DNA from: an uncultured Chlamydiales bacterium
GTDB lineage: Bacteria; Chlamydiota; Chlamydiia; Chlamydiales; Rhabdochlamydiaceae
Length of the DNA stretch: 64,000 nucleotides
Assembly: GCA_963700985.1 (NCBI GenBank)
Contig: OY969554.1
Coordinates: forward strand, 1,568,001-1,632,000
Direction: 5' to 3'
Part shown: in pieces, positions 1-64,000 of the stretch
How the letters are laid out: each line of letters opens with the position of its first letter
How positions within the stretch are numbered: position 1 is the stretch's first letter
Notes under the pieces: generated by a model
The model's input: only the letters and a program-made list of their open reading frames with translations
The model's database searches: none
Told to the model about the DNA's origin: nothing
Program-made: the position numbers and the translations under genes

Positions 1-8898: not shown

Positions 8899-11103
8899 AT
8901 GGCATCAGCAGTCTCAAGTGCTAAACCAGCAGCAGCACTTCCTATCCCTGACGGTTTAGCAACGCTTCTTGCTTCTCCCAAAACTCCCTGGCAGATTAGT
9001 CCGAACCTCTTCGAACGCACACGTAAATTAGCTAGCAGCGATGCAACTAAACCCTATGTAGCTTGTCCTGTTTCACCCTCAGATCCTGAATATGATTTTG
9101 TCGTGAAATACTTTTTAAATCAAAAACCTCCCGGATTGGGCATTCAGAGCATCGAATGCATCCACAATCCCGTTCAGACCCAAATGTTTGAAGTTGCACT
9201 TTTAAGTATGGAAGCGGGAGCCAAGAGCTTTCCTCCTTCATGGATGAATGAAGAACCCAAGGAAGAGCGTGCGAGCACCATCGCAAGATGGAAAGCACAA
9301 ACCCTCCAGTTTTCTCCTGTTAAAATCGAATCAGCCGAGAAGACCAGAATGATCGTGACCGCCAAAGTCATCCCTCTTTGGCATGGAACTCCACGCGATG
9401 ATGCGATCTGTTCCAGCGGATTTACTTTTTTTGGAAAGTATAAATTAGCCACAACCCAGAAAGGAATTGATCCAAGCACTGATGATGGCTATTTCGGTAG
9501 CGGTGTTTATTTTACCGACAGTGCTCATTATGCCTCGATGTACAGCTCCGTCTTACTTCTCAACTGGGTCTCCATGCGCGAACCCTTTCCCGTGGTCAGC
9601 GATGTACGTATTCCAAATGTGGGATCAGATATGCGTGGACTTAGGGCAAAAGCCGCATACAAGGATTATAACTGCCACTTTATTCCCGTAACCTCAGTAG
9701 ATCCAAAAGACCCACAAAACATGATCTACCATCCCTGTCATAGCACAGAGCAGCCCGACTGGGATGAGTTTGTTGTCTTTCAGTCTGCTCAAACCCTCCC
9801 GCGTTTCAGAGTAAAGCTAGGGGTGGACTTTCCTGCCGCACCTTCAACTCCGTCCCTAAGTGTAACTGTAAAAACCCTCCAGGGCAAAATTTTAGATCTC
9901 CTTGATGAAGATCAAATCCAGCAAGATGAAGATCTTCGAATTCTTTTATCCGAAAAAGCAGATGCTCTCGGTTTAGTTTCAGACCAGAGCAGCCCACTCT
10001 CACTTCAAGATCTAGAGTTTTATAATTGGATAGAACAACTCATCAATCCGGCAGGAAAACTCCGCGGCCATGTCAAACAAAAACTCGTTCAGAAGCCCAG
10101 CAGCGAAAAACTAGAACACAAAAAACCCTCTCCTCTATCAGCAGCACCGAGTGCTCTAAGTTGGGAGCCTTCTCCATCCGCTACGGTTAGCGCCGCAACT
10201 CCAGCAAAAAAAGAAGAAAACAAGAGCTCCGTCCCTCCGCTTTCTAAAACACCTCTTGTTAAAGCTCCTAGTTTTTGGAATTCCCTTTGGAGTGGAAAAT
10301 CCACACCGAGCTTCGTAGCTCCTGCAAAGAAAGAAGAGAACAAAAGCCCTGCTCCTCCGCATTCCATGTCTCTTGCCAAAGCCTCTCCCCTAACTGCAAA
10401 AGCAGCTACCTCAGTTAGCACGGCTGATCTGAAAATGCTATTTCCAAAGCTAGAAGTTCTCGATGAGGCAATTTGGGAAACGCATGTGAATTTAGATGCT
10501 TTAGGAATGTCCATAAAAGACGCAGCGCCTATTGATGCGAACACCATCTCCGTTCTGAAAACCCTCTTTGCTTCTCTCCTGATAGAAGGAGATGCGGGAA
10601 TCACGCTTTTGACCATGCCGAGAGGGCTTACACTGAACAAGCTCGTGAAGCTTGCAGCGTTTCCTAAACAGGGCAATGAAGCTAAATTTAGGTACATTTG
10701 GGATGAAGTTTTAAAAGTGCTTGGAGACATTCCCGTTGACAAGACTTATCGAGTGGCGATCACAAACTGTGTGCTCGAAGGAAGTAGAGATTTATCTGTA
10801 GATATGCAGCACGAGCTCGTAAAGAAAATGGGCTGCGAAATGACCGGAATGTTACCGGCAGCTACGCTTGCTATTTTAACCTATATGAGTTCTCGAGAAA
10901 AATCCCCAACCCGTCTGTATAGCAATGAGCCGTATGCCTATACGCGTTGTGTAGAGCAGATTGGTGGGCCTAACTTGGTTGGGCGCAACTTGGTTGTTGG
11001 GGGCTTCATCCCGAATGGCCTCGAGATCAACTTCAGCCTCCACCACGTCCTCTATCACTTTGGCGTTGGAGGGCAGTGGACGTTCCCAGCCATTGATACT
11101 TGA
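8899..11103 (+). CDS. Putative effector: PARP-like ADP-ribosyltransferase domain, Ser/Pro/Lys linker, C-terminal CLec-like domain with DGR-type variable region
   Basis: LWHGT (H162), GYFGSGVYF (Y204), DEFVVF (E290) then QTLPRF; low-complexity linker; C-terminal YTRC..LVVGGF..GL..GVG segment with an NNC codon run. Confidence 0.75.
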   Translation: MASAVSSAKPAAALPIPDGLATLLASPKTPWQISPNLFERTRKLASSDATKPYVACPVSPSDPEYDFVVKYFLNQKPPGLGIQSIECIHNPVQTQMFEVALLSMEAGAKSFPPSWMNEEPKEERASTIARWKAQTLQFSPVKIESAEKTRMIVTAKVIPLWHGTPRDDAICSSGFTFFGKYKLATTQKGIDPSTDDGYFGSGVYFTDSAHYASMYSSVLLLNWVSMREPFPVVSDVRIPNVGSDMRGLRAKAAYKDYNCHFIPVTSVDPKDPQNMIYHPCHSTEQPDWDEFVVFQSAQTLPRFRVKLGVDFPAAPSTPSLSVTVKTLQGKILDLLDEDQIQQDEDLRILLSEKADALGLVSDQSSPLSLQDLEFYNWIEQLINPAGKLRGHVKQKLVQKPSSEKLEHKKPSPLSAAPSALSWEPSPSATVSAATPAKKEENKSSVPPLSKTPLVKAPSFWNSLWSGKSTPSFVAPAKKEENKSPAPPHSMSLAKASPLTAKAATSVSTADLKMLFPKLEVLDEAIWETHVNLDALGMSIKDAAPIDANTISVLKTLFASLLIEGDAGITLLTMPRGLTLNKLVKLAAFPKQGNEAKFRYIWDEVLKVLGDIPVDKTYRVAITNCVLEGSRDLSVDMQHELVKKMGCEMTGMLPAATLAILTYMSSREKSPTRLYSNEPYAYTRCVEQIGGPNLVGRNLVVGGFIPNGLEINFSLHHVLYHFGVGGQWTFPAIDT

Positions 11104-11156
11104 ACACTTGAGATTTGGGCTGGTCATTTCAAAAAAGAATATATAGACATTCTCAA

Positions 11157-12125
11157 CTACCTCAAGAGAGATATAACTTGGGGCGTAGCATAAGAGAGGA
11201 TAAAATCTGCTCCGGCGCGCTTCATGCACATCAGTGCTTCTAAGAAAACCGATTCGGCATCTAGATAGCCTTTTTCGTGAGCCGCCATTACCATGGCATA
11301 TTCACCTGAGACATGAAAGGCGCAGATAGGGATGTGCAGCGTCTGGCGAATTTTGCAGATGACATCTAGATAAAAAAGACCAGGCTTCACCATCAGAATA
11401 TCCGCACCCTCTTCAGCATCAAGAGTTGCTTCTAAAAGCGCTTCGCGAATATTTGCGGGATTTAACTGATATCCGCGTTTATCTCCGGAAGTTAGTTTTG
11501 AGCCTAGAGTGTCGCGGTAAGGCCTATAAAGACTCGAGGTGTATTTAGCCGTATAAGCTAAAATGCCAGTCTCGTGCTTGCCGTGCTTGTCAAGCAGGGT
11601 GCGGATTGCGCGCACTCTGCCATCCATCATGTCGCTTGGGCCAACAAAGTCTGCTCCGCAAGCGGCATGCAAGAGCGCCATGCGCGCTAATATCTCGACA
11701 GAGCGGTCATTGTCGACTTCGTTATTTTCTCCTAGTACGCCGTCGTGGCCGTGCGAGGTAAAAGCATCGAGCGCTACATCGGTGATCACACAGAGTGAAG
11801 GGAGTTCTTTTTTTAGAATTTTTAGAGCTTGCGGAACAACGCCTTCTTCACTGAGCGCGCCGAGGCCAAGCGGATCTTTTTTTTCTTTTGGTGTTACGGG
11901 AAAAAGTGCAATTGCGGGGACGCCCTTGCGGTGCAGTGCTTCAGCTTCTTGTACAAGCTGATCAACTGATAGGCGGAAAACGTTAGGCAGATTTTCGATT
12001 TCTTCACGGCGGTTTTTGCCTTCTACCACAAAAAATGGTGCCACCAAATCTGCCGCCGACAATGTAGTCTCCTCCACCATCGAGCGAATCGCCGCACTCC
12101 TTCGATTTCTTCTCGGACGTATCAT
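11157..12125 (-). CDS. hemB: Porphobilinogen synthase
   Basis: Motifs RPRRNR, TSHGHDG, PSDMMDGRV, EGADILMVKP, HVSGEYAM. Confidence 0.97.
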   Translation of the reverse strand: MIRPRRNRRSAAIRSMVEETTLSAADLVAPFFVVEGKNRREEIENLPNVFRLSVDQLVQEAEALHRKGVPAIALFPVTPKEKKDPLGLGALSEEGVVPQALKILKKELPSLCVITDVALDAFTSHGHDGVLGENNEVDNDRSVEILARMALLHAACGADFVGPSDMMDGRVRAIRTLLDKHGKHETGILAYTAKYTSSLYRPYRDTLGSKLTSGDKRGYQLNPANIREALLEATLDAEEGADILMVKPGLFYLDVICKIRQTLHIPICAFHVSGEYAMVMAAHEKGYLDAESVFLEALMCMKRAGADFILSYATPQVISLLR

Positions 12126-12167
12126 AAAACCTCACCTCAATAGAGTGTTCACCGCCAAAAGATGATG

Positions 12168-12209
12168 AAATGTAAATTTAAATTCAACCATAGAGATAAA
12201 TGTACATTT
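12168..12209. promoter_or_regulatory. Paired palindromic operator-like sites upstream of antitoxin
   Basis: AAATGTAAATTT (12168-12179) and perfect palindrome AAATGTACATTT (12198-12209), 30 bp apart. Confidence 0.45.
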
Positions 12210-12242
12210 GTTATAAATTGTCAATTTGAACAGGAGGATGCT

Positions 12243-12554
12243 ATGGCCGTTCGAAGTAGGAGAAAGGTTAAGATAATTAGACAAAAAAAGAAGAGTATTC
12301 CCAAAGTCAGAAAAGTGCGTTTAGCTATTGAATGCTCACCGGAAGAACGTAAGTACATGAAAATGTTTGCGGCGCACGAAGACCTGACTCTTAATGAATT
12401 TGTTTTAGAATGCGTGAGGATGCGATTACATAAATGTCCTCGCCCTCATATTCCTAATAAAGAGACGAAAGCTGTGTTAGAAGCTTCTGAAAAAGGTAAG
12501 GGGCTGACTTATTATGATTCTATTGAAGATTTTTTTAAGTCAATGGAACGTTAA
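12243..12554 (+). CDS. DinJ/RelB-like antitoxin (RHH-type), orphan
   Basis: AGGAGG SD before ATG 12243; C-terminal IPNKETKAVLEASEKGKGL..YDSIEDFF resembles the DinJ/RelB tail; RHH-like core (MKMFAAHEDLTLNEFV). Confidence 0.65.
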   Translation: MAVRSRRKVKIIRQKKKSIPKVRKVRLAIECSPEERKYMKMFAAHEDLTLNEFVLECVRMRLHKCPRPHIPNKETKAVLEASEKGKGLTYYDSIEDFFKSMER

Positions 12555-12577
12555 TGTTACTTCCAATTAGGAGATAG
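12554..12577 (+). pseudogene. Stub of the probable cognate RelE/YafQ-type toxin (MLLPIRR*)
   Basis: TAATG stop/start overlap with the antitoxin; frame ends after 7 codons, just before the MITE-like element. Confidence 0.4.
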
Positions 12578-12583
12578 AATTTA

Positions 12584-12905
12584 TTTAGGTTTCCATAGAA
12601 ATGTCGGAGGTTCAGGAGAGCACTGCGTGTCCCTCTCGGAACCTCCCGCGACCTCCTTGCGCCTCATCTCGCTTCGTCAAATCGCGTGCTCGGAAGCGGT
12701 CCGTGCAGTGCACCCCTTCGGGCCCGGTTCGCTATGCTCACCTGTTTCGCATTGCAAAGGTCCACTGGACCTTTTCATGTCTTCAACAGCCCGCCGCCTT
12801 ACTGGCTTTCCTGCGCTGCAATTTTACTTTGCGATCTGAGGCGCAAGGTGGTCGCGGGAGGGGCGCCAACGGACGCACCATCCGACATGTCTATAGCATC
12901 CTAAA
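12584..12905. mobile_element. MITE-like nested-palindrome element (~320 bp, non-autonomous)
   Basis: Outer inverted repeats 12584-12608/12881-12905 (21/25 match); inner inverted repeats 12642-12666/12837-12861 (24/25); internal hairpin AAAGGTCCA-C-TGGACCTTT; GC-richer than flanks; no transposase. Confidence 0.7.
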
Positions 12906-13016
12906 AAACTCAAATTCTCAAAAATTTCCTATTTCACCTTGAGGGAGATCTAAAAACACTTGCGTAGAGGAGGTGAATATGTTTTCATCCTCAGTAATAA
13001 CGGTTTGGAGGGCAGG

Positions 13017-14666
13017 ATGATTGAAGGCTATGAAGAGTTCACCGAGAGCCAACTAAAGATTTTGAATCGCTACGTGACTAGCACGACTAGCAATGTCTTC
13101 GTGTTGCGCAATCTGCCGGAAGTCATTAAGGGAGCGCTCTTTTCGCGCTACTCGCGTTCGAGCTTAGGGCTACGCTCTTTGCTGTTAAAAGAGTTTATTT
13201 TAAGCGAAGAGACAGCTTTTGCCACCATCGCAGGCGCTTCAAATTCTCAAGGAGATGAAGAGCGTGAGATGGAAGATCAGACGATGGCCATCAAAAAAGC
13301 ACAAAATTTCTACGACCGCATTCTCGATGGTTATGGCGACGATTCAATTGGAGAATTGGGCGGAGCACACCTGGCGATTGAAAATGTTTCTATGCTGGCA
13401 GCTAAGATGCTCGAAGATAGCCGCATCGGGGGCTCGCCTCTTGAAAAATCTACTCGCTATATTTATTTCGATCAGAAGCTCAATGGAGAGTATCTCTTTT
13501 ATCGCGAACCGATCTTGATGACCTCTGCTTTTCGCGATGTTTATCTCGATACGTGTAACCAGCTATTTGATACCTATTCTCACTTAATCCCTCAGCTAAC
13601 CGAAGTGATGGAGAAACGTTTTCCAAAAGAGCATGATGTTTCGAAAGTGGCTTATACAGCGGCCTTGCGCGCCAAAGTGTTAGACTGTTTGCGTGGTCTT
13701 TTGCCAGCCAGTGCGCTTACGAACATGGGGATTTACGGCAACGGACGTTTCTTTGAAACTCTCATCCAGAAACTCAACTGCAATAGTCTAGCTGAGAATC
13801 AAGATATCGGGAAAAAGACCTTTGCAGAGCTTTCAAAAGTCATTCCGTCGTTCATTCGACGCGGAGATAGTGGCCACAAATACTGTAAAAGCTTCTTAGC
13901 GTTTAACGAACAGGTGCAAGGAGAACTCAAATCCTTGGCCGATCGCCATACGCAGAATCTTGGAAAAATGTCCGGGCCAGGCGTTCGTCTAATCAGCTAC
14001 GATCCTGAAAGCCCACAAAAAGTTGCGGCAGCGCTGCTTTTTGCAGGCACCTCAACGGGTCTTTTTGAACTTCAAGAGTTTTGCAATCATCTTTCTGAAG
14101 AAGAGCTTGGCCATATTCTAGATGCAGCCTCTTCTTTCCGTGAAAATCGCCGGCACAAATCTCCACGTGCTCTTGAGCACGCGACTTTCACATTTGAAGT
14201 CGTATCTGATTTCGGCGTCTATCGCGATTTGCACCGCCATCGCATTCTCACCCAAGAAAGACAGCTGCTCTCTTGCAACTTTGGCTATTACATTCCGCCA
14301 GAGATCAAAGATACCGAGATGGAAAAAGAGTATTGTGCAGCGCTTGATCGTGCAAAGAAAGTTTACGATAAGATTGCAGCTGAGCTTCCTGAAGAAGCGC
14401 AGTATGCGGTCCCGATGGCCTACAATGTGCACTGGTATTTCCATGTAAACTTGCGCTCGCTTCAGTGGCTATGTGAGCTGCGTTCATCGCCAGCTGGTCA
14501 TCCAACATATCGTTATATTGCCCAAGAACTTGCTAAACAGGTGATTGCCGTTTTCCCTCAATTCGAGCGTTTTTTCAAATTTGTTGATTACGAAGGATAT
14601 GAGCTGGGAAGATTGGGACAAGAGATCCGGATCGTTGAAAAAATGCAAGTGAGACAGGGTGTATGA
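13017..14666 (+). CDS. thyX: FAD-dependent thymidylate synthase, tandem-domain type
   Basis: YGDDSIGEL, EKSTRY, RDLHRHR motifs; two Thy1-like halves; GGAGG SD before ATG 13017. Confidence 0.92.
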   Translation: MIEGYEEFTESQLKILNRYVTSTTSNVFVLRNLPEVIKGALFSRYSRSSLGLRSLLLKEFILSEETAFATIAGASNSQGDEEREMEDQTMAIKKAQNFYDRILDGYGDDSIGELGGAHLAIENVSMLAAKMLEDSRIGGSPLEKSTRYIYFDQKLNGEYLFYREPILMTSAFRDVYLDTCNQLFDTYSHLIPQLTEVMEKRFPKEHDVSKVAYTAALRAKVLDCLRGLLPASALTNMGIYGNGRFFETLIQKLNCNSLAENQDIGKKTFAELSKVIPSFIRRGDSGHKYCKSFLAFNEQVQGELKSLADRHTQNLGKMSGPGVRLISYDPESPQKVAAALLFAGTSTGLFELQEFCNHLSEEELGHILDAASSFRENRRHKSPRALEHATFTFEVVSDFGVYRDLHRHRILTQERQLLSCNFGYYIPPEIKDTEMEKEYCAALDRAKKVYDKIAAELPEEAQYAVPMAYNVHWYFHVNLRSLQWLCELRSSPAGHPTYRYIAQELAKQVIAVFPQFERFFKFVDYEGYELGRLGQEIRIVEKMQVRQGV

Positions 14667-15886
14667 GCGATAAGCCTGGAAGCATGCTCGGTGGCATCCT
14701 CCTAATTGGGGGAAGTTGTATTGGAGCTGGGATGCTCGGGCTGCCGATTTTAACCGGTTTAGCGGGGTTTTTTCCTTCATGCGTAATGTTCATTGCCGCA
14801 TGGGCTTTTATGACTTTAACTGGGCTTCTTCTGGTTGAAGTTAACAGCTGGTTCAAAGAACAAGTCAACTTGGTCTCGATGTTTGGGCATGCTCTGGGCA
14901 GTTTTGGCCGCATCATCAGCTGGGTACTCTATCTTTTTCTGTTTTATGCACTTTTAGTGGCCTACATTTCCGGAAGCGGGGGACTCGCTTCCAACTTCTT
15001 TCAAAATTTTCTGCAGTGGAATTTTCCGGTTTGGGTCGGCAGCCTTTTCTTTGTGGCCCTCTTTGGAGCCGTTGTCTATCAGGGCACACGTCCGGTAGAT
15101 CTATGGAATCGCGTTTTAATGGTAGGCAAGATTTTGAGTTACATAGGCTTGGTCGTTTTAGGCATGCGCTTTGTGCAAACCGAAATGCTTTTAGAGACTA
15201 AGCCCTCTTATATGCTTTTTTCATTGCCTATCCTGGTGATCTCGTTTGGATTTCACAACATGATCCCCAGCCTTACTGCCTACATGAAAGGCGATCTCAA
15301 GCGTGTGCGCCACACGATTTTAGGCGGCAGTCTTTTTGCGCTCGTGGTCTATCTGATCTGGGAATTTGTTGTGCTTGGAATTGTGCCCCTCGATGGCCCG
15401 GATGGGATCGTTGAGAGTTTGAGAACCGACCAGGAAGCTTCGCAAGCTGTAAGCAATGTGCTCGGCCTTTCTTGGGTGTCTACCTTTGCGCAATGCCTTG
15501 GCTTCTTTGCTATTTTAACCTCTTTTCTCGCTCAATCTCTTGGACTTGTGCACTTCTTGGCCGATGGGTTAAAAGTAAGTCACGAGAAAAAAGAAAACGT
15601 CTGGTTATGTGCCTTGGCGCTGGGTCCTCCCCTGATTATTTCGTTGATCTACCCCCAACTCTTCTTTAAAGCGCTGAACTTCGCAGGCGGGATCTGTGCC
15701 GTCCTGCTCTTTGGTATTCTGCCTGTTTGCATGGTCTGGATTGGGCGTTACTTTAAAAAAATTCAAACCAGCTATCAAGTTCCAGGGGGAAAACCTCTAC
15801 TGCTTGGGATTCTATTTTTCTCTCTCTTGATCATGTTCGTGCAGCTTTCGAATATGGCCGGAGCTTCCTATATTGCTAAACCATGA
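14663..15886 (+). CDS. tyrP: Aromatic amino-acid (tyrosine) permease, HAAAP family
   Basis: GGILLIGGSCIGAGMLGLP and SFGFHNMIPSL; about 11 TM segments. Confidence 0.88.
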   Translation: MSDKPGSMLGGILLIGGSCIGAGMLGLPILTGLAGFFPSCVMFIAAWAFMTLTGLLLVEVNSWFKEQVNLVSMFGHALGSFGRIISWVLYLFLFYALLVAYISGSGGLASNFFQNFLQWNFPVWVGSLFFVALFGAVVYQGTRPVDLWNRVLMVGKILSYIGLVVLGMRFVQTEMLLETKPSYMLFSLPILVISFGFHNMIPSLTAYMKGDLKRVRHTILGGSLFALVVYLIWEFVVLGIVPLDGPDGIVESLRTDQEASQAVSNVLGLSWVSTFAQCLGFFAILTSFLAQSLGLVHFLADGLKVSHEKKENVWLCALALGPPLIISLIYPQLFFKALNFAGGICAVLLFGILPVCMVWIGRYFKKIQTSYQVPGGKPLLLGILFFSLLIMFVQLSNMAGASYIAKP

Positions 15887-17883
15887 ATCGCACATTTGTT
15901 CTAAAAACCGATTTTACTCCCAAGGGAGATCAGCCTGAAGCAATTCAGAAGCTGGTAGAGGGCTTGCGGCTTCGCAAAAAGGCGCAAGTGCTTTTGGGCA
16001 TTACGGGCTCGGGTAAAACATTTACCATGGCCAATGTGATTGCGCAGGTGCAGCGACCCACCCTAATTTTGGCGCATAATAAGACCTTAGCCGCGCAGCT
16101 CTATCAAGAGTTCAAGGCCTTTTTTCCAGATAATGCAGTCGAGTATTTTGTTTCCTACTACGACTACTACCAACCTGAAGCGTATATCGCTCGTACCGAT
16201 ACCTACATCGAAAAAGACTTTGCAATCAACGACCAGATCGATCGAATGCGCCTCTCGGCCACGCGCTCGCTACTCGAACGAGATGACGTGATTATCATCT
16301 CTTCCATTTCTTGTATCTATGGCTTGGGCGTGCCTGAATATTACAGCCAAATGCAGCTCAGGCTCAAAGTGGGCCAAACTGCGAAGCGCGATGACATTCT
16401 GATCCATCTCATTATGATGCATTATAAACGCAATGATATGGATCTAATGCGGGCGACTTTTCGTGCGCGCGGTGACATCTTGGAGATCGTACCCGCCTAC
16501 GAAGAGGACCTGGCCTATCGCATCGAATTTTTTGGCGATGAGATCGAGCGTCTAAGCGCCATCGATCCGCTTACTGGTAAAGTTAAAGAGCGACCCGAAG
16601 AGATAGTCATCTATCCTGGCTCTCACCACGTTACACCGAAAGAGGTGCGCTTTTCGGCGCTTGAAACGATCAAAACTGAGCTGCAAGAGCGCGCAACTTT
16701 TTTTGAAAAAGAGAACCGTCTAATCGAGCTGCAGCGCATCAAAGAGCGCACAGCTTACGATCTTGAGATGATCAGAGAGGTGGGCTTTTGTAAGGGCATC
16801 GAAAACTACTCACGCCATTTTAGCAAAAGGCAGCCTGGGCAGCCCCCTCCTTGTTTGCTCGATTATTTTCCGCGAGATTTCCTGCTTTTCATCGACGAAT
16901 CACATCAGACCCTACCGCAGCTACATGCCATGTACAATGGCGATCGAGCGCGTAAGCAGTCGCTGGTCGAATTTGGCTTTCGTCTCCCCTCGGCATATGA
17001 TAACCGTCCGCTTAAATTCGAAGAGTTTTGTTTGCGTGTAGATCAGACGGTTTACGTCTCGGCCACACCAGCTGCTTGGGAAGTCAAAGAGGCGCAAGGA
17101 GATCTAGTGCAGCAGATTATTCGCCCGACGGGACTGCTCGATCCGCAAATCACCATTAGGCCAGTCGGCACACAAGTGGATGATTGCCTAGAGGAGATCC
17201 GGCTTGAAACGGAAAAAGGTGGAAGAGTGCTGGTCACGACGCTTACCAAGCGCCTTTCTGAAGATCTAACTAAATATTTAAGTGAAATCGGCGTGCGTGC
17301 ACGTTTTCTTCACTCCGATATCGAAACGCTTGAAAGAGTGCAAATCCTCAATGATCTACGCAAAGGCGTTTTCGATGTGCTAGTTGGTATTAACCTTTTG
17401 CGCGAAGGTCTCGATCTTCCTGAAGTTTCGCTAGTTGCGATCCTCGATGCCGACAAAGAGGGATTTTTACGCAGTGAAACCGCTTTGTTGCAAACGTGCG
17501 GTAGGGCAGCGCGTAATTTGCATGGTAGAGTGATTATGTATGCCGATAGGATTACCTCGGCGATTCAAAAAACGATCGCTGTTACCGAAGAGCGCCGCAT
17601 CCATCAGCAGGCGTATAACGAGCAACATGGCATTATTCCGACGACGACCAAACGCGAACGCATAGAAGATCTCGCTGAAACCTTTGGCGACATTTTACCA
17701 ACGCCGCGCGCCAAAGAAGGCGAATCTGTGCATCTTACGCACGATGAGCTCACTGCGAAAATCAGAGAGTGTGAAACCGAAATGCGCGCTGCGGCCAAAG
17801 AGCTGCGCTTTGAAGATGCGGCACATTTCCGTGACCTGTTGCGCCACTATCGTCAGTTAGAACTCCTCGAGGAAAACCTGTGA
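15883..17883 (+). CDS. uvrB: Excinuclease ABC subunit B
   Basis: GITGSGKTFT, YYDYYQPEAY, DESH, INLLREGLD; C-terminal UVR domain. Confidence 0.98.
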   Translation: MNRTFVLKTDFTPKGDQPEAIQKLVEGLRLRKKAQVLLGITGSGKTFTMANVIAQVQRPTLILAHNKTLAAQLYQEFKAFFPDNAVEYFVSYYDYYQPEAYIARTDTYIEKDFAINDQIDRMRLSATRSLLERDDVIIISSISCIYGLGVPEYYSQMQLRLKVGQTAKRDDILIHLIMMHYKRNDMDLMRATFRARGDILEIVPAYEEDLAYRIEFFGDEIERLSAIDPLTGKVKERPEEIVIYPGSHHVTPKEVRFSALETIKTELQERATFFEKENRLIELQRIKERTAYDLEMIREVGFCKGIENYSRHFSKRQPGQPPPCLLDYFPRDFLLFIDESHQTLPQLHAMYNGDRARKQSLVEFGFRLPSAYDNRPLKFEEFCLRVDQTVYVSATPAAWEVKEAQGDLVQQIIRPTGLLDPQITIRPVGTQVDDCLEEIRLETEKGGRVLVTTLTKRLSEDLTKYLSEIGVRARFLHSDIETLERVQILNDLRKGVFDVLVGINLLREGLDLPEVSLVAILDADKEGFLRSETALLQTCGRAARNLHGRVIMYADRITSAIQKTIAVTEERRIHQQAYNEQHGIIPTTTKRERIEDLAETFGDILPTPRAKEGESVHLTHDELTAKIRECETEMRAAAKELRFEDAAHFRDLLRHYRQLELLEENL

Positions 17884-19031
17884 AAGGAAAGCTACGCATC
17901 GGCGTGGATGTCTCGATGTTGGTTAAATTTACGGGTGGCGTGGGTTTTTACGTTTTTCATTTGCTAGACGAGCTCATTCAACAGCGAACAGATTGCCTTT
18001 TTTTTCTCTATGCACCTTCTTCTAAGGGAGATTTAGAGGAAAATTTAAAGCACTTTTCAAAATATGCACACGTACGCATCCGAGCTACGCGTTTTTTAGC
18101 TTCGCGCGGCACACTCTGGAGAGTGTTAACCATCCCTTTTTTCTTGCGCAAAGATAAGATCGATGTTTTTTGGGAGACGATCTACATCTTTCATTTTTTG
18201 AAGCCGAAAAGAGTAAAAACTCTTCTAACTATCTATGATTTTGTCCCTTGTCTCTTTCGCGAGACCATGAGTCACGCCAATGCCCTCTATCACCTTTGCA
18301 CGATGAAGGGGAGTTTAAGAAATGCCGATTATCGCCTTCCTATTTCTCAAGGAACTGCTAAGCGTTTAAAAGAACTTTTTAGCTTGGATTATCACTCCAT
18401 TATTTACCCACCACAAAAACCAGATGTCTACTATCGAGAGATGCCGCTTCTAGCTCCATTTTTAGCGAAGCATAACCTTGAATATAATCACTACCTCGTC
18501 ACAGTGGGCACGATGGAGCCGCGCAAAAACTTTAGTCTGCTCGTAAAACTCTATTTTGATGCGCTTGAGAAGTATGGCCCTGAAAATGTGATGCCGCTGG
18601 TAATCATTAGCAGCGGCGGATGGAAGAATGAAGAGCTGCAGCGGATCTTTTCTCATGCACAAGAAAAATATCCATCCCATTTCAAAGTCACAGGTTATGT
18701 GGACGATAATGAGCTTTCGCTCTACCTATCTGGTGCAAAGTTTTATATCGCGCTTTCGATGTACGAAGGTTATGGAATGCCCATAGCGGAGGCGCGGCGC
18801 TGCCGCACACCCGTGATCTGCTTGGATGTTCCTGAGATGCGCGAGGCGGCTGAAGATGACGGGATCTTTCTTAAGTGCTATGAGCTTGAGGAAAAGCTAC
18901 TTCCATTAATGCGCTTTTCCAAAAACTTAAGCACAGAAGAGAAACCGCCTTTAAAACTTAACTATTGCACAAATGCCGAAAGTATTGGGAAAATGGCATT
19001 GATATTGGATGAAATAATCTCGGCGAAATGA
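17880..19031 (+). CDS. Glycosyltransferase family 4
   Basis: VGTMEPRKN and EGYGMPIAEA motifs; paralog of 23191..24324. Confidence 0.9.
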   Translation: MKGKLRIGVDVSMLVKFTGGVGFYVFHLLDELIQQRTDCLFFLYAPSSKGDLEENLKHFSKYAHVRIRATRFLASRGTLWRVLTIPFFLRKDKIDVFWETIYIFHFLKPKRVKTLLTIYDFVPCLFRETMSHANALYHLCTMKGSLRNADYRLPISQGTAKRLKELFSLDYHSIIYPPQKPDVYYREMPLLAPFLAKHNLEYNHYLVTVGTMEPRKNFSLLVKLYFDALEKYGPENVMPLVIISSGGWKNEELQRIFSHAQEKYPSHFKVTGYVDDNELSLYLSGAKFYIALSMYEGYGMPIAEARRCRTPVICLDVPEMREAAEDDGIFLKCYELEEKLLPLMRFSKNLSTEEKPPLKLNYCTNAESIGKMALILDEIISAK

Positions 19032-19810
19032 TGAAAGTTGTAATTCTAGCAGGCGGCTTGGGAACAAGATTATCTGAATTAACAGGTAATATCCCCAAAC
19101 CTATGATTGAAATCGGTGGTAGGCCAATTCTTTGGCATATCATGAACATCTTTGCACATTATGGGTTTACTGAGTTTGTGATCGCATTAGGATATAAACA
19201 AGAGCTCATCAAACAATACTTTCTGAATTTTTTTCCGCATCAGAGCGATCTTTCGATCGACTTAGAGAGTGGAAAAATACATATCAACAAAGGTAGAGGC
19301 ACGAACTGGAAGATCCATCTAGTTGATACTGGGGTACATACTCAAACGGGTGGACGGCTAAAGCGCCTTAAAAAATGGATTGGAAATGAGACCTTTCTGA
19401 TGACTTATGGCGACGGCGTGGCTGATGTCGATATTCCCGAGCTGATCAATTTTCACAAGGCCCAGAAAAAATTAGCCACCTTGACTGCTGTCAGACCGCC
19501 CGCGCGATTTGGAGCGCTGATGCTAGAGGGAAACCAGGTGGTGCAATTTAGTGAGAAGCGGCAGGCCAGCGAAGGATGGATTAACGGCGGCTTTTTTGTG
19601 CTTGAGCCCGATGTTTTAAATTTTATTAAAGATGACCAGACTTCTTGGGAGAGAGAGCCTCTCGAAAGCCTCGTGGAAAGCAAACAGCTGAACGCATATT
19701 TGCATCAGGGATTCTGGCGTCCGATGGATACGTTGCGCGATCAGCGCTCACTCGATGAGCTTTGGGATAAAGAGAAAGCTCCATGGAAAGTATGGAGGGA
19801 TCATGAGTGA
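19028..19810 (+). CDS. rfbF: Glucose-1-phosphate cytidylyltransferase
   Basis: ILAGGLGTRLSE, PKPMIEIG, TGGRLKR, TYGDGV, WINGGFF, MDTLRD. Confidence 0.95.
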   Translation: MMKVVILAGGLGTRLSELTGNIPKPMIEIGGRPILWHIMNIFAHYGFTEFVIALGYKQELIKQYFLNFFPHQSDLSIDLESGKIHINKGRGTNWKIHLVDTGVHTQTGGRLKRLKKWIGNETFLMTYGDGVADVDIPELINFHKAQKKLATLTAVRPPARFGALMLEGNQVVQFSEKRQASEGWINGGFFVLEPDVLNFIKDDQTSWEREPLESLVESKQLNAYLHQGFWRPMDTLRDQRSLDELWDKEKAPWKVWRDHE

Positions 19811-20804
19811 GTTTTGGCGTCAAAAAAATGTGCTGATAACTGGTGCCACAGGACTGGTCGGGACGCATCTCTCAAAGACCCTTTTAGAAAAGGGAGCTCA
19901 TGTTGTGGCCCTCGTGCGCGATTATGATCCCCAAAGCGAACTCATCCGCAGCGGACTCATAAAGCAGATGTCGGTCGTGCAAGGAGCTTTAGAAGATGGC
20001 ACTTCGGTAGAACGTGCGCTTTGTGAGCATGAGATCGATACGGTCTTTCATCTTGGCGCTCAGACTCAGGTAGGGTGTGCATTCAGCGCGCCTCTGCTCA
20101 CATTTGAAGCCAATATTCGCGGCACCTACATCTTATTGGAAGCTTGCCGCAGACAAAAGAGTCGAGTGCAGAGAATCGTGGTGGCTTCTAGTGATAAAGC
20201 CTACGGAACAAGCGCTACCCTGCCCTATACAGAAGAGATGCCTCTAAAGGGAGAAAATCCCTACGATGTCTCTAAGTCCTGTGCCGATCTTCTCTCCCTT
20301 TCTTATGCTTCTACATATCATCTGCCTATTGCAGTGGCGCGTTGTGGAAACATTTATGGCGGTGGAGATCTCAACTGGAATCGTTTAATTCCAGGCACCA
20401 TTAAAAACTTTTTCGAGGGCGTCCCTCCGGAAATTCGCAGCGATGGCAGCTATACGCGCGATTACGTCTATGTTACCGATATTATCGACGGTTATCTCAA
20501 GCTGGCGTGTGCAATCAATCGCGAAGATGTGCAAGGCCAAGCCTTTAATTTTGGGCCCGAAACGCCATATACTGTGCTCGAAGTGATTCAGCTTCTACAG
20601 CTAAAGATGGGTAGGTCAGATCTCGCGCCGCGTATTTTAAATAGTGTTAAAGCCGAAATTCACCACCAGGCGCTTAGCGCTGAAAAAGCCAGAAACGTTC
20701 TGGGATGGAAGCCTTCTTACAATTTAGAAGAAGGATTGCAGCATACGATCTCTTGGTATGAAAACTACTTTGCACTGACATCTTCTTTGGGAGCCCAAGC
20801 GTGA
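19803..20804 (+). CDS. NDP-sugar 4,6-dehydratase / NAD-dependent epimerase (RfbG-like)
   Basis: TGATGLVG, ASSDKAYG, YDVSK (YxxxK), RCGNIYGGGD; follows rfbF. Confidence 0.85.
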   Translation: MSEFWRQKNVLITGATGLVGTHLSKTLLEKGAHVVALVRDYDPQSELIRSGLIKQMSVVQGALEDGTSVERALCEHEIDTVFHLGAQTQVGCAFSAPLLTFEANIRGTYILLEACRRQKSRVQRIVVASSDKAYGTSATLPYTEEMPLKGENPYDVSKSCADLLSLSYASTYHLPIAVARCGNIYGGGDLNWNRLIPGTIKNFFEGVPPEIRSDGSYTRDYVYVTDIIDGYLKLACAINREDVQGQAFNFGPETPYTVLEVIQLLQLKMGRSDLAPRILNSVKAEIHHQALSAEKARNVLGWKPSYNLEEGLQHTISWYENYFALTSSLGAQA

Positions 20805-21373
20805 AATTCACCCCAACATCAATTTCAGGCGCCTGTTTAATTCAAATGCAACCTATAGAAGATGAGCGCGGCTTTTTTGCGCGCACTTTCTGCCTTCAAA
20901 CCTTTGAAGAGCAGGGGTTAAATTCGCATCTGGAACAGTGCAGCGCCGCCTTTAACAAGAAAAAAGGTACGCTTAGAGGCCTGCACTATCAGATTGAACC
21001 TTATCCCGAGGTTAAGCTCATTCGCTGCTCTCGCGGGGCTGTCTATGATGTCATTCTAGACCTTCGTCCTTCTTCACCCACATTTGGAAAATGGGAGGCG
21101 TTCGAGCTCTCAGAAGCGAATCGCGCGATGCTTTACATTCCTGCAGGTTGTGCTCATGGTTACCAGACTCTGACAGACAGCGCTGAACTTTTTTACCAAA
21201 TGTCTGGCAAATATGTGAAAGAAGCTGAGCGCGGCGTACGCTGGAACGATCCTAGCTTTGCGATTATTTGGCCTGAGGTAAGCGGGCGTATTCTTTCTGA
21301 AAAAGATGAGAGTTGGCCTGATTTTTCTCTAAGGCATGATTTAGGACACCACCCAAGGAATATATGCGTCTAA
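20801..21373 (+). CDS. rfbC: dTDP-4-dehydrorhamnose 3,5-epimerase family
   Basis: DERGFF, GTLRGLHYQ, DLRPSSPTF, AHGYQTL, WNDP. Confidence 0.9.
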   Translation: MKFTPTSISGACLIQMQPIEDERGFFARTFCLQTFEEQGLNSHLEQCSAAFNKKKGTLRGLHYQIEPYPEVKLIRCSRGAVYDVILDLRPSSPTFGKWEAFELSEANRAMLYIPAGCAHGYQTLTDSAELFYQMSGKYVKEAERGVRWNDPSFAIIWPEVSGRILSEKDESWPDFSLRHDLGHHPRNICV

Positions 21374-22128
21374 CACTCGATACAGATGTTGGCGTAATTA
21401 TTCATGACGACGGGCAGAAAGAGGTGAAGCACCCTCTTTATTCGAATGAAGCTTTTGAGCTGCTCTCGCAGGCTTGGCTCAAATTAGGCTGGAATCAAAA
21501 GCATATCTACACTTTTACCTGGCTAGGAAGACCAGTTATTCAATTGCCCGAAGATCTGATGCGTTTTCAAGAAGTCATCTGGGCATTAAAACCCGATGTC
21601 ATTTTAGAAACAGGGATTGCGCACGGCGGCTCCCTAGTTTTTTCGGCAAGTTTATGCAAACTTTTGGGAAAAGGCAGGGTGATTGGCGTGGATATCGATA
21701 TTCGCGCGCATAATCGCCAAGCTTTGGAAAGCCACGAGCTTTTCCCTTTCCTTACCTTGATTCAAGGCAGCTCAATCGATCCAGAAACTGTGGAAAAAGT
21801 TAAGGCTCAGATTCTTCCGCATGAAACTGTATTAGTTCTTCTCGATTCAAATCACACCAAAGAGCACGTACGTACAGAGCTTGAGGCTTATGCAGGGCTT
21901 GTCTCCTCAGGGTCATATATTATCGTGGCTGATGGGTTGATGGAAGATTTACATGATACGCCCCGAGGATTGCCTGGTTGGAAGAATGATAATCCAAAGG
22001 CTGCTGCTCAAGAATTTCTTCTCGCTCACCCCGAGTTTGAACTGAACGATCCTGCTTGGGTCTTTAATGAGAGCCAGCTGCTCAAAAGCGTATCCCATTG
22101 GCCTGGTGCTTGGCTACGCAAGAGGTAG
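21364..22128 (+). CDS. CmcI-family (rhamnosyl O-)methyltransferase
   Basis: WLGRPVIQLPEDL, ETGIAHGGS, LDSNHT motifs. Confidence 0.85.
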   Translation: MRLTLDTDVGVIIHDDGQKEVKHPLYSNEAFELLSQAWLKLGWNQKHIYTFTWLGRPVIQLPEDLMRFQEVIWALKPDVILETGIAHGGSLVFSASLCKLLGKGRVIGVDIDIRAHNRQALESHELFPFLTLIQGSSIDPETVEKVKAQILPHETVLVLLDSNHTKEHVRTELEAYAGLVSSGSYIIVADGLMEDLHDTPRGLPGWKNDNPKAAAQEFLLAHPEFELNDPAWVFNESQLLKSVSHWPGAWLRKR

Positions 22129-22136
22129 CGCTTTTT

Positions 22137-23189
22137 ATGGATGCTTTGCCTCAAATTACCACGATTATCCCCACTTTTCGCCGTCCCGAGACCTTAAAAC
22201 GGGCCATTCAGAGCGTTCTGAATCAGAGCTATCCTCATTTTCAAGTTTGCATTTATGACAATGCCTCGGGAGATGAAACCGCGGCGGTCGTAAAAGAGTT
22301 TATGCAGAAGGATCCTCGGGTGAAATACCATTGCCACCCCACCAATATCGGCTCAAATGCCAATTTTCAATATGGTCTGGAAAATGTGAATACTCCCTAT
22401 TTTTCCTTTCTTTCCGATGATGACTTTGTTTTTCCTGAATTTTATGAAACTACTCTCGAAGGATTTACCCGTTATCCTGAGATCGCCTTTTGCGCCGGGC
22501 AGACAATTTCTATTTACCAAGATGGCACGATAAGCCTAGTGAAGCCAGATTTTGAAGGAGAGCGCTACTTTTCTCAACCGTTCGGCGCGCTTGAATTTTT
22601 GCACGGAATTATCCCCACCTGGGGCTCTATTCTGTTCAGAAGAGAAGCGATAGAACATATTGGACCCTTAAAACTCGATATGATCTCCATCGATATCGAT
22701 TTTATTGGTCGAATAACACTGGAGCATCCCTTTTTTCTCAAATCTAAGCCCTGTGCCGTTTTAGTAAACCATCCTGATAGCATCACCTGGAAAGCGAGTA
22801 TAGATGCCTATTACCCAGATGTTTTTAACACCATTTTGCGTCTCAAGAGCCATCCCAGCTTATCTGAGGATTTCCGCCACACTTTCCATACTGCGCTGAT
22901 GAGAAAACTTAATGAGACTCTCTTCTTTATTGGTCGTGAGCATCTCTGGAAAAAAGATTTTGTGATTGCAGCCCGCGTATCACAAATTCTCTGCGGTCCG
23001 CTTAATGCCTGGGCAAATGGACCTATTCTTAAATGGGCAACCTTCTGCTGCCAAAAGATTCCCGGATCTTTTTTCCTGCTCAGATCCTTACATAATATTC
23101 TCAGAAGCACATACCGTTTGTTCAGGCCTCTTGCAACATTTCCGGAAAGTTATAAGCATCTAGTTCAAGAGCACTTAGTAGAAAAATAA
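22137..23189 (+). CDS. Glycosyltransferase family 2
   Basis: IIPTFRR, DNASGD, FLSDDD. Confidence 0.9.
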   Translation: MDALPQITTIIPTFRRPETLKRAIQSVLNQSYPHFQVCIYDNASGDETAAVVKEFMQKDPRVKYHCHPTNIGSNANFQYGLENVNTPYFSFLSDDDFVFPEFYETTLEGFTRYPEIAFCAGQTISIYQDGTISLVKPDFEGERYFSQPFGALEFLHGIIPTWGSILFRREAIEHIGPLKLDMISIDIDFIGRITLEHPFFLKSKPCAVLVNHPDSITWKASIDAYYPDVFNTILRLKSHPSLSEDFRHTFHTALMRKLNETLFFIGREHLWKKDFVIAARVSQILCGPLNAWANGPILKWATFCCQKIPGSFFLLRSLHNILRSTYRLFRPLATFPESYKHLVQEHLVEK

Positions 23190-23190
23190 T

Positions 23191-24324
23191 ATGAAAACTT
23201 CCAAGCGCCTGCGTATCGGAGTTGAAATTTGGCCTCTAGTCAAACTTCATGGTGGCATCAGCTACTACATCTTTCATCTTTTAGATGAACTGATTAAGCA
23301 GAACCCCGACTGGGAATTTTTTCTCTATGCGCCTGCTCGAAGTAAAACGGTTGAATGCTTCCAACGCCATCAAAACGTACATCTGCACATACTTTCGCTT
23401 TTCACTTTTAAATACATTTTTTGGCGCAATTCAATCCTGCCTTACTCTCTTCGCAAAGATAAGATCGATGTGTTCTGGGAAAATGTGTTTGTTATTCCCT
23501 TCCTGAAGCCTCGAAAAATGAAGACAGTTTTAACCGTATATGATTTTGTAGCTTACCTATTTCCAGAGACCTTAAGCCTTTTATCAGTGTTTTATCACCG
23601 TTTGATCACATCTAGCACGGTAAAGAAGGCGGACTATATCGTTTCGATCTCAAAGGGAACAGCCAAGCGCTTGAATGAAATGTTTGGCCGAGTAGCTGAT
23701 GAGGTGGTGATTCCTCCCAGTAAGCCTGAAGTTTTTTATCGGGAAAAAGAATTTCTTTCGCCTTTCCTAACTCAACAGGGGCTGAAGTATAATGACTATC
23801 TCGTGTCTGTGAGCACTTGGGAGCCGCGTAAAAACTTTGTTCTGCTCATTCAACTCTATTGCAAAACTTTGGAAGAGAAAGGGTTGGAAAATGTGATGCC
23901 CTTGGTAATCATTGGGGGTGGTGGCTGGAAAAATAAGCGGATTTTAAAAGCCTTTCAATCGGCTCAGAAAAAATATCCCACCCATTTTAAAATTGCAGGT
24001 TACGCAAGTGATCATGAACTCTCCCTCTTTTTATCTGGCGCACGCTACTACATCTCTCTTTCTCTCTATGAAGGATATGGGATGCCGCTTGCCGAAGCGC
24101 GGCATTGCCGCACCCCTGTGATCTGTTTGGATATTCCTGAAATGCGAGAGGCAGCAGAAAATGATGGAATCTTTCTAAAAAAAGAAAATTTAGAGACGGA
24201 CCTTCCCAAATTGATGTTGCGAGGAGTAGAAAATGAAAATGAAAAACCTTCTCTTGAGCTACACTACCCATCGAATGCAGAAGGGGCCTTAAGAATGGCA
24301 TCTATCTTAAAAAGTCTATGTTGA
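23191..24324 (+). CDS. Glycosyltransferase family 4
   Basis: STWEPRKN and EGYGMPLAEA; close paralog of 17880..19031. Confidence 0.9.
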   Translation: MKTSKRLRIGVEIWPLVKLHGGISYYIFHLLDELIKQNPDWEFFLYAPARSKTVECFQRHQNVHLHILSLFTFKYIFWRNSILPYSLRKDKIDVFWENVFVIPFLKPRKMKTVLTVYDFVAYLFPETLSLLSVFYHRLITSSTVKKADYIVSISKGTAKRLNEMFGRVADEVVIPPSKPEVFYREKEFLSPFLTQQGLKYNDYLVSVSTWEPRKNFVLLIQLYCKTLEEKGLENVMPLVIIGGGGWKNKRILKAFQSAQKKYPTHFKIAGYASDHELSLFLSGARYYISLSLYEGYGMPLAEARHCRTPVICLDIPEMREAAENDGIFLKKENLETDLPKLMLRGVENENEKPSLELHYPSNAEGALRMASILKSLC

Positions 24325-25829
24325 AGCGCAATCTTATCGCAAGCTTTCTGGGTAAAGGGTGGCAAGCTCTTATCCAACTTCTATTTGTCCCCTACTATGC
24401 CAAACTCATGGGCGTGGAAGCTTATGGTCTCGTTGGTCTTTTTGGCTTATTAATCACGCTCGGATGCCTTTTTGATACGGGCTTAAGTTCTTTTTTGAAT
24501 CGGGAGCTCTCCAGGCTTTTGGCTTTAAATTCAGCGCCTCAAGTGTTTCGTAATCTTGTTTGTACCATCGAAATCGCTTATTGGATCATCTGTTCGACTC
24601 TGGGCGGGATGATTCTACTTTTAGCGCCGGCAATTACTCTGCATTGGCTAAATGTAAAGCTGTTGGACTTTCACACCGTCGAGTATGCAATTGCATTAAT
24701 GGGTCTCTGTTTCGCCTTTCAGCTGCCTCTTTACATGTATCAAAATGGCTTGCAGGGGTTGCAAAAGCAGGTGGCGATGAATGTGCTGTCGGCATTTTTG
24801 GTGACCTTGCGCGTCGGCGGAGCTTTGGCTACGCTTATTTTTTTTGGTGCCTCACCCGTGCTATTTTTTGCATGGCAGGCGGGCATGAGCTTGGTCCATA
24901 CGCTCACCATCCGCTATCTGTTGTGGAAAGAGCTGCCTAAAAGTGAGAAGCGTGCGCGCTTTGAGATGCACTATCTCCTCGAAGGCAGAAAATTTGCCGG
25001 GAAACTTACAATTTTAACCATTCTCGGTGTTCTGGTAACGCACTTAGACAAGATTCTGCTCAGCAAAATTTTGCCCTTAGAAGAATTCGGCTATTACTCT
25101 GTGGCCGTAAGTATTGCCAGTGGGCTTTTAGTGGTGACATACCCGATCTTCTCGGCCATCTTTCCCTCCTATTCTTATGTTGTCACACTCAACGATGAAG
25201 AGAGGATGAGCAAGCTCTATCATCAAAGCGCGCAGATTATGTCGATTTTCATTCTTCCTCTAATGCTACTACTAGCTTTTTTTTCGTTTGAAATCTTGCT
25301 TTTGTGGACGGGAAGCGAAGACATCGCTAAAAAGGCCTGTTTTGTTTTGACATTTCTATCGATTGGAACGGGAATTAATGGAATCATGCATATCCCTTAT
25401 GCTTTGCAGCTTGCGCATGATAAAATGAAACTTTCCTTCTATCAGAGCGCTCTTTTGCTCATCTGTTTAAGTGGTCTGCTTCCGCCGATGATCAAATGGT
25501 GGGGTACGCCTGGTGCCGCCGCTTTATGGAGCCTGGGTAATTTTTTGATCTTATCTTTTAGCGGCTACTTTCTGCATCGTCAATTTCTGATAGGGCAAAG
25601 CGCGCGTTGGTATGTGCAAGACATTCTCTTGCCCGCTTCGGGCGCCTTATGCGTAATGCTTTTGGGAAAATGGGCTTTGCCTCACGAAATGGGTCGCCTA
25701 GGCACCCTCTTTTATCTGATTCTTGTTACAGGAATAACTTTTGTTGTGGCATTGTTATGTGCTTCCTTTCCTAGGAACTGGGTGCTAGAGAAACTGAAAG
25801 TCATAAAAACAGGAACAGGTGCTATATGA
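24318..25829 (+). CDS. wzx: Polysaccharide flippase (Wzx/MOP family)
   Basis: Many TM segments; LKRNLIAS..., GVEAYG, DKILLSK.L..EEFGYYS pattern; cluster context. Confidence 0.85.
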   Translation: MLKRNLIASFLGKGWQALIQLLFVPYYAKLMGVEAYGLVGLFGLLITLGCLFDTGLSSFLNRELSRLLALNSAPQVFRNLVCTIEIAYWIICSTLGGMILLLAPAITLHWLNVKLLDFHTVEYAIALMGLCFAFQLPLYMYQNGLQGLQKQVAMNVLSAFLVTLRVGGALATLIFFGASPVLFFAWQAGMSLVHTLTIRYLLWKELPKSEKRARFEMHYLLEGRKFAGKLTILTILGVLVTHLDKILLSKILPLEEFGYYSVAVSIASGLLVVTYPIFSAIFPSYSYVVTLNDEERMSKLYHQSAQIMSIFILPLMLLLAFFSFEILLLWTGSEDIAKKACFVLTFLSIGTGINGIMHIPYALQLAHDKMKLSFYQSALLLICLSGLLPPMIKWWGTPGAAALWSLGNFLILSFSGYFLHRQFLIGQSARWYVQDILLPASGALCVMLLGKWALPHEMGRLGTLFYLILVTGITFVVALLCASFPRNWVLEKLKVIKTGTGAI

Positions 25830-26668
25830 AAAACTTGCGTGTTGGATTAAAAACACTTTTCACAGTCTTATTCGTTTGCGCATTGATTGAAGCGAGAACA
25901 GAATCTTTTGAAGGCGTGCGTTTTGCCGATATTCGATCATCTAAAAAAGAAAAGATCGTTGAATACATTCATGCTTTTCCCTTTTCAGATTATAAAATCT
26001 ACTATTGCAAACAGCCTGGCTATTTCTTCCTCGACCCGATCGATGACGTAGTGAAAAACGTGCTACGACATGGTTCTGCTTGGGAGCCGTTCATGAACGA
26101 TTATGCTTATCGTTATGCTCGTCTAGGATCGATCGCTGTCGATGTAGGTGCGCACATCGGTACTTATACGCTCAGCATGGCAAGAACAGTTGGCGTAGGC
26201 GGAAGAGTGATTGCAATCGAGCCTCAGCCTAAGATTTTTAGAGAGCTCGTAATGAACATGTCTTTAAATCAGGTCGATAACGTCGATTTCTATTTAGCTG
26301 GCGCAGGCGACAGGGTAGGACAAATTGAACTTTCTCCCCCAGTTCCAGGTAGTGAAGGCGCAACTGGCCTTGGCGGCGGAACAGGAGAATATGTCGATTT
26401 GATCACCATCGATTCTCTCCACCTGGATAACGTCTCCTTCATCAAAATTGATGCTGAATGGATGGAAAACGTTGTGCTAGATGGCGCGAAAGAGACGATA
26501 ATTAGAAATCGTCCAGTGGTCCTGATTGAAATTATGGGCGGGTTTTCTTATGAAACATCTCTGCCTCATGTTAAAGCTAGAATCGATGCAACTGTAAAGA
26601 AGCTTGAGAATCTAGGTTATAACGTAGAGCGTGTTTCGAGTCATGATTACCTCGCTACTCCGCTTTAA
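25826..26668 (+). CDS. FkbM-family methyltransferase with N-terminal hydrophobic segment
   Basis: VDVGAHIG, AIEP, FIKIDAE, RPVVLIE. Confidence 0.85.
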   Translation: MKNLRVGLKTLFTVLFVCALIEARTESFEGVRFADIRSSKKEKIVEYIHAFPFSDYKIYYCKQPGYFFLDPIDDVVKNVLRHGSAWEPFMNDYAYRYARLGSIAVDVGAHIGTYTLSMARTVGVGGRVIAIEPQPKIFRELVMNMSLNQVDNVDFYLAGAGDRVGQIELSPPVPGSEGATGLGGGTGEYVDLITIDSLHLDNVSFIKIDAEWMENVVLDGAKETIIRNRPVVLIEIMGGFSYETSLPHVKARIDATVKKLENLGYNVERVSSHDYLATPL

Positions 26669-26679
26669 GGTAGACTGAG

Positions 26680-27741
26680 ATGAAAAGCGCTCTGATTACA
26701 GGTATCACAGGACAAGATGGCTCTTACCTCGCCGAACTGCTCTTGCAAAAGGGCTATATCGTGCATGGGTTAGTCAGACGAAGTTCTACCTCTAATCTTG
26801 GGCGCATCGCCCATCTTTGTGATGATGACGCCCTCAAAGGGCGTCTTTTTCTTCATGAAGGTGATTTAGCCGACTCTCCAAGTCTCATGCGTATTGTCGA
26901 AACAGCAGAACCAACCGAGGTATACAACCTCGCTGCCATGAGCGACGTAAAAGTTTCTTTTGAACTCCCTGAATATACGGGAGATATCGATGGAATCGGT
27001 GTTTTGCGTTTGCTCGAAGTTATTCGTCATGTCAATCCTGAGATCCATTTTTATCAAGCATCTACATCCGAGCTCTATGGAAAAGTGCGGACTGTCCCTC
27101 AAAATGAGGAGACCCCTTTCCATCCGCGCTCACCTTACGGAGTTGCTAAACTCTATGCCTATTGGGCAACAGTCAACTACCGCGAGGCCTATCAGATGTT
27201 CGCGTGTAATGGGATCCTCTTTAATCATGAAAGCCCAAGAAGAGGCGAGAAATTTGTCTCTCGAAAAATCACGCTTGCCGCTGCTAGAATTAAAGCTGGC
27301 CTCCAAGAAAAACTAACCCTAGGAAATCTCGATGCCAAGAGAGACTGGGGCTATGCTAAAGATTTTGTAGAAGGCATGTGGCAGATGTTGCAGCAAGATC
27401 AGCCCGAAGACTACGTATTGGCAACAGGCGAAACCACAACAGTGCGTCGCTTTGTCGAGCTGGCTTTCCTTCAAGTTGACGTGCAAATCGTGTGGGAAGG
27501 AACAGGGATTGATGAAAAAGGCCGCGATGCAAAGACGGGTCAAGTTATCGTCGATGTCTCTCCAGAATTTTTCCGCCCTGCAGAAGTGGAGCTGTTAATT
27601 GGAGATCCTTCCAAAGCAAAAAGAAAGCTCGGCTGGTCTCCCAAAACGACGGTGGAAGAGTTAGTGCGCATTATGATGCATACTGATCTCCAACAATTGC
27701 CTAGCAATGCACTATTTTCCCAAGAACTCCTAAATGTATGA
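26680..27741 (+). CDS. gmd: GDP-mannose 4,6-dehydratase
   Basis: [46 protein letters not shown]. Confidence 0.97.
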
Positions 27742-28838
27742 AAGAAGTCTGCGTCGATGCACGCATGCTCTCAAGCTCAGGAATAGGTACCTACTTAAGA
27801 AACCTGCTTGTCCAGCTGAAAGATGCGCCCTTTCGCTTTAAGCTAATCGTACGCTCAGACGCTCTGCAAAAGCATGAGTGGCCTATTGATTGCCTAGGTG
27901 AATTTGATCTGATTTTTTGCGACGCCCAGATTTATTCTATTCAAGAGCAGCTGCAACTTCCGCGTTTGATTCCAACATGCGATCTCTTCTGGTCTCCGCA
28001 TTTTAATATCCCTTTTTTGCCTATTCGCGCCCGCAAACGAGTTGTGACTGTGCACGATGCTTATCACCTAGCTTTTTTTAACCGCTTACGGTTTTTTGAA
28101 AAATGCTACGCGCGCGCGATCTTCGCACGTTTAAAGAACTATGCTGACAGCTTCATCACCGTCTCCCAATTTTCTAAGACTGAACTCTGTACATATGCGA
28201 AATTTTCTTCAGAAAAGATATTTCCTATCTCAAATGGGATCGATCACGTGCGCTTTGCGGCAAAAGACCCGGAAAAAATTAAAGCTCTTAAACAGCGCTA
28301 TTGCCTACCGGAAAAGTTCCTTCTTTTCGTGGGGAATTTAAAACCGCATAAAAATGTGCAGGGCTTGATTCGCGCCTTCCATCTGCTGCAAGAAACGAAT
28401 CCATCCGATTATGGCTTAGTAGTTGTGGGGAAACGTGCTAAGCTACGCACAGCAGAGCAGCAGTTGCCAGAAGATTTAAAAATATTTATACTAGAAGATA
28501 TAGAAGATGAGGAGCTCCCGCTGCTTTATCAAAGTGCCACACTTTTTATCCTGCCCTCTTTTTATGAAGGATTTGGGCTCACACCGTTGGAAGCGATGAG
28601 TTCTGGTTGCCCAGTAGTGGTATCGCGAGTGGCAAGCCTTCCCGAGGTGTGTGGAAATGCAGCTGAATATGTCGATCCTTACGATGTGGCAGATATTGCC
28701 AGGGGGATAAGCAAGGTGCTTAACAACGGTGTTTTACAAGAAGAGCTTAAGCGCAAAGGATTCGAGCAGGCAGCTCAATTCTCTTGGAAAAAGGCGGCTA
28801 TGGAGCATGTGCGAATTTTTGAAGAGGTGCTGAGATGA
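27738..28838 (+). CDS. Glycosyltransferase family 4 (mannosyltransferase-like)
   Basis: VGNLKPHKN and [15 protein letters not shown]. Confidence 0.9.
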
Positions 28839-29983
28839 GAAGTGCTCTTGTACACGACTGGCTAGTGGGTATTGGAGGCGGAGAGAAGTGTCTAGAAGCG
28901 ATTTATGACCTCTTTCCCTCTCCAATTTCTACGCTCGTTAAGGATGTAGAAAAGATCAAAGGCATGAACTTTGCCTCTGCCGAGATTGAAACCTCTTTCA
29001 TTCAGAAACTCCCCTTTGCTCGAACAGCATATAGAAATTATCTTCCTCTTTTTTCTTTTGCTATCGAACAATTCGACTTAAGCCAGCATGATCTCATCAT
29101 TTCACTTTCTCATGCTGTTGCCAAAGGTGTGCTTACGCATAGTGATCAACTGCACCTCTGTTACTGCTTTACACCCATGCGGTATGCTTGGAATTTAACC
29201 AATCAGTATTTAGCCGGGCTAGGAGCTTTGCGTAAATTTTGTGCAGGCGTTGCCCTGCATAAGTTGCGGGCGTGGGATGTGGCCTCTGCGGGCCGAGTTG
29301 ACCATTTTGTAGCCATCTCGCAAGTCGTTGAACGCAGAATCCGGAAGGTTTATGGACGCAGCTCAACCGTCATTTATCCTCCTGTGGCAACACACAAGTT
29401 TGTGCTAAATCCCAAAAAAGAAGAGTTCTATCTTACAGCGTCGAGGATGGTGCCATACAAAAAGATCGATCTGATCGTAGAAGCCTTTGCACAAATGCCA
29501 GACAAGCGCCTAATCGTGATTGGTGATGGGCCAGAGATGCAAAAAGTAAAATCCAAGGCAACCAAGAACATTGAAATTTTGGGCCATCAATCGGATATCG
29601 TCCTAAGAGATTACATGGCCCAAGCCAAAGCGTTCGTGTTTGCGGCTGAGGAAGATTTTGGAATTATTGTGGTCGAAGCGCAAGCTTCAGGCACACCCGT
29701 GATCGCGTTTGGAAAAGGCGCTGCTTTAGAGACGGTACTTGATGACAAGACGGGCCTCTTTTTTCCTGATCAGACAGTGGAAAGCCTCATGGTGGCCGTA
29801 GAAGATTTTGAGAAGCGGCAAGATCAGTTCAATGCGCGTGAGATTAGAGCGCATGCTGAATTATTCAATGAAGCGAGATTTAAAAGGCAATTTCACGCCT
29901 TTGTGAAAGCAAAAGTAGAGGAGTACAATGAAAATCGTCATTCTGGCCGGCGGCAGCGGGACGCGTCTTTGGCCCATTTCTAG
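28835..29983 (+). CDS. Glycosyltransferase family 4 (WbaZ-like)
   Basis: ALVHDWL..GGGEK, TPMRYAW, SRMVPYKKID, EDFGIIVVEAQA. Confidence 0.9.
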   Translation: MRSALVHDWLVGIGGGEKCLEAIYDLFPSPISTLVKDVEKIKGMNFASAEIETSFIQKLPFARTAYRNYLPLFSFAIEQFDLSQHDLIISLSHAVAKGVLTHSDQLHLCYCFTPMRYAWNLTNQYLAGLGALRKFCAGVALHKLRAWDVASAGRVDHFVAISQVVERRIRKVYGRSSTVIYPPVATHKFVLNPKKEEFYLTASRMVPYKKIDLIVEAFAQMPDKRLIVIGDGPEMQKVKSKATKNIEILGHQSDIVLRDYMAQAKAFVFAAEEDFGIIVVEAQASGTPVIAFGKGAALETVLDDKTGLFFPDQTVESLMVAVEDFEKRQDQFNAREIRAHAELFNEARFKRQFHAFVKAKVEEYNENRHSGRRQRDASLAHF

Positions 29984-31343
29984 ACGCTCCTTCCCGAAAC
30001 AGTTTCTAAATTTTGGAGATAGCGACTCTCTATTGCAGAAGACGGTTAAGCGCTTCCTGTCGCTTTATGACGCCCAAGATATTCTGATCATGACGCATCA
30101 AGAGTATTTTCATCTGGTGAAGAGTCAAGTCGGTCTCATCGATCGCCAATTAGAGAATCAGATCATCATCGAGCCAGAGCGTAAAAATACCGCCCCTGCC
30201 ATAGCGCTTGCCGTGAAGTATATGCAAGAGTTTATGGGAGCCAAAGACGATGAGTGTTTTGTGGTCTCTTCTTCAGATCATCTTCTATCCCCCGAAGAGA
30301 TCTTCTTAAAAGGCATTAAAGATGCAGAAGAAGTAGCCAAGCAGAAGAGGCATGTGGTCTTTGGGATTCGCCCCCATAAGCCAGAGACAGGCTATGGATA
30401 TATCAAAGCCCCGCATTCTGTTAAGGGCAAAGCGGTAGACGTCGAACGTTTTGTTGAAAAACCCGATAGCGCCACGGCCCAACGCTACCTTTTAAGTGGT
30501 GACTACCTCTGGAATTCAGGAATCTTCGTTTTTAGGATAGATACCTTCGTGCAAGAGATCAAAAAACACTGCTCGCAAATTGGAGAGAAGTGCCAACTTC
30601 CTTTTCAAGAAATGGTCAGCCATTTTTCGGAAATGCCAGACATCTCTATCGACTATGCTCTGCTTGAAAAACCGACCCCCATCTCTGTGATTCCTTTAGA
30701 TATCAGCTGGTCTGATGTGGGCAGTTGGGATAGCGTCTATGATGTTATGGATAAAGATGCTGAGCAGAACGTCAAGATCGGCAATATTTTGGCGCTCGAT
30801 ACAAAGAATTGCCTGATCGTTGGAGGAAGGCGCCTGATCTCAACTATTGGATTAGAAGATCTTCTAATCATCGAGAGTGAAGATGCGATTTTCATCGGCA
30901 AAAAAGGAGAGTCACAACGCATTAAAGCGCTTGTAGATGAACTTAAAGAACGCCAACACAAAGAGGTGCTTGAACACCTAACCACCCATCGCCCCTGGGG
31001 AAGCTTTACCATATTAGAAGAAGGCGAGCGTTATAAGATCAAACGCATTGAGGTCGCGCCTCAGCAGAGACTAAGCCTTCAGATGCATTATCATCGCAGC
31101 GAACATTGGGTGGTAGTCAAGGGCACTGCTAAAGTGACCATCGGCGAGCAGGAGATCTTGGCACATGAAAATGAGAGCGTCTATGTGCCTAAGTCTACCG
31201 TGCACCGACTTGAAAATCCTGGCAAAGTGCCGCTTGAGATCATCGAAGTCCAAGTGGGGGAATATGTCGGCGAGGATGATATCGTGCGCCTAGAAGATAT
31301 CTACGGAAGAATGTCCCCCTCTCTATCTCATGCCCATGCTTGA
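29928..31343 (+). CDS. manC: Mannose-1-phosphate guanylyltransferase / mannose-6-phosphate isomerase
   Basis: ILAGGSGTRLWP, WNSGIF, WSDVGSW, RPWG, LSLQMHYHRSEHW. Confidence 0.96.
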   Translation: MKIVILAGGSGTRLWPISRRSFPKQFLNFGDSDSLLQKTVKRFLSLYDAQDILIMTHQEYFHLVKSQVGLIDRQLENQIIIEPERKNTAPAIALAVKYMQEFMGAKDDECFVVSSSDHLLSPEEIFLKGIKDAEEVAKQKRHVVFGIRPHKPETGYGYIKAPHSVKGKAVDVERFVEKPDSATAQRYLLSGDYLWNSGIFVFRIDTFVQEIKKHCSQIGEKCQLPFQEMVSHFSEMPDISIDYALLEKPTPISVIPLDISWSDVGSWDSVYDVMDKDAEQNVKIGNILALDTKNCLIVGGRRLISTIGLEDLLIIESEDAIFIGKKGESQRIKALVDELKERQHKEVLEHLTTHRPWGSFTILEEGERYKIKRIEVAPQQRLSLQMHYHRSEHWVVVKGTAKVTIGEQEILAHENESVYVPKSTVHRLENPGKVPLEIIEVQVGEYVGEDDIVRLEDIYGRMSPSLSHAHA

Positions 31344-32688
31344 AAAATTTGAGTTGTTTTATGGAGCCTTGAGATTCTCTCCGCTTTGGTTGGCGGTTGA
31401 TCTTTTGCTCATTTTACATTTTTTTACCGCCTGGTTTTTTTCTTGGAGAAAAACTGGTTGGAAGCTCGATTTTTGGTGGCTCACACTCTTTTTCCAGTTC
31501 TTTATTTTCATTCTCATGATGTACCCGGTTAATGCCTCGATATTCAATATGGCATCGGTGAATGGGGAGATGGGGCGGATTGAGCCATTTGTCGATCGCG
31601 CGTTTTCGATTAGCGTCTTGGGCTATGTATTCTTATGGGTTGGACGTTATCTGCACGACGGGTTGGGAAAAAAGATTCTCTTCTTGCCGCTTAGAAAAGT
31701 TATGAGCGGCATAGAAATGATCATCATCAAGAACGTCTCATCAAGATTTGTTTGTATCTCTTTGGGTCTTCTGACGCTTTGCCTATCTCTGGTCATTTTC
31801 CCTTTTTCTGTAGCAGCAGGGCATAATTTTTCGGCTCGCGACTATTTTTTGGAGGCGGATACTTTGCGTCCCCTTTTTAACCTTACTTTATGCTGCTTCA
31901 CCATAACCATCTGGTATTTAGGCGTGAATTATCAGCAATGGCGAAGAAGAAGCATGCTGGCACTGCTGGTCACATTTTTGCTTCTTTCCGTTTTTTTAGG
32001 GTCGAGATGGATCATTATTTCAAGCGTGATTTTTGTGCTTTCTTATCGAGTTTTTTCCAATAAGGGAAAGGTCTCTTTATGGAAAATGGGCGTCGGCTGC
32101 GCAGGCCTTTTAATGATTGCAATTTTCCTTGCTGGATTGCGGGGAACCATGGGTGGTCCGCTCGAGCTGCTAGCAAATTTTTGGTATGAATTTTTTTACA
32201 GCAGTCACTTTTCCGATAATCGCGATTTTGCCTGGCTGCTCTCTTATTGGGATGGGGAACTGCTTTACGGAAAAACCTACCTAGCCGCGTTTCTCTCTTT
32301 TCTTCCTCGCTTCGCCTCCGCATTTCGCAGCAGCTGGAGTTATGGAGCCTATACCGCGGACTTAGCCCAACTCGATACGACATTACATGCCGGGCTACGT
32401 TCGGGGCCTTTCGGAGAGATGTACTTTAATTTTGGATGCCTGGGCGTAATTCTAATCGGCTTGCTAGCTGGCTATACCCTGCGCGTGGCCGATGTTCGCC
32501 TGAAAGAGGCAATCACGAAAGAGGACAATGTCATCAAGGGGTATGCCTGTACTTTCGCCTATTTTTTAGTCTCGAACCTCTTAAATTCAGCCGGTTTCTG
32601 GCTTTTCTACTTCTTCATATTTGTAAATATAGTTCTATATTTACTTAGACGACAAAAAATTTACTCTAATAAAGCCGCCTCAATTTGA
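31330..32688 (+). CDS. Polysaccharide repeat-unit polymerase (Wzy-like)
   Basis: About 10 TM segments; HAGLR..GEMYFNFG loop; last gene of a cluster containing wzx. Confidence 0.7.
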   Translation: MPMLEKFELFYGALRFSPLWLAVDLLLILHFFTAWFFSWRKTGWKLDFWWLTLFFQFFIFILMMYPVNASIFNMASVNGEMGRIEPFVDRAFSISVLGYVFLWVGRYLHDGLGKKILFLPLRKVMSGIEMIIIKNVSSRFVCISLGLLTLCLSLVIFPFSVAAGHNFSARDYFLEADTLRPLFNLTLCCFTITIWYLGVNYQQWRRRSMLALLVTFLLLSVFLGSRWIIISSVIFVLSYRVFSNKGKVSLWKMGVGCAGLLMIAIFLAGLRGTMGGPLELLANFWYEFFYSSHFSDNRDFAWLLSYWDGELLYGKTYLAAFLSFLPRFASAFRSSWSYGAYTADLAQLDTTLHAGLRSGPFGEMYFNFGCLGVILIGLLAGYTLRVADVRLKEAITKEDNVIKGYACTFAYFLVSNLLNSAGFWLFYFFIFVNIVLYLLRRQKIYSNKAASI

Positions 32689-32731
32689 TTTTGAGGCAAT
32701 AAACTAGAATTCTCGTTATTATTCTCTTCCT

Positions 32732-33703
32732 ATGAACCTTCTGCCTAAAGATATTAATGGATCTCCTTTTCTGCTTCTTGCTCCAATGGAGGGGGTGGGT
32801 GATCGCTGCTTTCGTAAAGCCATGGCCTCAATTGGCGGATTCGACGAAGCTGTAAGAGATTTTCTGCGTGTTCCAAAAAATGCACACGTCAAAAGCCTCG
32901 CTTTGGCCTATCAAGCTGACGAACTCGCCCCGACCCCACTCGTATGTCAACTGATGGGTTCCGATCCTGAATTAATGGCTGCAATGGCCCAAGAAATAGA
33001 AAATAGAGGCGCTCCGCGAATCGATTTCAATTGCGGATGTCCTTCCAACACGGTAACTGGTCGTGGTGCCGGTTCGAGTCTTTTAAAAGAACCAAATTTT
33101 CTCTATCAGAATGCCAAGGCGCTCGTCGAAGCTGTTTCCATTCCAGTCACATTAAAAATGCGCTCGGGCTATGAAGACATCTCGCTTTTTAAAGAAAATC
33201 TGTTTGCCGCCCAAGAAAGTGGAGTGCGCTATATCACACTGCATCCACGCACGAAAGTGGATGGCTATGGTCCTCCGGCTAGATGGGATCTCATCGCTGA
33301 AGCCAAAGCCCTCCTAAAAATTCCCGTGGTTGGCAATGGCGATATCCTCAATGTAGCAGACGCTCTTGAAATGTTAAAAACCACACACTGTGATGCACTC
33401 ATGATCGGCAGAGGAAGCATCATCAACCCCTTTATCTTCCATCAGATTCGCGCGCACTTTTCGGGCGTGCCCTATCAGCCTGAATGGCTAGATCTTCTGC
33501 GTTATTTTGATGTTTACCGCGCAGAAATTGCCGAAGAGATGTCAAAAAAAGTGAAGATAAATAAGCTCAAACAGCTGCTCAGCTTTATTTTTAAAGGCAA
33601 CGCAGAGCTGCTTAACCGACGCCAAACCATTCTCACCTTTCAGCCCGATGATGCCGATTCTTTCATGCAATTCGCTTTGCCTCTCCTAAAAGAAGGCTGG
33701 TAA
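32732..33703 (+). CDS. tRNA-dihydrouridine synthase (Dus family)
   Basis: LAPMEG, DFNCGCP, GAGSSLL, HPRT, GNGDI, MIGRG. Confidence 0.93.
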   Translation: MNLLPKDINGSPFLLLAPMEGVGDRCFRKAMASIGGFDEAVRDFLRVPKNAHVKSLALAYQADELAPTPLVCQLMGSDPELMAAMAQEIENRGAPRIDFNCGCPSNTVTGRGAGSSLLKEPNFLYQNAKALVEAVSIPVTLKMRSGYEDISLFKENLFAAQESGVRYITLHPRTKVDGYGPPARWDLIAEAKALLKIPVVGNGDILNVADALEMLKTTHCDALMIGRGSIINPFIFHQIRAHFSGVPYQPEWLDLLRYFDVYRAEIAEEMSKKVKINKLKQLLSFIFKGNAELLNRRQTILTFQPDDADSFMQFALPLLKEGW

Positions 33704-33755
33704 GAAATAAATTTACCTTGCAGAATTGCAATAGCATCTCTAATATGCAGGGTAT

Positions 33756-34991
33756 ATGAGATATTTACCCAGGCACCTTGAGAAGCAAATTCTCGAGTCA
33801 GCAAAGCATTTTAAAGCCATACTTCTTCTTGGCGCCAGACAGGCAGGAAAAAGTACGCTTCTTTCACATCTTTTCCCTAACATGAAGGCTATTGTTTTTG
33901 ATCCTATTCAAGACCTCTATAAAGCTAGACAAGACCCAGATCTTTTTCTTAGTTCCTTTCCCTCTCCTCTCATTTTGGACGAGGTACAGTATGTTCCTGA
34001 GCTACTCGCGGCGCTCAAGAGAAAAATGGATCAAAATGAAGCAAAGGGACAATACTTTCTTACAGGCTCTCAAAACTTCAGTATGTTACGAACAATTGCC
34101 GAGAGCATGGCTGGCCGTGTCGCCATTTTCCATCTAGATAATTTCACCCCCCAAGAGATGTTAGGGAGGGGAAGCGAAGAAGGATGGGTCTCATATTATT
34201 TAGAAGATCCCGAAGGTTTTTACAAACGCAGACAATTTCTTCCCCCTACATTCCCTTCTCTAGTTGAGTTTCTATTTAGAGGGACTTTTCCTGCAACGCT
34301 CGATCTTCCAATGACGCAAATGCCTCTCTACTTTCGCTCCTATTTGCAAACCTATGTCGATCGCGATGTGCGTCTGCAGGAAGATATCCGTCAGCTCGCA
34401 GAATTCGATCGGTTTTTAGGCATCATCGCTTCACTAACTGCACAGGAAATAAGTCCTACTCATCTAGGTCGAGAGATCGGAATTTCCCCACATACGGCAC
34501 GCCGTTGGCTAGATCTCCTCTCGTTTACTTATCAATGGTTTGAGTTACTTCCCTATCACGGAAACACCATCAAGCGCATCAGCGGAAAGAAAAAAGGATA
34601 CTTTAAAGATACCGGTTTTGCTTGTTATCTCCAAAAAGTTGATTCGGCTGATGGATTAGCAGTTAGTCCGAAATTAGGCGCAGTTTTTGAAACATGGGCG
34701 ATCAACTGCATCCATCAACAATTTGCGATGCTCCCCGTCCCCCCAAATAGTTACCATTGGCGGACTGCTAGTGGGGCAGAAGTCGATCTTATTTTAGAGA
34801 GAAATGGAAAACTCTATCCAATCGAAATGAAATGTAAGACCAATCTGACTAAAGGCGATCTGTCTGGATTAAAAGCCTTTCGTGAGACCTATTCGAAAAT
34901 GGAAGTGATGCCAGGCCTTGTCATCTACGCAGGCTCAGAAATTTTCAAGCTTGACGAACATACACATGCGATCCCTTGGAGCCTTCTCTAA
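33756..34991 (+). CDS. AAA+ ATPase (AAA_14) with DUF4143 / PD-(D/E)xK-like C-terminus
   Basis: Walker A GARQAGKS, Walker B ILDEVQ, LTGSQ, EVDLILE...IEMK. Confidence 0.88.
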   Translation: MRYLPRHLEKQILESAKHFKAILLLGARQAGKSTLLSHLFPNMKAIVFDPIQDLYKARQDPDLFLSSFPSPLILDEVQYVPELLAALKRKMDQNEAKGQYFLTGSQNFSMLRTIAESMAGRVAIFHLDNFTPQEMLGRGSEEGWVSYYLEDPEGFYKRRQFLPPTFPSLVEFLFRGTFPATLDLPMTQMPLYFRSYLQTYVDRDVRLQEDIRQLAEFDRFLGIIASLTAQEISPTHLGREIGISPHTARRWLDLLSFTYQWFELLPYHGNTIKRISGKKKGYFKDTGFACYLQKVDSADGLAVSPKLGAVFETWAINCIHQQFAMLPVPPNSYHWRTASGAEVDLILERNGKLYPIEMKCKTNLTKGDLSGLKAFRETYSKMEVMPGLVIYAGSEIFKLDEHTHAIPWSLL

Positions 34992-35076
34992 GAAGATGTC
35001 CACCGAAAGAGGGGTGGCACTAAATCACAAAAGATTCGAAAATTGATCGAAACATTTTTGTAGGGTTAGGTTTCGC

Positions 35077-36474
35077 ATGCCTTATTTTCTCATTCTTTTA
35101 TTGCTCCTGACACTTCAATCACCGACTGAGCTCTCAGCAAAAAATAAAAAGAGTCGAAAGGCTAAGCCGGCACAAACGCAGATTTCAAGTGGCCCATCAG
35201 TTCAGAGTGAAATAACTCTGGAAAACTATCTAGAGCGAGAGACGCTGCTCAGCTTTCTCAACAAGGAGCTGTTTTTAGATAAGCTGCAAAAACAGCCTCC
35301 TCTTTGGATGAGAGAGCAGATCAGAGAAGATTTTAAAGAGTTTGACGGGATTTCTAAAAACCAGGTAGATGCAACTTTTGACGCGATTAGAAAAAATTAT
35401 CCGACTTTTTATATCGTTCGCTATCGCATTTTCAATAATCAACTCTATCGATATTTTCCCAAAGACGAACAGTTATCTTTTCACTCTGAATTTGAGCCCT
35501 CCTCTGATTTTCCCAAGGAAGAGCTAATCTCTTTAGATGACAATCACACCGAAAAGGCCTTAAAAACCTTGCTTCATTTGCTCTCTTTTAAAGACATGGA
35601 TTTTATCCTTAGTTACAAAGATGGCATGCCCGAACAAGCGATGCCAAAAGGTTTTTATTTTACCCCTGATAAGCATCTTCAAGCCCCTATTCTTTGCCCA
35701 GCCAAATTAAAAGGAACTCCTTATGCCGCATTGATTCCGGATTGGCGCTCTCTTGGAGATTGGTGGGCTTTAGATATTAAAAGTGTTTTGTCCTCTATGG
35801 GAAAAACTCCGTGGGAGAAGAAAAAAAATATCGCTTTTTGGCGCGGAAGTTTAACTCGGTTTCGCCGGCTTAATTTTTGTGAGCTCACCAATGTTTATCC
35901 ACGCTATATCGACGCTAAATTAAATCTAAAAATCGAAGGAAACGCACCCCTTCAAGCCTACATTGAAAAACAGGGTCTATATAGCCCCAAAGTTTCTTGG
36001 GAAGAATTTTTGGGATATAAATATCTGCCAAATTTAGATGGAGTTATGTGCGCCGCATCTGCATTTTTATGGCGCCTTCTTTCTGATTCAGTCATCTTGA
36101 AGCAAGAATCTAACGAGATTCAATGGTTTTATGGGGCACTAGAACCCTATGTGCACTACGTGCCGATCAAAAATGACTTTAGCAACATCATTGAGCAGAT
36201 TCATTGGGCAGAACAAAATGACTCGATTTGCAAAGAGATCGCCGAACGTTCAACTCAGTTTGCTTTGGAAAATCTGATGTTCGAAGATGTCTATCTCTAT
36301 TTTTATCTCGTCTTGAAGCACTATTCATACCTGCAAACTCTCAATAGAGAAGAGATCGCAAAAGAGCTAAACGAAGATCCTAGATGGGTGAATATTCAAC
36401 AGCGAGAAGCATTGAAACAGCAGGTAAACAGCAGTAAGTTGTTCGGATATACCAATAGACGCACTCCCTATTAA
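35077..36474 (+). CDS. Glycosyltransferase family 90 (CAP10/POGLUT-like) with signal peptide
   Basis: PWEKK..AFWRGS, YKYLPNLDG, LLSDSVILKQ, QWFY..LEPYVHYVPI. Confidence 0.8.
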   Translation: MPYFLILLLLLTLQSPTELSAKNKKSRKAKPAQTQISSGPSVQSEITLENYLERETLLSFLNKELFLDKLQKQPPLWMREQIREDFKEFDGISKNQVDATFDAIRKNYPTFYIVRYRIFNNQLYRYFPKDEQLSFHSEFEPSSDFPKEELISLDDNHTEKALKTLLHLLSFKDMDFILSYKDGMPEQAMPKGFYFTPDKHLQAPILCPAKLKGTPYAALIPDWRSLGDWWALDIKSVLSSMGKTPWEKKKNIAFWRGSLTRFRRLNFCELTNVYPRYIDAKLNLKIEGNAPLQAYIEKQGLYSPKVSWEEFLGYKYLPNLDGVMCAASAFLWRLLSDSVILKQESNEIQWFYGALEPYVHYVPIKNDFSNIIEQIHWAEQNDSICKEIAERSTQFALENLMFEDVYLYFYLVLKHYSYLQTLNREEIAKELNEDPRWVNIQQREALKQQVNSSKLFGYTNRRTPY

Positions 36475-37358
36475 TCCTGCAGATCTCCGAACATAATTTT
36501 TCGAAGCGGTGGAAGATTAGGTTCGATCGACAGATCTTCAATGCGATTAAATTGCTGGGTCAAATCGAGAAAATAGGCGAGAGCCTCACGCTTAAGATGC
36601 ATAGCGAGATTTTGCGGTTGAAATTCTAGCCGAAGGTGACATCTTTTATTTATGCATTCCTGCATATCGCGCGTCCAGTAATGGTTGATGCGAAAATCGG
36701 TTGGATTTAGAAATTTGCGTTTATACCCCTTTTTCAGATGTGCTTCATGTACAAGGCAGTCGGCAACGGCTTGAGGTTTGTGAAGACATTTCGTTAAGGC
36801 GTGCCAAGGATGTTTGTCATCAGCTCGCATGGTAAGAGTTTCAGTTAGCAGCTTATTCTCGGGAATCTTCCACACATCCGATGTGCCGTAGATCATCCAG
36901 TTTAAAACCAAAGAGCCTGTATCTGTGCGCGCTTCTCGATTGAGAAGGGCAAATAGGGAATCTTTTCCTTGGGTCGGCACGATATATTCATCGATATCGA
37001 GCACAGCCAGCCATTGAACGTTATATTTTGTAAGTTGGATGCAATGATTGAAGGCTTTGATTTGATAGGCGTCAAAAGCGTGACCGCGATGATCTTTGTG
37101 TGCAGGTATATTCGGCCAAGGGATGACCTCTACGAGTCCCGCTAGGATATAGGGTTTAAGAACTTCTAAGGTGTTGTCTGTGCTTTCGTTTTCATAGAGA
37201 TAGAAATGCTCAACCCCAAGAAGCCTATGGTACTCAATCCATTCGCGCACCCAAGGGGCCTCATTTTTAAACATGGTGCATATCGCCAGTTTATATGAGG
37301 CACAAAAGAGTTGACCCTGAAAGATCAATACCAGGATTGAGGCTAGAAAAAACCGCAA
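36471..37358 (-). CDS. Glycosyltransferase family 92 (DUF23-like) with signal peptide
   Basis: FKNEAPWVREWIEYH..LGVEHFYLY, WLAVLDIDEY, INHY; TTG start. Confidence 0.8.
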   Translation of the reverse strand: MRFFLASILVLIFQGQLFCASYKLAICTMFKNEAPWVREWIEYHRLLGVEHFYLYENESTDNTLEVLKPYILAGLVEVIPWPNIPAHKDHRGHAFDAYQIKAFNHCIQLTKYNVQWLAVLDIDEYIVPTQGKDSLFALLNREARTDTGSLVLNWMIYGTSDVWKIPENKLLTETLTMRADDKHPWHALTKCLHKPQAVADCLVHEAHLKKGYKRKFLNPTDFRINHYWTRDMQECINKRCHLRLEFQPQNLAMHLKREALAYFLDLTQQFNRIEDLSIEPNLPPLRKIMFGDLQD

Positions 37359-37360
37359 GA

Positions 37361-38050
37361 TTACCAGCTTGTTCTGTCTTCTTTACCGTAGAAATTTACT
37401 CGATAGAAGGAGGGTCTGAGAACTTTATATGTGTAGCCTGGTTTTAAATAATCCTCGTGGTCCAAACCATTTTTGATCGCTTCTGGTTTGTGGATGCATT
37501 TTGTAAAAGCATTGCTGGGATGCTTGTTACCTGCAACCTGCTGGTCGTTTGGTATCTCAGCCACATCGTTATCAAAGATCACACGATATAAGGCCACAGT
37601 GCCGGTTCTTTTACGCGATTCGCGATCTAATAAAGAGATTAGGGAGTCACGGTGTTGAGTTGGAAAGATGTATTCATGGATGTCGAGGATTGCCAGCCAT
37701 TCAACGATCCCATTGCAGCGATGGATGCAGTTGTTGAAAGCTTTCATTTGATAAGTATCGAAGCGATTATCTCTCAGAGCAACGTGATCGGGCAGAGTTG
37801 CCCAAGGAATAACCTCAACAATTCCTTTTTCCACGTAAGGCTTAAGAACCTCTAGCGTGTTATCTGTGCTTCCATCTTCGTAGAGGTAAAAATGCTCAAC
37901 ACCTAACTGGCGATGGTATTCGATCCAATCGCTAACCCAGGGAGCCTCATTTTTAATGAGCGTGCAGATGGCCATTTTGTAAGGTGTGCAAAAAAGACCG
38001 GTTTGAAAGATGAAGAGCAGAAGAGAAGTGAATAAGGATTTTAAAAGCAT
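37361..38050 (-). CDS. Shorter, degenerate GT92-family paralog
   Basis: Similar to the neighbour, but DIDE is DIHE, with an internal deletion and a shorter C-terminus. Confidence 0.7.
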   Translation of the reverse strand: MLLKSLFTSLLLFIFQTGLFCTPYKMAICTLIKNEAPWVSDWIEYHRQLGVEHFYLYEDGSTDNTLEVLKPYVEKGIVEVIPWATLPDHVALRDNRFDTYQMKAFNNCIHRCNGIVEWLAILDIHEYIFPTQHRDSLISLLDRESRKRTGTVALYRVIFDNDVAEIPNDQQVAGNKHPSNAFTKCIHKPEAIKNGLDHEDYLKPGYTYKVLRPSFYRVNFYGKEDRTSW

Positions 38051-38208
38051 ATCATTATGTCTGTTGTAAAAGTGAAGATTGGTTAGTAGTTCATAATTTT
38101 TAGTGCTCTATCATACCGATGAGGCTAATTATTTGGATCAACAGATTGCTGACATCTACTCGTAACTGGATTGGGATGTTTTCCCGAGCGAAAGCTAAGA
38201 AATTCTGT

Positions 38209-39078
38209 TCATTCACTCAAAATAAAGCCAACTTCACGCAGGGAGCTTAGATTTTGCAGTACAAATTTTGGATAAGAATCGTCGATGGCAACGAGATTGC
38301 AATCTTGACTCAGCAAGGTTTTCAAGGCGTGGAAATTTTTATATTCGGGTTTGTTGAGCTCAGCATGAGAAAATGACTCAAGCTTTAGGATTAATCTGTC
38401 GATGCCGCCCATCCATGAAAAATGCCAGCCTGAGTTTTTAATAATAGGGAGGAAAGGGCTTTTTTTCCCGAGACGAATAGGCGTTGTGCGGCTATCCCTT
38501 AGAAATTGAGGCGATTTCTGTTTTAGAAAACCATATGTCGTGGCGCTGCTTCCAATCCAAGGTGCTCTCTCTTGTACGTTTAAGAAAAAACGATAAAAAG
38601 TTTGCTCGCAATGCACGTAGGGATATTTTTTTGCGCTTAAGCACTCCACAATTGTGTCTACTGAACTTGCGCGAATGATCTCATCCAAATCGGAGATCAT
38701 AATTATATCATTATTCTTACAGCCGACAAGCGCTCTCATGATCTGATTGCGCTGAAAACTTTCATTTGCCCAGGAATCTGAAACGGGGTCGTCGATGAGC
38801 ACCCAGAAGATTTTATCGGCAAATTTGGCAAAACGCTGCGCATTTTCTTTGAAATACAGAGGCTTTGGATTGCCCTGAAAGGTTTTGGTCGATTCAACGA
38901 TGACGAATTTATCTACCTTGCCATAGAGCTCATTTAATCGAACTTCGAGAAGCTCCAGTTCATTAAAAAACATGAAGCAATCATAGATCTTTGGTTTTGC
39001 GGCACTTAAGAAAGCGGATGAGAAAATGAAGCAAATTAGTAGAAAAGAGGAGAGAAGAAAATGCCTAAACTTGTTCAT
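38209..39078 (-). CDS. Glycosyltransferase family 17 (MGAT3-like) with signal peptide
   Basis: IYDCFMFFNELELLEVRL.EL, FVIVES..TFQG.PKPL, ISDLDEI, GWHFSW...KLESFSH. Confidence 0.85.
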   Translation of the reverse strand: MNKFRHFLLSSFLLICFIFSSAFLSAAKPKIYDCFMFFNELELLEVRLNELYGKVDKFVIVESTKTFQGNPKPLYFKENAQRFAKFADKIFWVLIDDPVSDSWANESFQRNQIMRALVGCKNNDIIMISDLDEIIRASSVDTIVECLSAKKYPYVHCEQTFYRFFLNVQERAPWIGSSATTYGFLKQKSPQFLRDSRTTPIRLGKKSPFLPIIKNSGWHFSWMGGIDRLILKLESFSHAELNKPEYKNFHALKTLLSQDCNLVAIDDSYPKFVLQNLSSLREVGFILSE

Positions 39079-39739
39079 GAAAAGCCTGTTTTCCGGGGAT
39101 GAGGATCACTTGGTAGCTATTGGCGATAATTTTCCACCCCTGACTGAGCAAGAAGTTGATCGCAAGTTTACCTTTGCCGCCTTCAGGAAGGTCGCAATCA
39201 TCGATCATCACCACGCTATTTTCAGAAAGATTGGGATAAGCAGCCAATATCTCGTTTAGATGGTGTTGCTGAGAAAGAAGTGGGTTGCTTGCATCGTAAT
39301 CAAAGCTATCTAAGTAGAGAAAGTCGATAGGCTCTTTGAAATGGTGTAAAAATGCCACCGAATCTTGATTGACTAATTGGACAAAATTTCGTGAAAGACC
39401 CAGGGCGCTTGCTGCAGTTGCGAGAGCTTGACTATCGATGTCGACAGAGTAGAGTTTGCCACCCCTTTCTCTCACGTAGTCCCCTACGATGAGAGTAAAT
39501 CCGCCATCTCCTGCAAAAAAGGTATTTCCTAAGCGTGCGGTGCCTGTTTCAACAATCGTCAGGGACTTTCTCTGCTGCATAAGTTGCAGAGCTTGAAGAA
39601 GGGTGGAATATCTTTTGTCGCTCTTTTCAATTCTACCGTTAAGAAAGTGCGCTGGAGAATTTGCCCTTTTTGGCGCAGCAGAAAGACTAGAGGTCAAAGC
39701 GCAAATGCTGCACAGACCTAAGACAAAAAAATATCGCAT
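39065..39739 (-). CDS. Class I SAM-dependent methyltransferase with signal peptide
   Basis: IVETGT, SVDID, DSVAFL, IDFLYLDS, MIDD. Confidence 0.75.
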   Translation of the reverse strand: MRYFFVLGLCSICALTSSLSAAPKRANSPAHFLNGRIEKSDKRYSTLLQALQLMQQRKSLTIVETGTARLGNTFFAGDGGFTLIVGDYVRERGGKLYSVDIDSQALATAASALGLSRNFVQLVNQDSVAFLHHFKEPIDFLYLDSFDYDASNPLLSQQHHLNEILAAYPNLSENSVVMIDDCDLPEGGKGKLAINFLLSQGWKIIANSYQVILIPGKQAFHEQV

Positions 39740-39752
39740 GCGCGCGTTCTCG

Positions 39753-42359
39753 CTATTTAGATAAATGCTTACCCAGCAGGCCAGGTAGCTTCATCATGTC
39801 GACAGGCTGGTCAGTTTCAAAAACCTTTGCAAGTTTAGCATCGGGGCGAATGTGCCGACGGTTTTTAGGATCTTGCAAGTTGTGTGTTTTGATGTAGTCC
39901 CACACTTTTTTGAGTGTTTCTGGACGCGAGAGTTCTTTTTCCCCAGTGATCGCTTGAAGTGCGGGTGAAAGTTTGAGCGCAGCTTGTTTGCGCGGAGCCT
40001 TTTTAGACGCACTGCTTTTTTTGCTGACAGCCCCTTTTTTACCCTTTTTAGAGACTTTTTTCTCAGGAGCCTCTTTTTCGGCAGCACCCTTTTTACCCCA
40101 CTTGCCTTTGGTCTTTTTGACGTAAGGAGTCTTAGGGTGATCTTGGTATTTCTGTTCGAGGTCATCGAGATTATTTACGATCACATCACAATCGGGATAG
40201 TTGGAGCAAGAGAAGAAGGGTTTGCCAAAACGCGATCTTCTTTGAACCATCTTGCCGTCACAGTCAATCGCAGGGCATGTAGGCATATCTGCAGGCAGAG
40301 GTTCACCCGCTTTGGCAATGTTAACCAGGCCGCGGCATTCGGGATAGCGGCTGCAACCTAAGAAAGCGCCAAACTTTCCATGGCGCACTTTCATTGGGCT
40401 AGCGCACTTAGGGCAGGGCTGATCCCAGTTGAAAGTAGGATCGTAGTCCTCTTTTTTGAAGTCGAGTGCTTCGGCTGAGGTCGTAAATTCGCATTCGGGG
40501 TAATTAGAGCAGCCGTAGAAATATTTTTTGCGAGCCCAGATCTTTTGTAGCTTATGGCCGCAGTTAGGACAATCGATATCGGTTAAAATACGCGGAACAA
40601 AGGCCTCTTTCTCAGCAGCTTCAACTGTTGGGATGAAATTTTTCCAGAAGTCGCGGATGATCTCTTTCCAGTTCTTCTTGTTTTCAGCCACAAACTCCAG
40701 CTCATCTTCCATTGCAGCAGTAAAGCCCACATCCATGATGATCTTGAAATTGTCTTCGAGCATACGCGCAATCACCCGACCTAGTTCTGTCGGTTTAATC
40801 GTGCCTTTCTCTTTAGCGCTATAATCGCGGCTCTGGATCTTATTCATGATGCTTGCATACGTCGACGGACGGCCGATGCCAAGTCTTTCAAGCTCTTTAA
40901 CTAATGAAGCTTCAGTGTAACGTGGAGGTGGACGTGTGAAGGCTTGTACAGATTGCAGCTCAGCCAATTTAAGTGGCTGACCTTCCACAAGTGGAGGCAG
41001 CAGTCTATCTTCATCTTTTTCCTCTTCGCCAGGGGTGCGATCTTGCTTTTCTTCGTAGACAGCGAGGAATCCAGGGAACTTAAGCGTCGATCCCGTAGCG
41101 CGCAATAAGATGCCTTGATCGGTGGCAATATCAGAGGAGACAGTGTCGTAGATAGCCGGATTCATTTGTGAGGCGAGCATGCGGCGCCAGATCAGTTGAT
41201 AGAGCTTGAATTGATCTTCATGCAGATAATTTCTGATCTTTTCAGGCGCGAGTTGAAGGTTAGTTGGGCGAATACCTTCGTGGGCATCTTGCGCGCTCTT
41301 CTTCGTAGAGAAGTGTCTCGCTTCGGAGGGGAGATATTCTTTGCCATATTCACTGGCGATAAAGCGTCTTGCGCCCTCAATTGCTTCAGGTGAAATACGC
41401 ACTGAGTCGGTACGCATATAGGTAATAAGACCTTCTGCGCCTTCGTTGCCGAGATCGACGCCCTCATAGAGGCCTTGTGCGATATTCATCGTCCGCGAGG
41501 CTGAAAAACCAAAGTGACGGCTCGCTTCCTGCTGCAGTGTTGAGGTAATAAAAGGTGGTGCAGGATTGCGGCGTTTTTCCTTTTTTTCAACAGAGTCTAC
41601 TTTATAATTTGCTTTTTTAAGCTTCGCAGAGATGTTTTCAGCTGTCTCTTGATTTGGAATCGTGAAGACTTCTTTTCCAGGAATAGGTTCTTTCTCAACG
41701 CGCTGACCATCGACAGAATAGAGATAGGCGCGGAATGTAGAATCATCTCCTTTAGGATGCAAAAGCGTGCCGATGTTCCAATATTCTATTGGAATAAATG
41801 CTTCGATCTCATTTTCACGATCGACAACGAGTTTCAAAGCTACCGATTGCACTCGACCTGCAGATAAACCACCATCTCTAGCGCCTTGCACGCGCCTCAT
41901 TAGAATCGGGGAGATCTTATATCCCACAATACGGTCTAGCATGCGTCGAGCCTGTTGTGCATCAACAAGGGCTTGATCGATATCACGGGGATGTCTAAGC
42001 GCTTCTAATACGGCATCTTTGGTGAATTCGTTAAACGTGACCCGCTTGATTTCTGTATTTGCAGGTAAAATGGAAGCGATATGCCATGCAATTGCTTCTC
42101 CTTCGCGGTCGGGGTCAGGCGATAGGTAGACAACATCTACTAACTTGGCAGCCTTTTTGAGGCGTTGAATCACATCTTTCTTTTCAGGCAGAAGCGCATA
42201 TTCCGGTTCGAAATCATGCTCGACATCGATGCCAAAGCCTCGTTGGGGCAGGTCGCGGATGTGGCCAAGTGAAGATTCAAAGGAGTATCCTTTCCCTAAA
42301 AACTTTTTTAGGGTTTTGATCTTAGTAGGCGACTCAACAATAATTAAGGCTTTAGTCAT
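39753..42359 (-). CDS. topA: DNA topoisomerase I with C-terminal SWIB domain
   Basis: IVESPTK, DPDREGEAI, SAGRVQS, ITYMRTDS; C4 zinc ribbons; SWIB (VWDYIK.HNLQDP). Confidence 0.97.
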   Translation of the reverse strand: MTKALIIVESPTKIKTLKKFLGKGYSFESSLGHIRDLPQRGFGIDVEHDFEPEYALLPEKKDVIQRLKKAAKLVDVVYLSPDPDREGEAIAWHIASILPANTEIKRVTFNEFTKDAVLEALRHPRDIDQALVDAQQARRMLDRIVGYKISPILMRRVQGARDGGLSAGRVQSVALKLVVDRENEIEAFIPIEYWNIGTLLHPKGDDSTFRAYLYSVDGQRVEKEPIPGKEVFTIPNQETAENISAKLKKANYKVDSVEKKEKRRNPAPPFITSTLQQEASRHFGFSASRTMNIAQGLYEGVDLGNEGAEGLITYMRTDSVRISPEAIEGARRFIASEYGKEYLPSEARHFSTKKSAQDAHEGIRPTNLQLAPEKIRNYLHEDQFKLYQLIWRRMLASQMNPAIYDTVSSDIATDQGILLRATGSTLKFPGFLAVYEEKQDRTPGEEEKDEDRLLPPLVEGQPLKLAELQSVQAFTRPPPRYTEASLVKELERLGIGRPSTYASIMNKIQSRDYSAKEKGTIKPTELGRVIARMLEDNFKIIMDVGFTAAMEDELEFVAENKKNWKEIIRDFWKNFIPTVEAAEKEAFVPRILTDIDCPNCGHKLQKIWARKKYFYGCSNYPECEFTTSAEALDFKKEDYDPTFNWDQPCPKCASPMKVRHGKFGAFLGCSRYPECRGLVNIAKAGEPLPADMPTCPAIDCDGKMVQRRSRFGKPFFSCSNYPDCDVIVNNLDDLEQKYQDHPKTPYVKKTKGKWGKKGAAEKEAPEKKVSKKGKKGAVSKKSSASKKAPRKQAALKLSPALQAITGEKELSRPETLKKVWDYIKTHNLQDPKNRRHIRPDAKLAKVFETDQPVDMMKLPGLLGKHLSK

Positions 42360-43398
42360 TCTTTTTGTAGTGCCGACCAGGGAGTTCCCGGATGGCTCCT
42401 TTTAAAATAAGGCTCATTAATTTGGCACTTAATTTCGAAGTTGGCAGCTCAATTTTGGCCGCAAGTTCCTCAAAACTAATTTCTTCCGACGGAAAGACAG
42501 ACAGAACACTCTGCTCATCCTTCTCTAAAAAAGCAAAAGTCTTTTTGGGTTGAAAAGATGTTTTACCTTTTTCGGGTTGAAGAAGGGATAACATCTCTTG
42601 CCCATTTTCGACAAGTAGGGCCTTTCGATTTTTAATTAAAAAATGATTTCCACGAAAACTTTCCAGGTCTACCCGACCTGGCAAGGCAAAGCAGAATTTT
42701 TCTAAATCGTGAGCATAATCCATGGTGATCATGGCCCCACTTTTAATGGGGGCTTCAACTAATAATACTCCTTTTGAGAAAGCTGCAATCAGTCGATTAC
42801 GACGGGGAAAAAGATGTTTTGCCGGCGCCGTTTTCATAGGATACTCGCTGATCACAGCCCCGCGCTTTGCGATTTCATCCGCCAATTTGATATTATCTCG
42901 CGGGTAGAGATCTGCTAGGCCCGAACCGATAAATGCCACACTTCTGCCCATGCTCAGTGCTCCTTGATGCGCGGCAGTATCAATGCCTCGCGCTAAGCCG
43001 CTTGTAATGGTCAGCCCCATGCTGGCCACCTCGGCGCTGAGCTTGGTGGCCATCTCTCTTCCATATAAGGAGCAGATACGTGTACCGACCACGCCCAGTC
43101 CATGCTGGTCTTCTTCTAAGAGTTCACCTTTAATATATAGGAGAAGAGGTGGATCAGAAAGTTTTAGTAATGAAGGCGGATATTTAGGATCGAGATATGA
43201 AATAAGTTTGATTTGCAGTCGCTCGATCAGTTCTAGATCTTCTTGCCAATTGGCTTGAGCTTGCCAGTTTTTCAGATCCGGATGAGATAGTTCGAGTGCT
43301 GCTAAGGCTGAGCCCGCCGCTTTGATCAATTGCCGAACTTCTTTGGCTTTGAGTAAATGAGATAAAACTAATAACGCTTCTAACTCGTCCATGGGCAA
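42352..43398 (-). CDS. dprA: DNA-processing protein DprA
   Basis: VVGTR, SGLARGIDTAAH, FPRRNRLIA, VEAPIKSGA. Confidence 0.95.
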   Translation of the reverse strand: MPMDELEALLVLSHLLKAKEVRQLIKAAGSALAALELSHPDLKNWQAQANWQEDLELIERLQIKLISYLDPKYPPSLLKLSDPPLLLYIKGELLEEDQHGLGVVGTRICSLYGREMATKLSAEVASMGLTITSGLARGIDTAAHQGALSMGRSVAFIGSGLADLYPRDNIKLADEIAKRGAVISEYPMKTAPAKHLFPRRNRLIAAFSKGVLLVEAPIKSGAMITMDYAHDLEKFCFALPGRVDLESFRGNHFLIKNRKALLVENGQEMLSLLQPEKGKTSFQPKKTFAFLEKDEQSVLSVFPSEEISFEELAAKIELPTSKLSAKLMSLILKGAIRELPGRHYKKND

Positions 43399-43453
43399 GC
43401 ATTATGTTCAAAAAAGAATTTTGTGGCTGCGCAAAAAATCTTGAAGAGTAGAG

Positions 43454-43543
43454 ATTACAGGATAGGCAGGATCGCCGCATAGCGGCGGCGGGATGAATAG
43501 GATAAGAAAAGAAAACCTCTTTTTATCTTGCTTATCCTGTAAT
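43454..43543. repeat. CAGGAT-family intergenic palindromic repeat, copy 2
   Basis: ATTACAGGATAGGCAGGAT and ATCTTGCTTATCCTGTAAT inverted arms (17/19); internal GCCGC-ATA-GCGGC hairpin. Confidence 0.65.
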
Positions 43544-43616
43544 TCTTCTGCACCGAAAGCCCCACATAGACCCAGACATTGACTGAAATAAAGTCCGCCA
43601 GCTAGTCTTTCGCTTT

Positions 43617-44717
43617 ATGAAAACTCTACTCTCTAAGTGGTTTCTATTGCTTCTGCCTGTCGTGGCTTTTGGATTGTTCATGCTTTTGCGTGGAAAGAGC
43701 CAAGATGCCTTCTCAAAGAAGTGGGAAATCTCTCGCGATTTTGAAACTTTAATGGGAAAAGGTAGTCCTGTGTGGAACTATGTTCAGACACGCGAGGACA
43801 AAGAGTCTCTCAACTTCTTTAATAAACTATATGAGAAGAATTTTGAAAAGGCGCTTGCGCCTATCGGGACAGCTAAAATCCCCTCTACATTGCACCTCAT
43901 CTGGTTAGGACCCCAGAAATTCCCGCAAGCTTCGCTCAAAAATGTCGCCTCTTGGATTGAAAAGCACCCCTCTTGGACAGTCAAGTTTTGGACCGATAAT
44001 GACCAGCCAAGTCCGCACCCCAAAATGCAAAAGATTCTCATTCAAGAGAGCCATCTGCCCAATCTTCTCTCTTGTTACTATCTCTCCGATAGCTTTGGTG
44101 AACGCTCGGAGCTTTTGCGCTATGAAATCCTTTTTGCCGAAGGAGGAGTCTACGTCGATCACGATCTAACTTGTCTAAGTAGCCTCGATCGATTTAACTC
44201 TGCCTATGATTTTTATTGTGGTTTGGAAGCGCTTGCACCTTCGATTTTGAGCAGTTCGGTTTTTCCCAGCACACATCTCATCGCTGCCAAGCCTCAGCAT
44301 CCAATTTTATCTGTGGCGATGGATTGGATTAAAAGACGCTGGTCACAGCTTGAGACTGATTTTCCGGGAAATGATCCATCTGCTCTGCTCAATCGAGTGA
44401 AACACCGCTCTTTTAATGCTTTAAACGAAGGCATTCAGCAGAGGATCGACCGCGAGAAAAATGTCGATATTGTATTTCCTGCCGCCTTCTTCAGCCTGAA
44501 AGAACCAACGGACAACTCTTTTGCAACACACCAGCATGCAGGTGCTTGGCTAAAGCAAACTAATAGTGCACAAGAGAAGCTTGCCAAAGAGTATGAACAG
44601 ATCAACAGCCGTGTGAGCGTAACAGAACTGCTTCTCTACGTACAACTCGCTCTTTCTTTAGTGCTGCTCACCGGAATATTTTTAAGAAATAGGAAGGCTA
44701 AGCATGCGATCTCTTAA
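43617..44717 (+). CDS. DXD glycosyltransferase (GT32/OCH1-TcdA-like fold) with N- and C-terminal TM
   Basis: KIP..HLIWLG, KFWTD, SELLRYEIL..EGGVYVDHD. Confidence 0.85.
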   Translation: MKTLLSKWFLLLLPVVAFGLFMLLRGKSQDAFSKKWEISRDFETLMGKGSPVWNYVQTREDKESLNFFNKLYEKNFEKALAPIGTAKIPSTLHLIWLGPQKFPQASLKNVASWIEKHPSWTVKFWTDNDQPSPHPKMQKILIQESHLPNLLSCYYLSDSFGERSELLRYEILFAEGGVYVDHDLTCLSSLDRFNSAYDFYCGLEALAPSILSSSVFPSTHLIAAKPQHPILSVAMDWIKRRWSQLETDFPGNDPSALLNRVKHRSFNALNEGIQQRIDREKNVDIVFPAAFFSLKEPTDNSFATHQHAGAWLKQTNSAQEKLAKEYEQINSRVSVTELLLYVQLALSLVLLTGIFLRNRKAKHAIS

Positions 44718-45774
44718 GATAGCTTTCCTCTTCGTGTGCATACTTGGCTTAGCGTCTAGTTGCTCTAGCAAAAAGAAAGAAAAACCACACACTACAGCTG
44801 AATTTTATTCTTTGATGGGGGAGCATACCCCTCACTGGAATCATGTTGCGCAAGAGCAAGATCGCTCTTTCTTAGAAACGTGCAAAGGTGTTTATGAAAA
44901 GACTTACAATGAACTTTTGACCGCGCGTAAGAGCGTCAAAATTCCTAAAACGATCCATTTTATTTGGCTCGGACCCAAATCTTTTCCTCTTGAGTCAGTT
45001 GAAAATGTGCGCACGTGGATGGCGCAACATCCCGACTGGACTGTCAAATTTTGGACCGATCGCGACCGCCCTCTTCCGTGCCGCGGCATGCAAAAGGTCT
45101 TTGTAAAAGATTTCCCTTTCTCGCGACTCGAGCGCTGTTTTTTGCAGTCGCAAAACTATGGAGAGAAGTCGGATATCTTAAGATATGAAATTTTAAATCA
45201 TGAAGGCGGTGTTTACGTCGATCACGATGCTAACTGTTTGCAATCTTTCCATCCTTTGCATACCGCCTACGATTTTTATTGCTGCTTAGAAACTCCACAT
45301 GAGCCATTTGTCGGACAAACCGTGACCTGTGGCAATGGCGTGATTGGCGCCAGACCCAATCACCCCGCGCTGCGACGCGTGATCGATCTCATTGCTCAGC
45401 GTTGGGATATCCTGGGAAAAAAATACCAAGGTAGAGATCTCTACTCTCGCACCGAGGTAGTTATGCAGCGCACTTATATTGCGCTCACAAGTGCATTGAA
45501 AGAAGATATCTTAAATCGTGAAGGCAACGTAGATATCGTGCTACCAGCTTCATATTTTTTTGCCAAAAGCGGTATGCCTTCTCTTTATTCGAAACACTTT
45601 TATGCTACGGCCTGGTCTGAACAGAAGAGTGCCAACAAAGACGATAAGCAGCTTTTAAAGCGTGTAGATCGCATCAGTCAGAAGAGCAAAAACATCCAGC
45701 TTCTCAGCTCTCTTGTGCTTGGGTTCAATCTTTTACTGATGGCAGGCTTTGTCCTGCGCACGAGGAGAAGGTAA
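44704..45774 (+). CDS. DXD glycosyltransferase (GT32-like), possible lipoprotein
   Basis: IPKTIHFIWLG, SDILRYEIL..EGGVYVDHD; LASSC lipobox-like sequence; C-terminal TM. Confidence 0.85.
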   Translation: MRSLKIAFLFVCILGLASSCSSKKKEKPHTTAEFYSLMGEHTPHWNHVAQEQDRSFLETCKGVYEKTYNELLTARKSVKIPKTIHFIWLGPKSFPLESVENVRTWMAQHPDWTVKFWTDRDRPLPCRGMQKVFVKDFPFSRLERCFLQSQNYGEKSDILRYEILNHEGGVYVDHDANCLQSFHPLHTAYDFYCCLETPHEPFVGQTVTCGNGVIGARPNHPALRRVIDLIAQRWDILGKKYQGRDLYSRTEVVMQRTYIALTSALKEDILNREGNVDIVLPASYFFAKSGMPSLYSKHFYATAWSEQKSANKDDKQLLKRVDRISQKSKNIQLLSSLVLGFNLLLMAGFVLRTRRR

Positions 45775-45778
45775 GCCG

Positions 45779-46879
45779 ATGTCTCAGAGACGAAAGCTTT
45801 TAATTATCCTATGCGTCGTCACCACCTGCTTGAGTGTAAGCTCACTTTTTTTTGGCACAAAGAAAAGCTCTCCTAGTCTTTCAAAATCTGCGTCAGAAGA
45901 TTTTGAAGCATTGATGGGAAAGGGGACGTCAAGATGGGAGTTTGTACAGACTAAAGAAGATTTTGAAAATCTACACTTCTTTAAAAAGCTCTTCGACACG
46001 CGAAAAACGCTCTTCAAAGAAGTTCAAACACACAACTTTCGCATTCCCAAAGTTTTGCACTTTGTTTGGCTTGGGCCAAAATCTTTTCCGCGAGAATCTG
46101 TGGAAAATGTACGCAGCTGGATGGCTAAACACCCAGATTGGACGATCAAATTTTGGACTGATAAAGAAAGACCACTTCCTTGCCCTGGCATGGAACTTAA
46201 ATTAGTGCGCGATTTCAAGTTTCTGATGCTCGACAAGTGCTATCAAAAGAGCGATAACTGGGCTGAAAAGTCTGACGTCCTGCGTTATGAGATTCTCTAT
46301 CAAGAGGGCGGCGTATATGCAGATCACGATGTGAAATGCTTCAAAGCTTTTGATTCTTTGAACCATGCTTATGACTTTTATTGCGGGATGGACATGCCTT
46401 ATAAGAGTAGCTTGCCCTCGTGCGTTTTTCCCACGAATAATCTCATCGGCATTGCCCCTGGACATCCGATTTTAAAAACCTGCATGCAGTCTCTTAAAGC
46501 TCAATGGGACCAGATTGAAAACGCCTACCCAGGCACTGCTCGTGACGAGGCCTTAAATCGTGTGCTGCATCGCACCTTCTTGCTATTTGGCGAATCGATC
46601 AAGCAGGCTAGTAATCAAGATGGGCGCCAAGATATCGTCTTTCCCGCTTTCTATTTCGATGCCCCATCCCAAGATCAAGCCATGTGGGCCTACCATTTTT
46701 ATGCCGGCTTGGGGTTCGAAGAGGAGAGTAAATTTGAGAAAATGGTGCGTGAGCGACTCATGACCATCACTAAAAAATCAAATAAGCTCTTTTTGATTTT
46801 AGGCATCGCAACCGGACTTAATTTGTTCGGATTTTGCGCGCTTTTCATTCTTTTGAAAAAGAGACCCCAGGCTCTCTGA
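45779..46879 (+). CDS. DXD glycosyltransferase (GT32-like) with N- and C-terminal TM
   Basis: IPKVLHFVWLG, SDVLRYEIL..EGGVYADHD; ATG at 45779. Confidence 0.85.
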   Translation: MSQRRKLLIILCVVTTCLSVSSLFFGTKKSSPSLSKSASEDFEALMGKGTSRWEFVQTKEDFENLHFFKKLFDTRKTLFKEVQTHNFRIPKVLHFVWLGPKSFPRESVENVRSWMAKHPDWTIKFWTDKERPLPCPGMELKLVRDFKFLMLDKCYQKSDNWAEKSDVLRYEILYQEGGVYADHDVKCFKAFDSLNHAYDFYCGMDMPYKSSLPSCVFPTNNLIGIAPGHPILKTCMQSLKAQWDQIENAYPGTARDEALNRVLHRTFLLFGESIKQASNQDGRQDIVFPAFYFDAPSQDQAMWAYHFYAGLGFEEESKFEKMVRERLMTITKKSNKLFLILGIATGLNLFGFCALFILLKKRPQAL

Positions 46880-46880
46880 T

Positions 46881-47681
46881 ATGCTCTCTGATGCCGAACT
46901 TCTGGCGTATAATAAAAGAGGTTTAATCCCCGCTCCAGATGAAACTGAAGCGCAGTTTTTGCAGCGTATAAGATCTCTTAAAAGCGAAGAAGTGAACGAT
47001 CCTCTTATCCCTGAAGATTGGGATGAAGCCCACGCACTCACGCGTCTGCTTTTCGATTTTTCTGCAGACTGGGTAAAAGCGTTTTACAGCAAAAAGCAAC
47101 TTCCCTTTTGGCAGGGTGCGGTCACTTGGTTGGGGGACCCTCCGCTTATTCAACTCCATCCCGAACTTAAAAAAGGATCCTATTTAAAGCTCTACCATCG
47201 CAAAGAGGTGTTGGCGCATGAGGCTGTGCATGCTATGCGCACGCCACTTGCCGCCAATCGATTTGAGGAGTATTTTGCTTACCTCACATCTGAGCGCTCA
47301 TGGCGAAGCAAGCTTGGGCCCCTCTTTCGCACGTCTGCTGAAGGCTCCATTTTTTTATGCCTGCTCGCCTTTTCGGTCTGCGCTTCGTATCTATCTATAT
47401 GGATGCCCATCTTTGGCCTGCTTTTCGCTCTTCCTTGGCTTATCCTTATAATAGCCTTAATTAGGCTCGGCCTGACGCATATCACCCTTAAACGCTGTAA
47501 AGCACAGCTTTTTTCTATCCTGCACAAATCTGATTATGTGCGCTTTTTAATGGTTCGCCTCACGGATAAAGAGATCATTCGATTCTCAACTCTCACGCCC
47601 TCAGCAATTTACGAATATTGCGCCCTAGAAAAAAATCGTTCTCTGCGCTGGAAAATGCTATTTCAAGCATATTTTAATTAG
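46881..47681 (+). CDS. Hypothetical membrane protein with HExxH motif
   Basis: LAHEAVHAMR..FEE; two TM segments; coupled to the GT32 trio. Confidence 0.65.
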   Translation: MLSDAELLAYNKRGLIPAPDETEAQFLQRIRSLKSEEVNDPLIPEDWDEAHALTRLLFDFSADWVKAFYSKKQLPFWQGAVTWLGDPPLIQLHPELKKGSYLKLYHRKEVLAHEAVHAMRTPLAANRFEEYFAYLTSERSWRSKLGPLFRTSAEGSIFLCLLAFSVCASYLSIWMPIFGLLFALPWLILIIALIRLGLTHITLKRCKAQLFSILHKSDYVRFLMVRLTDKEIIRFSTLTPSAIYEYCALEKNRSLRWKMLFQAYFN

Positions 47682-47745
47682 TAATTAATTATTTACTTTA
47701 ATTATAAATAATGTCATAATTAATTCTTTATAATAAGGAATAATT

Positions 47746-48228
47746 ATGTCGATAATCACTTTAAAGCCTGCAGCTGAACAATATCTTAAAGCGATGGAGC
47801 TTGATCCTATTTCGGCTCAAGAAGTGCGAAGGTTTGTGATTCGAGATAACCACACGGATTCTCCCTTAGATATATTAAGATGGCTTATTTATATCATTGC
47901 ATCTGTGGTAAAGCCTTGCTTTGGATGCCGTTCTGCTCGCCAAAATGATCAACAATACGTCGTAGATCTTATAAAAATACGTGCGTTTGAGATTGCCAAA
48001 GAAAAACTTCTTATCGACCGACCATCTCTATCATTTGAGAAGCAGTCCCAGCTCACAGACTATGTAATCGATCGAGTAAATGCGCACGCGAGCAAACTCA
48101 TGTATGCATGCTCGATTGCCCAGCAAGAAGATGAACCTCTTTCCAATCTAGAAAATGAGTATTTCGACCATTTCTTAGATATGGTTAAGCAAAAGTGCAT
48201 GCATAGCCGACTTCTTTATGAATCTTAA
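47746..48228 (+). CDS. Small orphan protein, array member A1
   Basis: AAGGA SD; aligns with 48782..49276 (YL.AM.L, WL..I...VK..FG, K.LID.PS, HA..L...C..AQ.E). Confidence 0.7.
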   Translation: MSIITLKPAAEQYLKAMELDPISAQEVRRFVIRDNHTDSPLDILRWLIYIIASVVKPCFGCRSARQNDQQYVVDLIKIRAFEIAKEKLLIDRPSLSFEKQSQLTDYVIDRVNAHASKLMYACSIAQQEDEPLSNLENEYFDHFLDMVKQKCMHSRLLYES

Positions 48229-48246
48229 TTAACTAATACAATCAAT

Positions 48247-48705
48247 ATGTCTACTACAAGAGAATTATCTTTAGGTGCAGAAATCTCTATTCCGCAGATG
48301 TGGCTGGAAGAGGGCGAAGATAAAATCATTAAAACCTGCCTGTCTAAATACACACGTCCTGATAAGTGGTTGAGCATTGACACGCTAAAATGGGCAGTTA
48401 GATGCATCATAAACGCGGCAAGCAGGATTATTGGAAAATCTGACTGGCAGCAAGCAAGAAATCTCATTCAAGAGCGATTGCTTGGCAGGGTTTATCTGCT
48501 TACAAAACATAAAACCGCTCCAAACCTCGAAGAAAGCCGTTTAAAAAACTTCGGAAAAGAAGCACGCCAAGAAACAAAAAAAGTTGCAGGCGAGCTTTTG
48601 GGTCTTTGTTTTCTTCAAACTGCTGAAGCCGCTATTTTGCTGGTAAATATAGATCTCGAGCAGCGTATTGAAGATATCTGGGAAAGAAATGTCCTAAGTT
48701 ATTAA
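48247..48705 (+). CDS. Small orphan protein, array member B1
   Basis: Aligns with 49416..49898 (GAE, SDWQ.AR..I.E, KEA..E.K..A..LL..C, D.....E.IW.R). Confidence 0.7.
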   Translation: MSTTRELSLGAEISIPQMWLEEGEDKIIKTCLSKYTRPDKWLSIDTLKWAVRCIINAASRIIGKSDWQQARNLIQERLLGRVYLLTKHKTAPNLEESRLKNFGKEARQETKKVAGELLGLCFLQTAEAAILLVNIDLEQRIEDIWERNVLSY

Positions 48706-48781
48706 TAACCATATACCTACGCCATTCTTTACTTTTACTTTAATTTTAAACATACTTGTATAGTTATAACCTAAGGTAATT

Positions 48782-49276
48782 GTGAGTGCAATTCAATTAA
48801 GCGCCCCCGCACAGTGTTATCTTAATGCGATGGATTTAAGCGCAGAAAATCGCGCTATTGTCATTGCTTGTGTTACCAATTATGAAATTCCCCACACGAT
48901 TTGCGATATGTTCTTATGGTTGGTTCATTGGATCGTAAATACCGTAAAATCCATTTTTGGGGCTTCTGAATGGCAAACAACGCTAAGCTTGGTCCAAAAC
49001 CATATCGTTGAGATTGCTACAGCCAAGAACCTCATAGATAGCCCATCGCGTCCATTAAATGAACGAATCAAGCTTAATGAATACATTTTCAACCAAGCTG
49101 CCTGGCATGCTGATAGGCTTCTATCGGGTTGTCACACGGCTCAGGAAGAATATACCTTTGTCTCACCTGAACTCACAGCCTTAGAAAAAGAGTGGCATGC
49201 AGACCATTTTATCGATCTTCTTTGGGTCGACCTTCTCTCTCATCGCCTTGATCATCTATTTCAGTCCAAATCCTAG
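48782..49276 (+). CDS. Small orphan protein, array member A2
   Basis: GTG start after AAGGT; paralog of 47746..48228; SEWQ motif. Confidence 0.7.
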   Translation: MSAIQLSAPAQCYLNAMDLSAENRAIVIACVTNYEIPHTICDMFLWLVHWIVNTVKSIFGASEWQTTLSLVQNHIVEIATAKNLIDSPSRPLNERIKLNEYIFNQAAWHADRLLSGCHTAQEEYTFVSPELTALEKEWHADHFIDLLWVDLLSHRLDHLFQSKS

Positions 49277-49415
49277 GGTCTAATACACTAATAATTAGTA
49301 TGTTAGGGATGAATAATTCTTTAATATGCAAATTAAAGATATAATTGTAATTTAATACAATTATTGATATAATTACTTATAAGTTTAATAGATTTAATAT
49401 ATGGGAGATAAAACT

Positions 49416-64000: not shown

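Follow-up and report, generated by a model that had tools for sequence, protein, structure and literature searches.

A probable fossil DGR variable region at the tip of a CLec/FGE-fold domain fused to a PARP-like domain in a chlamydial genome

The window analysed in this study, a stretch of 64,000 nucleotides from the genome of an uncultured Rhabdochlamydiaceae bacterium, contains at positions 10993-11085 (plus strand) what is very probably a fossil, or orphan, variable region (VR) of a diversity-generating retroelement (DGR), located at the C-terminal tip of a CLec/FGE-fold domain that is fused to a PARP-like domain. The stretch is homologous to the DGR VRs in the template repeat (TR)/VR pairs of seven related genomes. 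A sequence-only reading of the window had proposed that the gene is, or descends from, a remote DGR target; descent is borne out by the homology to verified VRs, including those of PARP-like proteins, whereas present hypermutability is not.

Architecture of the protein and its C-terminal domain

The gene (8899..11103, plus strand, from the ORF list) encodes a protein of 734 aa with an N-terminal PARP-like domain, a Pro/Ser/Ala-rich linker and a C-terminal CLec/FGE-fold domain. The PARP-like catalytic region (aa 154-306; 9358..9816, plus strand) was matched by Pfam family PF00644 with an E-value of 1.9e-5 and 24.7 bits, below the Pfam gathering cut-off of 26.7; homologues of the protein score 28.1, 28.2 and 33.2 bits, above the cut-off, and paralogues from the same genome 26.1 and 23.6 bits. 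Residues H162, Y204 and E290, which we take to be the putative H-Y-E catalytic triad of the domain, are invariant in six homologues, as are the motifs WHG, GxGxYFT and DExVVF. A PDB profile search with this region gave weak matches to PARP14 and PARP4 (E-values of 0.07-0.6), and the 400-aa N-terminal part alone had no match to PDB sequences at E ≤ 0.1. The region resembles PARP catalytic domains (PF00644; PARP14, PARP4) in its Pfam match and its three invariant residues but differs from them in its sub-cut-off score and weak PDB profile matches, and is a putative enzyme by sequence. The Pfam match and the invariant motifs support a fusion of the tail to a putative PARP-like ADP-ribosyltransferase domain of the H-Y-E type, as had been claimed from the sequence alone.

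The C-terminal domain of ~220 aa (aa 510-734; 10426..11100, plus strand) was identified by protein search, nhmmer and an AF2 model, the model having a pLDDT of 95.3 and a pTM of 0.93. In a VIA structural search, CLec/FGE-fold chains occupied all 50 rows among the matches listed, including SenA (Z 8.3), EgtB (Z 8.2), TvpA (Z 7.5, 148 aligned, rmsd 4.0), Mtd (Z 6.5) and TaqVP (Z 5.8); the top match (Z 8.3) had 135 aligned residues and an rmsd of 3.3. The Z scores are at most 8.3 throughout, which is middling by the tool's own scale. Foldseek searches of the PDB with both models returned nothing at E ≤ 0.001, the best rows being C-type lectins and EgtB. The AF2 model and the VIA matches agree with the CLec/FGE-like tail proposed earlier for aa ~510-734, the Foldseek E-values not being significant, and support a predicted CLec/FGE fold for the domain, as a match at the fold level only.

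The domain has neither a Pfam family nor a sequence-level match to any PDB chain, and a profile of the domain family searched against PDB sequences matched only F-box proteins, through the N-terminal F-box of the family. The family comprises 1,604 cluster representatives at E ≤ 0.001, and because no Pfam model exists for it, it escapes routine annotation. Listing the genes that share the tail, as the sequence-only reading had suggested, gave 11 copies of the domain in the genome (10 by protein search and the 11th by nhmmer), with 11 variable regions spread over nine genes.

Codon signature of the loop and variable regions of relatives

As the sequence-only reading had described, nine consecutive codons near the C-terminus end in C (codons 710-718, 11026-11052; ATC AAC TTC AGC CTC CAC CAC GTC CTC, in frame) and lie within a run in which all 14 codons are NNY (codons 710-723, 11026-11067). 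The run is placed between GGFIPNGL and GVGG, 12 codons upstream of the stop. Its claimed uniqueness within the gene holds for C-only runs, the second longest of which has four codons, but not for NNY runs, a longer one of 20 codons (codons 193-212, 9475-9534) being present in the PARP-like domain. When the codons of the gene were shuffled 20,000 times, a C-ending run of at least nine codons had a P value of 0.002 and an NNY run of at least 14 codons one of 0.08. Genome-wide, 1,545 ORFs (at least 150 aa, ATG-started, from six frames, spurious ones counted in) include 85 with an NNY run of at least 14 codons and 20 with a C-ending run of at least nine. Since such C-ending runs occur in 20 of these long ORFs, the single run taken alone is weak evidence, unusual yet not decisive.

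Only when the 11 paralogous copies of the domain are taken together is the codon signal decisive. In the loop from GGFxPxGL to GVGG, 95 of 146 codons (65%) have C at the third position, compared with 333 of 1,985 (17%) in the domain bodies of the same copies (Fisher P = 5e-35), and the first and second positions of the loop codons are mixed across the copies. Ten of the 11 copies have 6-12 C in 12-17 loop codons, the outlier (copy '713') having 5 in 16. These variable NNC/NNY codons are flanked by A-poor invariant scaffold codons (TTG GTT GTT GGG GGC TTC / GGC CTC / GGC GTT GG), which is the pattern of a DGR variable region. In the window copy, the codons of 10993-11085 read GTT GTT GGG GGC TTC ... 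GGC CTC, then a variable core, then GGC GTT GGA GGG CAG TGG ACG TTC. The core has 13 codons (EINFSLHHVLYHF; 11023..11061, plus strand) with C at the third position in 10, T in two and G in one; it holds the C-ending run and corresponds to the AAC-rich portion of the relatives' TRs (CTC AAC GTC AAC AAC AAC ...).

TR/VR pairs were found in seven of eight reverse transcriptase (RT)-adjacent loci taken from related genomes (G077, G274, G146, G172, G088, G030 and G054), with 10 VRs in total and with 97 of 107 TR/VR mismatches located at TR adenines. Absence of a TR and an RT from the genome and its relatives had been named beforehand as evidence against a DGR origin; the relatives have both. Their TR/VR pairs begin at GTTGTTGG and finish at CGGAA, and their VRs make up the final ~30 codons of ORFs that end in ..LVVGGFAAGGLxVxxx..GVGGLRKF. 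The position and scaffold codons of these VRs match window positions 10993-11085 in register, and an nhmmer profile of the seven TRs matches the same stretch at an E-value of 0.0049. In seven of the eight loci, the RT adjoins genes of the CLec-domain family, PARP-like, U-box and F-box fusions among them. The six full-length RTs are 346-363 aa long, score 65-82 bits with PF00078, and share 52-70% mutual identity; LGNVTSQ and Y[CS]DD are present in each of them. Among seven small ORFs adjoining the relatives' TRs, Pfam recognised no family and no Avd-type accessory protein. In G077, which belongs to the same family as the window genome, a single TR serves three VRs, and the targeted genes encode a U-box+TPR protein and a pair of PARP-like proteins (PF00644, 28 bits); in G088 an F-box protein is targeted. 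Identity between the window protein and one verified G077 target is 41% across aa 28-429 and 36% across aa 577-729.

Active VRs are followed downstream by TTGG arrays with spacings of 7, 8, 7, 13-14, 8 and 7, TTGG occurring 59 times in 10 × 90 nt versus 5.8 expected. Comparison with these arrays revealed a TTG(G) relic in the window, consisting of four TTG with spacings of 7, 8 and 7 (11093..11118, plus strand), half of the downstream array being gone. The stop codon normally found after ..RKF is missing, so that the stop of the window gene (11101-11103) falls inside this relic, and the 3' end of the VR is altered (CAGTGGACGTTC vs CTGCGGAAGTTC). In the window copy, decay has thus set in: its 3' recognition end is altered, its stop lost and its array halved. 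The cassettes of the relatives share with the window copy the domain family, the VR position, the scaffold codons and the downstream TTGG array, a relic in the window copy, but carry a TR and an RT of 346-363 aa within about 2 kb of the target, both of which the window genome lacks.

It is very unlikely that the loop is simply a hypervariable loop at the surface, shaped after gene duplication by ordinary mutation, by indels and by diversifying selection, in a lineage with no retroelement and with a C bias from another local cause (gene conversion or strand bias, for example). Core lengths do vary, synonymous sites of the scaffold are not homogenised, and the paralogues differ over their N-terminal parts in a mosaic fashion that hints at gene conversion, all of which would suit such a history. 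However, third-position G is not raised in the loop (14 of 146 codons), so the bias is not a general GC effect; the A-free invariant scaffold stretches and NNC variable codons exactly mirror the TR/VR pairs of family members, and relics of the downstream array are common to the window copy and active VRs.

Probable loss of the retroelement from the genome

The whole-genome search for a TR and an RT that had been recommended along with the DGR proposal found neither in the window genome. The PF00078 profile gave no RT candidate in this 99.03%-complete, one-contig genome, and the best E-value was 0.053 in tblastn with the six RTs of relatives and 1.1 when a profile was run against all six frames for an RT remnant. 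A DNA search of the genome with 10900-11130 for a TR retrieved only paralogues, of 75-82% identity and ending near 11029, and a fuzzy scaffold search and the nhmmer profile of the seven TRs retrieved only VR-like gene ends. Two further scaffold-like 18-mers (C1:639983 and C1:528171, with 2-3 mismatches) were rejected, their context being neither AAC-rich nor VR-like.

The allele in a second assembly (P0003) carries 20 residue differences from the window protein, all of them in aa 12-401, and is unchanged over aa 402-734; two double-domain paralogues in that assembly show two and seven residue differences, none of them in VRs. Altogether, five VRs show no differences between the two assemblies, and variation is not concentrated in the VRs. 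Over aa 644-734, the window protein is matched without differences by a 91-aa Logan fragment. Contigs of three public runs were compared with 10300-11250. Those of X1, perhaps the source sample itself, are identical to the window, although contigs cannot show population variants; another run (X2) contains short contigs of paralogues or relatives that leave 11036-11067 uncovered, one of them starting at 11070. With no RT or TR in the genome and with VRs that are the same in two assemblies, the earlier claim of a current DGR target is not supported.

The gene could nevertheless be an active remote target if an RT and a TR on a plasmid, a phage or an unassembled region diversified the loop in trans, which we consider very unlikely. 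DGRs can serve several targets, as the single TR and three VRs of G077 illustrate, the genome is one contig and extrachromosomal replicons could be missing, and several copies retain CTGCGGAAGTT ends and TTGG arrays resembling the ones found at active VRs. Against this stand the lack of any RT, RT remnant or TR in the 99%-complete genome, the identity of five VRs between assemblies that differ elsewhere, and the altered 3' end, lost stop and halved array of the window copy; moreover, each of the seven cassettes of the relatives adjoins a target, and in G077, G274 and G146 the cassette lies on a contig of 0.5-2.6 Mb. That the C-ending run reflects chance or ordinary codon usage, with no special history, is extremely unlikely: such runs do occur in other long ORFs and the PARP-like domain holds a longer NNY run, but the loop is rich in third-position C in 10 of the 11 copies despite unrelated peptides and coincides with verified VRs of relatives.

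A fossil variable region would have arisen as follows. In an ancestor, a DGR reverse transcriptase would have copied an AAC-rich TR with adenine-specific errors, and the cDNA would have replaced the stretch now seen in the window, turning AAC codons into NNC codons. Such mutagenic copying would explain why the loops encode unrelated amino acids yet share third-position C and are flanked by an A-poor scaffold. The RT and the template would later have been lost from the genome, leaving 11 variable regions frozen. The window copy itself was presumably once mutagenised, and because there is no cognate TR with which to test its adenine specificity, the case for a fossil rests on homology and codon bias. 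It counts against this reading that, across the copies of the genome, core lengths range from 12 to 17 codons, where a single TR would give one length. Homogenisation of synonymous sites in the VR scaffold, as a TR would drive it, was looked for and not found, which also counts against it: at conserved residues of the paralogues, identical codon pairs make up 148 of 248 (60%) in the VR scaffold versus 2,374 of 3,160 (75%) in the domain body, so that nothing points to a common TR having homogenised the copies recently.

Known DGR systems and biological significance

Diversification by DGRs has been described mostly for phage receptor-binding proteins and for surface or signalling proteins of bacteria. 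TvpA of Treponema denticola (2y3c), Mtd of a Bordetella phage (1yu0) and TaqVP of Thermus aquaticus (5vf4) are DGR variable proteins with a CLec fold, found in phage tail-fibre or lipoprotein contexts. The window domain resembles them in its predicted C-terminal CLec/FGE-type fold, in the location of its variable residues in the last ~30 codons and in NNC codons that would derive from AAC template codons. It differs from them in that they have no sequence-level match to it and in that an RT and a TR are absent from its genome, and, unlike theirs, the fusion partners in its family are PARP-like, F-box, U-box and Sel1 modules. In environmental chlamydiae, expansions of F-box, U-box and BTB gene families have been described (Domman et al. 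2014, PMC4209131). Judging from the portion of that article available to us, those families share with the window family N-terminal eukaryote-like ubiquitin-ligase adaptor domains, expanded paralogues and intracellular bacterial hosts, but have LRR, TPR or CHAT at the C-terminus, where the window family has a CLec-fold DGR target domain; in the same portion, the terms reverse transcriptase, retroelement and lectin are absent. Neither DGR targeting of eukaryote-like effector fusions nor a TTGG array with the above spacings as a recognition element was found in the literature searched.

ATP/ADP translocases are encoded in the genomes, in keeping with an intracellular lifestyle, whereas a search for Chlam_PMP repeats (PF02415) as a marker of the taxon found none. 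By their domain composition, the F-box, U-box and PARP-like fusion proteins seem made for action within the cell of a eukaryotic host. The window protein may be delivered into such a cell, where its CLec tip would bind a ligand, probably a host protein, and thereby aim the PARP-like domain. We tentatively suggest, as a conceivable though not yet favoured generalisation, that Chlamydia-like intracellular bacteria use DGRs to hypermutate CLec tips on F-box, U-box and PARP-like effectors, that the present genome keeps 11 frozen products of this process, and that the TTGG array downstream of each VR is a recognition element. If true, this would amount to a natural means of redirecting enzymes that act on the host; provided that the CLec tip selects the host target, the DGR would be its mutational engine and the frozen copies would record which specificities were kept. 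In addition, the orphan state described here indicates that past DGR activity can be recognised by NNC-rich C-terminal loops even where a genome has no RT.

Codon pattern and fold of the C-terminal domain

The window gene (8899..11103, + strand, from the ORF list) encodes a 734-aa PARP-like protein, and near its stop a C-rich codon run lies between GGFIPNGL on one side and GVGG on the other. The sequence-only reading had taken this run as the mark of a present or former remote target of a diversity-generating retroelement (DGR), and the run is present as described, codons 710-718 (11026-11052) all ending in C within codons 710-723 (11026-11067), all NNY. Its remark that the gene holds no other such run stands for C-ending codons, of which the next longest run is 4, but not for NNY codons, which form a 20-codon run at codons 193-212. 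In 20,000 codon shuffles of the window gene, a C-ending run of at least 9 had P = 0.002 and an NNY run of at least 14 had P = 0.08; genome-wide, such runs occur in 20 and 85 of 1,545 ORFs of at least 150 aa, respectively. Taken alone, the run stands out only mildly. The 20-codon NNY run (9475-9534, aa 193-212, STDDGYFGSGVYFTDSAHYA) lies in the PARP-like core and is unrelated to DGR activity because it is conserved among homologues. An antisense ORF of 117 aa (10876-11229, - strand), overlapping the variable region (VR) and the end of the gene, is probably spurious, since its codons starting with G are the C-ending run read from the other strand.

The sole Pfam match of the window protein is the PARP catalytic domain (aa 154-306; 24.7 bits against a cut-off of 26.7), and no Pfam family matched its last ~220 aa. 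In the source genome (2,067,302 bases in one contig, C1; 99% complete), 10 copies of this C-terminal domain were found by protein search and an 11th by nhmmer at C1:1024469-1025413. These 11 copies are spread over nine genes, encoding the window protein (one copy), two PARP-like proteins (two copies each), one Sel1-repeat protein, two F-box proteins and three proteins with no recognised N-terminal domain. The N-terminal part of the Sel1-repeat protein resembles the PARP-like paralogues by eye, with no PARP domain by Pfam. In the two double-domain paralogues (C1:2059805-2062597 and C1:2062803-2065622) the CLec domains are in tandem, and one VR-like loop per protein is therefore internal, followed by a linker and not by a stop. 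The window protein has a Pro/Ser/Ala-rich linker with a repeated PAKKEENKS motif at 10180-10400 (aa ~430-500), and similar linkers occur in paralogues.

The domain body is well conserved across copies (mean column identity, 67%), and the core between GGFxPxGL and GVGG, 12-17 codons long, carries unrelated residues. Over the 11 copies, 95 of the 146 core codons end in C, 30 in T, 14 in G and 7 in A, versus 333 of 1,985 body codons ending in C (Fisher P = 5e-35). First and second core positions are mixed, and the invariant flanking codons (TTG GTT GTT GGG GGC TTC; GGC CTC; GGC GTT GG) contain no A. Adenine-specific mutagenesis of AAC template codons yields NNC codons between an A-free scaffold, and the codon pattern of core and scaffold is that expected of this process.

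Just upstream of the VR-equivalent stretch (10993-11085), a tandem 15-base duplication at 10966-10995 (GGG CCT AAC TTG GTT / GGG CGC AAC TTG GTT) encodes GPNLVGRNLV; five codons of it are missing from most of nine other aligned copies. Three further variable NNC codons, at 10981-10989 and in paralogues (alignment columns 196-198), just precede TTG GTT GTT. This patch falls outside the template repeats (TRs) of the relatives examined, and a longer ancestral TR in the source lineage is possible.

The domain was modelled with AlphaFold2 from an alignment of 76 family members (pLDDT 95.3, pTM 0.93) and compared by VIA-align with 48,161 PDB representatives. As had been proposed for the tail, the best 50 rows listed are all CLec/FGE-fold chains, among them SenA (Z 8.3; 135 aligned, rmsd 3.3), EgtB (Z 8.2), pFGE (Z 7.5) and three solved DGR variable proteins that the model matches at fold level, Treponema denticola TvpA (Z 7.5; 148 aligned, rmsd 4.0), Mtd (Z 6.5) and TaqVP (Z 5.8). 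Since Foldseek gave no PDB match at E <= 0.001 and VIA-align itself rates such Z values as middling, the claim is limited to fold-level similarity to CLec/FGE, which the uniform list of chains supports for the model.

TR/VR/RT cassettes in related genomes

Eight loci adjacent to reverse transcriptases (RTs) were fetched from related genomes (L081-L088) and compared with themselves for repeats. Seven contain repeat pairs of 83-95 bases, with 10 VRs in total; the eighth reaches its contig end just past the RT. Of the 107 mismatches, 97 sit on adenines of a single member of the pair, taken as the TR. The VR forms in each case the final ~30 codons of an ORF whose product terminates in ..LVVGGFAAGGLxVxxx..GVGGLRKF, and each TR reads ..GGC CTC AAC GTC AAC AAC AAC .. 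GGC GTT GGG.. The VR-equivalent stretch of the window gene aligns in register with these TRs and VRs (GTT GTT GGG GGC TTC ... GGC CTC, 13 codons, GGC GTT GGA GGG). By Pfam, the targets are two PARP-like proteins (28 bits) and one U-box+TPR protein in genome G077, an F-box protein in G088, two proteins with weak F-box matches in G274 and an LRR protein in G030. One G077 target shares 41% identity with the window protein across aa 28-429 of the latter and 36% across aa 577-729. Among the three G077 VRs, that at L081:11825-11917 differs from its TR by one base in length and carries a stop in frame, which terminates the target ORF within the VR.

The six full-length RTs (346-363 aa, mutually 52-70% identical) each carry LGNVTSQ and Y[CS]DD; [LIV]GxxxSQ is a hallmark of DGR RTs. 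No Avd-like protein (accessory variability determinant) was recognised by Pfam in seven small ORFs beside the relatives' TRs.

All 10 active VRs have arrayed TTG(G) motifs downstream, and a GC-rich hairpin (CGAAG-type loop) often comes next. The motif spacings are about 7, 8, 7, 13-14, 8 and 7 in seven of the 10, those of G146, G030 and G054 deviating in the second half, and 59 TTGG occur in 10 x 90 nt versus 5.8 expected from the loci. A near-full array (7, 8, 7, 12, 8, 7) is kept by the source-genome copy at C1:1807393 (C1:1807393-1807480), and the window copy keeps the first four TTG (11093-11118). The array is a candidate for the element by which this DGR clade recognises its targets.

State of the element in the source genome

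No RT was found in the source genome or in the other two of its genus (G031 and G112). In the source genome, PF00078 gave no candidate, tblastn with the six relatives' RTs gave a best E of 0.053 over 44 aa, and a six-frame RT profile search a best E of 1.1. The template repeat sought by own-genome DNA search did not appear: paralogues alone were recovered, at 75-82% identity and with matches stopping near 11029, and a profile of the relatives' TRs matched only gene-end VR-like stretches.

In a second assembly, the allele of the window protein (P0003) carries 20 residue differences, every one of them within aa 12-401 (window 8899-10100). A third source supplies a 91-aa fragment that matches aa 644-734 without a difference. 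For the two double-domain paralogues, 2 and 7 residues differ between the assemblies, and no VR is affected. Among the 20 differences, at least V157A and I158L match a paralogue's residues. Paralogue P0002/P0157 is itself polymorphic at these two sites, which hints at gene conversion between PARP-like paralogues. Their PARP-like parts are 95-96% identical. At conserved scaffold residues, 148 of 248 codon pairs between paralogues are identical, versus 2,374 of 3,160 in the body, and the scaffold codons of the genome's paralogues show no sign that a single TR has lately rewritten them. Gene conversion may have homogenised the bodies, above all the PARP-like parts, and not the VRs. These points, like the spread of core lengths, count against a simple history. 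The 3' end of the window copy is CAGTGGACGTTC, that of active VRs and most paralogues CTGCGGAAGTTC; because the usual stop is missing, the window ORF is five codons longer (PAIDT).

The reading of the VR-equivalent stretch as a DGR target is very probably right as history, the relatives' VRs lying in register with it, and wrong as present activity, with neither RT nor TR found.

Distribution of the family and its targets

The domain profile, run against 1.84 billion cluster representatives, recovered 1,604 proteins at E <= 0.001, of which 818 reached E <= 1e-10. Among 29 members chosen for varied lengths, Pfam identified F-box (7), HEAT (4), protein kinase (2), NACHT or NB-ARC (2), U-box (1), BTB (1) and PARP (1) domains, and no family in 10; the F-box in the consensus of ~290-aa members matches Skp2 in the PDB (E 1.5e-10). 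The domain is present in 75 of the 300 genomes scored within the same phylum, and a PF00078 RT likewise in 75; at least 10 genomes have a short RT no more than about 1 kb from a domain copy.

In passages of PMC8144416 and PMC3521204, Chlamydiae figure only within a PVC or 'Chlamydiae/Verrucomicrobia' tally, and the terms ubiquitin, U-box, ADP-ribos, effector and symbiont are absent from the main text of PMC8144416. Among the papers searched, PMC3417536 alone mentions both DGRs and F-box, with the DGR term confined to its reference list, and the F-box and BTB families described in passages of PMC4209131 have LRR tails. Papers mentioning DGRs and obligate intracellular life include none on chlamydiae by title or opening of the abstract, and among papers naming chlamydial genera none of the matches listed carries the DGR term. 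DGR targeting of CLec domains on F-box, U-box or PARP-like proteins was not found in print in the texts searched.

Three matches to the TLC ATP/ADP translocase family in the source genome, together with the eukaryote-like domains carried by the family's relatives, suggest a chlamydia-like obligate intracellular bacterium. More broadly, DGR cassettes in such probably intracellular bacteria have as their targets CLec domains joined to F-box, U-box and PARP-like modules.
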